Virus record (IMG/VR): IMGVR_UViG_3300002835_000047
Location: 53,887-117,886 of that record
Reading direction: 5' to 3' (one strand)
DNA: 64,000 nt
Source of the DNA: a virus
Shown here: positions 1-64,000 of the stretch, piece after piece
How the letters are laid out: each line of letters starts with the position of its first letter
How positions within the stretch are numbered: the stretch's first letter is position 1
Position numbers and translations under genes: made by a program
The notes under the pieces: model-generated
What the model saw: the letters and a program-made list of their open reading frames with translations, nothing else
Told to the model about the DNA's origin: nothing
The model's database searches: none

Positions 1-2
1 AA

Positions 3-3000
3 GGAGTTAAACCTGCACCAATTGCTGTAACTACTCAAGAAGTTACAGCACCTCTTAAAAGAGAGTTGCAACAGAATCAAGTAAGAATAAAAGAGATTGA
101 AGCTGAGATTGATAATGCTGAATCCGATATGGTTAAAGCAAGTCAATTAATGGAAGATAATGCTGAAAGGCAAAAGTTAATTGCGCGGAACAGAGAAATT
201 CAAAGAAAGCTGCTTGCTAACAAAATTGTAAGTAAAACACTTAGTGAACAAGAAGTTGCTGACATTGATGAGTTTGTAATTTGGGCAAATAATAATTTGC
301 CAAACTTTATTACTGTTGAAGATATTTCTAATCTTAGAGATAACCTGGTTACTAACGGTGTACGTGTTGGGGCTTTTGTTTTATCAATGAATCAAATTGC
401 AGGTGGAATGACCGTAAAAGGTACACTCTACACCGGCGCTAAATCTCCGTATAAATACCATGAAGCATTTCACGGTGTATTTAGATCTTTACTTTCTAAT
501 ACACAACAAGATAAACTATACAAGATTGCTGAGGCAGAATTAAAAGCAAAGCTTGGTAATAAGTTTGAAGAAGAACTATCTAAGTTTAGAAACTCTGCTG
601 ATTCATATAAGGCAATGAGTAGAAAAGCTCTTGAAAAAGAGTTTTATGAAGAATACATGGCGGATGAATTTGATAAGTTTAAAATGGATCCTAGATCTAC
701 AAAAGCTAATCCGGCAATTAAAAACTTCTTTACTAGACTTATTGAATGGATTAAATCTTTGTTTAGTTCTTATTCACCTAATGAGCTTCAAGAATTATTC
801 AAAAATATTGATTCAGGTAAATTTAAATCAGCATCGCCAATCAATAACAGATTTACTGATAGTCTAGCTAATGGTATCACTCTTGCTAATAAAATTATCC
901 CTGTGGAGATGATTGAAAGTGAGACAGGTGCATTTGGATATAGGACTTTAGATAATGACTTTGCAAGAAGTCTGATATCTTCTATTTCTGCAAGAGTTAT
1001 TATGCTTGAGCAAGAAAATAAAAATGCTAACTTTAATCTAAAGGAGGCGGTTAATGATTCTTTCAATAGATTTAGGGCTCTCTATAGTACTAAGCGAGAA
1101 GCCTATAAAACTATGGAACTTACACCTGAACAAAAAAGTAATCTTAGAGATATTGAAAAAGCTTTTTCTGATTTTTCTGATTTTATTAAGGAGGGTGTTT
1201 ATGATCAATTAAAATATTATGATATTAAAACAAGAAACGTTGAAGATGATTTAGAAGATTTAGAAGAACAAGTAGGAGATAGACTTAGAACTACTGATCA
1301 GTATGACAAAGATGTAACTAGTATTGGTGGATTTTCTTCTCTTTCTTCATTCTTGAGAAAATACATTGGAACAACGTCTATTTCGGAAATGGACCAGTTT
1401 GGTAATGAATATTTGATTGATCAAGAAAAAGATATAAATGGAAATGTTATAGAAGGAACCGGTGAAAAGCTTTTAATTACTGTAGATTTTGCTACAGCTT
1501 ATAATGGCTTTTTGAAAGCAGTTAAGAATATAAATGATCCCATTAAGATTTTACAACGTCTTTATTTTTTTGGTATTAATAATCCTCAAACTCAAGCTGT
1601 AGTAAACAAATTATTTCTTGATTTAGGAATTAAATGGGAAGGTCAACTTGAAAATGATCAACTTCCTCAGTATTCTAGTACTATAATTGAAAAATTTAGA
1701 AATGGCCAGGAAGTAACGCCAGAAGAATTAAAAGAAGGTATTAATAGACCTTTACTGTTTCAAGCTGTACTAAAAGGTTTTGAAAATGCACGTGTTGATT
1801 ACTTGTTTATACATAGAAGTCCAGGCGATAAAGTAACCACATATACAGCAGCAAATAGAGATGATGCCAATACCCAAGTTGATAGATGGGGGCAAGCTTA
1901 TATTCAAAAGTTTAAACGTTTAAAAACAAGTAAAGACGCTAGAGATAAAATTGTTAAAGAATTACAAACACTTGGGTCTTACTTGCAGTTTGTTGGAAAA
2001 GATGAGAAAGTAAGCAAAAAGCTTAAAAGCAGGGAAGATGATATACTTTTGAAAGATGCTATTAACTTTTCAAAAGTTATTGAAGAATATTTAGGTATTA
2101 GTTTAAGTCCAAAGTTTATTGAGTTTAGTATTGCAAAAAATCTTGAAGAGTTAACACCTTATCAGAAAGCATTACTAAATGCAAATTCTAATGCAAAAGT
2201 TTTAGAACAAACTGATGTTGTAGAAATTACGAAGGCTATCGCCAGTAATCAAAATTTATTTACTATAGACGAAGGTGTAAAGATTAGACTTAAAGTAATT
2301 GCATTATCTAATGCGGAATTTGATGAAAATGTTGGGGCTTCTGTATTCAAGAATCCAAATGGTGATTTAGTTTATGCTCACCAATTACCATCATTTCATT
2401 TAAAGAAAGTAAACTCACTTAATGATATTACAGATAATGGAGCGAAAATTGAAAAGTTAAAAAATTCTGATGACTATCTCAAAGATAACTTTCTTTTAAA
2501 TAGTGAAGCATTTAAACAGCTTTCAGCTGAAGGTAAATTAAGAGTTCTAAGAATATCCGGATCAAAGATTGGTAATATTGATTTTGATGAAGATGGTTTG
2601 ATGTCAGAAACTTCAGGTAGAACTCCTTCATCTGGTACAACTTATGGTGATTCAACACCAAGAGAATTTATTCTTAATTTGATTAATTCTTATAATTATG
2701 ATGTTGACTCTTCAAAAGGTAAATTAAAAAATAAAATTTCTTGGGCAGCTGAAGATAAAACAATTAACGTTGCAGCTATTGCCCCTGTTCTTTTACGTGT
2801 ACTAGAATCTTCAAACACGGGAGATATGATGGCTTTACCTGTATTTAAAGCTGTAGAAAAAAATTCAAAGGGAGAAACTGTTTTAACGGACCAAGCACTT
2901 GATGCTATATTAAACAATATTGCTGCTGAATTTACAAGAATACAAAAAGAGTCTAATCCGGAAACTGCAACTCAAGAATTATATGTTGGATATAATGCGC

Positions 3001-6000
3001 TTGCAATTGAAAGTACAGAAACAGGAACTGAAGAAATTATTCCTATTAATGTAAATAGCCCAAGTATTAATAAAGCTAGAGCTTTTAACTTTCATAAAAC
3101 AGGTGTTCTTTTAAGTCCATTAGGCCAGAAAAAAGAAAGCCGCCAAGGGATTGTAACAATTCAAACTTCTGATATCAAATTGGAAAGAATTGAAAAAGGA
3201 AAGCAAACATCTCTTATATATGATCAAAAAGCCGCAGAACAATTTATTGGTTTTACATCTACCGGTGTTGTTAGAGATGCTATTGTAAAAACTAAAGATG
3301 GAGACAAGAATATTCAAAAGAAAATTATTGGTAGAGGTTTAATAAGAGTAACGCCTGAAAATAGAGAAAGAATATTTGAAGATTTTAAGGGCTCTATTTC
3401 ACTTATTCAAAATGATCAGTTTAAATATGAAGTACGTATTGGCAATAAAAAGTTTTACGTAGAATCAATCAATGAGCAGAAGTTCTTACAAGGTAAGAAA
3501 CCTATGTATATGTATGATTTGATGGAAGTTGGGGAAGCTGGTTTAATGGATCAAGTCACAGCTCTTATTGGTGGATTTGAAGCTGAAGGTTACTTAGATA
3601 AACTAACTGAAGCAGCGCGTTCTCAGGAGTTTGCAGGATTAACTTTTATGGAAGCTATTCAAAAGCTTGGTATAAAGGAATCAGAGTTGAAAGGATTTTT
3701 GCAAAATAGAATGAACCAAGAATTTGCAGAGTTTAATATTACACTGGACGAACTTGTTGGTGCAGAAGGTGGATTAGGAAACTTCTTGACAAATGGCATT
3801 CAGTCAGGATCTGGTACAATAACCACAGAATCTAGAGAAGCCGGTCGTTTATTAAATATTATTCCTGAAGACAAAGCATATAATCTAAAGCAAATCTTTT
3901 TTAATGACTATATAAATACTACGGCCATTAACCAAATTTTATTAGGTGATAGTGCTTATAGTTTGAAGGACGCGGTTGATGAAATTAAAAGAGCAAAAGC
4001 ACAGTCAGCATCTTACTATAGTGCAGCAAGTACAGTAGCTGCACCTGAATATGGTATTTACAAACCATTACAAGAAATTTCTTTGTTTGAGTTAACGGAA
4101 CCTATTGTCAATTCAACTCATAATATCAGTAAAATTAAAAATGCAGATGCTCAATTGTGGATGACAACTAAAGCTTTCCGTAATTTTCAATACGGTTTTG
4201 GTAAACTTACTCCAGCCCAAGCAGCTTTGTTTGATAAAATTGAAAATGGTGATGATGTTAGTGCTGATGATATTTTTGGTACAGAGGAATCTACCGGATA
4301 TGCTAAGAGGCAAGAAATGCTTAATTCTCAAAAGCTTGTCTATGCGGATGGTAAAACATTCGTTAAGATGTCAGCATTCCCATTATTACCACAGTTTACT
4401 TCAATAAAAGACTCTGAAGGTAACTATACTATTCCTAAACCTAATAAAGTAGCTTTACATAATTTAAGAGTTAAGCTTGAGGCATTTGAAAAAGAAAATG
4501 ATACAGTTTCGGTAGCTGCCCCAAGATCTGCATTAAAAATGATGCAAAAGAATGTGTCTAACATTCACAGTGTTACTGGAACAACAAATCCATTAAGTCA
4601 AGATCAATCTGTTACACTTAATGCTAATTACTTAGGTTTACAGGTTATTAATCCATCTAATAAAACTGTTATAACGGATCCTACCCAGGTTAAAACGTTG
4701 GTTACTTCTGAACAGAATGATTCTACAGAAGTGATAGTCAATGGTAAGAAAATAACACTAGGTGAAGTGAGAGCTGCTTATCATAAAGCAACTAGAGATA
4801 GAGGTAACTTAAACTATATCAACAAAAGAAATTTGATATTCTCTTTTGATCTAGAGTATGCAATAGATGAACTTCATAAGAGTATTAAAGAAAATGCTAT
4901 TACTGCAGATCTTTATACTTACTTGAGATACGCAGAAGCTAGTCTTGCATCTACAGGTTCATCAAGTCATTTGATGGAATTATTTTCACTAGATGAATCC
5001 GGAAATCAAAAGTATAATCTTAATAACCCTCTCACTTATGATAAGTTCTTGAATTTATTCATGAGCTATTTCAGCAAAAGTGTGTTTAATGAGAAGTTAC
5101 CTGGTGCAACAATATCATTGGTTTCTGATTATGGCGTAAGAGTTTACAGAAGAGTTCTTTCTGTAGATGAAAATGGAATGCCTGATAAATATGAGATTAT
5201 TACTGAAGCTCAATATGAGGCTATGGCTAATAAACCTGGTATTGCATTTAATATTGATGAAGGTTCTTATCCAGGTAATGATGAAAATCTTGCAGGTCTT
5301 AATGATGCAGTGAAAAAATCTAAGGGTGCCGGTGTTGTTATTATTGACCGTTTGAGACATAACATGAAAGAGTATGACTCAAACGGAAAAGAAACTGGAC
5401 AAAGGTATGGCGAAATGATATTACCACCTCACCATAAAGAAGTGATGGAACAGTTACAACTTCAAGGTAAATCTATTCCGGATGTTGTAGGTAAAATGTT
5501 TGCTGTACGTATTCCTTCACAAGATAACCATTCAACTTATAACGTTAAGTGGATAGACTTTATGCCTGCTATTTATGGTTCTTCTGGTGTGTTTGCAAGA
5601 GAACTTATTGAGATATCAGGAGCTGACTTTGACATTGATAAACTCTATACGCAATTTAAAGAGTTTTACTTAGAAAACAATAAGTTCAAAGAATATGGAA
5701 AAGCTACAACTGATGATGCTAAATACATTGAGTATATAAATTATGTAAATAAAAAAGTAAAAGATTCAGATTCCATATATAGTGAAGCATTATATAAATA
5801 CAATGGTCGGGGTGTAGGTAAAGCTATAAGTATTACCTATGAAGATTTACTTTCTGCAAAGAGTAGAGGCTTTACTGAAAATTCTATAAATGCTTTATTG
5901 GTATTAGGTATGCCTGTTACCTTAGCGGATTACAAAAAATATAAGGAAAAGTTCAGACATGAACCATATGCCGCAGCAATTAATAATGATATTTTAGATT

Positions 6001-9000
6001 ATAAGTTTGCACTTATGGGTAACGATTATGTTACTGAAAGAAAACCTTTGTTTTTGGATAATAATGGTAAAACTACAACTGTTAACACGGGTAAGCCTGC
6101 GTTAGATGAAAATGGTAAGCAAAAAACTTCTGTAGCAATCTCACATGAAGCAGCTGACATGGAAGTTTTAAAGGATCTTTGGAATGAACTCAAAGAAGAA
6201 CTTCCGGAATGGGCCGCTTTATCTGAAGAAGAAGGTATTGATGTAGATAACTTATATGGCAAGCTTAGAATGTTTGCTAACAACAAAGAAGGTTCTAGAT
6301 CAATTGGTGCGGTTGTATTGCCTAACCTATATTTAAATCTTCTTCAGGAGTATGATGTAAAAATTGAAAGTACCAAACTTAATAGTGAAGAAGTATTACC
6401 TCAAATTGAATTTGGTGGATTTACATTTAGAAACTTTAACAATACGTTTGAGTTAAATGAAGACACTAGTCAAGGTAAAAGAACTCAGTATATAATATCT
6501 GCTTTAATCACTGCAGCAACTGATAACGCTAAAGAAAGACTTTTGGCTAAGCTTGGTTTAAATATCAATGCTTTATCAATTGTAGCAAATCTTACAGCTT
6601 TGGGTGTTCCTATAAAAACTTCAGTTCTTTTGGTTAACCATCCTGTTATTAGGCAAGCTTACTTTATGGAAGCTAATGCACCGGCTGATCAAAAGATATC
6701 TGCAAGATCTATAGTGCAAGAACGAATTAGTGCACTAGAAACAACATTTCTTGAAGAGGAGGAAAAAAAACTGAGAACTTCCGTCACTCAAAACTCTTTA
6801 ATGGAAGCAATTGAGACACCATTAATTAAAGCGAATGCTACTGAGGGTGATATGATTGAACTTAGAGAAAGTAATGAGGTAACAAAGATGCAAGTCATTG
6901 ATGAAATTTCAATATTAGAACAGTTTTTAAATGCTTATAAACTAGCTAATACTACGCGGTATATGGGTGATATCTTAAGTCTTACCAACGGTTTAGGTCA
7001 AGGTCTTGAGGCAATTGATAAGAGAAATGAGGCAATAAAAAAATTAGGTCTTAATTTATCTAAGGAACAATTTTCAGCATTAGGTGTTAATAGACCAATG
7101 ATTGATGCTAGACCTGTGTTCAAAGGTCTTACGTGGCAAGCCGGTTATCTTGAAAGATTCCAGGAGTTTACTAATTTGTTATTACCGAAAGTAGTTCTTT
7201 CAACAACTCCTTTATTTAGAACAGTCACTGAAGAAATAGCATATCAAACTACGGTTAATAGTTTACCTTATGAATTAAAAGATAAAACTAAAACAAAAAT
7301 TGCTAAAGATTTTCTATCTTATTTGACAATTAAAGCTTATATCCAAAATGGCTTAGTTAATAATTCACAGTCTATAGCTACTCTTACAAATGGATTAATT
7401 TATAATCAAGACGGTATTGAAAATATAACTAAAGTATTGGATAGACTTAGATCAACTGAAGAAGGTGCTAACAATTATTTTTTGAACTCTTTTATTATTA
7501 CTGAAAAAGCAAATTTAAAAGGTAATAAAACCGGTTTAAATTTAGCTGGTGCAAATACATTTTTAAGATATAATGATTCTCAAAAGTTAGACATTCAAAA
7601 TGGCTTTATGGCTTTGTATGCTGATCCATTAACAAGATCAGATGCAAAAACAATTGTGCATTATATGATGGTCAAAGATGGTTTGCAATATGGTTATAAA
7701 TCAATTGTTGAAGCTGTAGCTCCAATTGCCATTGATAATTACTTATCCCATATTGATACAGTACAGGCGGCAATAGAAAGACCTAATGATACTATATTTA
7801 AGTCAACATTTGGTATGAGCATAGATGACTTAGTGATTGATTTTATGAAGGGTTATTTAACATCATCAATTAACGCCTATATAATTAAAAAAGTAAGAGC
7901 AAAAGTCTATGATCCGGAAACAAAAATTATTGGTATTGAATCTAATTTTACTAAAGAACTAGCTTCGTCTAATTCTGAAGCTATTTTTGTTTTTGGAGAT
8001 AATTTTGCAAGGCAAGGCACTGTTGGTAATAGTTCTATAAGAGGTTTGGATAATGCTTTTAGCTTATTCTTTAAAAAGGATATGAATAGAATTGATTCTT
8101 CTTACTACACAGATGATGAAGCTGGAGATTTTATTACGATCTTTGATGAGCAAATGGAACAATTAACAAATATGATTGCTGAAGAAAAGAAAGTAATTTT
8201 ACCTAAAGAATTAATTTCATCTTCAGAACTAGCTGACTTTAAAAAGAATAGTCCCGTTGTATTTGATTATGTAAAGTCAAAGCTTTTACAAGAGTTTCAG
8301 TATAACATTGAAACTAAAGAGAAAAAATCTGATGAAGAAAAGAAAGCAGCAAGAGTTTCAAATGTTAATATCTTAAAATCTCCTGTTCATGTGGATTCAT
8401 CCGGTGTAGTATCAAAATTAGTTGTTAATTTATATACCGGAATTTCAAGACTTGAAAAAACAAATGCTGTCACTTCTAAACGTGATGTTCCTTCTAGTTC
8501 AAAATTAACTAAAAAATTTGGAAATCTTTTTATTAAAAACAAAAAAGCATTATATAAAGCTGGTTTTAGGAATTTAATTGATTTCAAAAAAGGTTCTGAA
8601 TTTTACACTGAGGTAGAATTCCCAATAGTTATTAGACAAAATGTTGGATCGGACTATAAAGCTATATATAAATATTATGTACTTGCAAGAACACAAAGTT
8701 TAATTCCATCAGAAAATTTAATTAACTATAATAACAAAGCTGTCGGTAGTTATGCTGAGTATGTTGAAGTAGACATAAAAGGTTCAAACGCTCAGAATCC
8801 AATTGGTTTTATGTTTGGTGATAGACCTAATACAAAAGATCTAAGAGAGTTTGTAAAAGAAGTTAATTCTGATGATGCTAATTTTAATCAGTTTGATGAT
8901 GAAAAGTTTGACTCAGTAATAGACAAAGCTGATTATGGATCCGGTGTGTCACTGCCTGTAAATTCAGAAATAACAGCGAATGAAAAAGGTATTCAAGTTA

Positions 9001-9377
9001 ATGGTCAAAATATTAGTAAAGTAAAAGAATCATCTGAATCTTTTGAATCTGAAAATCTTGCAGAAAGTGATATTGAAATAACGGGTGATGAAAATCTAAC
9101 CGATATAGATAATAATTCAATTAATATTTCGGCTAGCTCATTCTTTGCTAGTTTACTAGAAAATGAATATTCAGAACTTAAGAGTTGGTGGGATCAGAAT
9201 ATAGATGGTGTATCTGATGAAGCTTTGCAAAATAAAAATAAAATTAAAGAACTAACTAAAGATCCTAATATGAAATTTAAAGTAAATGACTATGATGATT
9301 TTTTAGATGAGTTTAAACAAAGTGGTTTTCAAAATGAAAAAGAATTTATAGAACACTTCAAAAATTGTTATCTTTAA
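3..9377 (+). CDS. Giant virion-packaged, single-chain DNA-dependent RNA polymerase (crAss-like) with N-terminal zincin protease-like domain; 5' end lies outside the window
   Basis: The frame is open from base 3 (GVKPAPIAV...), so the TTG at 66 is not the real start. Catalytic DFDID at 5625-5639, preceded by the RIPSQ (RxP) double-psi-barrel motif, as in phi14:2 gp66-type RNAPs. HEAFH at 459-473, followed by EEYMAD. Confidence 0.9.
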   Translation, partial: GVKPAPIAVTTQEVTAPLKRELQQNQVRIKEIEAEIDNAESDMVKASQLMEDNAERQKLIARNREIQRKLLANKIVSKTLSEQEVADIDEFVIWANNNLPNFITVEDISNLRDNLVTNGVRVGAFVLSMNQIAGGMTVKGTLYTGAKSPYKYHEAFHGVFRSLLSNTQQDKLYKIAEAELKAKLGNKFEEELSKFRNSADSYKAMSRKALEKEFYEEYMADEFDKFKMDPRSTKANPAIKNFFTRLIEWIKSLFSSYSPNELQELFKNIDSGKFKSASPINNRFTDSLANGITLANKIIPVEMIESETGAFGYRTLDNDFARSLISSISARVIMLEQENKNANFNLKEAVNDSFNRFRALYSTKREAYKTMELTPEQKSNLRDIEKAFSDFSDFIKEGVYDQLKYYDIKTRNVEDDLEDLEEQVGDRLRTTDQYDKDVTSIGGFSSLSSFLRKYIGTTSISEMDQFGNEYLIDQEKDINGNVIEGTGEKLLITVDFATAYNGFLKAVKNINDPIKILQRLYFFGINNPQTQAVVNKLFLDLGIKWEGQLENDQLPQYSSTIIEKFRNGQEVTPEELKEGINRPLLFQAVLKGFENARVDYLFIHRSPGDKVTTYTAANRDDANTQVDRWGQAYIQKFKRLKTSKDARDKIVKELQTLGSYLQFVGKDEKVSKKLKSREDDILLKDAINFSKVIEEYLGISLSPKFIEFSIAKNLEELTPYQKALLNANSNAKVLEQTDVVEITKAIASNQNLFTIDEGVKIRLKVIALSNAEFDENVGASVFKNPNGDLVYAHQLPSFHLKKVNSLNDITDNGAKIEKLKNSDDYLKDNFLLNSEAFKQLSAEGKLRVLRISGSKIGNIDFDEDGLMSETSGRTPSSGTTYGDSTPREFILNLINSYNYDVDSSKGKLKNKISWAAEDKTINVAAIAPVLLRVLESSNTGDMMALPVFKAVEKNSKGETVLTDQALDAILNNIAAEFTRIQKESNPETATQELYVGYNALAIESTETGTEEIIPINVNSPSINKARAFNFHKTGVLLSPLGQKKESRQGIVTIQTSDIKLERIEKGKQTSLIYDQKAAEQFIGFTSTGVVRDAIVKTKDGDKNIQKKIIGRGLIRVTPENRERIFEDFKGSISLIQNDQFKYEVRIGNKKFYVESINEQKFLQGKKPMYMYDLMEVGEAGLMDQVTALIGGFEAEGYLDKLTEAARSQEFAGLTFMEAIQKLGIKESELKGFLQNRMNQEFAEFNITLDELVGAEGGLGNFLTNGIQSGSGTITTESREAGRLLNIIPEDKAYNLKQIFFNDYINTTAINQILLGDSAYSLKDAVDEIKRAKAQSASYYSAASTVAAPEYGIYKPLQEISLFELTEPIVNSTHNISKIKNADAQLWMTTKAFRNFQYGFGKLTPAQAALFDKIENGDDVSADDIFGTEESTGYAKRQEMLNSQKLVYADGKTFVKMSAFPLLPQFTSIKDSEGNYTIPKPNKVALHNLRVKLEAFEKENDTVSVAAPRSALKMMQKNVSNIHSVTGTTNPLSQDQSVTLNANYLGLQVINPSNKTVITDPTQVKTLVTSEQNDSTEVIVNGKKITLGEVRAAYHKATRDRGNLNYINKRNLIFSFDLEYAIDELHKSIKENAITADLYTYLRYAEASLASTGSSSHLMELFSLDESGNQKYNLNNPLTYDKFLNLFMSYFSKSVFNEKLPGATISLVSDYGVRVYRRVLSVDENGMPDKYEIITEAQYEAMANKPGIAFNIDEGSYPGNDENLAGLNDAVKKSKGAGVVIIDRLRHNMKEYDSNGKETGQRYGEMILPPHHKEVMEQLQLQGKSIPDVVGKMFAVRIPSQDNHSTYNVKWIDFMPAIYGSSGVFARELIEISGADFDIDKLYTQFKEFYLENNKFKEYGKATTDDAKYIEYINYVNKKVKDSDSIYSEALYKYNGRGVGKAISITYEDLLSAKSRGFTENSINALLVLGMPVTLADYKKYKEKFRHEPYAAAINNDILDYKFALMGNDYVTERKPLFLDNNGKTTTVNTGKPALDENGKQKTSVAISHEAADMEVLKDLWNELKEELPEWAALSEEEGIDVDNLYGKLRMFANNKEGSRSIGAVVLPNLYLNLLQEYDVKIESTKLNSEEVLPQIEFGGFTFRNFNNTFELNEDTSQGKRTQYIISALITAATDNAKERLLAKLGLNINALSIVANLTALGVPIKTSVLLVNHPVIRQAYFMEANAPADQKISARSIVQERISALETTFLEEEEKKLRTSVTQNSLMEAIETPLIKANATEGDMIELRESNEVTKMQVIDEISILEQFLNAYKLANTTRYMGDILSLTNGLGQGLEAIDKRNEAIKKLGLNLSKEQFSALGVNRPMIDARPVFKGLTWQAGYLERFQEFTNLLLPKVVLSTTPLFRTVTEEIAYQTTVNSLPYELKDKTKTKIAKDFLSYLTIKAYIQNGLVNNSQSIATLTNGLIYNQDGIENITKVLDRLRSTEEGANNYFLNSFIITEKANLKGNKTGLNLAGANTFLRYNDSQKLDIQNGFMALYADPLTRSDAKTIVHYMMVKDGLQYGYKSIVEAVAPIAIDNYLSHIDTVQAAIERPNDTIFKSTFGMSIDDLVIDFMKGYLTSSINAYIIKKVRAKVYDPETKIIGIESNFTKELASSNSEAIFVFGDNFARQGTVGNSSIRGLDNAFSLFFKKDMNRIDSSYYTDDEAGDFITIFDEQMEQLTNMIAEEKKVILPKELISSSELADFKKNSPVVFDYVKSKLLQEFQYNIETKEKKSDEEKKAARVSNVNILKSPVHVDSSGVVSKLVVNLYTGISRLEKTNAVTSKRDVPSSSKLTKKFGNLFIKNKKALYKAGFRNLIDFKKGSEFYTEVEFPIVIRQNVGSDYKAIYKYYVLARTQSLIPSENLINYNNKAVGSYAEYVEVDIKGSNAQNPIGFMFGDRPNTKDLREFVKEVNSDDANFNQFDDEKFDSVIDKADYGSGVSLPVNSEITANEKGIQVNGQNISKVKESSESFESENLAESDIEITGDENLTDIDNNSINISASSFFASLLENEYSELKSWWDQNIDGVSDEALQNKNKIKELTKDPNMKFKVNDYDDFLDEFKQSGFQNEKEFIEHFKNCYL

Positions 9378-9380
9378 TAT

Positions 9381-12300
9381 ATGGCATGTTTTAATAGAAA
9401 TACACAGGAATATAAAGATCTATTAGGTAATTTTAATAGTAATCTTAAAGTTGACGGTATCATTACCGGTTGGCAGCTAGCAAATAACAGTGATAAATTT
9501 CCCACTGTAGCAGAAGCCAATCTGTTTTTGAAAAATAAAAAAATTGCTTTTAATCTTAAAAAAAGAGATTTTTCAGATGTCTTATTGTCAAATCTAGTTA
9601 ATAAGCGCCTTGTAAGTAAATACAAAGATGCATATTGGGTTGTTAATTCAAATAGAGCTTCACGCGTTTATGATGAATCTGTATTGCAAAGCAACTTTAG
9701 TAAAATTAAAAGATATCTTCAAATTAATAATATTCCGGTAGAGGCTTTACAATTTACTAGAACTAGGCAATCTATTAAGATTGCAGTTGATGATTCTATA
9801 TTTAGCCCTAAAGATTTATTAGAATCTTCCAGGTCCTGGGATACTAATAAAAGTAAACATGTTATTGTTCATTTAATGAGGTTGTTTCCAAATCTTAGGA
9901 TTGAAATGACTACTGTAGCTAAAGCAAAAGCATATTACGATTCATTACCTGCATGGCAAAAGGCAAATGTTAAATTTGAAAAAGTAAATTCTTATTTTGA
10001 TCCGGTTGCTAGCAAGGTTTTTTTGGTTGAAGGTAGAGTTACAGATGAAACAGCTATTGAAGAAATACTTCATCCTTTTACAGATGCCTTGTATATAGAG
10101 AATAGAGGTTTGTTTAACTCTTTGCTAGAAGAGGCCAAGCTAAATTTCCCAGTATTAAAGCAGCAAATTGAAAATTCTTATAGTGATAAACTTGGATTTA
10201 CTAAAGAAGACAGGGAATTTGAACTTGTCACACAAGCTCTGAGTAGATATTTTAAAAAAGAATTTGAGGAAAATCCCACAAAGACTTTTAAAGAAAGAAT
10301 AAAAGAGTTTTTGGATTGGTTTGCCGGTATTATAAATAATCTGCACAAGTATATTACGGGTGTAGATATTAACATCCAAGATATCAAACCTACAGCTACT
10401 CTATCTGATATTGCTAAGTTGTTAAATACTAGTGATATCAAATTTGATATGAAAGCCAGTGCTAATAATAAAATTAGATTTTCACTTACACCTGAGCTTC
10501 AATCTGTAGTTGATTTTGCATTAAGTCAATCTAATGAGGCACAATCTATAATTATTAAAAAGCTGTTTCATCAAGCGCAAGAACTTAAAGATGAAGTAGG
10601 ATCATTATCCGCCGGTGAAGATGGTCCAATTGTTGTTCTTAATGAAGAGAATCACATCTACTATAATCTATTAGATACAACTGAAGTTTTTAAATCTACA
10701 ACTGAAAGAATTAAAGGAACTTTTTCTGAGGAAGATTTATTTAATAAAAAGTTAAATCTTGATTTAGGAAATGATTTTGATAAACTGTTACAGGCTATAG
10801 CGTCGGATAAATCTTTTGATGATGTGTTTTCCAGTATGAAAGTTTTATCTAAAGAGCAAGCTGGAAAAGCTTATATACAATTAAGAGAAAATCTTAATGA
10901 ATTAACTCGGGGTGGAGGTGTTGCAATTCCGCAAGTTGTTGTTTATGATAGAGTTTCTAGAACTGCAGGTACAATTGATATTTTAATTGTTTTACCAAAC
11001 GGTAAGTTAAAAATTGTAGACCTTAAGACAAGTAAAAACTCTATACGTGAAATGGCGGCGGGTGAGAAAAACCTTAAATATGATACTGCGTATAATCTAG
11101 CTATAGATAGTGACCTTAGAAAATTAGGTGTTGAAAAACTTTCAACAAGATCTCAGCAAGGTCTGCAAGTAAATATTTATAGGAGGATGTTAGAAAATAT
11201 GGGGTATGACGTAGATGAAAGTGATACCGGTGCTTCTACATTTCATATACAAGTTGGTGTTTCAGGAAAGGATGCAGAGCAAAAATTTACAGGTGAGTTT
11301 AGATCTGATGAATGGGTATTGCATCCTTTAAGTCAAAATAGTTTATATGTGGATTTATTGATCCCTAAGAATAAAGATCTTTTTAACGAGGAGCAAATAG
11401 ATAGTGCTTTAGATAAAGCGCTTAGTTCAACTGTTAATTGGAATGAAGCTTTAACTGAAGATGAAAAGGCTCCGGAAAATAATGAAGACTACACTGAGTT
11501 TGAAGTTATCACGCAGGCTTTAGAGTCTTACAAGATTGGTTTAACTAAAAAACTACAAGCCGTAGACTCAATTAAAAGTTCTATCTTCATGGATAGAAGT
11601 AAAGAAGAGACACGGGAAGATATAGCAAATGGATTAAGTTTGATAAATTTAGCTCTATCTGAATCTACAGAGGGTCGTTCTGCAATATTTACAGACTTAG
11701 TTAGAGATGCCATTAGGCAAATGGATAAGTTTATTGATTACATGCAGAATCCAAATAACTTTAATAAACCTGAGTACATTACATATGCACTAAACACAAG
11801 TCGTTTTATTAAAACTTTTGAAGGTTTACACTCAGTCAAAGATTTGAAAGGATTTAATAATACCCAAACGCGTTTGGTTTTAGAATTAATTGCAAGATTA
11901 AACCGTGTGGGCGCTAACAATAATCCTAATGATGAAAATATTATTGACACTGCTATTACAAATTATGTAAAAGAACAAATAAAAACTTGGTCAAGTAGAG
12001 ATAATCTTACTGAGGATATTCTAGATGATTTAATAAAAGGCACAGCTAAAGAAGTAAGAGATATTGGTACTCTTGAGCTTAATGCAATGGATATGGCTAC
12101 GTCTAGAGATATAATTCTTGCTATAATGGATAAAATATATAAGGTTAAAAAGCAAGAAGTTTTAGAAAAGGCGGAAGAAAGAAACAGATTAATCTCCGAA
12201 CTTTCATCAAGACTTTTAAAGTTGTCACCCGGGAAAAATGTTCAAGACATTTATGACTTCATGCTTGAATTTGATGAAAATGGTGAGTTTACCGGTGACT

Positions 12301-15032
12301 ACGTAAAAAAAATAGGTAGGCAGTATTATGATAAGCTATACGAACTTAGAGATAAGTTGACAGATGAAAATGGTAATTTTCTAGAGTATAGAGTAATAGA
12401 AGATATAACGACAGCTTCAAAAGAAGATATTGAGTTTAATGTCAAATTGGCCAAAATAAAAGCTGCATATGCATCTTTCTGGTCTGCGGAAAGAATAGGT
12501 TTAGATGATAAACTTATGGATGGTGAATACCATAGTTATACAGATGAATTCAAAGCCCTAAGAGCAAAATATCAATACTACGTAGAGGTAAATGGAAAAC
12601 CCATTTGGAGAAAAAAAGCATCAGTTAGTGATAGAGCTTATCAAATATATCTAGCAAAATATTTTAATAGCGTTACATATACATATGCGGTTAAAGACCA
12701 GAATGGTAATTTTACTGGAGCTACTATACCAGGTAGAGAATTTTTAGCTCCAAAACCGGAATATAAAATTGTAAATGATTATAACAAACGTACCGGAGAA
12801 AGTTTGCTTAGTAAAAAATATGAAAGTATTATTAATCCAACTGATGCTTTGGGCAAAGCTCAAAAAGATTTTTACTTAGCTTTTTCTAATATTTATGAAA
12901 ATGAATTACTTAATAAACTTGCACCTGGCGTAAGATCTCAAATGTTAGGGAGTGTTCCAGTTATAAAAGGAAAGCTTTTCCAAGATATCAAAAATAAACC
13001 TAACCCTGTAGCAAAGCTTTGGTCAAGTATGACAAGAAGTTTAAAAGATCTTGTGTCTGAGACTACAGAGCAAAGGGGTGTTGTATTAGATGAAAACGGT
13101 AATATTGTTGATTCGCTTCCAGTTTTTTATACAGGTAAGCTAAGAAATAATGAAGAGCTAGAAGCGCTTAATAATGAAATAAATGATCTAAATGAAAGAC
13201 TTAAAAAAGGTCTAATTAAAAAGTTAGATTATGATGAACAAATTAAGATTTTAAATGCCAGACTTATAGATGTTAGAAGTAGACCTTCTAAAGGAGAATT
13301 AAATAAAGATATGGGTACGGCTTTAATGATGTTCAGCACTATGGCAGAGCACTATGAAGTTATGAGCGGTGCTGAAGATACCTATAGAGCATTTATTAAA
13401 GTATTAGAAAAGAGACAATATCAACCTTCAGATAAAGGTACCGTATTGGGTACTTTTACAAAAGGTAAGTTTAAGGCTCAAGGTCTTATATCAGGTGCTG
13501 ATTCAAATGTTCTCAAAAGAGCAAAGAAGTGGATGTCCATGGTTTATTACAATAGTGACGATATAAATAAAAACTTTATTACTAAGGCCCTGGATGGTTT
13601 AATTACATATTCTTCTTTATCCTATGTAGCGTTTAACCCATTTGGTAACTTTAATAACTATGCTCTTGGTAGAATTAACAACTCTATTGAAGCTTTAGGA
13701 GGACGTTTTTTCTCGGGTAGTTCTTATAATAGAGCTGAGTATGAATTTAATACACAAGCAATTCAGTCTTTAATTTATAGAACAAGCGCCGCAAGTATGA
13801 AAATTGGTGGAAAATCAGATTATGATCCAAAACTGCCAAGCAATAAGTATGAAGCGCTTGTAGATTACTTTAGAATGATGGACGCTAAATCAGATATAAG
13901 AGAAACTGTATCAGGTCCTCAACCAATTCAAAAATCATATTTCAGTAAATTTGCGGATCTAGGTTATATATTTCAAGACGCGGCTGAATATAATGTGCAA
14001 ACTAAAACCGGTATGGCTATTCTTATGGATACTATGATTATGAATACTAATACCGGAGACATACTTTCCTTATATGATGCTTATGAATTTGATAATAGCA
14101 CTAAAACAGTGAAGTTAAAGAATGGCTATGATAAAATTGTTTCTCTTGATCCTAGAAATGTAGATAAAAATGGAAAGCCTAATATTATAAAAGAAACTGA
14201 CTTTACAGATAACTATAGATATTTAATTAGGAATAATATAAGAGAAGTAAATAAGCAGATCCATGGTAACTATGCTTTAGATGATAGAATGGTTATTCAA
14301 ACGCATGCACTGGGACGGCTTGTAGCACAATTTCATAAGTGGGTAATTCCGGCTATTAATGCAAGATTCAGATCAGAATATTTTGATGAGAATTTAGGAT
14401 GGATGGAAGGCCGGTATAGATCTTTTTGGAAATTTCTAGCTTACACCACAAAGAAAGTTGCTACACTGCAGGTAGAGTTTGGTAAACATCAGGAAAATTT
14501 TATGAGTGAGTATGGATATGTTGGTGACAATTCTCAGTCAGATCAACGTGCAAAAGATAAACTATTTGGAGCATATAGAACACTTGGTGAGATTGGCTTT
14601 ATTATGGTGAGTTTTGCTTTAAGTTCTATCTTTGGATCCTTATTTGCAAATGATGATGAGGATGATGACACAGAATTTGAAAAAAGAATGAAGAATTTCC
14701 TTAGATATCAAACAGATAGAACATATAAGGAATTAATTTTATTTACCCCATTGGGCGCTAAACAGGTTTGGCAAATGTTTGATTCTCCTATTGCGGCTAC
14801 AAGAACACTTGGTGAATTAGGTGAGGCTTTAAGCTTAAGTGTAACTACACCAATTGCTTATTTAATTAAGGGTAAGGAAGAATTCTATCTTGACAAAGAT
14901 TATGTTTACCAAAGGGGTATTAGAAAAGGTGAGTTAAAACTGTATAAAAACTGGAATGATGTTATACCAATTTTATACAGTATTAAAAAGTGGCAAGATT
15001 TTAACAATCTAACTAATTTCTACATTAAATAA
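9381..15032 (+). CDS. Large virion/ejection protein (1883 aa) with an internal PD-(D/E)xK nuclease domain and a degenerate zincin-like segment
   Basis: AGTIDILIV...IVDLKTSK...QVNIYRRML (about 10950-11190). EEILH...EFELVTQAL resembles a zincin that has lost its first His. Position after the RNAP is typical of crAss-like cargo proteins. Confidence 0.75.
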   Translation: MACFNRNTQEYKDLLGNFNSNLKVDGIITGWQLANNSDKFPTVAEANLFLKNKKIAFNLKKRDFSDVLLSNLVNKRLVSKYKDAYWVVNSNRASRVYDESVLQSNFSKIKRYLQINNIPVEALQFTRTRQSIKIAVDDSIFSPKDLLESSRSWDTNKSKHVIVHLMRLFPNLRIEMTTVAKAKAYYDSLPAWQKANVKFEKVNSYFDPVASKVFLVEGRVTDETAIEEILHPFTDALYIENRGLFNSLLEEAKLNFPVLKQQIENSYSDKLGFTKEDREFELVTQALSRYFKKEFEENPTKTFKERIKEFLDWFAGIINNLHKYITGVDINIQDIKPTATLSDIAKLLNTSDIKFDMKASANNKIRFSLTPELQSVVDFALSQSNEAQSIIIKKLFHQAQELKDEVGSLSAGEDGPIVVLNEENHIYYNLLDTTEVFKSTTERIKGTFSEEDLFNKKLNLDLGNDFDKLLQAIASDKSFDDVFSSMKVLSKEQAGKAYIQLRENLNELTRGGGVAIPQVVVYDRVSRTAGTIDILIVLPNGKLKIVDLKTSKNSIREMAAGEKNLKYDTAYNLAIDSDLRKLGVEKLSTRSQQGLQVNIYRRMLENMGYDVDESDTGASTFHIQVGVSGKDAEQKFTGEFRSDEWVLHPLSQNSLYVDLLIPKNKDLFNEEQIDSALDKALSSTVNWNEALTEDEKAPENNEDYTEFEVITQALESYKIGLTKKLQAVDSIKSSIFMDRSKEETREDIANGLSLINLALSESTEGRSAIFTDLVRDAIRQMDKFIDYMQNPNNFNKPEYITYALNTSRFIKTFEGLHSVKDLKGFNNTQTRLVLELIARLNRVGANNNPNDENIIDTAITNYVKEQIKTWSSRDNLTEDILDDLIKGTAKEVRDIGTLELNAMDMATSRDIILAIMDKIYKVKKQEVLEKAEERNRLISELSSRLLKLSPGKNVQDIYDFMLEFDENGEFTGDYVKKIGRQYYDKLYELRDKLTDENGNFLEYRVIEDITTASKEDIEFNVKLAKIKAAYASFWSAERIGLDDKLMDGEYHSYTDEFKALRAKYQYYVEVNGKPIWRKKASVSDRAYQIYLAKYFNSVTYTYAVKDQNGNFTGATIPGREFLAPKPEYKIVNDYNKRTGESLLSKKYESIINPTDALGKAQKDFYLAFSNIYENELLNKLAPGVRSQMLGSVPVIKGKLFQDIKNKPNPVAKLWSSMTRSLKDLVSETTEQRGVVLDENGNIVDSLPVFYTGKLRNNEELEALNNEINDLNERLKKGLIKKLDYDEQIKILNARLIDVRSRPSKGELNKDMGTALMMFSTMAEHYEVMSGAEDTYRAFIKVLEKRQYQPSDKGTVLGTFTKGKFKAQGLISGADSNVLKRAKKWMSMVYYNSDDINKNFITKALDGLITYSSLSYVAFNPFGNFNNYALGRINNSIEALGGRFFSGSSYNRAEYEFNTQAIQSLIYRTSAASMKIGGKSDYDPKLPSNKYEALVDYFRMMDAKSDIRETVSGPQPIQKSYFSKFADLGYIFQDAAEYNVQTKTGMAILMDTMIMNTNTGDILSLYDAYEFDNSTKTVKLKNGYDKIVSLDPRNVDKNGKPNIIKETDFTDNYRYLIRNNIREVNKQIHGNYALDDRMVIQTHALGRLVAQFHKWVIPAINARFRSEYFDENLGWMEGRYRSFWKFLAYTTKKVATLQVEFGKHQENFMSEYGYVGDNSQSDQRAKDKLFGAYRTLGEIGFIMVSFALSSIFGSLFANDDEDDDTEFEKRMKNFLRYQTDRTYKELILFTPLGAKQVWQMFDSPIAATRTLGELGEALSLSVTTPIAYLIKGKEEFYLDKDYVYQRGIRKGELKLYKNWNDVIPILYSIKKWQDFNNLTNFYIK

Positions 15033-15066
15033 TAATAATGGGTTCGGAGCTTTAACCCGCATGGCT

Positions 15067-15450
15067 TTATGCTTCCCATATATTATTATTTACTTTTAAT
15101 TTGTTTTCGTATAGAAATGCATATATTAAGTCACTTAGATAACCAATAAGCCAAGCCATTGCCTCTTCATTTTGCACCTCTATATTTTCCATTATTTTAG
15201 ATGCTAAATGGAAAGTTTCATGAGCTATTAGATTATGGCTTAGAAATTTTTTTGAAAGTGTGACGTAGTACATATAAATAGTACTTGTTGTATTTTCAAA
15301 TACACAACCTTCATTTCCGCTTATATCTATTTTGGTAATGTGTTCGTTTACATAATTATTTAATTCTTGTGCAGAAGCACCAACAATTACAACTATTTTA
15401 GAGTTGTAAAGTTGTAAATCAATATTCTTTATGTAAAACTTACACTTCAT
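15067..15450 (-). CDS. Small zincin-like metallopeptidase
   Basis: IAHETFHLA (HExxH), followed by NEEAMAW. Confidence 0.65.
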   Translation of the reverse strand: MKCKFYIKNIDLQLYNSKIVVIVGASAQELNNYVNEHITKIDISGNEGCVFENTTSTIYMYYVTLSKKFLSHNLIAHETFHLASKIMENIEVQNEEAMAWLIGYLSDLIYAFLYENKLKVNNNIWEA

Positions 15451-15452
15451 AT

Positions 15453-17078
15453 TTAGCTTTCACAACTAGCGCATTCTAATATATTTCTGACAAAAGATTG
15501 TGCACTACTTACACTAAACTGATAATACAAAGTCTTAATACCTTGCTCGTGAGCAAATAAATACAACTTATTTACATCTTTAGCCGGCACACTGGGATGA
15601 ATCATTAAGTTTAAAGATTGGGATTGATCAATATACTTTTGTCTTGCTGCAGCTTGAATGATTATTTCTTTTGGGCTGATTTCAATAAAAGATTTAAAAA
15701 CAGCTTTAGTTGGAAAATCTAAATGCTGAACTGATCCATTTTTCTTTAGGATACTTTCCCATACTTCAGGTGTATTGAGATTATATTTTTCTAACTCAGT
15801 TTCTAATATAGGATTCTTATATACAGATTTACTTTTAGCTAAATCCTTAACAAAATAATTAGATTTGATTGGTTCAATACCCATTGATACTTGACCATGA
15901 ATAAAAGAACTTGATTTAGTTGGCGCTATTGCAATCAAGGTTGTATTAGCATAACCTGGACGAATAGATTTAACATTGCCAATTTCACATAACTCTCTTG
16001 ATGTTGCTTCGGATCTATCTTTAATTGTTTTGAAAATTTGGACATTTGCTAGTTTAGCTTCCATTGATTCAAACTCAATAAGTTGTGATTGTAAATAGGA
16101 ATGATAACCAAGTACACCAAGTCCAATTGCTCTATGATCTTTAGCAAAACGATGTGCTCTTGCCATGCCGGGCATAGTTGAAGATTTGTTTATGAACTCA
16201 TCAATTACAGCATTTAGAAATAAAGTATAGATTTCAATAGCGTCTGTTTCTTTAATTTCATTCCAATGAAGAAGGTTAATTGAACCTAAACAACATACAA
16301 AAGAGTTAAAGCTATCTGTTGGTAGTTGTATTTCTGAACAAAGATTAGATGCTGTTATTTCAAATCCTAATTCTTTATATGGTGAGTTGTTATTGCTATT
16401 GTCCTTAAACATAATATAAGGATATCCAATATCATTACGTCTCTGAATTACTTTGGCCCAAATTTCACGTTTATCTTGATCTCCAGCTTTCATACTTTCA
16501 ATCCAATTATCAGTGACAGTTATGCCATACTGAAGATTCTGAATTAAGTTGCCCTCCGTTCCAATATCCAAAAACTCATTAATATCCGGATGCTCAATTG
16601 GTAAATAAACAGCACAAGCACCACGTCTTGCTTCAGATTGTTTACAAACATCCACAACAGTATCATAAATACGAGCATAGTGAACGGGTCCATCTGCTGT
16701 ACCACCGGTTGATATAACTGAGCCTCTAGATCTGATATTGCCTAAAAATATACTAGTTCCTCCGCCATATTTAGACATCATCCCAATTTCTCTGCCTGCG
16801 TTTAGAATACTATCAAGATTGTCATCTACATTACTTCCATAACAGCTAATAGGTAAACCTTTTTGTTTACCAAAATTAATCCATACCGGAGTAGACAAAC
16901 TATAGAAACCCCTACTCATATAATCTTCAAACTTCTGAGCAAAGCCGTGTACATTAAGGTACTTTTCAGCAATTCTTGCAATATCCTTAATTCTTTGTTC
17001 AGGAGCTTCAGTTATATAACCTCTATTGAGATAGGTTTTGCTCTCATCATTGAGCCAATAATATTTAGAATAAGTCAT
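15453..17078 (-). CDS. nrdA: Ribonucleotide reductase class Ia, alpha subunit (no ATP cone)
   Basis: SNLCSE thiyl-radical motif, AIAPTKSSS, IDQSQSLN, KTLYY tyrosine pair, C-terminal CASC. Confidence 0.95.
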   Translation of the reverse strand: MTYSKYYWLNDESKTYLNRGYITEAPEQRIKDIARIAEKYLNVHGFAQKFEDYMSRGFYSLSTPVWINFGKQKGLPISCYGSNVDDNLDSILNAGREIGMMSKYGGGTSIFLGNIRSRGSVISTGGTADGPVHYARIYDTVVDVCKQSEARRGACAVYLPIEHPDINEFLDIGTEGNLIQNLQYGITVTDNWIESMKAGDQDKREIWAKVIQRRNDIGYPYIMFKDNSNNNSPYKELGFEITASNLCSEIQLPTDSFNSFVCCLGSINLLHWNEIKETDAIEIYTLFLNAVIDEFINKSSTMPGMARAHRFAKDHRAIGLGVLGYHSYLQSQLIEFESMEAKLANVQIFKTIKDRSEATSRELCEIGNVKSIRPGYANTTLIAIAPTKSSSFIHGQVSMGIEPIKSNYFVKDLAKSKSVYKNPILETELEKYNLNTPEVWESILKKNGSVQHLDFPTKAVFKSFIEISPKEIIIQAAARQKYIDQSQSLNLMIHPSVPAKDVNKLYLFAHEQGIKTLYYQFSVSSAQSFVRNILECASCES

Positions 17079-18045
17079 CTTTTGTAATTGCTTTTGATTT
17101 TTTGTTATAGTCTATTTGTTTTTTATAAAAGAAGTCACCTTCCTTTGTGGCTGTAATTTCAACCTCAAACCAATGGGTTTTTTCTAAATCTTTTTGGTTT
17201 ACTTCAAATAATGGGTCCATACCAATTTTTTGAAGAGAGTTGTTAAATCTATTCATAATGAATATTTTGATTGTTTCCTTAGAAAGAAACTCTAATTCTC
17301 CTTTTTCAAATATCCAATCCAGTATCCCGCATTCTGCAGAAAAAGCTTTTTTACATGCTGAATAGATAAGTTCGTTAAAATCTGAATCAAACCAATCCGG
17401 ATTTTCAGATTTAATAATATTGATGATTTCAGCACCAAAGTTGCCATGGATATCCTCCTCTTTACTAGTTGCTTCAACAACATTTGAGATGCCTTTAAAA
17501 AGATTCCTTTCTTTATTAAAAGACATCATAATCAGGAATTGACTAAATAGACTGACATGCTCTATGAATAGAGAAAATAGTAGTACTGACTTAGTGTACA
17601 TTTTATCATCTTTACTCCGTGTCCCGTCCAAGTACTTCCTTAAATACTTAATCCGATCTGAAATAGCAGGTATTTCTATAACTGTTTCAAACTCTTTTTC
17701 AAGACCCAAAATTCTAAGTAGTCTTGCATAAGCATCTTTATGCCGGACCTCAGACTCTGCAAATGTCATTCCGACATCTCCAATTTCAGTGATTGGCATT
17801 CTTTTATACATATCTGCCCAAAAGGTCTTTACATTAACCTCAATTTGGGCAATGGCCAGCATGGTTCGCTTTATGACTTCCCGTTCTGAATCACTAACTT
17901 TTACTCTAAAGTCATCAATATCAGTGGTAAAATTATACTCTGTGTCAATCCAGTAAGAGTGTCTTATTGCATCTTTATAGTTTAAAAGTTGCGGATACTC
18001 ATAGGGTAAAATATTAATTCTAGGTTGAAAGATGTTTTTGTTCAT
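17065..18045 (-). CDS. nrdB: Ribonucleotide reductase class Ia, beta subunit
   Basis: Di-iron ligands in QIEVNV, ESEVRHKDAY, IEHVSLFSQF, KEEDIH; C-terminal DFF..KQIDY tail; adjacent to nrdA. Confidence 0.95.
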   Translation of the reverse strand: MNKNIFQPRINILPYEYPQLLNYKDAIRHSYWIDTEYNFTTDIDDFRVKVSDSEREVIKRTMLAIAQIEVNVKTFWADMYKRMPITEIGDVGMTFAESEVRHKDAYARLLRILGLEKEFETVIEIPAISDRIKYLRKYLDGTRSKDDKMYTKSVLLFSLFIEHVSLFSQFLIMMSFNKERNLFKGISNVVEATSKEEDIHGNFGAEIINIIKSENPDWFDSDFNELIYSACKKAFSAECGILDWIFEKGELEFLSKETIKIFIMNRFNNSLQKIGMDPLFEVNQKDLEKTHWFEVEITATKEGDFFYKKQIDYNKKSKAITKDDLF

Positions 18046-18192
18046 TTATTAGTTTAAGATTTAAATTTGATACAAAACTAAATTACAGTATATTCTATAA
18101 CTATCCTAATTTTTTTTCAAATAATTCATAAAAAGTTGAATATCAACTGCTTAAATATATTTTTAGATTTTACTATAAAATAAGAAAATTAT

Positions 18193-18208
18193 TTTGTATT
18201 TTATAATA
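18193..18208 (+). promoter_or_regulatory. Putative phage promoter motif TTTGTATTTTATAATA
   Basis: Lies immediately upstream of the + strand late block. Similar motifs occur at 18927-18943 (+) and 49817-49833 (-). Confidence 0.4.
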
Positions 18209-18215
18209 AGGGTTT

Positions 18216-18590
18216 ATGTTTGTTATGCTTGAAAGATTAAAAAGTATTTTTTATTACTACGATTCTGAAAAAACTGAAGTGGGACAGGGTTTAATTTGGC
18301 TACTCATGTTTCCTATCTTTTATACTTTAGAGATGGGTTTTAACTATTACTTAGTTATACCGTCCATTTTACTAGGGGCGGCTACAATAAAGGCTGTTTG
18401 CTTACATACAATTCAAACAAGAAAGATTTTGGCTTTTGGTAATTTTTTATTTTCAACTGCTGTGGTTGCATACTTTTTCATAAAAGAAACATTACCTAAT
18501 GATGTTTATCACTGGGTATGGGTAATTATTAGCTTTTTTGCCTTTTTTAATCTAACCACAATAACAAGGAAATGTTTATCAATTAAATAA
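18216..18590 (+). CDS. Multi-pass membrane protein
   Basis: About 4 hydrophobic helices. Confidence 0.7.
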   Translation: MFVMLERLKSIFYYYDSEKTEVGQGLIWLLMFPIFYTLEMGFNYYLVIPSILLGAATIKAVCLHTIQTRKILAFGNFLFSTAVVAYFFIKETLPNDVYHWVWVIISFFAFFNLTTITRKCLSIK

Positions 18591-18591
18591 A

Positions 18592-18906
18592 ATGGAAACT
18601 ATAGACAATTTAACCACTCTTTTGGCAACTATTTTTACAGTTCTTTTTTCAGCCGGCGCTTGGAAATTCTATGAATCCAGGTTAAAGTTAAAAAATAGGG
18701 ATATTCAAAATGAAAAAAATGAACAGAATATGTATAGAGATGACTTAAGAGATCGGGTTAAAAGATTAGAAAAGCTTTTGACTGAGAGCTCATTGGAAAA
18801 AGATCAAATGAGAGATCAAATACTTAATTTAACGCGTGAAGTCAGTGAACTAAGAGTTAAAGTTACCTTTCTTGAAAAGGAAAATGAGAGATTAAAAAAC
18901 AAATAA
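18592..18906 (+). CDS. Membrane-anchored coiled-coil protein (possibly lysis-related)
   Basis: N-terminal TM helix followed by a heptad-rich C-terminus. Confidence 0.65.
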   Translation: METIDNLTTLLATIFTVLFSAGAWKFYESRLKLKNRDIQNEKNEQNMYRDDLRDRVKRLEKLLTESSLEKDQMRDQILNLTREVSELRVKVTFLEKENERLKNK

Positions 18907-18926
18907 CTTGATTTTATTCAAATTTA

Positions 18927-18943
18927 TTTGTATATTAGTTATA
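18927..18943 (+). promoter_or_regulatory. Putative phage promoter motif TTTGTATATTAGTTATA
   Basis: Intergenic; resembles the motifs at 18193 and 49817. Confidence 0.35.
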
Positions 18944-18955
18944 TAAAGTTTATTT

Positions 18956-19132
18956 ATGTTCACTTGTCTAAAGAAATTTCTCGCAAATGCTTTTTCCTGC
19001 GTTTTCTGTAAAGATTTTTATTTTAAGCCTTATTCTGATCAAGAAAAAAGTCTTGAAACTGCACCTTTAGAGTGCAAAAAGCCAGAAAAAACCGTTAAAA
19101 CTAAGCGCAATGGACAAAAAAAACTGGATTAA
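18956..19132 (+). CDS. Small hypothetical protein (58 aa, not in ORF track)
   Basis: MFTCLKKFLANAFSCVFCKD...; follows the promoter-like motif. Confidence 0.4.
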   Translation: MFTCLKKFLANAFSCVFCKDFYFKPYSDQEKSLETAPLECKKPEKTVKTKRNGQKKLD

Positions 19133-19301
19133 GGGCGCTATTAAGAAGCCCGGTTCATTAACTGCTACTGCTAAAAGAGCAGGAGCCGTGTCTAAAGACG
19201 GTACAATTAAAAAAGATTGGTTAAAAGAAAAGGCAAAAGGTAATGATAAAACAGCTAAAAGAGCTAGACTTGCTATTACACTTTCTAAACTTAAGAAGTA
19301 A
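19110..19301 (+). CDS. Small basic protein (KWIKGAIKKPG type)
   Basis: Lys-rich; its stop overlaps the next start (TAATG). Confidence 0.75.
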   Translation: MDKKNWIKGAIKKPGSLTATAKRAGAVSKDGTIKKDWLKEKAKGNDKTAKRARLAITLSKLKK

Positions 19302-19429
19302 TGAAAACTCAAACTATTGTCAATAAAAAACCTAAAGTTTCAAGGCCAGGTGTTAATGCTAAGACTAAAACTAGCAAAAGCAAAATGAGCAAGTTATACA
19401 AAAAACCATACAGAGGTCAAGGTAAATAA
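19301..19429 (+). CDS. Small basic protein, 42 aa (ends KKPYRGQGK; not in ORF track)
   Basis: Read by eye: MKTQTIVNKKPKVSRPGVNAKTKTSKSKMSKLYKKPYRGQGK; translationally coupled to the upstream gene. Confidence 0.7.
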   Translation: MKTQTIVNKKPKVSRPGVNAKTKTSKSKMSKLYKKPYRGQGK

Positions 19430-19436
19430 TAGTAAA

Positions 19437-19589
19437 ATGAACAATATTGAATTTGAATTATATCTTAACTTACCTTATGAGAAATTTCTCATAGGATGGG
19501 AGACTATACATAGTAAAAATCCTCGCATGCCTAAGTATGAAATTCACATACACATCGTATGCTTTACTTTAAAATTTATAATCACTTAA
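19437..19589 (+). CDS. Hypothetical protein, 50 aa (not in ORF track)
   Basis: MNNIEFELYLNLPYEKFLIGWE...; fills the gap between tightly packed genes. Confidence 0.55.
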   Translation: MNNIEFELYLNLPYEKFLIGWETIHSKNPRMPKYEIHIHIVCFTLKFIIT

Positions 19590-19599
19590 TAACGCAATC

Positions 19600-19899
19600 A
19601 TGAAAAAATCTAAATTTGGAGATAACTCTCAGTTGAAAAATGTGCCATCTGATAATAAAGGTCTTGGTAAATTGCCTACAGAAGTCCGTAATAAAATGGG
19701 ATATAAGCAAATGGGCGGAGAAAAATTCTTGTCTAAAATGCAAATGGGAGGAAGTATGGATATGTCTGATAATTTTGTAGAAAAGATGCGTGGAGGTGGA
19801 GGCGTTAAAAAGATGAAGTACAAAGAACCGGTTATGAAAAAACAAATTGGTGGTAGTATGCAATCAAGAACTAACAGTTTTAAATCAAGAAGTAAATAA
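19600..19899 (+). CDS. Basic protein with repeated K-x-[QR]-x-GG motifs
   Basis: YKQMGG, KMQMGG, KMRGGG, KKQIGG. Confidence 0.75.
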   Translation: MKKSKFGDNSQLKNVPSDNKGLGKLPTEVRNKMGYKQMGGEKFLSKMQMGGSMDMSDNFVEKMRGGGGVKKMKYKEPVMKKQIGGSMQSRTNSFKSRSK

Positions 19900-19900
19900 A

Positions 19901-20218
19901 ATGAACATTTTAACTGATATAATGTCCTTAATTAAAAGAAAGCAGTATGTAAAAGAGCTTTCTAAGGATGATGTATTTGTTATAGGTTTACATAAGGAGC
20001 CGGATATCCTAGGAATAGCATCTCCAGTACCTTACAAAAGTGTTTCGCTAGCAAAGGTGTCAGATATTGCAAACATTCCATCTAATAAAATAAAAAAAGA
20101 AACTGTCACAACGGCTTCAGATCCAGGTGAGCCTGGTGATATTAGAGTTGATGCAAATTATATATATGTGTGCACTGCGGCAAATGTTTGGAAAAGAGCT
20201 ACTTTAACTAGTTTTTAA
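19901..20218 (+). CDS. Small virion/fibre-associated protein
   Basis: ATG at 19901 behind an A-rich leader, more likely than the annotated start at 19847. The C-terminal GEPGDIRVDANYIYVC...WKR motif is seen in phage fibre/structural proteins. Confidence 0.65.
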   Translation: MNILTDIMSLIKRKQYVKELSKDDVFVIGLHKEPDILGIASPVPYKSVSLAKVSDIANIPSNKIKKETVTTASDPGEPGDIRVDANYIYVCTAANVWKRATLTSF

Positions 20219-20219
20219 C

Positions 20220-20405
20220 ATGAAAGCAAAAAGCAAAGTAAATTCAGCAGGTACTTATACCAAACCAGGTATGAGAGAATCGCTGTTTAAAAAGATTAAA
20301 GCCGGCACTAAAGGTGGTGATCCTGGAGAATGGTCCGCTAGGAAAGCACAAATGCTTGCTAGAGAATATAAATCTAAAGGCGGCGGATATAAAACTAAAA
20401 GGTAA
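20220..20405 (+). CDS. Small basic phage protein (YTKPGMRE...GEWSARKAQ type)
   Basis: Lys/Gly-rich; a motif recognised from widespread uncharacterised phage proteins. Confidence 0.7.
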   Translation: MKAKSKVNSAGTYTKPGMRESLFKKIKAGTKGGDPGEWSARKAQMLAREYKSKGGGYKTKR

Positions 20406-20422
20406 TATTAAAAAATAAAATT

Positions 20423-20683
20423 ATGCCCGCAAATATGAAAAAAGCAGGAATCAAATACAAGGTAGGTGGTTCTGTAATTAAAAAAGCACAAGTTGGTGGA
20501 GAACAAAATATAAAGGAAACTCTAGCTCAAAAAAATGCTAGGGTAAATAAAGAAATAGATACCAGAGAAAAAAGAATCTCCGAAAAAGAAAAAAAAGATC
20601 AAAAGAATTCTTATTCTAATGCAAGAGCTAATAAGGTTGTTGGCAAACTAAAGACTGGCGGAGTCGTTAAAACTAAAAAGTAA
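20423..20683 (+). CDS. Basic protein with K-x-x-x-GG motifs
   Basis: KYKVGG, KAQVGG, KLKTGG. Confidence 0.7.
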   Translation: MPANMKKAGIKYKVGGSVIKKAQVGGEQNIKETLAQKNARVNKEIDTREKRISEKEKKDQKNSYSNARANKVVGKLKTGGVVKTKK

Positions 20684-20949
20684 TGGCTAAAGATCCTCAA
20701 CAAAGCCTTAGAGATTGGACTGCGCAAAAGTGGATGACATCTGGTACTTATGCAAATAAGAAGAAAGGTTCATCTAAAGAAGTAAAGTCTAAAGGTACTA
20801 AAAGGTACTTACCTGAGGCCGCTTGGGGAGCTTTATCACCGGGTGAGAAAGCGGCTACAAATAAAGCTAAAGCCGAAGGAAACAAAAAAGGAAAACAATT
20901 TGTTTCACAACCTAAATCAGCAAAAGAAAAAGCTAAACAATATAGATAA
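20683..20949 (+). CDS. Small basic phage protein (QSLRDWTAQKW...RYLPE type, DUF5872-like)
   Basis: Motif recognised from memory; not verified by search. Confidence 0.65.
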   Translation: MAKDPQQSLRDWTAQKWMTSGTYANKKKGSSKEVKSKGTKRYLPEAAWGALSPGEKAATNKAKAEGNKKGKQFVSQPKSAKEKAKQYR

Positions 20950-20969
20950 ACCCTCTAAATTTAAAAAAT

Positions 20970-21185
20970 ATGAAAATGAAAATGTCAAAAGAAGACAAAG
21001 CACGTGAAGAAAAATGGGCTATTGAATCTGCAATGAGCACTATAAGCAGATACAATGAAATTCAAAAAGATAAAGCTTTGCTATCAAAAGTAAAAAGAGC
21101 TGCAGCAGAGCAAGTTAAAATGTTAGGTGGAATGGTATCTGGCATTGGAACTGCGCCGGCTAAAAAAGTTATTAAAAAGAAGTAG
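20970..21185 (+). CDS. Small basic hypothetical protein
   Basis: A-rich leader, tight gene packing. Confidence 0.65.
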   Translation: MKMKMSKEDKAREEKWAIESAMSTISRYNEIQKDKALLSKVKRAAAEQVKMLGGMVSGIGTAPAKKVIKKK

Positions 21186-21689
21186 ATGAAAAAATATTTT
21201 ATATTCATTTTAAGTTTTTTAATTCTAAATTCTTGCTTTGTCACAAAAAGGCAAAGAGATAAAATTTGTAATGAATGTAAAACACATACCGAACATTACA
21301 CTAGAGACAGTATTTACATAAAAGATACTGTTGTAGAAATTGAACCAGATAGTTCTTATGTTGAAGCACTTCTTTTTTGTGATAGTATTGGCAACGTTCA
21401 TATGCGTGAAGTTGCTATTTTACAAGGTAGAGTAATTGACTTAAATGTAGCGCTTAAAAACAATACATTTAAGCTTAAAGCAAAAACTGATACGTTTAAA
21501 GTATATATTAAAGGATCCACTGAAGTTTACTACAAGTATATAGAAAAAAAAGTTGAAAAACCGGTTAAAGTATATAAAGAGTATTGGTGGAAATGGCCAT
21601 TAGTTATTTGGTCTGCTTTTAGCACTTTAATTTTTTTAATTACCTATAGATCAGTTTTGTTTAATTTTTTTAAACTAGTTATAAGATGA
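21186..21689 (+). CDS. Lipoprotein with C-terminal TM helix, unimolecular spanin-like
   Basis: Signal peptide II with lipobox LNSC (Cys17), beta-rich middle, C-terminal WWKWPLVIWSAFSTLIFLI helix. Confidence 0.6.
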   Translation: MKKYFIFILSFLILNSCFVTKRQRDKICNECKTHTEHYTRDSIYIKDTVVEIEPDSSYVEALLFCDSIGNVHMREVAILQGRVIDLNVALKNNTFKLKAKTDTFKVYIKGSTEVYYKYIEKKVEKPVKVYKEYWWKWPLVIWSAFSTLIFLITYRSVLFNFFKLVIR

Positions 21690-21910
21690 GCCCAAAAGAT
21701 AGACTTAGAGAGGGAACAACAACTTTTATAGGGTTGTTGTTTTTGTTATCAGCAGTTGGTATGACTGTAATGAATATTTTTTTTGAAAAAGATTTTGCCG
21801 CGTGGTCTGCAATTATTCCAATTGCGCTATTAGGCTGGGTATTTTTATGGTCAAAAAATTCAATTCTAGAAGGTATTACATTAGGTATATTTAAGGCAAA
21901 CGAAAATTAA
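21686..21910 (+). CDS. Two-TM holin-like protein
   Basis: 74 aa, two hydrophobic helices, charged termini, adjacent to the spanin-like gene. Confidence 0.5.
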   Translation: MSPKDRLREGTTTFIGLLFLLSAVGMTVMNIFFEKDFAAWSAIIPIALLGWVFLWSKNSILEGITLGIFKANEN

Positions 21911-21927
21911 AATTTTAAAGTTTAATC

Positions 21928-23454
21928 ATGCAATTAATACAAGAGATACTAGGATTACTAGAGAAAAAGGAAGCTGTTAAAACTTTAATCTCAAATCGTG
22001 ACTGGTTTGAGTTTGGAAGATTTCAGAGTAGCACCGTGAGTGGTTCTTCGTATTTCCCTAGAATGACACCACATGTAATTAGATATGATGATTTAGTTGC
22101 ATCAATTGTATCAAATATTCCGGTCAGTAGTATAACGCTAACTACTACAGGCACATCTGGTGCTGCAACATTAACTGGTACTGTATTAAATATTCCTCAA
22201 TATCAAAATACTACATATACTGCAGGTACTGGGTTAACCTTAACCGGTACTGTATTTTCTCTTACAAATGTTTCCACTCAAAGCACTAGTGATTCTGCAC
22301 TTTTAGGAAATGGTGGAGTTTTTGGTTCTGTTGAAGCGCTTACAGTTAATTCAACTGGACAAGTAACAGCTTATAATTATAGAACACATACCTTACCTAC
22401 TATAGTGGCTGGCTCGGGTATAACAGTGACTCCCAATCTTACACCTACGACATCAACCATTACAATAAGTGCTACCGGAGGATCATCTGCAAATGCATGG
22501 TACAATATTGCTGTAGCTAATAGTTCTGCTGCTGGTGGTTCTAATACACTTGTACCAGATGCTGTTCAAGATACTTTAACCTTTGCCGGGGGAACCGGTA
22601 TAGAAGTTTCTACTTTAGATACTGGTGGAACTCTTGATAGAGTTGTAATTACAAATACAGGTGTGACAAGTTTTGGAGGCTCAACCGGTTCAATAACTTT
22701 GGGCTCAGGTCTTACTTTAAGTGGTGGTGCATTAAGTACTACAGGTGGAAGTGGAACTGTTACATCTATTCAACTTGTAATGCCAACTGGGTTTTCTGTG
22801 TCAACGCCAAATCCTATTACTACATCTGGCATATTTGACGTTACATTGAATTTAAACCCTGGTATTGTATCAGTTGTTGCTGGTGAATTAACTAATGCTG
22901 TAATTGGTACTGGTCTTAATTATAATGCGGGTACTAATACATTATCTAGCACTATTGTAAGTTGTTTAGATAATAAGTATGATACTTACAATATGGTTGT
23001 AGACAAAGGAAATGATGCAACTATGGTATCAAATGCAAATGGGGTATTAGGATTTAAAGCTACGGCTGCAAATTTAGAATATAATTTAGTGCTTACATTA
23101 ACTTATCAAGGTGTTAATGGTACAACCAATTATACGGAAACACATGTCAGTATGCCTGTTCACTTTAGAAAATCATCTACAAGTGGAAGTAATGTTATTG
23201 CTCCATTTACACATTTAGTACAATGGGATGATTATGTATTTATTCCCCATGAAGATACCGGTCGTAGTGCAACAAGAACATACTCCTGGACTGTTAAAAA
23301 TTTAGCTTTAAATGACGCTATTTCAATATGGGTAGGTGGTACGCCTACTTATAATGGTACTGGCGATATAAAAGTTAAAAAGGCAAATTTGTCAATAACT
23401 GTAGCATCTTGTGAAGCATTCGGTACTAACATAGCACCAATAACTGTAGCATAA
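21928..23454 (+). CDS. Tail/capsid fibre-like protein
   Basis: Thr/Gly/Ser-rich repeats (AGTGLTLTG, AGSGITV, GGTGIEV, LGSGLTL, IGTGLNY) and a beta-rich C-terminal head. Confidence 0.75.
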   Translation: MQLIQEILGLLEKKEAVKTLISNRDWFEFGRFQSSTVSGSSYFPRMTPHVIRYDDLVASIVSNIPVSSITLTTTGTSGAATLTGTVLNIPQYQNTTYTAGTGLTLTGTVFSLTNVSTQSTSDSALLGNGGVFGSVEALTVNSTGQVTAYNYRTHTLPTIVAGSGITVTPNLTPTTSTITISATGGSSANAWYNIAVANSSAAGGSNTLVPDAVQDTLTFAGGTGIEVSTLDTGGTLDRVVITNTGVTSFGGSTGSITLGSGLTLSGGALSTTGGSGTVTSIQLVMPTGFSVSTPNPITTSGIFDVTLNLNPGIVSVVAGELTNAVIGTGLNYNAGTNTLSSTIVSCLDNKYDTYNMVVDKGNDATMVSNANGVLGFKATAANLEYNLVLTLTYQGVNGTTNYTETHVSMPVHFRKSSTSGSNVIAPFTHLVQWDDYVFIPHEDTGRSATRTYSWTVKNLALNDAISIWVGGTPTYNGTGDIKVKKANLSITVASCEAFGTNIAPITVA

Positions 23455-23455
23455 T

Positions 23456-23755
23456 ATGGAACCTAAACTTAAAAATGCAGGTGTTAGTGGTTATAATAAA
23501 CCAAAAGCAACACCATCACATCCAACTAAATCTCACATTGTAGTTGCTAAGGAAGGTGAAAAGACTAAAACTATACGCTTTGGGCAACAGGGTGTCAAAA
23601 CTAATCAAACTGTTGGCCAGAGAGAGGCATTTAAGTCAAGGCATGCTAAGAATATTTCAAAAGGTAGAATGAGTGCTGCATATTGGGCTGATAAAGTAAA
23701 ATGGGCTCCTAGTAAAACAGCATCTCCAAGTAAAAAATGGAAAAAAGGTAGCTGA
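23456..23755 (+). CDS. Basic phage protein (KTIRFGQQG...FKSRH...SAAYWA type)
   Basis: Motif of a widespread uncharacterised viral family, recognised by eye. Confidence 0.7.
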   Translation: MEPKLKNAGVSGYNKPKATPSHPTKSHIVVAKEGEKTKTIRFGQQGVKTNQTVGQREAFKSRHAKNISKGRMSAAYWADKVKWAPSKTASPSKKWKKGS

Positions 23756-24094
23756 TTATTTCAAAATCTCCAAAATATAAATGGAGTTGTTTGTCTTAAA
23801 TCTAATTTTATCTTTTGTAACGTAAAACAACTCTGTGATTGGCGTTGTAAGCCATGTGAATGCTATTCCTGGGTCTAACAATAGAGATCTACCTACTGCA
23901 GGTTCCGTATAAAAAACAGAATCTTTTCTTTGGTTTAAACTAACCCACTTAATCTTATATCCTACTTTAGTTAAGCCGTCAGATTCTCGTGTAAGTTTGT
24001 ACTTAAGTTTTTTGGGTTTTTGTAAATTATGTCTATCCTGCTCTAAAGCGCCGGCTATTTTTGGATTTGATCTTGATTTTTTTTCTATTGTCAT
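23756..24094 (-). CDS. Hypothetical protein
   Basis: Last gene of the long minus-strand block; converges on the late block. Confidence 0.65.
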   Translation of the reverse strand: MTIEKKSRSNPKIAGALEQDRHNLQKPKKLKYKLTRESDGLTKVGYKIKWVSLNQRKDSVFYTEPAVGRSLLLDPGIAFTWLTTPITELFYVTKDKIRFKTNNSIYILEILK

Positions 24095-24108
24095 AACTAT
24101 TAAAGTTT

Positions 24109-24158
24109 AAGAGAGCCCGGGTAGAAACTAAAAAACTACCCGGGGTTGGTTCTCTCTT
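24109..24158. other. Intergenic hairpin (AAGAGAG/CTCTCTT plus CCCGGGTAG/CTACCCGGG); terminator or processing site
   Basis: Two stacked inverted repeats, 7 and 9 bp. Confidence 0.55.
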
Positions 24159-24234
24159 TATTAAAACTTAGGTTTTCTAATTACGTTTATAATTATGAAT
24201 AAACCTATAAGTAGAATTATTACAGCTTTGACCA

Positions 24235-25089
24235 TTAAAGTTCAAAAGAAGGATTTTCAATAATGGCATCTATATTAACACTAACGCTATTGGATTCAAG
24301 ATCTACATTGTTTACATCTATAACGTTATAGGTGTCTTTAGTATTTATATTAGTATTACTTAGTAATTCTGTTGTAATAAATTTATGAAACTCTTTACTA
24401 TTATATAACCAGCTTCTAGGGTGTGTTTTCTTTAAAGCCAAAGTAACATGATTATATAAGGCCCAGGCATTATCATTACTTACATTATAGTTGAATGAGC
24501 TTTTTTTCATTTCATCTTTAATCATTGATAATTGACTGGGCTCTAAAATATCTTTTTCGTAGTAAAGTCTGCCAATAAGTTCTGCTTGTTCTCTTTTTGA
24601 GAGTGTAATTTTTTTCAGTTCATTTTTATCATTTACAATATTTTTAAATGTATTTACAGAACCTAAAATTTGACTTTCAATTTGAGATATAATTTCTAAA
24701 TCTGCAGTGCCGGTATGTTTTCTAGCAAAGTTTATTTCTCCACCAACAATATTGCTAGATGATAAAAAAACATATGCTCCAACTGAGCACTGAAATCTAA
24801 TAGATTTATCATAGGAATTTGTCCAAGCAAACATTATACCGATATCCGGATCTTGGTCACTACTATTATAATTTAAAGGTGCTAGATGATAAATACCTTG
24901 GGCAACATTACCACCTTGATTACATATATAAGTTTCTTTTTTAATTGTGTAGTTAGAACTGTTTAAGTTTTCTATTACATTATCAATGACAAATTTATGT
25001 GGTATAACTGTGTATGATTCGGCATGCTTTGGAAGACTTGCATTTTCTAAATAAATTTTAGAAACCTCCCTTGATTTTTGGTATCCCAT
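24235..25089 (-). CDS. DUF932/DUF945-like protein
   Basis: YTVIPH, NSYDKS...GAYVFLSS, RKHTG, N-AW-LYN pattern. Confidence 0.65.
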   Translation of the reverse strand: MGYQKSREVSKIYLENASLPKHAESYTVIPHKFVIDNVIENLNSSNYTIKKETYICNQGGNVAQGIYHLAPLNYNSSDQDPDIGIMFAWTNSYDKSIRFQCSVGAYVFLSSSNIVGGEINFARKHTGTADLEIISQIESQILGSVNTFKNIVNDKNELKKITLSKREQAELIGRLYYEKDILEPSQLSMIKDEMKKSSFNYNVSNDNAWALYNHVTLALKKTHPRSWLYNSKEFHKFITTELLSNTNINTKDTYNVIDVNNVDLESNSVSVNIDAIIENPSFEL

Positions 25090-25134
25090 TTTTAAATTTT
25101 TATAAAGTTAACTAATAATACTGAAATAAACAAA

Positions 25135-25965
25135 TTAAAATATATATCTAATTGTTTTTGGATCAAAGTATTTAGAATATATACTTACAAACTTGTTTAA
25201 AAGTTTATACTTATAGCTCAAAGGATATCTCATTATACCCTGTTTGTTTTTTACTTCTGAGCTATATTTCATTAATTCCTGAGCTTGATTGTCAGACCGG
25301 CTCATTTGATTTTTATGATTTGTTAAAGCAATTACCTCACATTTATTTTCTCCGGCGTTTAATTTAACTTCCTTAAATAAATTATCATAATGATTTTCCC
25401 AACCAGGATAAAAAATTACAGGACTATAGTTACAGTGCACTTCCCAACCTAAATTTTTAAGTCTGTTAATATCAAAAATTCTTTCAGATATTTTTTGCAT
25501 CTTGGGCTCTAATACATCAGAATAAATTTGAGGCATTAAACTAACTCTTACTCTAGGTTTTTTATTAAAATGATTTACATCAATATTTAATAAAGACGGA
25601 TACTTTGTTGCCATTGTACTATTTAATCTAGGATGGTCATCATATCTTTTAAGATATTTAATTAAAGGTTCAGGCATATGTTTTTGCATTAAAACAAGAT
25701 CTGTATTACATGCTATATCAACCATAGTGTAAACTGGATCTTGTTGATCCGGGATTTTAGTAAAACTTTTTTCCCATTCTATTACTGAGTTAAATATATC
25801 ATCAACATTTTTATTTACAAAAACATTATTGTTATATCTAGACATGTAGCAATAACTATTAACACAACCTCCAAAACAACCGTAAATTATATTTGGTGCA
25901 ATACAATTAGCACTATTATTATTATCTTTAGTTACAAGTGTTTTAGTATTTTGAACTTTAATCAT
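25135..25965 (-). CDS. Spore photoproduct lyase-like radical SAM protein
   Basis: GCFGGCVNSYCY (variant spacing of the Cys triad), DIACNTD, RVRVSLMP, HCNYSPVI, C-terminal MRY. Confidence 0.7.
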   Translation of the reverse strand: MIKVQNTKTLVTKDNNNSANCIAPNIIYGCFGGCVNSYCYMSRYNNNVFVNKNVDDIFNSVIEWEKSFTKIPDQQDPVYTMVDIACNTDLVLMQKHMPEPLIKYLKRYDDHPRLNSTMATKYPSLLNIDVNHFNKKPRVRVSLMPQIYSDVLEPKMQKISERIFDINRLKNLGWEVHCNYSPVIFYPGWENHYDNLFKEVKLNAGENKCEVIALTNHKNQMSRSDNQAQELMKYSSEVKNKQGIMRYPLSYKYKLLNKFVSIYSKYFDPKTIRYIF

Positions 25966-25978
25966 TTATAGATTGTTC

Positions 25979-26350
25979 TTAAAGTATTTCAGATTGTATT
26001 TGATTACGCCAATTACAAGGCTCTGGAGATTTTATTGCTAATTCAGCTAACTTTTTATCGTTTGTTACTGATAGTATAGACACATAGCAATTTTCTCTTT
26101 GTGTCATTAAAAGATTTTCAACTTCTTTTTCTGTATAAATTTTGTTTTCACAGGGTTTGGGCCGGTTGTCGTTGATGTAACCATTTGAATTCTCAAAGTA
26201 GATTTCATTGCCTTCGGTATCCCGTTCAAACTTTGCCCAATCTCCATCTGAATCCTCTAAGTAGATTAGTCTACCATTTTTATCTTTAATTACCAAAGTT
26301 CCATTTACTTCAAAGTCCCATTTGATTTGTTGTCCTATTGTCTGTGTCAT
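25979..26350 (-). CDS. YxEDSNG-repeat protein, paralog 1
   Basis: MTQTIGQQIKWDF...YLEDSDG...YFENSNG...DNRPKP, then an unrelated C-terminus. Confidence 0.75.
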   Translation of the reverse strand: MTQTIGQQIKWDFEVNGTLVIKDKNGRLIYLEDSDGDWAKFERDTEGNEIYFENSNGYINDNRPKPCENKIYTEKEVENLLMTQRENCYVSILSVTNDKKLAELAIKSPEPCNWRNQIQSEIL

Positions 26351-26365
26351 ACTTTAACGCATTGG

Positions 26366-26731
26366 TTATTTGATTGTGTTGGATTCGTTTACTTGATTTA
26401 CAAATCGGGTCATAAGTTCACTCAATTTGTGGACATCCTCAGCAAGTGATTCAAGGGTCAATTCACGAATTGGTTTGGGCCGGTTGTCTTCAATTAAACC
26501 ATTTGAATCTTCATAGTATATTTGATTACCTTCAGAATTGTATTCCTGCTTTTCCCAATATCCATCTGAATTTTCATAGTAAATTGTATTGCCTTGAGAA
26601 TCGTATTTATACTTTTCATAAAATCCAGTTGGATCCTCAAAGTAGATGTTTTTACCATTCTTGCCTTTGATTTCTAAAAAACCATCGGTCTTAAAATCCC
26701 AGTTAATTTGTTGTGCTATTGTTTGTGTCAT
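26366..26731 (-). CDS. YxEDSNG-repeat protein, paralog 2
   Basis: MTQTIAQQINWDF...; three repeat units; ends DNRPKP plus a coiled coil. Confidence 0.75.
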   Translation of the reverse strand: MTQTIAQQINWDFKTDGFLEIKGKNGKNIYFEDPTGFYEKYKYDSQGNTIYYENSDGYWEKQEYNSEGNQIYYEDSNGLIEDNRPKPIRELTLESLAEDVHKLSELMTRFVNQVNESNTIK

Positions 26732-27003
26732 TTTATTATTTTTATTTCAGATTCGGTTTCAATTACAACTCTTGCGCCACATGATATTAATGGTTTTGTT
26801 TCAGTTCCTGAACCACAATAAATAATTTTACTTGGACCCATAATTTCAACTTCATTACAATATGTGTTTTTTCTACCTTGTTTCACAGTAATGACAGGTA
26901 AATCAGTTCCCTTTGTTTTGTTAGACCTTATGTGGTGTTGGTTAACGTGAATTTTTGTTTTCATTCGTGGTTCAATAAGAATTTGTTGTCCTATTGTTTT
27001 CAT
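26728..27003 (-). CDS. Hypothetical protein (KIHVNQH..R.N...PVITVK type)
   Basis: Recognisable phage family core, with an MKTIGQQI N-terminal extension. Confidence 0.7.
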   Translation of the reverse strand: MKTIGQQILIEPRMKTKIHVNQHHIRSNKTKGTDLPVITVKQGRKNTYCNEVEIMGPSKIIYCGSGTETKPLISCGARVVIETESEIKIIK

Positions 27004-27015
27004 ACTTTGGTTGGT

Positions 27016-27525
27016 TTAATTCCAGTCAATTTTAGGACAGTACTTGTAATAGGTTGCTTTAACCATTTCAACAATGATATTAGAACGTTTTTCTTCTTTC
27101 GGTAGATTTCTTCTTTTTCTTTCTTTTATTTTTTTTCCGAGGTAATAAATAAACGAAGAAACACCAATAATTAAACCTCCGGCCCATGCAGCAAAACCAA
27201 TCTCAATTAAACTTTTTAAAAAAGAACCTTTAACCGGTGTGTACCAAAATAACATAATGGGACTGAGAGCTGCAATTAGACATACAATTGAAGCAGAAAA
27301 AATAATCCAACAAACGAAACCAAGACCAATTCTATGACCAAGTGATTCGTTACACGAATTTTTATCTATAATAATATAAGGAAAAGAAATAATAAATAGT
27401 GGAATTACGAATACATAAGCCATTACCAATTTCCAAAAGTATGGACATAAATTGGTTGGAAGTTCACTTGTTCCGTAAAACCAACGGAAGAGTTTTGCTG
27501 AGATTGAGTTTTTGTTGAGTTTCAT
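27016..27525 (-). CDS. Membrane protein, paralog of 60911-61399
   Basis: Shares MKLN.NS.SAKL.RWFY...PTNLCPYFWKLV and NIIVEMVKA.Y.KYCPKI.W. Confidence 0.8.
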   Translation of the reverse strand: MKLNKNSISAKLFRWFYGTSELPTNLCPYFWKLVMAYVFVIPLFIISFPYIIIDKNSCNESLGHRIGLGFVCWIIFSASIVCLIAALSPIMLFWYTPVKGSFLKSLIEIGFAAWAGGLIIGVSSFIYYLGKKIKERKRRNLPKEEKRSNIIVEMVKATYYKYCPKIDWN

Positions 27526-27569
27526 ATTTTTACTAGTTTAAATTTTTCATCACCAATGTTTTCATACTT

Positions 27570-28226
27570 TCATTTTTTATTTTGTAATTCTTTTAAATAA
27601 TCTATATAATCATCCAAATCCATTATTGTATTAAAAGTAGGCTCAATTGCTTTGATTTGTTTAATAGTATCTATTTCTTTACCAGATCTGTAATAATGAG
27701 TCTCAATAGCATCTGCTAAGTCTTGAATGTATTTTGGTGCAGCAACTGAGATTCTTAAATCATACCAAGACCATTTTGTTTTATAATCTGTGAATGTAAT
27801 TCCTTTAGTTAGTTTTCTATGTAAGTTGTGTAGTGTCCTATTACGAACTCTTACAATAGAATTATCGTTACCAAATACTTGAAGGAATCTAAGAAACCAA
27901 CGTGGGCACCACCAAGGTTTTGCCTCATAATCCATAGCTAAAACCAATGGAACCATAACTTTATGATAGTTATTGTAATCAGGCACAGAACCTAAATAAC
28001 CATACTTTTCAGAAAATCTTCTAGGAAAGAAAATATAACGGATATCATCCCACTCTACATCACGAGTATGAATTATACCTTTCTTTCTACTTCTCCAAAA
28101 TAAGAGAGATTGTCCAAAGTCTTTGACTTTATCAATAAGTGTACGATTGTCCTTAAAAGGACCAAATTTACTTTTTTTCATAGCAAAAGGGTCTGAATCA
28201 TATAAGTCAGGATTAATTTGTGTCAT
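27570..28226 (-). CDS. Hypothetical protein
   Basis: 218 aa ORF in the operon. Confidence 0.7.
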   Translation of the reverse strand: MTQINPDLYDSDPFAMKKSKFGPFKDNRTLIDKVKDFGQSLLFWRSRKKGIIHTRDVEWDDIRYIFFPRRFSEKYGYLGSVPDYNNYHKVMVPLVLAMDYEAKPWWCPRWFLRFLQVFGNDNSIVRVRNRTLHNLHRKLTKGITFTDYKTKWSWYDLRISVAAPKYIQDLADAIETHYYRSGKEIDTIKQIKAIEPTFNTIMDLDDYIDYLKELQNKK

Positions 28227-28866
28227 TATTATTTAAAATTTCAAGTAAAGATTTAATTTTAGATTTTAATTTTTTTAAATCACCGTCATTTTCAATAACA
28301 TAATCAAAGTCATATCCATCTAAAGCTGTTTCACTTGGATGATCATTAATAACTTTAACTATATGGTTGCTATGACTAGGGCGGTTAACCCTAATCACAA
28401 TACCACCTTTTTCTTTGATTGCTTTAAACTCATTTGGAAATCTAACATCTGTAATAATCCAATACTGATCTTTTGTATAATCTGAAAAGAGAGCATTTAC
28501 CCAAACATTTTCATGAAGACCATTTCGCATAGCTTCTGTTCCAAGTTTTTGTAATAAATCTCTTACAGACATCATCTCAATAACTGTAATATCTTTAAAA
28601 GGTTCAATTGCACTGAGGGGATTTTGTTTATTAGGCTTACCCCATTCAGATCCAAGAATTGTTTTTTTAAATTCTTGATCTTCAAACTTTTCTATGGGAA
28701 TTCCAGTAAGTAAACTAGCAACTGCTTTTAATTTACCGGCAAATTTCATATTTTGCCAAACCTTACCATTAGGTAATGTATAAGTTTCTTTAATGATATT
28801 ATAAATAGTGTCTTTACCAGAACCTATTTTGCCGCTAATCCCTATTAATTTTAACTTGTTTTTCAT
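28213..28866 (-). CDS. Deoxynucleoside monophosphate kinase
   Basis: GISGKIGSGKDT P-loop, RDLLQKLGTE, ITDVRFPNE, HPSE motifs. Confidence 0.9.
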   Translation of the reverse strand: MKNKLKLIGISGKIGSGKDTIYNIIKETYTLPNGKVWQNMKFAGKLKAVASLLTGIPIEKFEDQEFKKTILGSEWGKPNKQNPLSAIEPFKDITVIEMMSVRDLLQKLGTEAMRNGLHENVWVNALFSDYTKDQYWIITDVRFPNEFKAIKEKGGIVIRVNRPSHSNHIVKVINDHPSETALDGYDFDYVIENDGDLKKLKSKIKSLLEILNNNDTN

Positions 28867-29242
28867 TGTTTATAACCGTTTTAATTTCAGTTAAAATTTT
28901 ATCCATTTGTTCTGAAATTAGTTTATTTACTTTATTTGTGCTTCCAGGCACATAACACTCACTCAAAACTCGATATGTTGATTTTAATTCATTTAATTTT
29001 GCTTCATGTTCAGGAGTTTTTTTTTCTTCTGTATGATTTTTATGCTTAATTTCTATAGCGTCATCTAAAGAAAAATCCATTCCTTTTTCATGCAGCTTTG
29101 CAAAAACATCTTGAATAGTTGCTACAGTTGTCAAGTCGTCAATATAAATATTACTCATTACAAGAGCTGTTTTTACAAACTCAGGTTTCAGGGTCCTTAA
29201 TGGATATGTTGTTTTCATGTCTGTATTGAAGTTCTTTATCAA
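28835..29242 (-). CDS. Hypothetical protein (likely start at ATG 29218)
   Basis: ORF track; coiled-coil C-terminus. Confidence 0.6.
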   Translation of the reverse strand: MIKNFNTDMKTTYPLRTLKPEFVKTALVMSNIYIDDLTTVATIQDVFAKLHEKGMDFSLDDAIEIKHKNHTEEKKTPEHEAKLNELKSTYRVLSECYVPGSTNKVNKLISEQMDKILTEIKTVINNEKQVKINRD

Positions 29243-29591
29243 TAAGTTTTAAGTGCCATTCATCACCACCATATGCCAAAACAGATTTAAGATGTTCATC
29301 AGTCATTTCAGCAAGTGTTAACCAGGTAAGTGGTTCTTTGCCATTCTTACCTCTTGAGCCACGTGTAGCATACAGCCTTACCTTTTCAAAAGGTTCATCT
29401 GCATATACTACAAAGGGCTTAATTAATTTTAAGTCTAAAGCGCCGTAGCGCAAATACGTTGTACCACCATCAATACTTGCCATGTTACTACAACCACAAG
29501 TTTTGTAATCATGACGATGATAACTAACAATGGTTGTAGAACATATTGAGCAAGTAAGTGAATTATATACAATTTGTCTATTCTCAATCAT
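29181..29591 (-). CDS. Zn-finger-like protein
   Basis: CSIC...HRHDYKTCGC...IDGG. Confidence 0.7.
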   Translation of the reverse strand: MIENRQIVYNSLTCSICSTTIVSYHRHDYKTCGCSNMASIDGGTTYLRYGALDLKLIKPFVVYADEPFEKVRLYATRGSRGKNGKEPLTWLTLAEMTDEHLKSVLAYGGDEWHLKLIDKELQYRHENNISIKDPET

Positions 29592-29685
29592 TAAATTGAT
29601 ACTAGAAAAGATAAAGAAAACATTACAAGCAAATAAATTATTAAATAAATAGCCTGTTTAAGATCATGTTTTAAAAAATCATTCA

Positions 29686-29988
29686 TTATTTATCTTTTAC
29701 AAATTGGCCATTTACCATTTTACCGGTACGTTTACTTATTACATTATAAGCAGACTCAAGGCAATCTTCTAATTTAAGATTTTGCATTTTAGCCTGGATA
29801 ATTAAAGTAACCATGATATCGCCCATTGAATCAATGATTTCATCACGGTCATTTGTGTTTACTGCTCTACAAAACTCTGTGGTTTCTTCCAAAGTTTTGA
29901 GAGCTTGAGCCATAGGTGTAGCCTTTGATAAGATCCCTTTTTCAGAGGCCCATTCTTCTACAGCACATTCTAATTCAAAATAATCCAT
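29686..29988 (-). CDS. MazG-like nucleotide pyrophosphohydrolase
   Basis: KTLEETTE, IIDSMGDIMVTL, ISKRTGKMVNGQFVK. Confidence 0.85.
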   Translation of the reverse strand: MDYFELECAVEEWASEKGILSKATPMAQALKTLEETTEFCRAVNTNDRDEIIDSMGDIMVTLIIQAKMQNLKLEDCLESAYNVISKRTGKMVNGQFVKDK

Positions 29989-29989
29989 A

Positions 29990-31993
29990 TTAAAATAGTT
30001 TAAGTTGTTGTGATTTGTAATTAATTATATTTTCTATTTCTGATTCAATTAACTGAAAATAATAGTTTTGATTTATTTTATATAAATCCCATTTTGGTTT
30101 AATTTCTATTTTGTTAAATAGTACTTGCATCCATTGACCGGCTTCTAATTGTATTTCTCTACCATCTTCTTTATTTATCTTGGTTATTTTACAAGATTCT
30201 AGGTGGTCACTTTTAGAAATATAATATCTATTAATCTTTTGAATTTCTTTTTCAAAATAAGAGTTATCTTTTACAAATCGTGCAACTTGTTTCCACTGTC
30301 CTTTAGACTTTTTTCCTATACAGTAGTCCAAAATATTTTTATTACTTTCCAAGTAATCATTAGGTAAAATATTATGTATAAAATAATAGTATATAGCTTT
30401 ACGTACAATTAGTGTTGATTTGTTTTTATGGAGCGCTAAGTTATGAAAATCAAACCTACCTGTTAATTTACAAGGAGCATACATATATTTAGAGTCTTCA
30501 ACTTTAAATAAATAATGCGGAAATTCTTTTTTTAGTTTTCCCCATTCATATAAATCAATCTCTTTGTAATTATTTAAAGCAATATAATTATTTACATCAC
30601 TCAAAATAAGTGTTTGATATTCATTATGTTCTAATTTAAGATTCGTTATTTGTTCCCATTTATGACATATTTCCATATATTTTTCATAATATATTCTAGG
30701 AATTTTAGTTTCTATACCATCTGTATTTTGCATTAATGCTTGTGCCTCAGGAATATTTTCCATAATCATTTCATAGAGCATCATAAGATTAAGCTGCCCG
30801 TTAACTGTTACTTTCATAGTAAACTCCGGATCATAAAAGAAACTGTCTTTTTCATTACTTAAACCAAATGTAGAATTTAGAACGATTTTGAAAACATAGT
30901 TCATAATATCCTTTTTTGGAATTTTAACTCTTTCATTAAAAAACCATTCATATTGATCACAAAACTCTTTTGTAGGAAAGTGCCCTGGAGCCCAAGAATT
31001 CTTAATTGCTAAATTAGGATAAAAGCTTATTACATCAGACGTTATAATTACATAATCTTTATCTGATTTATATACACCTGATTTATTTGCAGCATGTACA
31101 CCACCTAAGCCAAAATGAGTGGTTACATTTTTGTATTTCATTGAATATTTAAAACTGCCTTTTAGATTATCAGCCTTTACTTCTATTGTTTTAAATTTAT
31201 CTAAAAGGGACTTAAACTCTTTTGACTCAAATTGTATATAGTTTAAAATTAAATCTGATAGTTTGATAGTAGTTCTATAACTACGCATCTTTTTAATATC
31301 CTTTTTAGGAATATTTAGTTTTTGAGATAAGTAGTATAAAAAAATTTCTTTACTTATTCTAGGCTCTGATGCGCTAAATAAGTTAACATCATATTTTTTA
31401 CTTAAATCTTTTCTTAATTTTATTTGAGATTGAGATTGGTTGTAAATTTCTTTAGTTGATAAAACGTCATTTGCACAATAATCAATAATTGTATTTATTT
31501 CTGTTTCAGTTGTAATTATAGTTTCATGGTGAATGGGCATTTCTAAAATATTATCCCAATCCATACTATACTGTATCCATTTTAAACTAGATAGTTTTTG
31601 AGGATTATCCCAGTGATTCATTTTAAATAGGTCAATTTGACCTATTTTCATTTTAAAGGGTGCATAATCTTGAAACTCTTTGTTGTCGTTTTTATTAATG
31701 CATTTTGCAGCATAAAGATGAATTATTTCAGCTATTTCGCAACCGGTTAAATTTTGCCATAGCTTATAATTATCTAAAATATAATGTGTGATTTGGCTGT
31801 CAAAGGCCAGACCATTATATGATATATGCCATTCTTTATTTTCTTTATTCTTTATTATAAAATTAACAAAGTTTTCAAATTCATTTCTGAGATCATGAAC
31901 AACAAAAACTTTTCTTTCAGAATTTTTATAGTGCTCAAAAACTGCAACAAAACAGTTTTTCAGCGTTTCGTAGTCCATTACCCAATGATTCAT
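29990..31993 (-). CDS. polB: DNA polymerase family B (crAss-like)
   Basis: Exo motifs DYE and YNGLAFD, YCANDV; polymerase motifs SDVISFYPN, KIVLNSTFG, NTDGI. Confidence 0.92.
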   Translation of the reverse strand: MNHWVMDYETLKNCFVAVFEHYKNSERKVFVVHDLRNEFENFVNFIIKNKENKEWHISYNGLAFDSQITHYILDNYKLWQNLTGCEIAEIIHLYAAKCINKNDNKEFQDYAPFKMKIGQIDLFKMNHWDNPQKLSSLKWIQYSMDWDNILEMPIHHETIITTETEINTIIDYCANDVLSTKEIYNQSQSQIKLRKDLSKKYDVNLFSASEPRISKEIFLYYLSQKLNIPKKDIKKMRSYRTTIKLSDLILNYIQFESKEFKSLLDKFKTIEVKADNLKGSFKYSMKYKNVTTHFGLGGVHAANKSGVYKSDKDYVIITSDVISFYPNLAIKNSWAPGHFPTKEFCDQYEWFFNERVKIPKKDIMNYVFKIVLNSTFGLSNEKDSFFYDPEFTMKVTVNGQLNLMMLYEMIMENIPEAQALMQNTDGIETKIPRIYYEKYMEICHKWEQITNLKLEHNEYQTLILSDVNNYIALNNYKEIDLYEWGKLKKEFPHYLFKVEDSKYMYAPCKLTGRFDFHNLALHKNKSTLIVRKAIYYYFIHNILPNDYLESNKNILDYCIGKKSKGQWKQVARFVKDNSYFEKEIQKINRYYISKSDHLESCKITKINKEDGREIQLEAGQWMQVLFNKIEIKPKWDLYKINQNYYFQLIESEIENIINYKSQQLKLF

Positions 31994-31996
31994 CCA

Positions 31997-32383
31997 TTAC
32001 TTTTTATATATTTCTTTTATGTGACTATCTATTGGAATTGGATCACCATTTTCATCAATTCGTACAAACTTAATATTTGTTGATAATATTACAGTTTGCG
32101 CACCAGAATATATATTATGAGCCCTAGCTTCCATATAAAAAGTCATACTTGTATTTCCAACTTCTTTTACATCTCCATAAATTTTAATTAATTGACCTTC
32201 TTTTGCAGATCTTTTAAAAATGCATTTGTCAATCATTACGGTTACCATTCTAGGTGTATTACATATTTCCATAGCAAATGCAGCGGCGGCAGAGTCTAGC
32301 CAAGCTAGCAACTTGCCGCCGAATAAATTTGCATGAAAACCTAAATCAGACTTTTTAACCGGATGAGTGGTTATCAAGTTCAT
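31997..32383 (-). CDS. Acyl-CoA thioesterase (hotdog fold, YciA-like)
   Basis: DLGFHANLFGGKLLAWLD, VGNTSM, FVRIDENGDP. Confidence 0.85.
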   Translation of the reverse strand: MNLITTHPVKKSDLGFHANLFGGKLLAWLDSAAAAFAMEICNTPRMVTVMIDKCIFKRSAKEGQLIKIYGDVKEVGNTSMTFYMEARAHNIYSGAQTVILSTNIKFVRIDENGDPIPIDSHIKEIYKK

Positions 32384-32385
32384 AA

Positions 32386-32805
32386 CTAAATTTCTAGGTT
32401 GCTCTTTAATTTAGTTTCATTTACATCTACAAAGTAACGTGAAATATCAAAATCTTCACTGTTCACAGCAAACAAATATACAAACTGTACAATTTCATCT
32501 TTTTCTTTAATATAAATTTCAGAAAAAGTTTCAATTTGTAATCTTTGCTCTTTAACAACTTTGCCGGTTTCTGAATTTGGAAACTTTAATTTCATTGGCT
32601 GTCCTTCATCATCTAATCTAGGAACCATATGTAAAGCTTCTTTTTTTACTTTACTTATTACAGCTAGAACACCTGATGATGGATCATACATTGCTTCAAC
32701 ATAAGGACAATCCAAAGTTAAGGGAATTAAACTAAAAGAGTTTAAACCCCTAAATGCTGTACTAATAAGCATCATATTTTTTCCAAATGTGGCTTTTTCT
32801 TTCAT
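32386..32805 (-). CDS. Hypothetical protein
   Basis: ORF track; preceded by a TATATTTG Bacteroidota -7-like element (32823-32830, minus). Confidence 0.7.
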   Translation of the reverse strand: MKEKATFGKNMMLISTAFRGLNSFSLIPLTLDCPYVEAMYDPSSGVLAVISKVKKEALHMVPRLDDEGQPMKLKFPNSETGKVVKEQRLQIETFSEIYIKEKDEIVQFVYLFAVNSEDFDISRYFVDVNETKLKSNLEI

Positions 32806-32838
32806 TGTGTGTGTTTTTTTTACAAATATATAGAAATA

Positions 32839-33390
32839 TTATAGTTTAATTTCTTTTTCTTGTAAAATTTTTTCTTTAAAACATTCTTTTTCAAAATCAG
32901 GCTTACTGCAGATTTCATGTACCTCTCTAATTAGCTTAATATCAACTCCTAAGTTTTCTGCATACATTTCATGATAGTTACCTGGATCTAAAAAACTTTT
33001 AATATACTCTGAAATTTTACCATAGTCTGCAAAATAATTTAAAATTATTTCTTTGGATTTCATAGACATTTTAGAATAATGACCATTGACAAATTGATTA
33101 AAATCATATCTATAACTTTTAAAGTTAAAAATATAGACTTGCTTATCAACTAAATTATAATAAGATTCTAATAAATTATGGTTTTTCAAATACTTTGTTT
33201 CAAAGTTTTTAAAATCTAAAGTCATTTCACATTTATATACACATATAAACTTATAATCTGAAATTTGTATGAATTCGTCCCAGCAGATAAATGTATCTGC
33301 CGGAACAAACTCAATGCTTTTCTTAAACTTTAATAAAGGATAAAGAAAAACTTTACTTTTTTGAAAATAAGATGTATATATAATGTTCAT
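32839..33390 (-). CDS. Hypothetical protein
   Basis: ORF track; YFQKSKVFLYPLL N-terminus. Confidence 0.7.
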   Translation of the reverse strand: MNIIYTSYFQKSKVFLYPLLKFKKSIEFVPADTFICWDEFIQISDYKFICVYKCEMTLDFKNFETKYLKNHNLLESYYNLVDKQVYIFNFKSYRYDFNQFVNGHYSKMSMKSKEIILNYFADYGKISEYIKSFLDPGNYHEMYAENLGVDIKLIREVHEICSKPDFEKECFKEKILQEKEIKL

Positions 33391-33391
33391 A

Positions 33392-34396
33392 TTATAATTT
33401 AACTTTACTTATTAAGTATTTGTAAGGTAAAGTATAATTATTATTATCGTAATGATATGATGCAACATTTTTAATTATATTATTTAGATTATCTGTCCAA
33501 GTGACGTTAAGTGTAGAATGATCAACTTCAAATGGATATATTTGATTATACTTATCGATAACTACAAATATAAATATGACTTTATAATTTTGCTTTTCTT
33601 TAGGTAAATTTTCATATACTAACTTATTATATATTGCGGCCTGGAGTCCATAGTTATAATAATTTACGGATTCTGGAAAATCATCAATTGTTTTACTTGT
33701 AGTTTTTAAATCTAAAATTGTAACTGTTTTTGTACTATCATCAATTTTGTAAAAATCAACATAACCTTTTAAACCAAAATTAACATGTTTTAAATCACAT
33801 TCTAAATATTTTTCCTTAAATGTTTCTATAGAATCTAAAGGGAAATCTGTTTGTGCTTCGCCTATCAGACTTTTAATTTCCTCATTACTCTTTATAAGTT
33901 CAACTTGTTCTTGACATTTAGTTAGTGTTTCTTGATCTAATACATCTACTTTAGGATTATTAATAAATTTCCAGTATTCTAAATTTTCTTTAGATTGAAT
34001 TTTAGATAATCTTGCAGAATCTTCATTAAGCGATTGATATAAATTTTCTTCTTTTAATATCCTTAATATTGGCTCTTCAAGTTCTTTATCCATAAGGTCA
34101 ATCTCGTTGCTCTCATGCTGCATTAACAATGAATTTGCCAGTTTTTGCATGATTTTTCGTACATTATCAGTGGGTAATTTACCCGGAATAACTTTAAATT
34201 TTTTATTTAAATTTTCCGGTTCAAACAATAAACAGTGCAAGACTTTACCTTCAATTAAATGCTTGTCTAATCTCTCTTGTTTTTGTTTAAGTATATAGTC
34301 CTTATAAAATAAAGAAGGACAAAATAAAAGTTTATTTAAGGATGAATAACTAAACTTAAATGGATTTGCGTAAAATTCTTTTTCTTCGTTGGTCAT
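33392..34396 (-). CDS. PD-(D/E)xK exonuclease
   Basis: FSYSSL, GKVLH, KGYVD, ILDLKT, YGLQAAIY. Confidence 0.85.
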   Translation of the reverse strand: MTNEEKEFYANPFKFSYSSLNKLLFCPSLFYKDYILKQKQERLDKHLIEGKVLHCLLFEPENLNKKFKVIPGKLPTDNVRKIMQKLANSLLMQHESNEIDLMDKELEEPILRILKEENLYQSLNEDSARLSKIQSKENLEYWKFINNPKVDVLDQETLTKCQEQVELIKSNEEIKSLIGEAQTDFPLDSIETFKEKYLECDLKHVNFGLKGYVDFYKIDDSTKTVTILDLKTTSKTIDDFPESVNYYNYGLQAAIYNKLVYENLPKEKQNYKVIFIFVVIDKYNQIYPFEVDHSTLNVTWTDNLNNIIKNVASYHYDNNNYTLPYKYLISKVKL

Positions 34397-35517
34397 GGGA
34401 TTCTATTGATTAATTCATTTTTAATATTAGACTTTAACTTTACATTTTCAATTGTAAATTCAAAAACTGATTCATCAAAACCTACAGACTTTTGCATAAA
34501 CCTCAATACTTTTTCAGATGTGATTTTAAAAGCAAATTCTGTTAGTTTCTTATCTTCACTTAGCGCTTGTAAGAAATTTGAAAACATAGTTAACCGAGAA
34601 TACTCATTCGCTCTTACATATTTAGAAAAATGAGCTCTTAAAGTTTTTACATTTATACTATTCCAGATATCAGAATTAAGTTTAAAATGATTACTGTGTG
34701 ACCATAATAAAGCAGCAACTATATCAAAAGATTTTTCATAATTACAATTAGCTAAAACTGATAATATCATATTTGTATCTGGAATTGATACATTATTATT
34801 TTCCAATAAATCATTAAAATAATTATAATTATCTTCTGTTAAAGTTATAGCACTTTCATTTGCAAATTTTATAAGATCTTTATCTAATAATAACTTATTA
34901 CAATTTATTAAATCATTATACGTGTCATAATCACTTAATTTAAAAATGTGTGTTCTAAAATATTCAGTTTTTTCTAAATTTAGTAACTCAGATATGTTTT
35001 CAGTCGTTTGATTACTAAAATGTACTTTAAATGATACACCAATTTCAAATTGTGAATTTTTACTTTGCTCATTTAAAAAATTAATTACCTCGTCAAAAGT
35101 TTCATTTAAACGATACTTAGATTTTTTAAATTTATCTAAATTTTTTATAAATTCAGATAATGTAAGCCAACTGCAATGAACACCTGTAAATAATTTAGAA
35201 ACTGTATCTGGAGATATAATAACATATTTAGATTTATTAAGATCTCGTGTTACTGATAAATTATAATCTTTTTTAAGTATTTCTACTTTATCTCTAGGTA
35301 ATTTAATATCAGAAGTTCTATAAATTACAGCATCTTTTATATCTGAATTTGTAATATCCAAGGTTTTGATATCTAAAGCCTCATCTAATGAATAACCTTT
35401 ATTTAAAATAGCATAAGTATAAGGATCAGTTTCATTCAAAATACGCAATGAAAGCGTTCCCAGTGTAGAACTAATAGCGGTTGAATAAAATTTTAAAATT
35501 TTTATTTTGTTTTTCAT
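34393..35517 (-). CDS. Hypothetical protein, distant paralog of 35514-36518 (BRCT-like segment)
   Basis: IKLPRDKV...SVTRDLNKSKYVII, with a helical C-terminus. Confidence 0.6.
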   Translation of the reverse strand: MKNKIKILKFYSTAISSTLGTLSLRILNETDPYTYAILNKGYSLDEALDIKTLDITNSDIKDAVIYRTSDIKLPRDKVEILKKDYNLSVTRDLNKSKYVIISPDTVSKLFTGVHCSWLTLSEFIKNLDKFKKSKYRLNETFDEVINFLNEQSKNSQFEIGVSFKVHFSNQTTENISELLNLEKTEYFRTHIFKLSDYDTYNDLINCNKLLLDKDLIKFANESAITLTEDNYNYFNDLLENNNVSIPDTNMILSVLANCNYEKSFDIVAALLWSHSNHFKLNSDIWNSINVKTLRAHFSKYVRANEYSRLTMFSNFLQALSEDKKLTEFAFKITSEKVLRFMQKSVGFDESVFEFTIENVKLKSNIKNELINRIP

Positions 35518-36518
35518 AAATTTAAATATTCAGGTTTAATTGAAACTGTAAAATTGTAAATCTCACGATTTGTAATGCGTATTTCTTTCCTGGCAACTTT
35601 TTCCAAGTAAATAAAAGCTTCAGAGTTTAAATCATTATTTTTTTTTAATTCTTCTATAAATTCTCCAGGATACAAATGCTTATAGTCATATTTATTATTA
35701 TCAATCCAAAATTGTACATCTTTGTTTCTAGTAAATTTATATCTTATATCAGTATCACAAGTTCTGTAAAGCGCCCATAAAAAATGATAATTTTTAGATT
35801 GATCAATTGTAGGAATTATTTTACCGGCAATTTCTAAATCATCTGTGTTAGAACTAGAAATCATACCTTTTAAAAGATCCAAAAGTTTTTCATCTAAAGC
35901 TACTAGATTAGTTGAGTTATTTAAAATTGAATTAATATTTAAAACATCTTGTACAACATTAGTATCAATAAGGTATGCAATTTCTATTGCTTTACTTTTA
36001 ACAAGAAACACTTGGGCATACCAGGTTTTAGTATAACCAAAATTGTTTGCTTTTCTAACAACCCAATCGTGCTTAGAACAAAGTAAACTTTTAGCTTTAT
36101 TATTATACTTATAAGAAAAAGCAGAAAATGCATTACCTTTTATAAATAATGATGTTATATTAGGTATAGTTTTACCATGAAACTCAAATTCTAAATTATC
36201 ATGTGTGATGATAAAATCAGAGGTCAAATGATTATTTGACAGTTTGAGTTTTTTATTTTTAATTTCATGTTTTACTCTATCTAATGAAACAGGGCATCTA
36301 TTTAATAAATAACCAGATTTTAAGTTTGACATTCCATTAGTTATTTTGTCTTTACTTAAAATATTATAAATACGATCATAGTCGTATTCATTTAAAATTA
36401 TATAAGGCTCACTTGTATCCATTGTATTAGAAGGCACCTCCATATAGGAGGCACCTTCTAAATTAAAATGGGCTAAAGCATTAAGATTAAATCCTTCATC
36501 GTTTTTAGTTAAGCTCAT
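35514..36518 (-). CDS. Hypothetical protein, distant paralog of 34393-35517 (BRCT-like segment)
   Basis: VSLDRVK...KLSNNHLTSDFIIT, with a helical C-terminus. Confidence 0.6.
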   Translation of the reverse strand: MSLTKNDEGFNLNALAHFNLEGASYMEVPSNTMDTSEPYIILNEYDYDRIYNILSKDKITNGMSNLKSGYLLNRCPVSLDRVKHEIKNKKLKLSNNHLTSDFIITHDNLEFEFHGKTIPNITSLFIKGNAFSAFSYKYNNKAKSLLCSKHDWVVRKANNFGYTKTWYAQVFLVKSKAIEIAYLIDTNVVQDVLNINSILNNSTNLVALDEKLLDLLKGMISSSNTDDLEIAGKIIPTIDQSKNYHFLWALYRTCDTDIRYKFTRNKDVQFWIDNNKYDYKHLYPGEFIEELKKNNDLNSEAFIYLEKVARKEIRITNREIYNFTVSIKPEYLNL

Positions 36519-36521
36519 AGT

Positions 36522-37793
36522 TTAAATCATTGTCATTTTCATAATCTCAGAATCCATCATCATTTTATTAAATTTCTGTTTGTTACCGTTAAAGATTGTT
36601 CTTACAATTAGATATTTCAAATCATTTGTAAAATAATCTTTAGTAGATAATGCAATCAAACGGTCAATTATCTTTTGTGTAACAACATTTTCTTTTGCAT
36701 AAACAAGTGCGTAATTACACAATCTTGTAGCTAAAGTAGAAGCAATATCTGCTCTATAAGTAGTATTTTTTCCAATACAACCAGAAAGAGCTCCTAAAAT
36801 ATAACTTTCATTTTCATTAAGTAATAAATCTTTAGGTGAAACAAGTTTGTCCAATTTATTATTAATAAATATAGTAAACATGCTTGCAAAAGTATCTCCG
36901 ACTGAACCTTCACCTATCATTTGAATAAGAGAAAGATTATCATCAAAAGATTCAATACTTGAAATTGAATTAAAAAATGTAGTAATAGATCTAGCATTTG
37001 TTTCTGTAGTAACTAACTCCGGATGCAAAAGCAAAAAGTTAATACAACGTGAATCAATACCTGCATCTTCAGCCCAACGTGCCCATACATTTATATCAAA
37101 CTTTAAGTTTGCTGTAATGTAGCGTGTCTTTTGTGCATTATCGATGGAATTTACCATGTAATCCCCGTTATCCGGATTAGATGTCAAAATGATATGCCAA
37201 TCTTTAGGTAGAGACCATGAAATATAAGTTTGCCTATCTATCAATTCCATTACAGCTTGAATAAATCTTATATCCGCACGGTTCCAGTCATCAAGAAGTA
37301 AAATACCACCTTCTTTTTTATCAGCAATCCATTCCGGTGCACAATATGACATTCTGTTCTTACCGGTCATTTTATATCCATTTTTAAGATATTCAGTTAC
37401 GGCAAGTTCATCAACCCAAACACCCACTTTTTTTACTACTGTAGGTGAATTAAGTTGACTTATATTATTTGCTGCAGCAGATTTTTGGGCCGAGGTAAAG
37501 TTAACTGTATTGTCATCAGCTTGTACTTGTTTTTCTATATACATTTGAAACTGCCTTACCGGAAAACCAACCAAGTCACCAAGTTCCTCAATTTGAGCAA
37601 GATTTAGCTTAACAAAATTCAGTTGCTTTTCAGCTGCTATTTCAACAATAGTAGATGTTTTGCCAATACCCGATTCACCCATTACTTCAATAGCAACAGA
37701 AGGTTTTTTATTAGATTGCAAAAATCTATTATTTTCAATAATATGATTGACAAAATTTTTTAGTTCATCAATGTTTAGATTTACTTGTGCCAT
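36522..37793 (-). CDS. MoxR-like AAA+ ATPase
   Basis: GESGIGKT Walker A, LLLDDWNR Walker B, ILTSN sensor. Confidence 0.85.
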   Translation of the reverse strand: MAQVNLNIDELKNFVNHIIENNRFLQSNKKPSVAIEVMGESGIGKTSTIVEIAAEKQLNFVKLNLAQIEELGDLVGFPVRQFQMYIEKQVQADDNTVNFTSAQKSAAANNISQLNSPTVVKKVGVWVDELAVTEYLKNGYKMTGKNRMSYCAPEWIADKKEGGILLLDDWNRADIRFIQAVMELIDRQTYISWSLPKDWHIILTSNPDNGDYMVNSIDNAQKTRYITANLKFDINVWARWAEDAGIDSRCINFLLLHPELVTTETNARSITTFFNSISSIESFDDNLSLIQMIGEGSVGDTFASMFTIFINNKLDKLVSPKDLLLNENESYILGALSGCIGKNTTYRADIASTLATRLCNYALVYAKENVVTQKIIDRLIALSTKDYFTNDLKYLIVRTIFNGNKQKFNKMMMDSEIMKMTMI

Positions 37794-37802
37794 TTTTTTT
37801 GT

Positions 37803-38978
37803 TTAGTTTAGTTTAATTGTTTTACCTGGTAGATCATAAGTAATTGTTGAAATACTACTTAGTACCCATAATGTATTATTTGGACAATTTACAGGTGCAC
37901 TACATTCACCATCTGTCAAATATATAAGAGCTGTATATTTAGATTTATTACTGTTAAAGTGATCAATTACAGGTTGAAAACTTGTTCCACCACGACCTTT
38001 TATAGTTAAATCTTTTTTTGGATTAAAAACTTCTACAGAATTTAGATTTGTATCACACTGAGCAACTGTAATAACATGACCTGTTTTATGCATATGAACC
38101 AATTCTTTTGTAAATTCTTTTAATTCATCTGTACTTACAGATCCAGAAGTATCTATTCCAACTAAAATATTGTTTTTATGTTTAATTTTTAAGCCTGGAT
38201 TTTCAATATAACGTTTGTTAAATTTTCTTTTTAATTTTTTCGTATATACAATAACAGACTTACCAACAAATCTCCTGAGATACCCACGCCAATCAAATTT
38301 TGGTGGATCAATTGTATTAATCTTATCTATAATTTCCGATAGTTCTCCAGGAATTATACCTTGTTTTTTAAGTATATTGTCTGAAGTTTCTTTTAACTGG
38401 TGATCAATTTGCTTTTTTATTAGTTTCTTTTCAGAATCAGATAAATTTTCAAACTCATCCCAAGTTTTATGACTATACATACTATCACCTTCCATCTGAC
38501 TTAAAATATTATTTAAAGTCTCTGATGTTCCATCTTGTTTTGCTTGCTGAAGGAGATCGTAGTAAATTTTTGTACCGGCTTTTACAGGTAATTTTAAATC
38601 CGAGAATGTACTTAAAGTTAAACCACCAGTTGGTAAATAACTTTCATCAATATATTGATTTATTTCTAAATCTGCGGCAATATTAAAAAGATCTTTATCA
38701 TTAAATGAATCTCTTAATATAAGATGTCCAAATGCAATATGCAGTAACTCATGTTTTAATAAACCATGCGTATGGTCATCAGATAAACCATTAACAAATG
38801 TTGGATTTATTGAAAGTTGTACACCTATTCCATTTTTACTAACACCTGCAGTTGGTATATCTTCCCTATATGTTTTGTTTAATCCAATTAAAAATAAACC
38901 ATAAAAGGGCTCTGTGAATATTAAATTTTTTGATATTTTTGATATTCTATCAGAAATTTTATTGAGGTTATTACTCAT
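37803..38978 (-). CDS. Metallopeptidase-vWA fusion (DUF2201-like)
   Basis: HELLH zincin motif, NIAADLEIN; MIDAS DTSGS, GRGGT, YLTDG. Confidence 0.85.
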   Translation of the reverse strand: MSNNLNKISDRISKISKNLIFTEPFYGLFLIGLNKTYREDIPTAGVSKNGIGVQLSINPTFVNGLSDDHTHGLLKHELLHIAFGHLILRDSFNDKDLFNIAADLEINQYIDESYLPTGGLTLSTFSDLKLPVKAGTKIYYDLLQQAKQDGTSETLNNILSQMEGDSMYSHKTWDEFENLSDSEKKLIKKQIDHQLKETSDNILKKQGIIPGELSEIIDKINTIDPPKFDWRGYLRRFVGKSVIVYTKKLKRKFNKRYIENPGLKIKHKNNILVGIDTSGSVSTDELKEFTKELVHMHKTGHVITVAQCDTNLNSVEVFNPKKDLTIKGRGGTSFQPVIDHFNSNKSKYTALIYLTDGECSAPVNCPNNTLWVLSSISTITYDLPGKTIKLN

Positions 38979-38989
38979 AAATTTTAATA

Positions 38990-39325
38990 TTATTTGTTAT
39001 TTTGATATTTCAATTGTTTATCATAAATATTAATAACCGTATATTTAAAATATTTTAGTAAATTAGGATTTGTAGAACCCAGATTTTTTAATTTTATTTT
39101 TGAATTAAGATTATTTAAATCTAAACCTTCTTTATCAAGATTGAAATGTTCTCTAAATTCTACTTTTTTTGGAATAGAGTTAATATTTTTATAAAGTAAT
39201 TCACAAAAAACACGAGATACTTTTAGATTTTCTATATTTGATACTGCAATTGAAAAATCATCATTATCCGCGTTAAGCATTGTAGTTAATGTTAAAAGCG
39301 TTTGGTAATCTAAACTATCATTCAT
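38990..39325 (-). CDS. Hypothetical protein
   Basis: ORF track. Confidence 0.6.
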   Translation of the reverse strand: MNDSLDYQTLLTLTTMLNADNDDFSIAVSNIENLKVSRVFCELLYKNINSIPKKVEFREHFNLDKEGLDLNNLNSKIKLKNLGSTNPNLLKYFKYTVINIYDKQLKYQNNK

Positions 39326-39708
39326 TTTACTTTAGGTTTTTTTTTAGGATTTATTTCAATTATTACACCCGGTTTTGTTTTATTATACTGATAATCAAAA
39401 AATACAGGTTTAATTAAATCAGCGTTATCATCAGGAATCCAACCATAAGTAACCATATCATCTTGCACAGTTTGAGCAGGATTGATATAATCAAATTTAT
39501 GTCTGGTGCCTCTAATAAAGGTTAGTCCTATTTCTATAGGTAAATCATGTTTTGCCAATTCAGCCTTAAACTTTTCAGCATATTCCAAATAATATTTTTT
39601 TGAATATTTTCTGTAATTGACAACTGTTTTACTTGCAATAAAATATTTACCTGTCCAACGCCTTCCATTTTTAGAAGAAGGTACGTTACCTGGTATAAAA
39701 AATTTCAT
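39322..39708 (-). CDS. RusA-like Holliday junction resolvase
   Basis: GNVPSSKN, DYINPAQTVQD, WIPDDN. Confidence 0.75.
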   Translation of the reverse strand: MKFFIPGNVPSSKNGRRWTGKYFIASKTVVNYRKYSKKYYLEYAEKFKAELAKHDLPIEIGLTFIRGTRHKFDYINPAQTVQDDMVTYGWIPDDNADLIKPVFFDYQYNKTKPGVIIEINPKKKPKVK

Positions 39709-40673
39709 TCTTTTTTCAATATGGTTTTTAAAGTTGTTGTTAATATAGTTTTTGTTTTGTCATAACCAAATTCTTTTAAAGAATCTGATATATCCTTACT
39801 CATTTCAAGAAAAGTACCATCAATATTATAAACATCTCTATATTTTTGAATAGCATTTAAACCTGCTTTATCATTATCAAAAAGAGTTATAATTTTTTTG
39901 TACTTAATCATTAAATTTTCAATTATATAGGCTTTAATTAGTGTATTTTCACTGTCCGGCGCTATAACATCTAAATTATAACCAAAACTTCTGAGACACA
40001 TTGCATCTTTTAGCGAAGAGCAAATGACTAAGTAAGGATGATTATAGTCTAGTTGATCTAAACCTTGTATGTAAGGTTTAATCTTCAGAAATTTATTTTT
40101 CTTAAACGGCTGATATATCTTGTATGCCTCATTAGAACTATCGCAATAAGCATAAATATATTCAGTTTGGATGTTTATTTTAGTATTTGTATCTCTACAA
40201 ATTTCAAAATCCAATACTGGTTTTACATTATATTTTTCGAGTAAAGTTTTTCCAATTCTGTAAGAAAGCCAATATTTTGCATCATTTGTATTCCAATCTC
40301 TAAACTTTATATTTGTTACTTGCCATTTAGAGTCAAAATTTAATTCATAGTTTGTAATAGTATTGTTTTTACCAAAACTATTGTAATCATTTACAATTTT
40401 ATTACAGGCATTTGAATAATCAATATCAAACATTTCCATGACCAGTGTAATCTTGTCACCATATTTTCCGGATGAAAAGTCTTTAAAATAGTATTGGTTT
40501 TCTTTTTTATTTACATAAATGCAAAAACTTGGTGTTTTTTCTAAAGGATTCCAAATAGATTTAAGTTTTACAGATTGACCTTTAAGATCTTCCTCTAAAT
40601 TTAAATAATATTTAAAAGCCCAGTAACTTGGTACTTGATTTATTTCAAAAATAATGTTTTTTGTACTATACAT
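39705..40673 (-). CDS. DNA primase (Toprim)
   Basis: FKDFSSG..GD; Toprim SSLKD and FDNDKAG; KDISD. Confidence 0.85.
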   Translation of the reverse strand: MYSTKNIIFEINQVPSYWAFKYYLNLEEDLKGQSVKLKSIWNPLEKTPSFCIYVNKKENQYYFKDFSSGKYGDKITLVMEMFDIDYSNACNKIVNDYNSFGKNNTITNYELNFDSKWQVTNIKFRDWNTNDAKYWLSYRIGKTLLEKYNVKPVLDFEICRDTNTKINIQTEYIYAYCDSSNEAYKIYQPFKKNKFLKIKPYIQGLDQLDYNHPYLVICSSLKDAMCLRSFGYNLDVIAPDSENTLIKAYIIENLMIKYKKIITLFDNDKAGLNAIQKYRDVYNIDGTFLEMSKDISDSLKEFGYDKTKTILTTTLKTILKKE

Positions 40674-40679
40674 AAAATT

Positions 40680-40709
40680 AAAAAGAGCAGGCTATTAACC
40701 TGCTCTTTT
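40680..40709. terminator. Bidirectional rho-independent terminator
   Basis: AAAAGAGCAGG-CTATTAA-CCTGCTCTTTT. Confidence 0.8.
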
Positions 40710-40729
40710 ACATTTTTAAATATTAAAAA

Positions 40730-41392
40730 CTAGAGTTCAAAATCATCTCCAGAATTTACTGGTGCTTCAAAAGTATCAACTCGATTAGCTTCTTTTTTCA
40801 CAAATTTCCTTACATGTTCATCATAGTTGAATGTAATTAATCTGCTAGATTCAGAATTAAGACTTTCCATTGGTACACCATTTTTAGAAATGCGGGGCAA
40901 ATGCAAATCTACATTGATATAGCCTTCGGTGTTTTCCCATTCTCTACCACCAATACAAGCATTAATGTACTCCGTGTTTTTAAAAATGGTTTTACACTTG
41001 TCCATAAAGGCATCAATTGTATCAACATTGATATCATCCACTTCATTTCTCTTACCGGTTACATCTGCAAGAAAAGCAATAGATTTCAAAATTTCTTGAT
41101 CTTTATTGATTTTTCTACCGTTATCTAGAACAGCATCCTTAAACGGATAAGGTGTCATCCTTACTTTTCCAACTTGGCCTTTGTAACGAGGACCATTTGG
41201 ATTTGCGGCATCTATTAGAAATCCTTGAAATTCGCCGTTTATAGGCTCACTTTCAACATTCAAAACAATATTGAATGAGTTTTTGTCATAAGGAGTTGCC
41301 TCAAAAGATAGACTGTTAATTTTGATTTTACAGTTACCAGGTGAAAGAACTGGACTTACACGATTTGATGAAACATTTTTTGTACTTAGCAT
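40730..41392 (-). CDS. Single-stranded DNA-binding protein (putative)
   Basis: PG-like N-terminal OB pattern, acidic aromatic tail GDDFEL, located next to the recombinase, primase and helicase. Confidence 0.6.
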   Translation of the reverse strand: MLSTKNVSSNRVSPVLSPGNCKIKINSLSFEATPYDKNSFNIVLNVESEPINGEFQGFLIDAANPNGPRYKGQVGKVRMTPYPFKDAVLDNGRKINKDQEILKSIAFLADVTGKRNEVDDINVDTIDAFMDKCKTIFKNTEYINACIGGREWENTEGYINVDLHLPRISKNGVPMESLNSESSRLITFNYDEHVRKFVKKEANRVDTFEAPVNSGDDFEL

Positions 41393-41409
41393 TTTTTTTG
41401 GTTTAAAGG

Positions 41410-42093
41410 TTAATTTTCATATTTTTTAATGCATTCTTTTACAAATGCCAAATCATTAGGAATAAATTCCTGATCAAACATTTCCATTGGTGTTTTACAT
41501 GTTGTTTCACCATCTGTTTTGGTTGCAAACACGTATGATAAACTACCATCTTCTTGTTTAATTACTTTACCGAATAATACAATTGAGAATAGACCCTCTA
41601 ATGTAAGAGCATTATCAATCATTTTACCCACTGTTTTAGCTTTAATTTTTCTTTTACCATTAATATCCGTGCTATCTTCAGAATGGGTCAGAAAAAATAT
41701 ATATAAGTCCTCTCTCAAGTCTTTAGGATATTTTGCTACTGCAGCTAGATTAGCTGCAATAGATGTAAATTTATCATATCCCTTTTCAGACGCTTTATCA
41801 AAGTACTCAAAGCTTGACATATACTGCCAGTCATCAATAATTAAATTTTTGATATGTGGCATTTTTTCATTTACGTGGGCCATTGTTTTCATAACACCGG
41901 GCCCTGAAGATACATTTACTAAATTTCCATCTGGATTTTCTTTGTTTAACGTTTTATATTTACTCTTCCAACCTTTAAATGGTAAAGGTTTATTTGCAAT
42001 ATTAACAATTACTGTTTCTTTTGGATCTAAATTCCTGATGGATGTTGATTTACCAGAACCAGATTCTGCGATCACTAATATACTATGTGCCAT
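41410..42093 (-). CDS. AAA_24/Sak4-like ATPase (ssDNA annealing)
   Basis: AESGSGKS, IIDDWQY, KAKTVGKM..LEGLFSIVL, TCKTPM. Confidence 0.8.
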   Translation of the reverse strand: MAHSILVIAESGSGKSTSIRNLDPKETVIVNIANKPLPFKGWKSKYKTLNKENPDGNLVNVSSGPGVMKTMAHVNEKMPHIKNLIIDDWQYMSSFEYFDKASEKGYDKFTSIAANLAAVAKYPKDLREDLYIFFLTHSEDSTDINGKRKIKAKTVGKMIDNALTLEGLFSIVLFGKVIKQEDGSLSYVFATKTDGETTCKTPMEMFDQEFIPNDLAFVKECIKKYEN

Positions 42094-42103
42094 GTTTATT
42101 TTT

Positions 42104-42634
42104 TTACTTTTTTTTAATTAATTCTTTGATTTCAGTTAAAACTCCAGTAATTCTATCTAAAGCATCTACTATGCCAATATTAGAATATTTCCATTCTGGG
42201 TTTTCAATTTCATTATCGGAAACTTTACTTTGATTCTTTTTTTTACCTCTGTTTGTAATATCATTAATTATTTTTAACTCACTTACAGGTACTAAGTATC
42301 TTTGAAAACCAGCGTTAGATACAATTAGCTCATATTCATCTGACCAAAAGGGATTGTGTCTAAACAAATATAGAGTTCTTTTTGGGTCTTCACATTCATA
42401 AGCGCTACTTACAAATTCAGTATAAATATCTTGTGTTTTTTGTAACTCACTGGCAAAGAAACTAATGTGTAGTTCATCTTTACCTGGAGGTCTGTATGCC
42501 ATTTTGGGTATAAATATAGCATCACTAATATGTTCTGCGTCAAAATAAGGTTGATGTTCTTGTCTTAATTCTAAGACTTTCAATCTTCTTTCGTCAGATG
42601 TAATTTGATTTTCTTTACTTTTTGTATTAATCAT
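42104..42634 (-). CDS. Hypothetical protein
   Basis: ORF track; in the replication operon. Confidence 0.7.
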   Translation of the reverse strand: MINTKSKENQITSDERRLKVLELRQEHQPYFDAEHISDAIFIPKMAYRPPGKDELHISFFASELQKTQDIYTEFVSSAYECEDPKRTLYLFRHNPFWSDEYELIVSNAGFQRYLVPVSELKIINDITNRGKKKNQSKVSDNEIENPEWKYSNIGIVDALDRITGVLTEIKELIKKK

Positions 42635-43581
42635 CTTGATTGTGTTTGAGGTGTTGGTATTTCTATAATCTCCATTGTACTAAATAAACCTTTAAAGAAA
42701 CTTATTCTAGTATCTCCATTTCTAGCTTTTAAAAAATGAAATACTAAAACACTGTCATCTTCAATTACATATCGGTCCGGACCATAAAATCTAATTTTTC
42801 TATGCGCCGGTCTGTTTATGCCAATTAAATTATCTGCATGTTGCAGCATAGCATCTGATCCAAATATGTCTTGTTCTGTAATATAATTACCATATTTACC
42901 ATCTATTGCTCTTTCTGGGTCCTCTACATTTCTATTTAATTGAGATAAAGTTATAAATAAACAGGGATAATCTCTTTTACATTGAGTAAAAAATTCACCA
43001 AGTTCAAATAAAGTATCTAGTCTATCTTTTTGGTAAGGAGCTTTTTTGACAAGTAATGTATGATCAAGTGTTATTATTGTTTTTTTACCTTTATGGTAAT
43101 TCATATATAAATCAATTTGATCACGCATTTGATTTACTGTAAGCGGTGTTCCTATTACATCAATAGGATACTTTACTCTCTTTTTAGCGTATTCATAGCA
43201 TTGATTTATAGTGCTGTCTAAAACTCTTGAACCTGAAGCACTGGTTAATTCTTTATATGATTTACCGGTTATAGAAGTAAATTCTCTAATTGCGGAATTT
43301 CTGCCAACCATCTCAAACTGAAACTCTAATACTCTGTAATCATCATTTGGATTAAGAGCAAAAGATTCTCTTATGATTTGGTCTTTAATTAAAGTTTTAC
43401 CTGAACCGGGTCTTGCGGCAATAACTGTAAGGCTATTCCATTCTAAACCATCAACTGTTGCATCATTAAATTTTGGCCAGGGAGTATGGATAGATTTGTC
43501 ATTTCCGGCTTGTCTATTCTTAATATATTTTAATGCTTCATTGAAAGATGCGTGTTGACCATCCCATAGTTTTTCACTCAT
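42631..43581 (-). CDS. dnaB: DnaB-like replicative helicase (C-terminal domain only)
   Basis: AARPGSGKT, TLDH, LSQLNR, GSDAMLQHAD, KARNG. Confidence 0.9.
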   Translation of the reverse strand: MSEKLWDGQHASFNEALKYIKNRQAGNDKSIHTPWPKFNDATVDGLEWNSLTVIAARPGSGKTLIKDQIIRESFALNPNDDYRVLEFQFEMVGRNSAIREFTSITGKSYKELTSASGSRVLDSTINQCYEYAKKRVKYPIDVIGTPLTVNQMRDQIDLYMNYHKGKKTIITLDHTLLVKKAPYQKDRLDTLFELGEFFTQCKRDYPCLFITLSQLNRNVEDPERAIDGKYGNYITEQDIFGSDAMLQHADNLIGINRPAHRKIRFYGPDRYVIEDDSVLVFHFLKARNGDTRISFFKGLFSTMEIIEIPTPQTQSR

Positions 43582-44195
43582 ACTACTTTTTCTTTAAAGA
43601 AACTTTGATTAGTAGTATCAACACCATCTCTAGTTAAATCACAATAATCGGCCAATGTTGATTTTTTTACTTTATGTTTGTCTTGTTTAGAAATAAAGTA
43701 TTGACTTGTCATCATATACAAGTAATTATTACTTGCATATTCTTTTACATACATTTCTGTTGCTTTATGTACTTCTTCCCATGTATAATCAAAAGTAGCA
43801 AAAAACCATCTGAAAGATTCAGACAATGCTTTAGTATTATTTCTAGCCGGCATACCACTTGGTAATTTTGCTTTAGGAAAAATACATCTATACTTTTCTA
43901 TATTTTCCAAAAAATCTTTACCCATAATCTGGGTATTTGTTCTTGCTTTAGCTTTTATAAAGAAGTTGTCTAACATATAGATAAAGTTCATTCCTTTATC
44001 TGTTATTGTTAGTTGCTTATTGCTAGCAACATTACTATCTTTTGTATATACTATAAACTCAGCATAGACAAGTTGTTCTATACATTTATTTGCATTAACA
44101 TAAGGACAGTTAACGCTTTCTCTAACAGAGAATAAAAATAAACATGCATCTGGTGATATTTTATTCTCTAAAATTTTTTGGAGTAGTTCCCACAT
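43578..44195 (-). CDS. Replication-associated hypothetical protein
   Basis: Directly upstream of the helicase; FPKAKLPSG motif. Confidence 0.65.
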   Translation of the reverse strand: MWELLQKILENKISPDACLFLFSVRESVNCPYVNANKCIEQLVYAEFIVYTKDSNVASNKQLTITDKGMNFIYMLDNFFIKAKARTNTQIMGKDFLENIEKYRCIFPKAKLPSGMPARNNTKALSESFRWFFATFDYTWEEVHKATEMYVKEYASNNYLYMMTSQYFISKQDKHKVKKSTLADYCDLTRDGVDTTNQSFFKEKVV

Positions 44196-44205
44196 AAAAA
44201 CAAAT

Positions 44206-44892
44206 TTACCAATCTATAGGGGTTTTCCCAAGTTTTTCCAGCTTTTTATTTATATCAATAAAAAGATTATTACTATTCCAAGTACCTTTTGAATATGCAG
44301 CTGAAGCTGGATGTGACACTTTTATTATATCTAAATTATATAAAGTATTAGACCATTCTTCGGCTTTTTTGCCTAAAAGAACTGCTATACAATCTTTATG
44401 ATTATTATTGATATGGTTTAAAAAAAATGACGTGAATCCTTTCCATATATGATAGTGACTACCAATTTCATTAACTCTACAAGTAAGTGCCGTATTATAC
44501 ATAATTATACCCTGTCGGGTCCACTTTTGTAGGTTTGGGTCTCTTTTATACCCATCCGGGTACATTTTTTCAATTTCATTAAATATATACCTTAATGATG
44601 GTTGTTCCTTCATTGTTTTACTACAACTGAACGCAATACCATCAGCTACATCTGGTTGTGGATAGGGATCCTGACCAATGATAATTACTTTTATATTATC
44701 CGGAGGACATGTTAATATGCCATTAAAACATTCTTTAAATCTTGGTGTTGATACAAAACCATTCTTTTTTTCTTCTATTAAATAATCTATAAGTATAGAA
44801 AATTCAAGCTGATTAAGAAAGAAATTTAATAAATGCCAGTTATGACTTAAAAATAATTCTGATAACTTTTCTTTTATTTCTGTTATATGCAT
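44206..44892 (-). CDS. ung: Uracil-DNA glycosylase (family 1)
   Basis: IIGQDPY, GIAFS, YNTALT, HPAS. Confidence 0.93.
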   Translation of the reverse strand: MHITEIKEKLSELFLSHNWHLLNFFLNQLEFSILIDYLIEEKKNGFVSTPRFKECFNGILTCPPDNIKVIIIGQDPYPQPDVADGIAFSCSKTMKEQPSLRYIFNEIEKMYPDGYKRDPNLQKWTRQGIIMYNTALTCRVNEIGSHYHIWKGFTSFFLNHINNNHKDCIAVLLGKKAEEWSNTLYNLDIIKVSHPASAAYSKGTWNSNNLFIDINKKLEKLGKTPIDW

Positions 44893-44937
44893 GTATATCT
44901 TGTATTTATATGTATATTTGTTTAAATTAAAAATAAA

Positions 44938-45354
44938 ATGGACAATAAAATTAACGCACTACCTGAATCCTACGATTTAACTCAAAATATTAAAAACGTA
45001 GAAGTTAATACTGGTTTTATTCTTGGTTTAGAAAGAATAATTCTTTACTTTATAACAGATTTGATTGAAGATAAAACATCAATTCCGGATATGTTTAAAA
45101 AGTTTGAAAAACTTTTATCTACAGATAGAAAAGAAGCAGAAAGTGTAAACTTAAATTCTATTGAATCTAATGTTTACACTCTCTTTGCTTTACAGCAGCT
45201 TCTCAGATCACATGCTTATGAGCAAAATTTAGTTACTAAAAATAAAGTTAATATAAGTAATCAAGAAATTGAAGATTTAATGCAAGCTTTTAAAGATAAT
45301 AACTCAGTAAAGATTAAAGAATTATATCAAAAAATGGGAAACAATTTATCTTAA
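44938..45354 (+). CDS. Hypothetical protein, lone + strand gene
   Basis: A-rich leader, with TATATTTG (44913-44920) upstream. Confidence 0.7.
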   Translation: MDNKINALPESYDLTQNIKNVEVNTGFILGLERIILYFITDLIEDKTSIPDMFKKFEKLLSTDRKEAESVNLNSIESNVYTLFALQQLLRSHAYEQNLVTKNKVNISNQEIEDLMQAFKDNNSVKIKELYQKMGNNLS

Positions 45355-45795
45355 GTTTATATTATTGAAATCTCCAATTTCAATACAAGACTGAATTGCC
45401 ATGTTTAGTTCCATTTTGTCACAATCTGCAAAAGATCTATAATAACGTTTATTGTTATTAATGTAATAAAGACCTGATCTGTCTTTTATTAATTTCTTAA
45501 TTTCATCAAAAGTGTAACCTATTGAATTTGCTAATTCTCTGCACATAGCATGTATTCTTGCTAATTGTGCGTTACTTGCTTTATTTGTACTATAAGAAAT
45601 ATAAACATCTAATTTTACACCATCTGGTACAGAACGCATAAAATTTTCAAATCTAATTTTATTAGTCCCAATTGGAAAATCAAAGTTTCCATTTTTAGCA
45701 CTAATTTGAAGATAAATATTGTCGCTTTGAGCTATAATGTGAGAACCATCTTGTTCATCACCCGGATCAGATATTATCGGATTTAATTTTTTCAT
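45346..45795 (-). CDS. NinB/Orf-like hypothetical protein
   Basis: SNAQLARIHAM...ELA...GYTFDEIK...RSFADC pattern; tentative. Confidence 0.45.
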   Translation of the reverse strand: MKKLNPIISDPGDEQDGSHIIAQSDNIYLQISAKNGNFDFPIGTNKIRFENFMRSVPDGVKLDVYISYSTNKASNAQLARIHAMCRELANSIGYTFDEIKKLIKDRSGLYYINNNKRYYRSFADCDKMELNMAIQSCIEIGDFNNINLR

Positions 45796-46027
45796 CTTTA
45801 AAATAAATTTGTTTTTTTTCTATTATTCTATTAACAATATAATCATTATTATAGTATGCAGTTAATTGTTTTAACCACATTAGTAAATCTGCTATTTCAT
45901 CTTCAATTTGTTTACAATTATCTAGTTTAGGTTTATTTATACTTTGCATCAAAGCATGTGATAATTCACAACATTCTTCAACTGTTTTTCTTTTTATGTA
46001 ATCAAGGTCATTTAAATCGCGTATCAT
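45767..46027 (-). CDS. NTP-pyrophosphohydrolase-like (MazG fold)
   Basis: EECCELSHAL...IEDEIADL. Confidence 0.6.
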   Translation of the reverse strand: MIRDLNDLDYIKRKTVEECCELSHALMQSINKPKLDNCKQIEDEIADLLMWLKQLTAYYNNDYIVNRIIEKKQIYFKDEKIKSDNI

Positions 46028-46028
46028 A

Positions 46029-47123
46029 TTAATAAGTTAAGTATTCTATTTTTGATTTATCTAAACCTTCAAGTGCTTTATCAACCCATATCTCATCAAC
46101 TGAATCTTTATAACAAAGTATATGGCAAACAGATATTTGATCAGGATTTAATCTTAAAAGTCTTCCAATTCTTTGTGTAGATTTTCTTTCATTACCATAA
46201 GAATGCATTATAATTCCCACTTTAAGTTCTGGTATTGATACACCTTCATTTAGTTGTGCTATACAAGACAATTTTTTTATTGTACCTTCTTTAAACAGTC
46301 TTAAATTTTCTTCAGAATTATCATTATTTGAGTGATAACTGTGTTTACAAATTCTATCTGCTTGCTCTTGAGTATTAGCAAATATAATACATTTATCGTT
46401 TATATCATTTAATATACTAACCAAATATTCTTCTTTAGTTGGATAACTCATTAAAGCTCGCATTCTAAAAATAGAATAAAATTGTTTTTGTTTGGGAGTT
46501 TCAGCTTCTTCTAAAAGATTTGATAATCTAGTATAATCGTTATATTCAGATGTGTACCAAAATTTACCAGCTTTTGTTTTTTTCTTAAGTGTTTTTAACT
46601 TATTTAAATTAAGTTTATGTACTACAATCCGATAATCATTTAGTATTTTTTGCTCTGTAGCTTCATCAACTGAAAATTTAAATACAGTTGGACAATGTTT
46701 TTGAATTAGCTTATACTTTTCACTATTTTGAAAAACCGGTAATGTTCCGCTTAAACCAAGTAGCTTTTGATTATAGTTATTAAGAAAGTTTTCATGATGT
46801 GGTAGAATATTATGGCATTCATCTAAATATACTATATCATAATCATTTGGATCTTTTTTATTTAAAGAAAGATAAGTGGTAAAAGTTATATGATCTTGTA
46901 AAAATTCAACTTCCATTTTTTTTAATTCTGTATGCCAAGAATCTTTTATTGAAAGTTTTGGTATTACCACTAAAACCTTTATAAAAACATGATAGTTTTT
47001 TATTAAATGTTTTATTCCAATTCTAGTTTTACCTACACCCATTGAAATACCAACACTACATTTTTTATAATTTTCTATAATACTTAATGCTTGTTCTTGT
47101 ACTGAATCTTTTTTAATTGACAT
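46029..47123 (-). CDS. Superfamily 2 helicase
   Basis: SMGVGKT, DECH, LGLSGT, LNEGVSIP, QRIGRLLR. Confidence 0.9.
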   Translation of the reverse strand: MSIKKDSVQEQALSIIENYKKCSVGISMGVGKTRIGIKHLIKNYHVFIKVLVVIPKLSIKDSWHTELKKMEVEFLQDHITFTTYLSLNKKDPNDYDIVYLDECHNILPHHENFLNNYNQKLLGLSGTLPVFQNSEKYKLIQKHCPTVFKFSVDEATEQKILNDYRIVVHKLNLNKLKTLKKKTKAGKFWYTSEYNDYTRLSNLLEEAETPKQKQFYSIFRMRALMSYPTKEEYLVSILNDINDKCIIFANTQEQADRICKHSYHSNNDNSEENLRLFKEGTIKKLSCIAQLNEGVSIPELKVGIIMHSYGNERKSTQRIGRLLRLNPDQISVCHILCYKDSVDEIWVDKALEGLDKSKIEYLTY

Positions 47124-47148
47124 AACTTAATTTTTATTTAAATGTTTG

Positions 47149-47220
47149 TAGTTCTACCTGGAGTCGAACCAAGAATGACAGATTAGAAATCTGTAGTTAT
47201 ATCCATTTAACTATAGAACC
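47149..47220 (-). tRNA. tRNA-Arg (anticodon TCT)
   Basis: Reverse complement GGTTCTA TA GTTA AATGGATA TAAC T ACAGA TT-TCT-AA TCTGT CATT CTTGG TTCGACT CCAGG TAGAACT A; full cloverleaf, no encoded CCA. Confidence 0.92.
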
Positions 47221-47226
47221 TTTTTT

Positions 47227-47562
47227 TTACTTCTTTTTAAATTGTTCAAACCATTCTGCTTGTGAAATTTCATCTCCAAAAGATAAATACCTTTTAAACT
47301 CTTGTAAAATGTTTAACACTTCTTCCTCACTATACCTTCTTTCTGCTTGCCATTTAGCCATATCCACCATAAGTTTTTTAACTGTTGAAACTCCTATACT
47401 TTGACCTATTGACTTAATTCCATAATCAACAAGCATTTCATGGGCAACTTCTTCAAGTGTTTCTTTACCACCATAACCTTCTCCATAATTAGTTCTTGGA
47501 TGATTGTCTTCTATACTATCAGGAGATGGGTCTTCATTTTCAAATTCTAAATTGTTATTCAT
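47227..47562 (-). CDS. KETLEE...KWQAERxYSEE...FKKK module family, copy 1
   Basis: Shared C-terminal modules with 47566 and 47918. Confidence 0.75.
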   Translation of the reverse strand: MNNNLEFENEDPSPDSIEDNHPRTNYGEGYGGKETLEEVAHEMLVDYGIKSIGQSIGVSTVKKLMVDMAKWQAERRYSEEEVLNILQEFKRYLSFGDEISQAEWFEQFKKK

Positions 47563-47565
47563 ATC

Positions 47566-47916
47566 TTATTTCTTTTTAAATTGTTCAAACCATTTTTCAA
47601 AAGGTAATTCTTTCCAATTCTCTGTATTTGGATAACCACTAAATCCTTTTTTATGACCCGCTTCAAAAGCTTCTTTTAAATCTTCCTTACTATACATTCT
47701 TTCTGCTTGCCATTTAGTACCTTCAATAAATCCTTCTTGTTTATTTGCTTTAATACAATCATCTTCTGATGGATTCCATATTGAACCTCCTTTGGGTATA
47801 GGATAAAATCTTTCAGCAGCTTCTTCAGGTGTTTCTTGTTTCATATCTAATGCTTTTATCATATTATCGTATTGTTGTTCTAGTGCCAAATCAGAAAACA
47901 TTTCTCCTTGTGTCAT
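47566..47916 (-). CDS. KQETPEE...KWQAERMYS...FKKK module family, copy 2
   Basis: ATG at 47916 follows TAAG (the annotated TTG start at 47940 overlaps the upstream gene). Confidence 0.75.
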   Translation of the reverse strand: MTQGEMFSDLALEQQYDNMIKALDMKQETPEEAAERFYPIPKGGSIWNPSEDDCIKANKQEGFIEGTKWQAERMYSKEDLKEAFEAGHKKGFSGYPNTENWKELPFEKWFEQFKKK

Positions 47917-47917
47917 C

Positions 47918-48796
47918 TTATTTCTTTTTAAATGGTTCAATAATTACATTAAAGTATTTTTCAGGTTCTCCTTCTTTAATACCATTTTGACAATTGTTAA
48001 ATAACACATCCCCTAAATCAAATAACATTTTTCTTACTTCCTCCTCACTATACATTCTTTCTTGCATCCATTTAGCACCTTTTAAAAATGCCTCTTCAGT
48101 ATCTGATGCTTTTTCAAAGCCTAACTGACCGCGTTTAAAATATTCGTGTGCAGCTTCTTCAAGTGTTTCTTGTTTAGGTTCATTTGGCATTGACTTATAT
48201 GGTAATATTTTACTGCTTGAAAGTAAATTGCCCCCACCTTCTTCATTTTCCCTTACTAAATGAATATGTTTAGTTGTATCATAACCAATATATGTTCCAC
48301 TCGACCAATTTGAAAAGACTTTAATCCAAACTTGTTCTCCTTGTGTTGGAGTCCATTCTTGTTTAGGTTCTTTTGGAATGATTATTTTGTAAACTAACTC
48401 TGTTGGTGGTTCATCGTTTCCAAACATACCAAAAGTAAATCCACTAGGGATTTCTTCTATTAATTCAACCTTAACATTTTCACAACTTGGATTCTTAACA
48501 AACCATTCTAAAAACTCATCATCAATGGGTTGAACACCATCTTTGATTAAGTCGGGGTCGGTTGTTAGGATGATTTTTTTCTCACCACCTGTTAAGTCAC
48601 CTCCTAAATATTTAACAGGAACCCAATTATTAAGTGTAGGATAACCCACATAATCCCCTTCTTTAATTTCTTCATCGGAAGTAATGTAGATGTTTCTGTT
48701 CATTGGTGTAGTTGCTAATCTACCAAATACTAATTTGTCTTCCCAAAAATATAATTTACTTGGTTTGTTTGTTGGTAATACGCGTATGTTTTTCAT
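47918..48796 (-). CDS. Multi-module protein ending in the KQETLEEAA...FKKK module, copy 3
   Basis: N-terminal domain, then a 63-codon insert between direct repeats, then the family module. Confidence 0.75.
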   Translation of the reverse strand: MKNIRVLPTNKPSKLYFWEDKLVFGRLATTPMNRNIYITSDEEIKEGDYVGYPTLNNWVPVKYLGGDLTGGEKKIILTTDPDLIKDGVQPIDDEFLEWFVKNPSCENVKVELIEEIPSGFTFGMFGNDEPPTELVYKIIIPKEPKQEWTPTQGEQVWIKVFSNWSSGTYIGYDTTKHIHLVRENEEGGGNLLSSSKILPYKSMPNEPKQETLEEAAHEYFKRGQLGFEKASDTEEAFLKGAKWMQERMYSEEEVRKMLFDLGDVLFNNCQNGIKEGEPEKYFNVIIEPFKKK

Positions 48797-48797
48797 A

Positions 48798-49061
48798 TTA
48801 TATTATGTTAGTTAATGGATAAGCGTTTAAGATTGAATTTTGGTCAACATAATGAGAAGTTCCATTACCATAATTGAACATTTGTTCAACTTCAGTTGTT
48901 CCACTTCCCATTATATAGGTATCTTTTCTAACTTTAGATTTCTCACTAGCCTCTTTTAAAGCTGCTTCAACATGTAGTTTAGCAAAGTCTCTCATTATAA
49001 CTACCGCATCATCTGAGTAATGTGCATCATAAAATTCTTTTGCTGTTGGTACTGTACTCAT
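48798..49061 (-). CDS. Hypothetical protein (FAKLHV.AAL..ASE...SILNAYPL type)
   Basis: ORF track. Confidence 0.7.
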   Translation of the reverse strand: MSTVPTAKEFYDAHYSDDAVVIMRDFAKLHVEAALKEASEKSKVRKDTYIMGSGTTEVEQMFNYGNGTSHYVDQNSILNAYPLTNII

Positions 49062-49786
49062 TGTTTGTTTTGTTTTACGATTTGAATTAATTTAAAAATT
49101 TTCCATCCTTTACAAGGTCTGTTTTTAGAGACTGCTTGTTGAATTGATTGTGGTTTAACTCCTATATGTAATGCAGCTTCTTTAAAACTGTTAAATTCAA
49201 AATATGTATTATTAGGACACAAACAAGAAATAGGTTTTAAATTTCTTTTAGAAGCTGCTATCTTCATTTTGTCAATAGTTTCTTTAGAATATTTTATTCC
49301 TTTTCTTGAATTTGACATTTTTAATTTAGCTTCTTCTGTAAATTTATAGCCTATTCTAATCTTAGACATTTTTTCTTTTGTCATTTTAGATTTTTTACTA
49401 CCTGTTTGTGCAATTTTCATTTTTTCTTTTGTCTCACTCCCAAATACAGAAGGTTTTTCATTTGTTTTAGTATAGATACAGTTAAGTCCTTTTTCAACAG
49501 AATTATAATGTTCCTGCCAAAAGCGTTCTCTAATATTTAAATCATTAAAAACACATTCTTCAATTATTTCAAAGAAATGTTTTTCCCAAGTGTATTTATT
49601 TATAGAAGCTAAAAGTTTTACTTGTCTATTAGAATTTTTAATATACTTTTCATAATCTTTCTTTCTTCTAATTAAATCATTAGATTGACCTATGTAAACC
49701 CTATCAGTTGGACTTGTTATTTTATAGATTCCGCAAATCTTTACATCCTTGATTAATTTTTCTAACTCTTTCTTCATAATTATCAC
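49058..49786 (-). mobile_element. Free-standing GIY-YIG homing endonuclease with NUMOD3-like repeats
   Basis: GIYKITSPTDRVYIGQS, R...Y, E...W, GLN; repeats ETKEKMKIAQTG, MTKEKMSKIRIG, EAKLKMSNSRKG, ETIDKMKIAAS; C-terminal HTH-like segment. Confidence 0.88.
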
Positions 49787-50057
49787 TTGCCTTTAATTCA
49801 ATGTCTATTTGTTTATTACTATAAATATACAAAAAATTTATTGCTTGTGAGAATGTTGGTGCAGAACAAGCCCCTTCTAAAAGGTAGACATTTCTATTAT
49901 CTTCAAACTCCTCATTCATACCCATTTCAAGTATCAATTCATATACCTTCCAATTACTTTGAAAGGAACTTAAATATGTTCCAAAACAAGGTTCATCAAA
50001 CCCAAGTTCTTTGAGTGCTAAAGATGGTTCGTAGGGTACAAATTCTTTTTCTAACAT
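49722..50057 (-). CDS. Phage protein (KEFVPYE.SLALKELGFDE type) with a probably replaced C-terminus
   Basis: Distant paralog of 50057-50479; similarity ends at APTFSQA, where the endonuclease cassette begins. Confidence 0.65.
   Translation of the reverse strand: MLEKEFVPYEPSLALKELGFDEPCFGTYLSSFQSNWKVYELILEMGMNEEFEDNRNVYLLEGACSAPTFSQAINFLYIYSNKQIDIELKASDNYEERVRKINQGCKDLRNL
49817..49833 (-). promoter_or_regulatory. Putative promoter TTTGTATATTTATAGTA for the GIY-YIG gene
   Basis: About 30 nt upstream of the endonuclease start; resembles the motifs at 18193 and 18927. Confidence 0.45.
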
Positions 50058-50479
50058 TAGATTAAGTTATTTAAAGTGTATTCAATAGCAGCTTCGTATG
50101 CTTCTGTTGGTGAGTTAGATTCCCCAATTTTTCCTGATAAAACTGCCATATCTCCAAACTTATGTTGAATACACGGATGCCATATCTTACCATTTGTATA
50201 GACATAGCACCAATATTCATGTTTCTCATACAACCACATTACTACTTCAGCAATGGTTGGACATAAAAAACAAGTTTCTTTTTGATTTTTATTAAAGTCA
50301 GAGTAATTAAATCTTAACATTCTATCAGGTTCTCCTGAACCAAATCCTTGTTCATAAATAATATCACCCCAACCATCAGAATTAAGATTGCCTGTTTGAG
50401 TATAGTAATCAGAACAATTTTCATCAAATTCTTTTTCTTTTAGCAACTTGGCTAATTCAAAACTTACTGGTGTGTTCAT
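50057..50479 (-). CDS. Phage protein (VSFELAKLLKEK...PTIAEVVMWL...YEAAI type)
   Basis: ORF track; recognisable family. Confidence 0.75.
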   Translation of the reverse strand: MNTPVSFELAKLLKEKEFDENCSDYYTQTGNLNSDGWGDIIYEQGFGSGEPDRMLRFNYSDFNKNQKETCFLCPTIAEVVMWLYEKHEYWCYVYTNGKIWHPCIQHKFGDMAVLSGKIGESNSPTEAYEAAIEYTLNNLI

Positions 50480-50498
50480 TTCTTTTTCTTTTACAGCT

Positions 50499-50747
50499 TC
50501 AATTAGTTTGATGGTCCGGGGTTTTGTTTATTTCTTTAATGACGAATTTGGAGGTTTGGCTTATGGTATCTCCGCACTCATTGCTATGTAGAATTATGAT
50601 ACTTGTTGGGAGGATTGTGTCCCAAAACCATTTCTTCTCCGAAATATCTTTGGATTCTGCTCCCCAGATTTCATTATCAATTTCAAACTCTACTTCAACT
50701 TTAATCTTTATCATAGGTTTTAGGGTTTGGGCTGTATGCCTAAGCAT
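50499..50747 (-). CDS. Hypothetical protein (likely start MIKIKVEV)
   Basis: ORF track. Confidence 0.55.
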   Translation of the reverse strand: MLRHTAQTLKPMIKIKVEVEFEIDNEIWGAESKDISEKKWFWDTILPTSIIILHSNECGDTISQTSKFVIKEINKTPDHQTN

Positions 50748-50947
50748 CCGCAGTTATGACCACAAGAATTTAAAAAGCATCCATTTCCATCATTGCCGGT
50801 ACATTTTATTTTTTCCTGCTCAATATGTTTAGGAGGTAAGCCTGTTATTTCTGAAATAATTCTTGCTCCATTACAGGTTGGGCAAGAGCTAGAAAAGGCA
50901 CCAGGCGTACCGCCAGTACCCTTGCAAATTGGACATTTTTGCCACAT
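50720..50947 (-). CDS. Cys-rich protein with DnaJ-type CxxCxGxG zinc finger
   Basis: CPICKGTG, CPTCNG, plus a C-terminal Cys cluster. Confidence 0.65.
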   Translation of the reverse strand: MWQKCPICKGTGGTPGAFSSSCPTCNGARIISEITGLPPKHIEQEKIKCTGNDGNGCFLNSCGHNCGCLGIQPKP

Positions 50948-50982
50948 AATTTATAGGTTAAAGTTAAAGAATTTGAGGTTAA

Positions 50983-51216
50983 TTATTTCTTGTTGCGCTC
51001 TAAACAGAATTTGCAATTCCCTTTGTGGGTTAATACTGTTGCATGACCCCAATCGCCAAATAAGTACTCACAACTATCCACCTCTACTATGATTAATGGA
51101 TTAGCGCCTTCTATTAACACAAATTCGGTACCCTTTCTAGGGGTATTTACTTCACGGCAACCGCAAGAAAGAATAGTCAATAGCAGTGCACTGATAAGGA
51201 GGAATGTTTGTTTCAT
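50983..51216 (-). CDS. Small lipoprotein
   Basis: MKQTFLLISALLLTILSCGC lipobox; HKGNCKFC. Confidence 0.7.
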   Translation of the reverse strand: MKQTFLLISALLLTILSCGCREVNTPRKGTEFVLIEGANPLIIVEVDSCEYLFGDWGHATVLTHKGNCKFCLERNKK

Positions 51217-51314
51217 TGCGTAAAAATGAGTGTTAAGATGCAGATAATAAAAATCAAAGTCAGTACTACACGACCAACTGAAAGAGCAAGTTCAATAAGA
51301 GATTCAAAGTTCAT
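51213..51314 (-). CDS. 33 aa single-TM peptide (not in ORF track)
   Basis: MNFESLIELALSVGRVVLTLIFIICILTLIFTQ; ATGA-coupled to the next gene. Confidence 0.5.
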   Translation of the reverse strand: MNFESLIELALSVGRVVLTLIFIICILTLIFTQ

Positions 51315-51340
51315 TAGTTTATTGATTTAAATTTTAGAGA

Positions 51341-51658
51341 TTATTGATATTTTTTTTTACGAAGACTACCAAACGAACCCTTTAGTTCATATCCAATTTC
51401 CTCGGCAGCTTCTTGTAATGGATTCCAATGATGGTGATTATCGCACTCATCCCATAGTTTTTGTAACCTTTCGGCAAGTACTTCTTTTGGTTCTTCTATT
51501 GGCTCAACGGTAACCTTGTACTTGTGAATGTTTACCTCTCCGTTAAAACAGGTTGCGTCTTTTTTTTCCAAAATGGATTGTTCATAAGCCCCAATCTTCT
51601 TAAATGTTTCAAAACAAATAGTGCTATTATCGTCCTTTGATTTAGTTTTTGCCATCAC
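51341..51658 (-). CDS. Hypothetical protein
   Basis: ORF track. Confidence 0.7.
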   Translation of the reverse strand: MMAKTKSKDDNSTICFETFKKIGAYEQSILEKKDATCFNGEVNIHKYKVTVEPIEEPKEVLAERLQKLWDECDNHHHWNPLQEAAEEIGYELKGSFGSLRKKKYQ

Positions 51659-51665
51659 TTTTGGT

Positions 51666-51824
51666 TTACGGTTTGGAGTTTATGATGTTTTTTTCAATTT
51701 GCACAACTTTCACGGATTGGCCTTGTTCAAGGAGTTCAAATAGGATGGTGTGCGTTTCTACTTTGCCGCAACAAATTTGAGCCATACCACCACCCCATGT
51801 CAATTTATAGAATTTCTTACTCAT
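51666..51824 (-). CDS. 52 aa hypothetical protein (not in ORF track)
   Basis: MSKKFYKLTWGGGMAQICCGK...; A-rich leader. Confidence 0.55.
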   Translation of the reverse strand: MSKKFYKLTWGGGMAQICCGKVETHTILFELLEQGQSVKVVQIEKNIINSKP

Positions 51825-51857
51825 AGTTTTGTTGTTTAGATTGGGAGAATTAACATA

Positions 51858-52259
51858 TTAAGTGCCTTCTACTATATCAGGATAATTGGTTGGTATGTTT
51901 TCACTTTTTACCTTCAGAATTCTATGTGGTGGGTAGTGTTCAAATACTTCCCCATCATTGTGTCTGTATCCGTCCTTGACAATTGCAGATGCATGTTCAC
52001 GAACTTTTTCAGCAGAATCAACTTCATATTTGAATATCCTACCATCGTCTAAATAAGTTTTTACTACATGTTTCATGGTTGATTTAAGTTTAGGGGTTGG
52101 GGGGTTTTTTTCGGCTTTGTAAAAACCAAGACCCACAACTTCTTCCCAAAGTTGAGTCATAGTTACTCTAATGGAGTCTTTTTGAGCTTGGTCTAATAAA
52201 CCAAAATCGTGCCTATATCTCATCGCCATAGAGTCAATCAGTTTGGGGTCTGGTTTCAT
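51858..52259 (-). CDS. Two-module fusion protein
   Basis: An internal leader-like linker (KNPPTPKLKST-M) precedes a second module MKHVVKTYLDDG. Confidence 0.65.
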   Translation of the reverse strand: MKPDPKLIDSMAMRYRHDFGLLDQAQKDSIRVTMTQLWEEVVGLGFYKAEKNPPTPKLKSTMKHVVKTYLDDGRIFKYEVDSAEKVREHASAIVKDGYRHNDGEVFEHYPPHRILKVKSENIPTNYPDIVEGT

Positions 52260-52504
52260 GGGTTTGGGGTTTGGTTATTTGAGGAATTAGATTCAAAGTT
52301 TTCTTGATAGTATTGTTCTGCTTGCTCTGATGCTGGCATTTCAAGACTGCTTATGATTCCTATCAAATAAGCATTAACAATTTGCTGCTTTTCAGCCTTT
52401 AATGCCTGCTCAAAATACCCATGGAATTGAGCGACACCCAAGATGTCAATATGATACTCGTGATTATACAGGTTGTCAATTAGCGTTTGTACTGGGGTTT
52501 TCAT
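52256..52504 (-). CDS. Hypothetical protein (EKQQIVNAY...AEQYY.E.F type)
   Basis: ORF track. Confidence 0.7.
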   Translation of the reverse strand: MKTPVQTLIDNLYNHEYHIDILGVAQFHGYFEQALKAEKQQIVNAYLIGIISSLEMPASEQAEQYYQENFESNSSNNQTPNP

Positions 52505-52581
52505 GGTTTTGGTCTTTTATGGGACAATTTGCGTGGTTTTGAGTATTTTATGTCAGCTTATAGGCTGACGCTGGGGGAGGT

Positions 52582-52620
52582 TTGGTAAGAACAGAGGCTG
52601 ACGATTTGTTCACGAATGAG
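52582..52620. repeat. 39 bp direct repeat, copy A
   Basis: TTGGTAAG-AAC-AGAGGCTGACG-ATTT-GTTCACGAATGAG; 33/39 identical to 53108-53146. Confidence 0.85.
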
Positions 52621-52816
52621 TACTTTCCCGAACAAGATATAACCCATTTTTTTCATCATAAGCGACGCTCTCGTTTGGTATGATTTTTACATCATTAATT
52701 GATATTTTGCAAGGTTCACCTAAGTAGCAGATAGATTCATTGTCGCTTTCGTGAATGACACCTGCTTCGCAAAATTTTGGGTTTATTCCCTTTGGTTGAA
52801 AGTATATCGTTTTCAT
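52610..52816 (-). CDS. Hypothetical protein (start MKTIYFQ)
   Basis: ORF track 52610-52840; the second ATG is more plausible. Confidence 0.6.
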   Translation of the reverse strand: MKTIYFQPKGINPKFCEAGVIHESDNESICYLGEPCKISINDVKIIPNESVAYDEKNGLYLVRESTHS

Positions 52817-52901
52817 GCTATGGGCTGACGGATTAATCATTCATTATATGCGATAAGGGTGCTTATTGACCGATTTCTCATTCATTATATGCTCTTGCAT
52901 A

Positions 52902-53093
52902 TTAAACGTGGGTTCGTGTTTCCAAATCCCAAATGGCAGTCCATTTGAAGTCCTCCCAATCAGATTCCCACTTTTCTTTGATTTTTGCTACAAAACTTCT
53001 TGCCTCTTCCAAGGTGTCAAAGTCCTCCTGAAAATCATTCATCCCACCAAAGGGATAATAGCAATCACCTGCAAATACTAAAAATCGTTTCAT
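52902..53093 (-). CDS. Hypothetical protein (LVFAGD.YYP.GGM.DF type)
   Basis: ORF track. Confidence 0.7.
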   Translation of the reverse strand: MKRFLVFAGDCYYPFGGMNDFQEDFDTLEEARSFVAKIKEKWESDWEDFKWTAIWDLETRTHV

Positions 53094-53107
53094 AGGTTTG
53101 GGGTTGG

Positions 53108-53146
53108 TTGGTAAGGTTAGAGGCTGACGGTGGGTTCACGAATGAG
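53108..53146. repeat. 39 bp direct repeat, copy B
   Basis: TTGGTAAG-GTT-AGAGGCTGACG-GTGG-GTTCACGAATGAG. Confidence 0.85.
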
Positions 53147-53160
53147 CGAGTTGGTAGCAA

Positions 53161-53334
53161 TTAGCCGATAATCCAACAGTTATTTGACAACCATAAAAAC
53201 TGAAACTTCCAAACGCTGTCATTTTTCTCAATATGTAAAAAACTTCTGCTTTGGTCTTTCCAATCAAAGTTTAGTAATGTAATCCAAAACCATGCGTTTG
53301 GTTCGTAAGCAACATGTATTCCAATAAATTCCAT
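53161..53334 (-). CDS. 57 aa hypothetical protein (not in ORF track)
   Basis: MEFIGIHVAYEPNAWFWITLLNFDW...CWIIG. Confidence 0.55.
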   Translation of the reverse strand: MEFIGIHVAYEPNAWFWITLLNFDWKDQSRSFLHIEKNDSVWKFQFLWLSNNCWIIG

Positions 53335-53335
53335 A

Positions 53336-53551
53336 TCATAAGTTTAATGTTTGAAACAACTGATACCTCCCACAGGTATCGGTCAGGGTCTTGACTTGAG
53401 GCCCGAATCCGTTGGAGCGGGACAACACATACTCGCATTTTTTTCCTTTAGTCCTGATTTCAATAACAGTCCAAGGTCTATTATTAGTACAGGCACTAAG
53501 TATAAACAATAAAACAATAATTATTTTTGTATTAATTATTTTTTTCATCAT
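53336..53551 (-). CDS. Small lipoprotein
   Basis: LLFILSAC lipobox. Confidence 0.65.
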   Translation of the reverse strand: MMKKIINTKIIIVLLFILSACTNNRPWTVIEIRTKGKKCEYVLSRSNGFGPQVKTLTDTCGRYQLFQTLNL

Positions 53552-53816
53552 CAGTCTTATTAAATGTATTTAAAACAGCACTAATAACTGAATTTGAATT
53601 TTTAATTTTATCAAGAACATATACAGATGATACCAAAACAAGTTCATTATAGCTAAATGTAAGTAAAATTTTTTCAACTACATGACTATATTTAAAATCT
53701 TTATCTAAAACTGCATCTTTTAATATATCTGCTATTTTCGTAGTGCAATCACTTATATCCTTCTGAGATATATTTAGAGCATCTTTAAGATTACTTTCAT
53801 TATGCTTAAACTCCAT
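53532..53816 (-). CDS. Hypothetical protein
   Basis: ORF track. Confidence 0.65.
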   Translation of the reverse strand: MEFKHNESNLKDALNISQKDISDCTTKIADILKDAVLDKDFKYSHVVEKILLTFSYNELVLVSSVYVLDKIKNSNSVISAVLNTFNKTDDEKNN

Positions 53817-53818
53817 AA

Positions 53819-54088
53819 TTAAAATTTTGATTGTGATAAATTTAATTCTATTGCTTCTTTTGGGTGTTCTTCAATCCATCTATGGCAATTTCTACACACA
53901 GAAAGCCACGTGGAAGTATCATTATGATACTTACCACGTCCTTTCATGTGATGTATTTCAGTTGATTTTAAAAAACAGTTATAAATTTTAGCTTGACACA
54001 TTGGATAAGTATCCAAATGTATCTTTCTTAACTTTGAATACTCAGAGTTAAGTTTAACCATTTTTTTTGAAAATTTATTTATTTTCAA
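53819..54088 (-). CDS. Small HNH endonuclease
   Basis: C..., EIHHMKGRG, WLSVCRNCHRWIEEHP. Confidence 0.85.
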   Translation of the reverse strand: MKINKFSKKMVKLNSEYSKLRKIHLDTYPMCQAKIYNCFLKSTEIHHMKGRGKYHNDTSTWLSVCRNCHRWIEEHPKEAIELNLSQSKF

Positions 54089-54600
54089 TTGCCTTTTAAC
54101 GTTAAAAAGTTTTTAGGTAAAAGTCCTTCAGACATAAATTTTAATATAACATCTTCATAAGTTAAACCAAGATCCTTTAAACTTAAAGTGTTTTTATAAT
54201 CCGGTAAATACTCATCAACTGGTACATTTATTATTGCTCTTACATTTTCACCAAAAACTTTATAAAGATAATCATTAACTCTTTTATTTACAATGTATTG
54301 TTTCCAATTGTTTATAACCTCTTGACCTCTTTGCCAAACTTTTTTAATCCTTTTCTTTTTATCCCAGTGAAGTGCATTTTGCTCTTCTACAGTGTAAATA
54401 TTTAAACCATGCAATACTCGTTTAAATAGAAAATGTTGTTGTGGATTCAATTTTGAATAATCCAAACGCCTCAATTCATCAGAGCTATGCAGTTGATACT
54501 CTTGTAATATTCCATAATATGCATATCGCTCTTCACGAAATCTCAAATTATTTATTTGTTCTTCTTTAATAATAGTTTTAATTTGTTCAGGATTTAGCAT
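54085..54600 (-). CDS. Hypothetical protein
   Basis: ORF track. Confidence 0.7.
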   Translation of the reverse strand: MLNPEQIKTIIKEEQINNLRFREERYAYYGILQEYQLHSSDELRRLDYSKLNPQQHFLFKRVLHGLNIYTVEEQNALHWDKKKRIKKVWQRGQEVINNWKQYIVNKRVNDYLYKVFGENVRAIINVPVDEYLPDYKNTLSLKDLGLTYEDVILKFMSEGLLPKNFLTLKGN

Positions 54601-54620
54601 AAGATTAGTTTAAAGAGTAA

Positions 54621-54650
54621 AAAAAAAGGCGGTTGTTAGCCGCCTTTTTT
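54621..54650. terminator. Bidirectional rho-independent terminator
   Basis: AAAAAAAGGCGGTT-GTT-AGCCGCCTTTTTT. Confidence 0.8.
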
Positions 54651-54667
54651 AAAAAAAGAATTAAATT

Positions 54668-55189
54668 TTAAAGTTCAAATGCATTATCATCAATCAATTC
54701 GGATTCTGTAATTGAACTATCTACAAAAGTATTAATAACATTATTAACTTGAGATGAATTAGCACTACGAATTGCATCAACATTATCATGATTGATTAAT
54801 TCATTTTGATCCTCCATATCTGTTGTATAATAAGTGATCCTATAAATTGGTTGGCCATACAAACAACAAATAACGCCGGTTTTACCTGCAATTTTCAAGT
54901 GTTGGTCTGGATTTTCCTCACTAAAAGGTGTCACTGACTCTTTAACTACAATTTTACCTTCAATTTTTTGTCCGGCTTTATAGTTAAGTTCTTTTAATTC
55001 TTCAACAGTACCTTTAAGTAAAGTTGTCAATTTATTTTTTTTAATCCAGTTCAAACTTTTAGGGTTAGATGGATTTTGTTGGATTGAAATAGATGTCTGT
55101 TCCAATAGAATTACACCATATTCAGGATTGTTTTTGCTTTGGCGGATAACCATACCGTTATCATCAGCCACTACTGTAACTGTACTCAT
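54668..55189 (-). CDS. Hypothetical protein (beta-rich, acidic aromatic tail)
   Basis: ORF track; ends DDNAFEL, like the SSB candidate. Confidence 0.7.
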   Translation of the reverse strand: MSTVTVVADDNGMVIRQSKNNPEYGVILLEQTSISIQQNPSNPKSLNWIKKNKLTTLLKGTVEELKELNYKAGQKIEGKIVVKESVTPFSEENPDQHLKIAGKTGVICCLYGQPIYRITYYTTDMEDQNELINHDNVDAIRSANSSQVNNVINTFVDSSITESELIDDNAFEL

Positions 55190-55217
55190 TTTTGTTTTAT
55201 TAAGGTTTTTAAGTTAG

Positions 55218-55505
55218 TTAGAAAATATCTTCTTCGTCAAAAAGAATATCATTTATATTGACCCCACGATCTAAAATATCAGGGTCATCTTCAAATACAG
55301 AAAGAAATTCAGGTTCGATATCATCATTCACTTCTTCAATTTCTTTCTCTTGTTCTTTAGAATATAAGTTATAAAAGGGATCTTTAGATTCTTTTAAATA
55401 TGACCGGCCTAATCCATTCAATTCTTGTAAATCTTTTTCAGACATATCAAGGTATTGCTCAACAGAAACCTCTATTATATTACCATTAGGCAGCTGTAAA
55501 ATCAT
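55218..55505 (-). CDS. Acidic hypothetical protein
   Basis: ORF track; TATATTTG element upstream (55526-55533, minus). Confidence 0.7.
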   Translation of the reverse strand: MILQLPNGNIIEVSVEQYLDMSEKDLQELNGLGRSYLKESKDPFYNLYSKEQEKEIEEVNDDIEPEFLSVFEDDPDILDRGVNINDILFDEEDIF

Positions 55506-55608
55506 ATTCTAGTTCATATACAATACAAATATATATAAACTTATTTCATCTGTTTGTGTTAATATTAGCTTTTCATAGTTTCTTTAAATTTTTATTTTAT
55601 TAATATAG

Positions 55609-55857
55609 CTATCTTAGTATTAAATATTTACCCTTTCTGGTTAAATAACCGGTAGTTTTAAGTTCTTTTATGTATAACGAGATTTGAGAAATACTTTTTG
55701 AACTAATATCTGAAAGTGTATTTAAAGAAGGAAAACACCGTCTATTCTTGTCACAATAAGACGATAAAATAGCATATAAACCTTTTGCTTGTAAACTTAA
55801 ATTAGGATCTGTTACAACTTCTTTATTAACTATGCCAAAATTAGAAATTTTTGACAT
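55609..55857 (-). CDS. Helix-turn-helix protein (HTH_36-like)
   Basis: LSLQAKGLYAIL...CFPSLNTLS...ISLYIKELKTTGYL. Confidence 0.8.
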   Translation of the reverse strand: MSKISNFGIVNKEVVTDPNLSLQAKGLYAILSSYCDKNRRCFPSLNTLSDISSKSISQISLYIKELKTTGYLTRKGKYLILR

Positions 55858-55961
55858 ATTTTTTAATTATAATTGAATATGCCATTTCAAAATCTGTTTC
55901 ATTAATGAGTGATTCATCATTCCAACAATATTTATTGGCCATCCAAGATCCAAAAGAAGTA

Positions 55962-56480
55962 TTAGAAAGGTTTTTCTCCGTCATCATTTTCTGAAGACTT
56001 AGATACTCTAGACGGTTTTGACTTAATAAGTCCATCGAAATTAGTGCCATTAAAATAAGGGATTTGAAGTTTATTAACTTTTTCTAGATCATGTACACAT
56101 AATACTGTTTCATGTGTACAGCTACCAAAGAATAATTGACATTTCATATCAATGTAAGAATTAATATGAGTATTTGAGTAATTATTACTTGTAATAACTT
56201 TACCAAAAACTTTATTATCAACGTACAAGCCTAAGTCTATTAAATCATCTTTTACAAATAAGGTATCTTCTAATGAAGGACTTAAAATACTATAATTTAT
56301 GCTAAAATAATCACCTTGCTCAAATAAAAAACTTTTATTTGGATTTAAATGCAAGGATATTATAATATCCATAAGCTTCGATGTACTATTTGACTTTAGA
56401 AACGTTGCAATTTCATGAGCATTATCGGATTTTATAATAATTTTTAGTATCTCTATAAAAGTTTCATCTTTTATTACCAT
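55962..56480 (-). CDS. Hypothetical protein
   Basis: ORF track. Confidence 0.6.
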   Translation of the reverse strand: MVIKDETFIEILKIIIKSDNAHEIATFLKSNSTSKLMDIIISLHLNPNKSFLFEQGDYFSINYSILSPSLEDTLFVKDDLIDLGLYVDNKVFGKVITSNNYSNTHINSYIDMKCQLFFGSCTHETVLCVHDLEKVNKLQIPYFNGTNFDGLIKSKPSRVSKSSENDDGEKPF

Positions 56481-56637
56481 TTTCTACAAATTTAAGTATT
56501 TCTAATTTTTCCTGGGCAAACTGTATTGATTTTTCATTTTGACTGAAAATTAAAACATCTTCAAGATTAGATTTCTCGATTTGTAATTTAGATTCAGGCA
56601 GTGATGATAACCACTTTTTGTATTTTTCATCTATCAT
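56464..56637 (-). CDS. 57 aa hypothetical protein (not in ORF track)
   Basis: MIDEKYKKWLSSLPESKLQ... Confidence 0.5.
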   Translation of the reverse strand: MIDEKYKKWLSSLPESKLQIEKSNLEDVLIFSQNEKSIQFAQEKLEILKFVENGNKR

Positions 56638-56743
56638 TTAATCCTAATTAAAGTGAAACAGTAATTTTTAAATCTTAGCTATATACTAGTATCTAATACA
56701 GATATTAATATACTGGTATTGTTAGTATCCGATATACCGGAAT

Positions 56744-57397
56744 TTATGGCAGAAAATGGCTAATATCTAAACAAATAGTTGTTAACTCTTTATAATGTAA
56801 GCCAACTAAGTCTAATGAATCCTCAATTTCTACTGGTGCACTAATATACGGTATATTAGATACTTCAATAGATTTAAGCTCTCGTAAAAACTGAGAGCTT
56901 AAATTATTGAATCGCCTGACTGTCTCAAACATTTCTGAACTATCTAAGATTGAATTAAAATTACCTTTAGACTTTAAATAAATAGTAGAATATAGAGGAT
57001 AATCTTTTAGCAAATTACTAGTATGCGCAATATTTATCAAGTCAGGTACATCAATTATCATAAAAAAAGTATAGTTTTTTAAGCTAAACCCATTTACATT
57101 TTTAGAATATAATATAACTTTTGAATTTGTAAAAATTGGGATTGATTTGTATAAATCATGATAAATAAGATAAGACTTAAGTTTAATACATAACCACTTT
57201 GAAAGCTTGTATGATTTAGAAACAGATAAAAATAAAATATTTTTTTCAAACTGAAACTCTTGTACTACAGTAGTACGCGAATAATTTCTATAAAATACAA
57301 ATGATTCACCATTTCCAAAAACATCATCTTTATCAATATAAAATTTAAACTCAGATTTACATACAGTACCTTTACCAATAGAATAAATATTTTTCAT
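56744..57397 (-). CDS. Hypothetical protein
   Basis: ORF track. Confidence 0.6.
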   Translation of the reverse strand: MKNIYSIGKGTVCKSEFKFYIDKDDVFGNGESFVFYRNYSRTTVVQEFQFEKNILFLSVSKSYKLSKWLCIKLKSYLIYHDLYKSIPIFTNSKVILYSKNVNGFSLKNYTFFMIIDVPDLINIAHTSNLLKDYPLYSTIYLKSKGNFNSILDSSEMFETVRRFNNLSSQFLRELKSIEVSNIPYISAPVEIEDSLDLVGLHYKELTTICLDISHFLP

Positions 57398-57570
57398 TAT
57401 ATTGCAATAATGTCTTTGGTATTTATATCAAAAATACGTTTCTGTTTTTTATGTATTATATAAATAGTAGTATCTAAGTCACGTCTAGTGTATGCTACAC
57501 TATATGATGGCGTGACAAATTCAATTTTGTTTCTTGTATAACAATACAATAAATTATCAGGATTAATCAT
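57397..57570 (-). CDS. 57 aa hypothetical protein (not in ORF track)
   Basis: MINPDNLLYCYTRNKIEFVTPS...; coupled on both sides. Confidence 0.55.
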   Translation of the reverse strand: MINPDNLLYCYTRNKIEFVTPSYSVAYTRRDLDTTIYIIHKKQKRIFDINTKDIIAI

Positions 57571-57838
57571 AACTTTTACAATAGTTTAAATATTCGTTTA
57601 TTTCTGATGTCTCTTCTTTTACAAAATCTTTTTTAATTGCAAAATCCAAAAGCGCTTGATTTTCTTGAAGTGTAGTAATTAACTCATCCTCACTAAAATC
57701 TAAAAGTTCAGATTTTGGTACAATCATAGAATGAATTTCATTGAAAAATACATGTACTTCTTTCTTATTCGCTATTAATATTAAACCCATACCGAATTTA
57801 GTTAATGCAAAAAGTTCTTCTTTCAATATTTCTAACAT
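57563..57838 (-). CDS. Hypothetical protein
   Basis: ORF track. Confidence 0.65.
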   Translation of the reverse strand: MLEILKEELFALTKFGMGLILIANKKEVHVFFNEIHSMIVPKSELLDFSEDELITTLQENQALLDFAIKKDFVKEETSEINEYLNYCKSYD

Positions 57839-57840
57839 AA

Positions 57841-58050
57841 TTAAGAGTTTAGTTCAACCAAATTAAAGATCTTTTCCGATAAATCAGTGACAACTTCATG
57901 TATTTTCTCTGTGTAAATTATATACTTTTTTTGAGAATACTGTTCCATTTTGGTAAATGTTGGATTTTTACCTAAATATTTCTCAATTGTATATTCTTGT
58001 ACAAGATTAAGTACATCACCGACAGCAAGTTTTTTTTCATATGTAGCCAT
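57841..58050 (-). CDS. Hypothetical protein
   Basis: ORF track. Confidence 0.6.
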   Translation of the reverse strand: MATYEKKLAVGDVLNLVQEYTIEKYLGKNPTFTKMEQYSQKKYIIYTEKIHEVVTDLSEKIFNLVELNS

Positions 58051-58204
58051 TATATTTTTTGCATTTTAGTATATGGTTATATAAATTCCAATTTATTGTG
58101 TATGATTTTATTACATCACAAGTTTTTAAATTATCATATTCAATAGCTTTTTTACGTATATACAATCGCCATTCTTCAAAACTTAAATTTGGATTATTAG
58201 CCAT
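58037..58204 (-). CDS. 55 aa hypothetical protein (not in ORF track)
   Basis: MANNPNLSFEEWRLYIRKK... Confidence 0.5.
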   Translation of the reverse strand: MANNPNLSFEEWRLYIRKKAIEYDNLKTCDVIKSYTINWNLYNHILKCKKYNGYI

Positions 58205-58211
58205 AATCAGA

Positions 58212-58424
58212 TTATTCTATTTTAACTTTAGAATAAATTTGACCATCCGTTGTTACACGTATGTGATAAGTACCTATTGAATCAATACAAACATAATTTG
58301 CAACATCTACCCTATAAACAGTGGGATATTTAGTTTGGAGAAATTGCATGTCCTGCAATGAGGAGGTCCAGTTACAACTTGTAAGTAGAATACCTAGAGC
58401 AAATACTAATAGTAGTTTTTTCAT
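58212..58424 (-). CDS. Small lipoprotein
   Basis: MKKLLLVFALGILLTSC lipobox. Confidence 0.75.
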   Translation of the reverse strand: MKKLLLVFALGILLTSCNWTSSLQDMQFLQTKYPTVYRVDVANYVCIDSIGTYHIRVTTDGQIYSKVKIE

Positions 58425-58430
58425 AATTGT

Positions 58431-60158
58431 TTATTTTACTTTTTTAGTTGGAATTAGAACCGTAACATCTCCCTCTTTAATTAATTCCCAATTATAGTCA
58501 CTAGTAAGGTAAAATGCACGAAGATTAGTTTTTGTACTAGAATCCCTAACTTGAATAAAATTCTTGTGTAACCCAAGCAAATCAGCTACATTAGATGAAA
58601 CAATACCATCACATCCGTGTTTGTTTACATACTTCGAGAAATCAAAGTACTTACTTTCTTCAGGGAAGCATTCAGGGTGATTTGCTTTGATTTTTGGCTT
58701 CCAATCCCAACAAGCTAAGTCGTGCAGTTCACGAATTGCTTCATCGGTGGTCGTTCCATCCAACTTAAAGTGATTAATAATGTACTCTCTTTGTTCTACA
58801 GTAGCTGCCTCATAATACTGGTTGAGTAATGTACGAGAGATTTGGATTGTTTTTACTTCAGGTTTTGACATAGGTTTTGAATTTGTGATTTGACGAAATT
58901 GTTCTAGAGTAATTTCTTTATAATCTTTATACTCATCGCGGCCCCTAAGTGCAGTGATGTCATCAGCATAATAATAACTATTATCGCTGTGATGTTTTGA
59001 AAGTAAGACTTGTCCAATTTTAGGAGTGTTGCACCTATTAGAGGTAGCAACTTTTTGTCTCCAATCTTCGAGTTCTTTTTTGTTCTCTCCGGTTATTTCA
59101 ATATACCATTTTTCTGGATGTGTGCTCATATGTTTTGTATTTGTAATCTGAAGGAATTGTTCAAGTGTGATTTTTTCATAACTAGGATGAATTTTATTAA
59201 ATTGACATTCTGTATCACACCAATAGTGACTGTCATCTTTTGGGTGATTAGAAAGAACTAAATGGGTATCAAGCAAATTTCTGCCTTTCCAACCGCTTTT
59301 TTCAACTTGTTCTAACCACCAAGGTTTTATGTCAGCATAGTTCTCGGCAGTTAATGGAATATACCATTTATCTGGATGTTTACTAATAGGATTTGTATTT
59401 GTGATTTGACGGAATTGTTCTAATGTGATTTCTTGGTAGTCATTGTAATTTCCGCTGTCCCTAACTTGTTCTGCATTACCGCAGTAATAATAAGTGCTGT
59501 CTAATTTATGCTTTGAAAGCAATGTTTGCCCTGCTCTAAGCTTGTAGTCTCGAAAAGAGGTGCATTGGTCTGACCTCCAACGGCTGAGTTCTTCTTTGTT
59601 CTCTTCCGTTACTTCAATGTACCAATCTGTGGGTAGTGTGTTCATAGAGTTTTGGGTTTGGTTTGTTGTGATTTGACGGAATTGTTCAATAGTGATTAGT
59701 TTGTATTCCGGATGTTTATATTCAATAGTCCATTTGGCATCTTTTAACCAAAAATAACTACCATCATCTGCTGGATGACTGGATAAAAGACTTGCACCAG
59801 GGATAAATTTAGAGTCCCACCGTTCAGCATCTACTGTCCTTTTACTTAACCTCCAACTATTGAGTTCTTCAATGTTTTCGTCCGTGACTGCAATATACCA
59901 ATGTTCAGGCAATGAATTTATGATTATCCTAAATTCTTCAAGTGTAATTTTTTGGTAAGATGGATGATCTGTATTTAAACTTTCTTCAGAACCACCCCAA
60001 AAATAACTATCATCATTTGGATGTTCAGATAAAAGAAGTGAACTATATGGTAATTTTGGCCAGTCTGTATATTGTGTATGCTGTTTCCACCATGCTTCTA
60101 GTTCAGCAAAATTATTTTCATTTACAGGAATATACCATTTTTGTTTATTTTTTCTCAT
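58431..60158 (-). CDS. Protein of five tandem ~85 aa repeats plus a distinct C-terminal domain
   Basis: Repeat consensus WYI.V..EN..EL..W...LLS.H..D.SY(Y/F)...Y..ITLEQFRQITN. Confidence 0.85.
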   Translation of the reverse strand: MRKNKQKWYIPVNENNFAELEAWWKQHTQYTDWPKLPYSSLLLSEHPNDDSYFWGGSEESLNTDHPSYQKITLEEFRIIINSLPEHWYIAVTDENIEELNSWRLSKRTVDAERWDSKFIPGASLLSSHPADDGSYFWLKDAKWTIEYKHPEYKLITIEQFRQITTNQTQNSMNTLPTDWYIEVTEENKEELSRWRSDQCTSFRDYKLRAGQTLLSKHKLDSTYYYCGNAEQVRDSGNYNDYQEITLEQFRQITNTNPISKHPDKWYIPLTAENYADIKPWWLEQVEKSGWKGRNLLDTHLVLSNHPKDDSHYWCDTECQFNKIHPSYEKITLEQFLQITNTKHMSTHPEKWYIEITGENKKELEDWRQKVATSNRCNTPKIGQVLLSKHHSDNSYYYADDITALRGRDEYKDYKEITLEQFRQITNSKPMSKPEVKTIQISRTLLNQYYEAATVEQREYIINHFKLDGTTTDEAIRELHDLACWDWKPKIKANHPECFPEESKYFDFSKYVNKHGCDGIVSSNVADLLGLHKNFIQVRDSSTKTNLRAFYLTSDYNWELIKEGDVTVLIPTKKVK

Positions 60159-60191
60159 TAGTTTAAATTTTAGTTTAGTTTTAATATTTAG

Positions 60192-60265
60192 TACTCCCGA
60201 CAGGGTTTGAACCTGTGACCCCCAGATTATGAGTCTGACGCTCTGACCGGCTGAGCTACGAGAGT
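60192..60265 (-). tRNA. tRNA with CAT anticodon (elongator Met or Ile2)
   Basis: Reverse complement ACTCTCG TA GCTC AGCCGGTCA GAGC G TCAGA CT-CAT-AA TCTGG GGGTC ACAGG TTCAAAC CCTGT CGGGAGT A. Confidence 0.93.
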
Positions 60266-60273
60266 ATATTTAG

Positions 60274-60372
60274 TAATCAGAACAGGACTCGAACCTGTAT
60301 GGACACATTTTATAGTTGTTTAAGTCCAGAGCAACATAACACTCATGCGTTTACCAATTTCGCCATCTGATT
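60274..60372 (-). ncRNA. tRNA-like element A (99 nt): acceptor, D and T arms with a non-canonical insert
   Basis: AATCAGA TG GCG AAATTGGTAAA CGC [insert] ACAGG TTCGAGT CCTGT TCTGATT A. Confidence 0.85.
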
Positions 60373-60374
60373 GA

Positions 60375-60474
60375 TGCTTCTCTGTTCACACCGACCCTGT
60401 GGGTCTACAGTGACTGGTTGTTTTCATTAATAGTCTACCAGAGAAGCACTTGTTTTGTACTTGAACTATTAATG
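60375..60474 (-). ncRNA. Structured trailer with interleaved 10 bp stems (pseudoknot topology)
   Basis: 60425-60434 pairs with 60465-60474; 60375-60384 pairs with 60439-60448; internal GACCC/GGGTC hairpin. Confidence 0.6.
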
Positions 60475-60480
60475 ACCGGG

Positions 60481-60626
60481 TAGTCAGGACAGGACTCGAA
60501 CCTGTATGAAATCATCTTTGGGTACATAAATGTATTTCTACATTCAAGCTGACTTCTCACTTTGTTAGCGTCTACCATATCAAGCACATACTATTACTCT
60601 TTGTACTATCATTCCGCCACCTGACT
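60481..60626 (-). ncRNA. tRNA-like element B (146 nt), with inserts in both the D-loop and the anticodon position
   Basis: AGTCAGG TG GCG GAATG[~33 nt]GGTAGA CGC [~60 nt] ACAGG TTCGAGT CCTGT CCTGACT A. Confidence 0.85.
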
Positions 60627-60765
60627 ATTTTTTATTTTTTATGTATTTAACAACACCCAAACACTTGATTACATAAAATTCTACTAGCAACCATCTTTTT
60701 AGCTTAACCCACCAAGGGTCTTTTTCCATCTTATCCAGTATTCTCTGAAATGTTTTACTTCTCAT
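60625..60765 (-). CDS. 46 aa passenger protein (MRSKTFQRIL...)
   Basis: ATG at 60765 behind an A-rich leader; the longer annotated ORF (to 60843) reads through element C. Confidence 0.65.
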   Translation of the reverse strand: MRSKTFQRILDKMEKDPWWVKLKRWLLVEFYVIKCLGVVKYIKNKK

Positions 60766-60779
60766 ATTTATATTTTTTG

Positions 60780-60902
60780 TAGTCAGGACAGGATTCGAAC
60801 CTGTACGTTGGGGGACTTCTCTACGGGTGTAATTTTTACACATACCAACACCGTTTTCTTATTTCAGATAATCCTTGCGTTTTCCTGAAACGCCACCTGA
60901 CT
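60780..60902 (-). ncRNA. tRNA-like element C (123 nt)
   Basis: AGTCAGG TG GCG TTTCAGGAAAA CGC [~70 nt] ACAGG TTCGAAT CCTGT CCTGACT A. Confidence 0.85.
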
Positions 60903-60910
60903 ATTTGTTT

Positions 60911-61399
60911 TTATTTCCAATTGATTTTAGGACAGTATTTGTGATACTTTGCTTTCACCATCTCAACGATGATGTTGTCTGTCTTTTCATCATCGCTCTT
61001 CTTTGATTCTAAGTATTTTACTGTTGCAAAGATACCCCAAATAATGCCAACTAGGATAAGTGAAGCCCAACAAATAAGACCGACTGATATCATTATCCAA
61101 AGTAATGAACTCTTGTTAGGGATGTAAAAGAAAAGACCCAATGTTGAAATCATGCAAATAACACCAGCGATAAGGCACCAATAAGCAGTTGATGTTCCGA
61201 GCATATCACTGTATGTATCCCGACGCCTACGTTTGTAGTTGATGATTTCATAGGGCAGGGTACAAATTGCAAACAAAGGTGAAAGAATCACCGCAGTAAC
61301 CAGTTTCCAAAAGTAAGGACACAGGTTGGTTGGCATTGTGTTGGTTTTATAGAACCAACGATAGAGTTTTGCCGAGAGTGAGTTTTGGTTTAGTTTCAT
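60911..61399 (-). CDS. Membrane protein, paralog of 27016-27525
   Basis: Shared N- and C-terminal motifs. Confidence 0.8.
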   Translation of the reverse strand: MKLNQNSLSAKLYRWFYKTNTMPTNLCPYFWKLVTAVILSPLFAICTLPYEIINYKRRRRDTYSDMLGTSTAYWCLIAGVICMISTLGLFFYIPNKSSLLWIMISVGLICWASLILVGIIWGIFATVKYLESKKSDDEKTDNIIVEMVKAKYHKYCPKINWK

Positions 61400-61430
61400 T
61401 TGTTTTGGTTTAATTTGTTTTGGTTTGATT

Positions 61431-61451
61431 TGCAGTCAGGACAGGGATCGA
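61431..61451 (-). repeat. Half tRNA-like element D (3' half from the T-loop: TCGATCCCTGT CCTGACT GCA)
   Basis: Starts immediately after the TAA stop of 61452-61658. Confidence 0.8.
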
Positions 61452-61658
61452 TTAACTTTTTACGTAATTCATCATTTCTACCATTTTCTGAATCAACAAT
61501 TCCATTTCATCTTTGTTAAGATACAACTTACCATTTAATGTTTTATCATCCAACTCTTTTGTTTCAACTATGATGCCATCAAACTCATCTGTCGGATAAA
61601 TGCTTACGTTTTGTTCTTCAGTTGCAATAACTGTTTGGTGCCAAACTTTGTTTTTCAT
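61452..61658 (-). CDS. 68 aa passenger protein
   Basis: A-rich leader directly after element E. Confidence 0.7.
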   Translation of the reverse strand: MKNKVWHQTVIATEEQNVSIYPTDEFDGIIVETKELDDKTLNGKLYLNKDEMELLIQKMVEMMNYVKS

Positions 61659-61686
61659 TTGTTTTGTTTTTAGTTGATTTGATTTG

Positions 61687-61807
61687 CAGTCAGGACAGGA
61701 TTCGAACCTGTACGAGTAGTTACCTTGTTGTATCTAAGTGTGTCAGCTACTCTAGGACCACCTCATTAAAGAAACTCTTAGCGTCTAACCAATTCCGCCA
61801 CCTGACT
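61687..61807 (-). ncRNA. tRNA-like element E (121 nt)
   Basis: AGTCAGG TG GCG GAATTGGTTAGA CGC [~68 nt] ACAGG TTCGAAT CCTGT CCTGACT G. Confidence 0.85.
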
Positions 61808-61814
61808 ATATTAT

Positions 61815-61925
61815 TTACATTTCTAAATCAAAAACATATGCCACAATAATATAGGTGATAAGAAACATGCCTATAATTGATAATGTAATTGGTCTAAGAA
61901 TTTTTATACTTACTATTTTTTCCAT
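61815..61925 (-). CDS. 36 aa single-TM passenger peptide (not in ORF track)
   Basis: MEKIVSIKILRPITLSIIGMFLITYIIVAYVFDLEM; A-rich leader after element F. Confidence 0.55.
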   Translation of the reverse strand: MEKIVSIKILRPITLSIIGMFLITYIIVAYVFDLEM

Positions 61926-61941
61926 TTTATTTTTTGTTTAG

Positions 61942-62029
61942 CAGTCAGGACAGGACTCGAACCTGTGTTCAGGGACTTAAAGTAAGTAACCCTCTAAGTT
62001 TGAATGGCTGTCAATTTCGCCACCTGACT
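61942..62029 (-). ncRNA. tRNA-like element F (88 nt)
   Basis: AGTCAGG T GGC GAAATTGACA GCC [long hairpin ACTTAGAG/CTTTAAGT] ACAGG TTCGAGT CCTGT CCTGACT G. Confidence 0.85.
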
Positions 62030-62093
62030 ATTTGTAATTTTGGCTTTTCATTTAGTATCCACAGAGCCCAAATTACTAAAATGAACTGTGCTG

Positions 62094-62214
62094 TAGTCAG
62101 GGCAGGACTCGAACCTGCAATAGTACCATACTTGCTTCGGATGCCTCCTACAACAACGGATTCGAACCGTATCTCCCCATGCCTGAGGCGCTTTACCACT
62201 TTCGCCACCTGACT
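62094..62214 (-). ncRNA. tRNA-like element G (121 nt) with a nested second T-arm
   Basis: AGTCAGG TG GCG AAAGTGGTAAAG CGC [..ACGG TTCGAAT CCGT..] GCAGG TTCGAGT CCTGC CCTGACT A. Confidence 0.85.
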
Positions 62215-62215
62215 A

Positions 62216-62600
62216 TGTTGAGGATGAGAAATCCTCTGTGTTGTTAACGTTAAAATTTGTTACTCCTACATTCCTTTATCAAGGGAACAATACAATGTCT
62301 AAAAACAACCACAGTGCTACGTTTCAAGTGGCTTGTTAAGCCTTCGTAGGTACAATAAGGTGATCAACCCTCGTAAATACCCTTCATGCACTGCAGTTGT
62401 TCTAGACAAAGTATAGCACTAAGTTGTAACTGGTTCTGCGTTAAATCCCCTATTTAACTCCAGCAAAGGAGATTACAACTGCTTACCTCATATTAATACC
62501 ATTTGCACTCAGCTGTGCGGTCAGATTGTTATAGTAATAACAGAGAACTAGTAAGTTTTCATGCTAAAAGCATACTTTAACCAGTATGCCAGTGGTGTAC
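62216..62600 (-). ncRNA. Candidate large structured non-coding RNA (~390 nt)
   Basis: No ORF of 60 aa or more; many 6-8 bp inverted repeats (see findings). Strand inferred from context. Confidence 0.5.
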
Positions 62601-62606
62601 TAATTC

Positions 62607-62951
62607 TTACATTTTGTAAGATTTTAAAATTTTAACTCTTTCTGCTGCTGTAAGCCTTAAAAATAAAGCTTTGACAAAGCTAACCATTTGCTTGTTAACC
62701 TTAGTATCAATAGCACTATTTTTTGTAACTTTTACAGTTTTAGATGATTGGTACATTAAAGGTCTAATGTTTGTGTAATAACGCACAGTAACTGCACTTT
62801 TAGTACGCCTGGTTGCACGTGCAGCCATAGCTAAAGCATTACTGAGTGGTTTATTTTTGTTGCGGTTAGTAATAAAAGACATCACTAATTTCTCTTCAGC
62901 CGGTGTCCAGCTATAAGAAAGTCTTACAGGTGAGTTAACAAGATTTTTCAA
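62607..62951 (-). CDS. Myb/SANT-like helix-turn-helix protein
   Basis: WTPAEEKLV...L..A...AA...RT..AV..RYY. The likely start is TTG 62951 behind an A-rich leader; the annotated ORF extends to 63050 through hairpins. Confidence 0.6.
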   Translation of the reverse strand: MKNLVNSPVRLSYSWTPAEEKLVMSFITNRNKNKPLSNALAMAARATRRTKSAVTVRYYTNIRPLMYQSSKTVKVTKNSAIDTKVNKQMVSFVKALFLRLTAAERVKILKSYKM

Positions 62952-63195
62952 AGTTTTAGAGTTTAAAGTTATATAATTTAAATAAAAATGTAAAAGAGAA
63001 ACACACACTAAGTACACCAACGCCGCTCGTTGGCCTGCTTTTATCGTCATTATAATTTGTACCAGGTCAGAAGCATTGCGGTACTTCTGTGTTAAAGCGC
63101 CTGTACAAACCAGAGGATAGGGTCGGTAATCTTTTTCTCACAGATCCACTTAGCATGTGTAACTCTTTTATTCTGTAATGATAAATGAAACTAAA

Positions 63196-63366
63196 TTACT
63201 TATTATAGCTATTTATTAACTTATCAGCCTTGGTTTTACTTGAACAGTTCTCTACATAATAACCCTTATAATGCATACAAGTAACACCTTCATAATTAAC
63301 AAATACTTTGTCATGCTGTGCTTCATACTGTACAGGATGAAGTTTTACAACTCTACTTGTTTTCAT
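63196..63366 (-). CDS. 56 aa hypothetical protein (not in ORF track)
   Basis: MKTSRVVKLHPVQYEAQHDK... Confidence 0.55.
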   Translation of the reverse strand: MKTSRVVKLHPVQYEAQHDKVFVNYEGVTCMHYKGYYVENCSSKTKADKLINSYNK

Positions 63367-63371
63367 AATGG

Positions 63372-63479
63372 TTATATTTTGTACTTATCTTTTTTAGTTT
63401 TGGTTAGAAACCTTACAGTTAAAGCTGCGGTTGCTATTGCTGTCCAATAGACAAGCAATACAATCAGAAACTCAGTCAT
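63372..63479 (-). CDS. 35 aa single-TM peptide (not in ORF track)
   Basis: MTEFLIVLLVYWTAIATAALTVRFLTKTKKDKYKI. Confidence 0.5.
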   Translation of the reverse strand: MTEFLIVLLVYWTAIATAALTVRFLTKTKKDKYKI

Positions 63480-63721
63480 TGGATATTAAGTTTTGAAGGT
63501 TAATGTGAAAGTTATAGGCTTTACTATCATCATATACAAAGTTCATTATTAAGTTAGGTAATAACAAAATAGGTAGAGAGTGAATGCAAAACATTACTAT
63601 GTGTACAATACCGTAATAGAGAAAAATTAAGATGTATTTCATGGTTGTAGCTATATATATTTTATTGGTTTGTGATGAAAAGAAGAAGGGTTTTATTAGA
63701 GATTACTTGGGGTTGGTTATA

Positions 63722-63751
63722 CCCCTTGTTAATCAAGCACTTACGTTAAAT
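63722..63751 (+). other. dif/cer-like site (XerC-like arm, 8 bp spacer, XerD-like arm)
   Basis: CCCCTTGTTAA TCAAGCAC TTACGTTAAAT; the right arm is 10/11 identical to the E. coli dif XerD arm TTATGTTAAAT. Confidence 0.4.
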
Positions 63752-64000
63752 TAATAGTATAAAGAAAAAAAGTAAGAGTTTATGATATTTCTACCAACCG
63801 CCACTCTAAAGGACTGATTCTAATGTTTTAAGTCTAATAATCAGTTAAATTTGGACTATCCCTCTGCACTCAGTTGTAATAGGTTTAAACTAGTAATTAC
63901 TAACACATAGGAATGCCCGCTAGGACATTAAGAAGATTTATTTGCTAACTTCTCAACTCTATATGTTTCATTACTCTATTACAACTGCTCACCCTTGGGA

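Follow-up and report, generated by a model that had tools for sequence, protein, structure and literature searches.

An uncultured lake phage opens its leftward gene block with small protein genes interleaved with six tRNA-shaped RNA genes that are unable to decode. The explanation towards which we lean, with some reservation, is that this array combines small accessory genes with six virus-restricted, tRNA-Leu-derived RNAs that would be excised by the host and whose ends would be used for module exchange. The source, a phage of 118 kb, is a distant relative of crAss-like phages; its polymerase shares 31% identity with the one from Cellulophaga phage phi14:2, and its host is probably a freshwater Bacteroidota bacterium. 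Searches for close whole-phage relatives with a 147-aa and a 575-aa protein gave no related viral loci, and the tRNA-Met gene was the only match in a DNA search against cultured phages.

Results

Shells and small genes alternate on a single strand

Within the window (the whole 64,000-nt stretch analysed), all array elements lie on the minus strand, in the order shell G, spacer, shell F, ORF36, shell E, ORF68, half-D, ORF162, shell C, ORF46, shell B, pseudoknot spacer, shell A, tRNA-Met and a 575-aa gene, the shells being the tRNA-shaped elements and the ORFs between them their passengers. This is the alternation originally described, with every element found in its place. The array is headed by an ORF-free structured RNA region (62215..62606; fold z -4.25) that closes with a 6-bp hairpin, 5 nt short of shell G; its last ~100 nt, hairpin included, are conserved in locus L036, again immediately before a shell. 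Shell G (62214-62094; predicted fold and an Rfam tRNA score of 33.3 bits) is separated from shell F (62029-61942; fold, 27.6 bits, below the cut-off of 29) by a 64-nt spacer without an ORF (62030..62093). This spacer had been described as structured, but its stability does not exceed that of shuffled sequences (z -0.5).

ORF36 (61815..61925), taken from the ORF list, starts 16 nt after F and stops 7 nt before shell E (61807-61687; fold, 34.6 bits). The transmembrane peptide of 36 aa claimed here does exist as a hydrophobic reading frame, but it had no homologue in the fetched loci and its status as a gene is putative. ORF68 (61452..61658) begins 28 nt after E, and its stop codon abuts half-D (61451-61433), a 3' shell remnant recognised from the repeat families D1 and D2. 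After a further 33 nt comes ORF162 (60911..61399), a membrane protein matching phrog_944 (E 1.5e-20), which stops 8 nt before shell C (60902-60780; fold, 32.4 bits). ORF46 (60625..60765) starts 14 nt after C and overlaps shell B (60626-60481; fold, no Rfam tRNA match), its TAG being T(-1)A1G2 of B. The pseudoknot predicted between B and A was recovered in the 108-nt ORF-free spacer (60373..60480) as two interleaved 10-bp helices of the H type; the nested part has a z of -1.8, and 42 nt are 95% identical in locus L017. Shell A (60372-60274; fold, 44.2 bits) lies 8 nt before a genuine tRNA-Met(CAT) (60265-60192; ARAGORN and Rfam, 68 bits), and 33 nt further on the ORF list places a 575-aa repeat protein (58431..60158), the first large gene past the array, for which no family matched above the curated cut-off. 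No shells accompany the genes that lie upstream of 62607 or downstream of 60158, and in the array and its neighbouring genes excisable elements flank only some of the cistrons.

The shells keep a tRNA-Leu frame without an anticodon arm

The shells are derived from tRNA-Leu and lack the anticodon arm, while the acceptor stem AGUCAGG/CCUGACU, the D arm and the T arm are retained. The 15-nt T-arm motif CAGGTTCGARTCCTG (at most 2 mismatches) occurs seven times in the window, always on the minus strand between 60201 and 62117, compared with 0.04 copies expected, and the 5' motif AGTCAGGTGGCG occurs six times compared with 0.62. Folded without constraints, each of the six shells shows the acceptor stem of 7 bp and the T arm in its minimum-free-energy structure, and in all of them the T arm has a stem of 5 bp and a UUCRANU loop.

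The same frame is found throughout the family: acceptor AGUCAGG/CCUGACU or a compensated variant, U8, a Leu-type D arm (GGCGGAAUUGGUAGACGC), the T arm ACAGG-UUCGARU-CCUGU and an A73-C74 trailer. As the family set was gathered by its exact 3' motif, conservation of the 3' end is partly by construction. Of 221 family shells, 85% have a D stem, with compensatory variants GCG/CGC, GUG/CAC and GCU/AGC; such variants are seen in the acceptor stem too, and A73 is found in 89%. Shells G, F, E, C and B carry the exact frame, with G73 in F and E, and the acceptor of shell A is the compensated variant AAUCAGA/UCUGAUU. Because the D loop of F (whose discriminator is G) has no GG and the D arm of C is rebuilt as a 6-bp hairpin, the tRNA elbow of these two shells may not form. 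Relative to the Rfam tRNA gathering cut-off of 29 bits, A, E, G and C lie above, F lies below and B is unmatched; an Rfam scan at E values up to 10 gave only tRNA matches and chance ones (YrlA, 17 bits; tmRNA, 6.8 bits).

None of the six shells has an anticodon stem that closes a 7-nt loop carrying U33 and a readable anticodon. ARAGORN called only tRNA-Met and tRNA-Arg in the window and left the six shells uncalled, and Infernal alignment placed 12-43 surplus nt in the shell anticodon loop; despite its 44.2 bits, shell A has an "anticodon loop" of 15 nt. We also considered that the shells might be intron-containing decoders. The intron mode of ARAGORN "finds" tRNAs in 99 of 139 family shells, with arbitrary and often A-initial anticodons, and this reading was rejected.

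A viral RNA family with exchangeable cargo

The shell family was found in at least 120 viral contigs of 4 to 270 kb. A search of 185,579 species genomes returned 20 MAG contigs and no isolate genome with a shell, and none of 50,697 phage records, and no cultured phage, gave a full shell match; by these counts the family is almost confined to viral sequence. Our literature search found no paper describing the shell family or tRNA punctuation in phages.

Folded, mutually unrelated cargo occupies the place of the anticodon and variable arms, and the cargos of the 221 family shells fall into 188 unrelated clusters. In shell G, the cargo is a nested second T-arm-like hairpin; locus L135 holds a 95%-identical copy of this shell, with homology stopping at the shell ends, and L142 a 94%-identical copy of shell E between unrelated flanks. 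Shell B has a 33-nt D-loop insert in addition to its cargo. Over 70 nt this cargo is 100% identical to that of a shell in L017 that lacks the insert, and the insert recurs in a shell of L034 with different cargo. Since cargo is 94-100% conserved between otherwise unrelated contigs and sister shells show compensatory changes, the shell interior is also under selection. No recurrent protein partner was found near shells at ~140 loci, where the commonest neighbour, a ~75-aa protein without assigned function, occurs at 28.

Constant shell ends mark the borders of exchanged modules

Judging from their homologues, ORF68, ORF46 and ORF162 are conserved coding genes. Homologues of ORF68 occur in L068, L149, L036, L106 and L061, with substitutions mostly at third codon positions, and those of ORF46 (L060 and L056) show the same third-position bias together with the same TAG overlap with the next shell. 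Relatives of ORF162 that are 78-80% identical lie among different neighbours in L148-L152, and a paralogue lies in the window at 27016-27525. Half-D consists of part of the T loop and the acceptor 3' strand, joined to the ORF68 stop codon, and the same remnant is present in L068 and L149. In L036 and L106 a complete shell directly follows the ORF68 gene and the C-terminus of ORF68 is longer, so half-D would be the product of a deletion.

The original suggestion of passenger swapping is supported by the comparison of loci. The same passengers stand beside different shells in other phages (ORF68, ORF46 and ORF162 all recur next to shells with other cargo), and passenger order varies among relatives, so that the fixed order without shell-bounded indels which would have refuted the cassettes was not seen. 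In L149, which is 88.9% identical, the match runs from the T arm of E and stops 1 nt short of the position of C, which is itself absent. Overall, homology tracts end in constant shell parts five times as often as expected. As this comparison shows, the constant shell ends are the sites of module exchange between phages, and the modules exchanged are shell plus cargo, cargo alone, or leader plus ORF, with shell cargo exchanged at least as often as ORFs. At the level of sequence, the reading of the array as a set of cassettes is supported. Use of the shared ~25-bp 3' ends as homology for swapping captured one half of this pattern: the constant 3' end is a junction, but so is the 5' end. PF00589, the tyrosine integrase family, was absent from the 117,886-bp record, which CheckV rates as complete; the search, which covered this one recombinase family, was positive in 14 of 14 control genomes. 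Because the genome is without a tyrosine integrase, homologous exchange is the likelier route, and recombination on ~25-nt identities most likely accounts for it.

Predicted processing of the array transcript

Excision of the shells by RNase P and RNase Z, punctuating the transcript, is plausible but unproven. The predicted fold has the shape of a minimal RNase P substrate. In the family, the shells are flanked by T(-1) in ~85% and by A73 in 89%, followed by C and then A or T; canonical tRNAs at the same loci have T(-1) in 70% and C74 in 92%, and U(-1) and encoded C74 are thus common to the shells and the genuine tRNAs of these phages. For 31% of shells an ORF starts 10-29 nt downstream, a figure that falls to 13% for canonical tRNAs and 12% for random sites; for 46% of shells an ORF ends at most 40 nt upstream, compared with 21% and 14%. 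Abutting ORFs are therefore two to three times as frequent at shells as at true tRNAs. The shells are co-oriented with the nearest large ORF in 87% of cases, and 77 of 77 adjacent shell pairs lie on the same strand.

In the mechanism that we propose, the block would be transcribed as one unit and each shell excised like a tRNA by host RNase P and the tRNA 3'-end machinery. Excision would yield stable tRNA-framed small RNAs and would unavoidably cut the transcript between cistrons, so that every downstream piece would begin with a leader that is G-free and unstructured. These leaders measure 14-33 nt, and not 8-30 nt as had been claimed for the distance between a shell 3' end and its ORF. Their composition agrees with the release of each gene as a separate leader-ready mRNA, but half-D and the ORF46 stop make that picture too simple. 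Half-D is unable to fold, which would leave ORF68 and ORF162 joined, and an RNase P cut at B would split or remove the TAG of ORF46, an overlap conserved at two other loci; to our knowledge, stop completion by polyadenylation has not been described in Bacteroidota phages. Moreover, cutting in bacteria leaves an upstream mRNA without a protective 3' hairpin and a downstream mRNA with a 5' monophosphate, both of which usually shorten mRNA life.

Sigma-70 and Bacteroidota-type promoter motifs and terminator motifs occur in the array at chance level, and the promoters of the phage's own polymerase could differ from these. Assembled metatranscriptome contigs cover most of the stretch and carry no information on transcript ends, strand or level. 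Contig depth was set aside as evidence (in one run a contig at 62270-63607 had ~10 times the depth of the array contigs, and differences in depth and uncovered parts were discounted), as were contig joints between shells, whose sides of only 20-42 nt mark them as repeat artefacts. One metatranscriptome contig ends at 62216, just before G, a single case and at most a faint hint.

Discussion

Several other explanations were weighed against the one outlined above. The shells might be purpose-built punctuation, serving mainly as RNase P/Z signals that free each early gene as an mRNA, with the cargo incidental. The excess of abutting ORFs over true tRNAs and the leaders fit such a design, and the ORF-free structured spacers between shells fit the notion that anything lying between two shells would be released. 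Incidental cargo would, however, hardly be conserved at 94-100% across unrelated contigs with compensatory changes, which indicates that the interior is selected; nor would the D arm need to be kept when a bare acceptor/T minihelix would suffice for cutting. With the split ORF46 stop and the ORF68 and ORF162 cistrons left joined by half-D, we consider this explanation unlikely. Bacterial LeuRS recognises A73 and the elbow and reads neither the anticodon nor the long arm, and the Leu-type D arm, the A73 found in 89% of shells and a near-invariant acceptor sequence suggestive of sequence-specific recognition would suit leucine-accepting tRNA mimics. These would be charged by LeuRS or would bind a tRNA-binding factor or a tRNA-cutting defence nuclease, acting in host takeover or as decoys, and their position among ORFs would be secondary. 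The G73 of F and E, the missing normal D loop in F and C and the want of any partner enzyme recurring near shells speak against mimicry, which also leaves the excess of abutting ORFs unexplained, and we find it quite improbable.

Two further explanations place the function in DNA or deny it to the RNA. A conserved ~25-bp block 14-33 nt ahead of many start codons, in an array where no host-type promoters were seen, could be a promoter for a phage RNA polymerase, making each cassette its own transcription unit. Yet the 5' half of the shell is conserved as well and pairs with the 3' half through compensatory changes, the family spans contigs from 4 to 270 kb, and the flanking signals are common to genuine tRNAs of the same loci, all of which makes a promoter highly improbable. 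Many copies whose ends resemble inverted repeats, a half copy that breaks off in the T loop, direct repeats around ORF68 and identical shells with unrelated flanks would be expected of decaying tRNA pseudogenes or selfish tRNA-derived repeats without RNA function, or of an integron-like site-specific system in which half-D is an att scar. We give this barely any credence: neighbouring pairs show a strict strand bias (77/77), 87% of shells are co-oriented with genes, covariation maintains the stems, the CheckV-complete record has no tyrosine integrase, and deletion accounts for half-D, given the full shell in L036 and L106.

To the preferred explanation, of accessory genes among host-excised RNAs with exchangeable ends, we tentatively add a fuller version that is possible but doubtful. 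The shells would be dual-purpose: as RNA, host-processed frames that stabilise small functional RNAs and cut the early transcript into units; as DNA, portable homology by which phages of freshwater Bacteroidota would shuffle mini-genes and RNA modules in an integrase-free, integron-like way. If so, a bacterial virus would have its own version of the tRNA punctuation seen in mitochondria, including a stop codon that overlaps the following element.

The closest known system is the tRNA region of phage T5, in whose record (NC_005859) RNA1, RNA2 and RNA3 are annotated as "tRNA-like stable RNA with unknown functions". As in our array, tRNA or tRNA-like genes and small hypothetical ORFs alternate on one strand of T5, with gaps of a few to ~25 nt and some overlaps, and the tRNA-like stable RNAs are 125-144 nt long. 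The T5 genes, however, are mostly genuine decoders with differing acceptor stems and several annotated internal promoters, whereas six of the seven elements here are non-decoding and have in common one acceptor/D/T frame, which recurs in more than 120 viral contigs with its cargo swapped. Species 1 and 2 of phage T4 (rnaC, rnaD) are reportedly small, stable RNAs without an assigned function that share a transcript with tRNAs and mature through the same enzymes as these. The T4 RNAs, however, are two single genes, whereas the shells form a family in which the frame is constant and the cargo varies. The window shows the T5/T4-type layout, with tRNA and tRNA-like genes on the same strand as the small ORFs between them; that the RNAs are stable is presumed here.

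In mitochondrial tRNA punctuation (PMC8601606), tRNAs flank the cistrons of a polycistronic unit, and excision leaves an incomplete stop codon, where in our array the ORF46 stop is shared with the first bases of B. Unlike in mitochondria, the punctuating elements are not functional tRNAs, some cistrons are unflanked, and processing is only predicted. If excision proves true, this would be the first phage punctuation in tRNA style to rely on non-decoding elements. Lak megaphages have over-long tRNA genes with conserved inserts ("introns"), one of them tRNA-like in a way that resembles the cargo of shell G; unlike the shells, these genes were read as intron-containing decoders with assignable anticodons and were not reported as ORF-alternating arrays or as a one-frame family (PMC6784885). 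In engineered tRNA scaffolds, the anticodon arm is replaced by an RNA of interest for processing and stabilisation (PMC3753655 and PMC3401473). Those scaffolds are a laboratory design, and our literature search found no description of a natural counterpart; should excision occur, host tRNA maturation would serve phages as a general RNA-processing and stabilising system, a natural "tRNA scaffold". The shells would also offer hundreds of conserved cargo RNAs for study.

Integron arrays likewise hold promoterless small genes in a row, with a repeated element between them as the exchange site. The present array differs in being without a tyrosine integrase, in repeating an RNA gene whose fold is under selection, and in that exchange looks homologous and not site-specific. 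Constant ends at module boundaries would provide a concrete way in which uncultured phages could replace small early genes and small RNAs piecemeal, as a mosaic.

Shells alternate with small ORFs in a leftward gene block

The source virus record is 117,886 bp long and complete by CheckV, and the window is its right 64 kb. The phage was contained in lake and freshwater metagenome runs. Its genome encodes giant ORFs of 3,124 aa and 1,883 aa and a family-B DNA polymerase whose nearest match (31% identity) is the enzyme of the crAss-like Cellulophaga phage phi14:2. As the minus strand holds almost all large ORFs between 64000 and ~15450, the array (62214-60192) belongs to a leftward block and sits 1.8-3.8 kb into it; this position only is what suggests that its genes are early.

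The original prediction described an array in which shells, tRNA-shaped RNA genes without an anticodon arm, alternate with small ORFs. Motif counts, folds and gaps to ORFs bore this layout out. The T-arm motif (≤2 mismatches) occurred in seven copies confined, within the window, to the array (0.04 expected), and the 5' motif in six copies. Folded without constraint, each of the six complete elements (G, F, E, C, B and A) formed a 7-bp acceptor stem and a T arm; for five of them the Rfam tRNA model gave scores of 27.6-44.2 bits. A readable anticodon arm was found in none of the six, and ARAGORN called only tRNA-Met(CAT) and a distant tRNA-Arg in the window; the genome therefore carries two decoders and six non-decoders. 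The ORFs were as tight against the shells as claimed, but leaders measured 14-33 nt rather than 8-30 nt, and stops lay between -2 and 8 nt ahead of the following element. These leaders lacked G and had no predicted structure. The spacer after G, described as structured, was not significantly so (stability z -0.5), while the pseudoknot proposed between B and A (60373-60480, minus strand) was present in the sequence as two interleaved perfect 10-bp helices, an H-type pseudoknot. In this spacer, 42 nt were 95% identical to a stretch of another viral locus, L017, outside any shell.

A tRNA-like frame under selection carries variable cargo

Scanning IMG/VR with the 23-nt shell 3' end recovered at least 120 contigs of 4-270 kb. 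Among 185,579 species genomes, the 3' pattern was found in 20 contigs, all of them from MAGs, many freshwater and many assigned to Bacteroidota; it was not found as an isolate tRNA in those genomes, nor in any of 50,697 phage records. The resulting family set of 221 distinct shells is biased by the motif used for searching. In this motif-biased set, position 73 was A in 89% (in the array, in 4 of 6 shells), followed by C and then A or T; T preceded the shell at -1 in about 85%. At their 5' side, shells have a D arm of the leucine type; its stem was present in 85% of the 221 shells, usually with GG in the loop, and compensatory changes underlie the variation in the D and acceptor stems. Genuine tRNAs of the same loci showed T(-1) in 70% and C74 in 92%. 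These common flanks are the best indirect sign that shells may pass through the tRNA-maturation pathway. In the genuine tRNA genes (loci L007-L146), C74 (92%) was followed by AA or TA, not CA, an unusual partial-CCA trailer.

The shell interiors fell into 188 unrelated clusters. Sister shells had hairpins with compensated changes, and whole cargos were 94-100% identical between otherwise unrelated contigs, which argues that the cargo is selected as well. Shell B (60481-60626, minus strand) is mosaic in make-up: an L017 shell devoid of the D-loop insert has identical cargo, and the 33-nt D-loop insert is also present in a shell of L034 carrying different cargo.

Shells adjoin ORFs across the family

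An ATG-initiated ORF of at least 25 aa started 10-29 nt after 31% of shells (n=225), compared with 13% of canonical tRNAs in the same loci (n=239) and 12% of random sites; such an ORF ended within 40 nt before 46%, 21% and 14%, respectively (Fisher p values for the shell-ORF association, 1e-5 to 1e-25). Interleaving with small ORFs thus characterises the family beyond this window. Randomly inserting repeats are argued against by strand agreement, which held in 77 of 77 neighbouring shell pairs and, with the nearest large ORF, for 87% of shells. The commonest protein near shells, in 28 of ~140 shell-bearing loci, was a ~75-aa family (motifs like QTAVEWL ... EQAKEMEKEQI ... YYNETF), often in tandem copies, with a member at 52256-52504 (minus strand).

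Shell ends are preferred exchange points

We compared the passengers, the small ORFs between shells (named by length in aa), with their relatives in other viral loci. ORF68 and ORF46 had homologues in five and two loci, respectively, with substitutions mostly at third codon positions; ORF162, which matches phrog_944, had relatives at 78-80% identity in five contigs and a 169-aa paralogue 34 kb away in the same genome (27016-27525, minus strand). No homologue of ORF36 was found in the fetched loci. Passenger neighbours varied between phages. In L068 and L149, the shell before ORF68 had a different cargo and the same half shell came after the gene; L036 and L106 had a full shell after it, and in L061 no shell adjoined it. 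At 88.9% identity, L149 matched the window between 61712, in the T arm of E, and 60903, one base short of shell C, and then ran directly into another gene, without shell C. Upstream of ORF162, L148 and L150-L152 carried a 72-aa ORF where the window has ORF68 and half-D, and fragments of the 575-aa repeat protein lay upstream of the shells in L150-L152, versus downstream in the window. Around ORF46, L060 was homologous to the window from the upstream shell's T arm as far as the downstream shell's D arm, both cargos differing. RNA-library contigs contained a relative with a complete T arm before ORF162 and unrelated sequence on either side.

Across all loci, 84 of 1,279 homology-tract ends fell in the constant parts of shells, a fivefold enrichment (p 2e-32), and few fell in interiors. 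Given that neighbours vary and tract ends are enriched at shell ends, the refuting case of a fixed order without shell-bounded indels does not hold, and the data support cassettes with passenger swapping. Cargo is exchanged as often as ORFs. The proposal that shared 3' ends provide the homology for swapping held as to their junction role, but 5' constant ends are junctions too. These comparisons show a tRNA-like frame under selection, with tRNA-type flanks, in operons tight against ORFs and marking exchange points.

A search of the genome revealed no encoded tyrosine integrase. Half-D (61433-61451) was considered as an att scar; this is disfavoured, as ORF68 has a full shell after it in L036 and L106, and half-D looks like a deletion product, in which the T loop of what was once a full shell would have been joined to the end of ORF68. 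Within the 575-aa repeat protein gene, RNA-library contigs skip 267 nt (59423-59691, minus strand), which looks like a copy-number variant of its ~85-aa repeats.

Putative processing at shells

A stack of the acceptor and T helices is all that RNase P requires, with U as its favoured base at -1, and precursors without CCA are trimmed after position 73, then repaired. By this established biology, each shell would be excised by the tRNA-processing route, which would cut the transcript and yield a stable RNA in a tRNA frame; punctuation by RNase P/Z is plausible. Several observations count against the simple form of the suggested design, in which cuts release leader-ready mRNAs. The TAG stop of ORF46 is built from T(-1) and the first two bases of shell B, as in its homologues at two other loci, so that a cut would take the stop away. 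Such overlap with the upstream ORF's stop was found for 13 of 225 shells, half-D cannot fold, and bacterial mRNAs that lack end structures after processing usually have short lives. At overlapping borders, excision may be in competition with translation, and one could speculate that shells act as timing devices through this competition.

Relation to known tRNA regions

The array belongs with the already known phage tRNA regions, as a variant of them. The annotated T5 genome has the same kind of row, in which small hypothetical ORFs lie at distances of a few to ~25 nt from tRNAs and some genes are labelled "tRNA-like stable RNAs with unknown functions"; phage T4 has species 1 and 2 RNAs. In Lak megaphages, over-long tRNA genes contain conserved "introns", of which one is tRNA-like (PMC6784885). 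Our literature search found no paper on this shell family. New here are a constant frame common to hundreds of phage sequences, its swappable cargo, the dominance of shells in the row (6 of 7 elements) and comparative evidence pointing to shell ends as module borders.

Just upstream of shell G, an ORF-free 392-nt region (62215-62606, minus strand), covered by RNA-library contigs from four runs, folded far better than shuffled sequences (z -4.25). The final ~100 nt of this region include a 6-bp hairpin located 5 nt from shell G and are found again in L036, immediately ahead of a shell. A long-range inverted repeat (GCAGTTGTAAT ... TTACAACT.AGTGC) is present in two copies upstream of the array (63870-63990 and 62415-62485, minus strand), and RNA-library contigs have a joint omitting 63882-63975, between the repeat arms.
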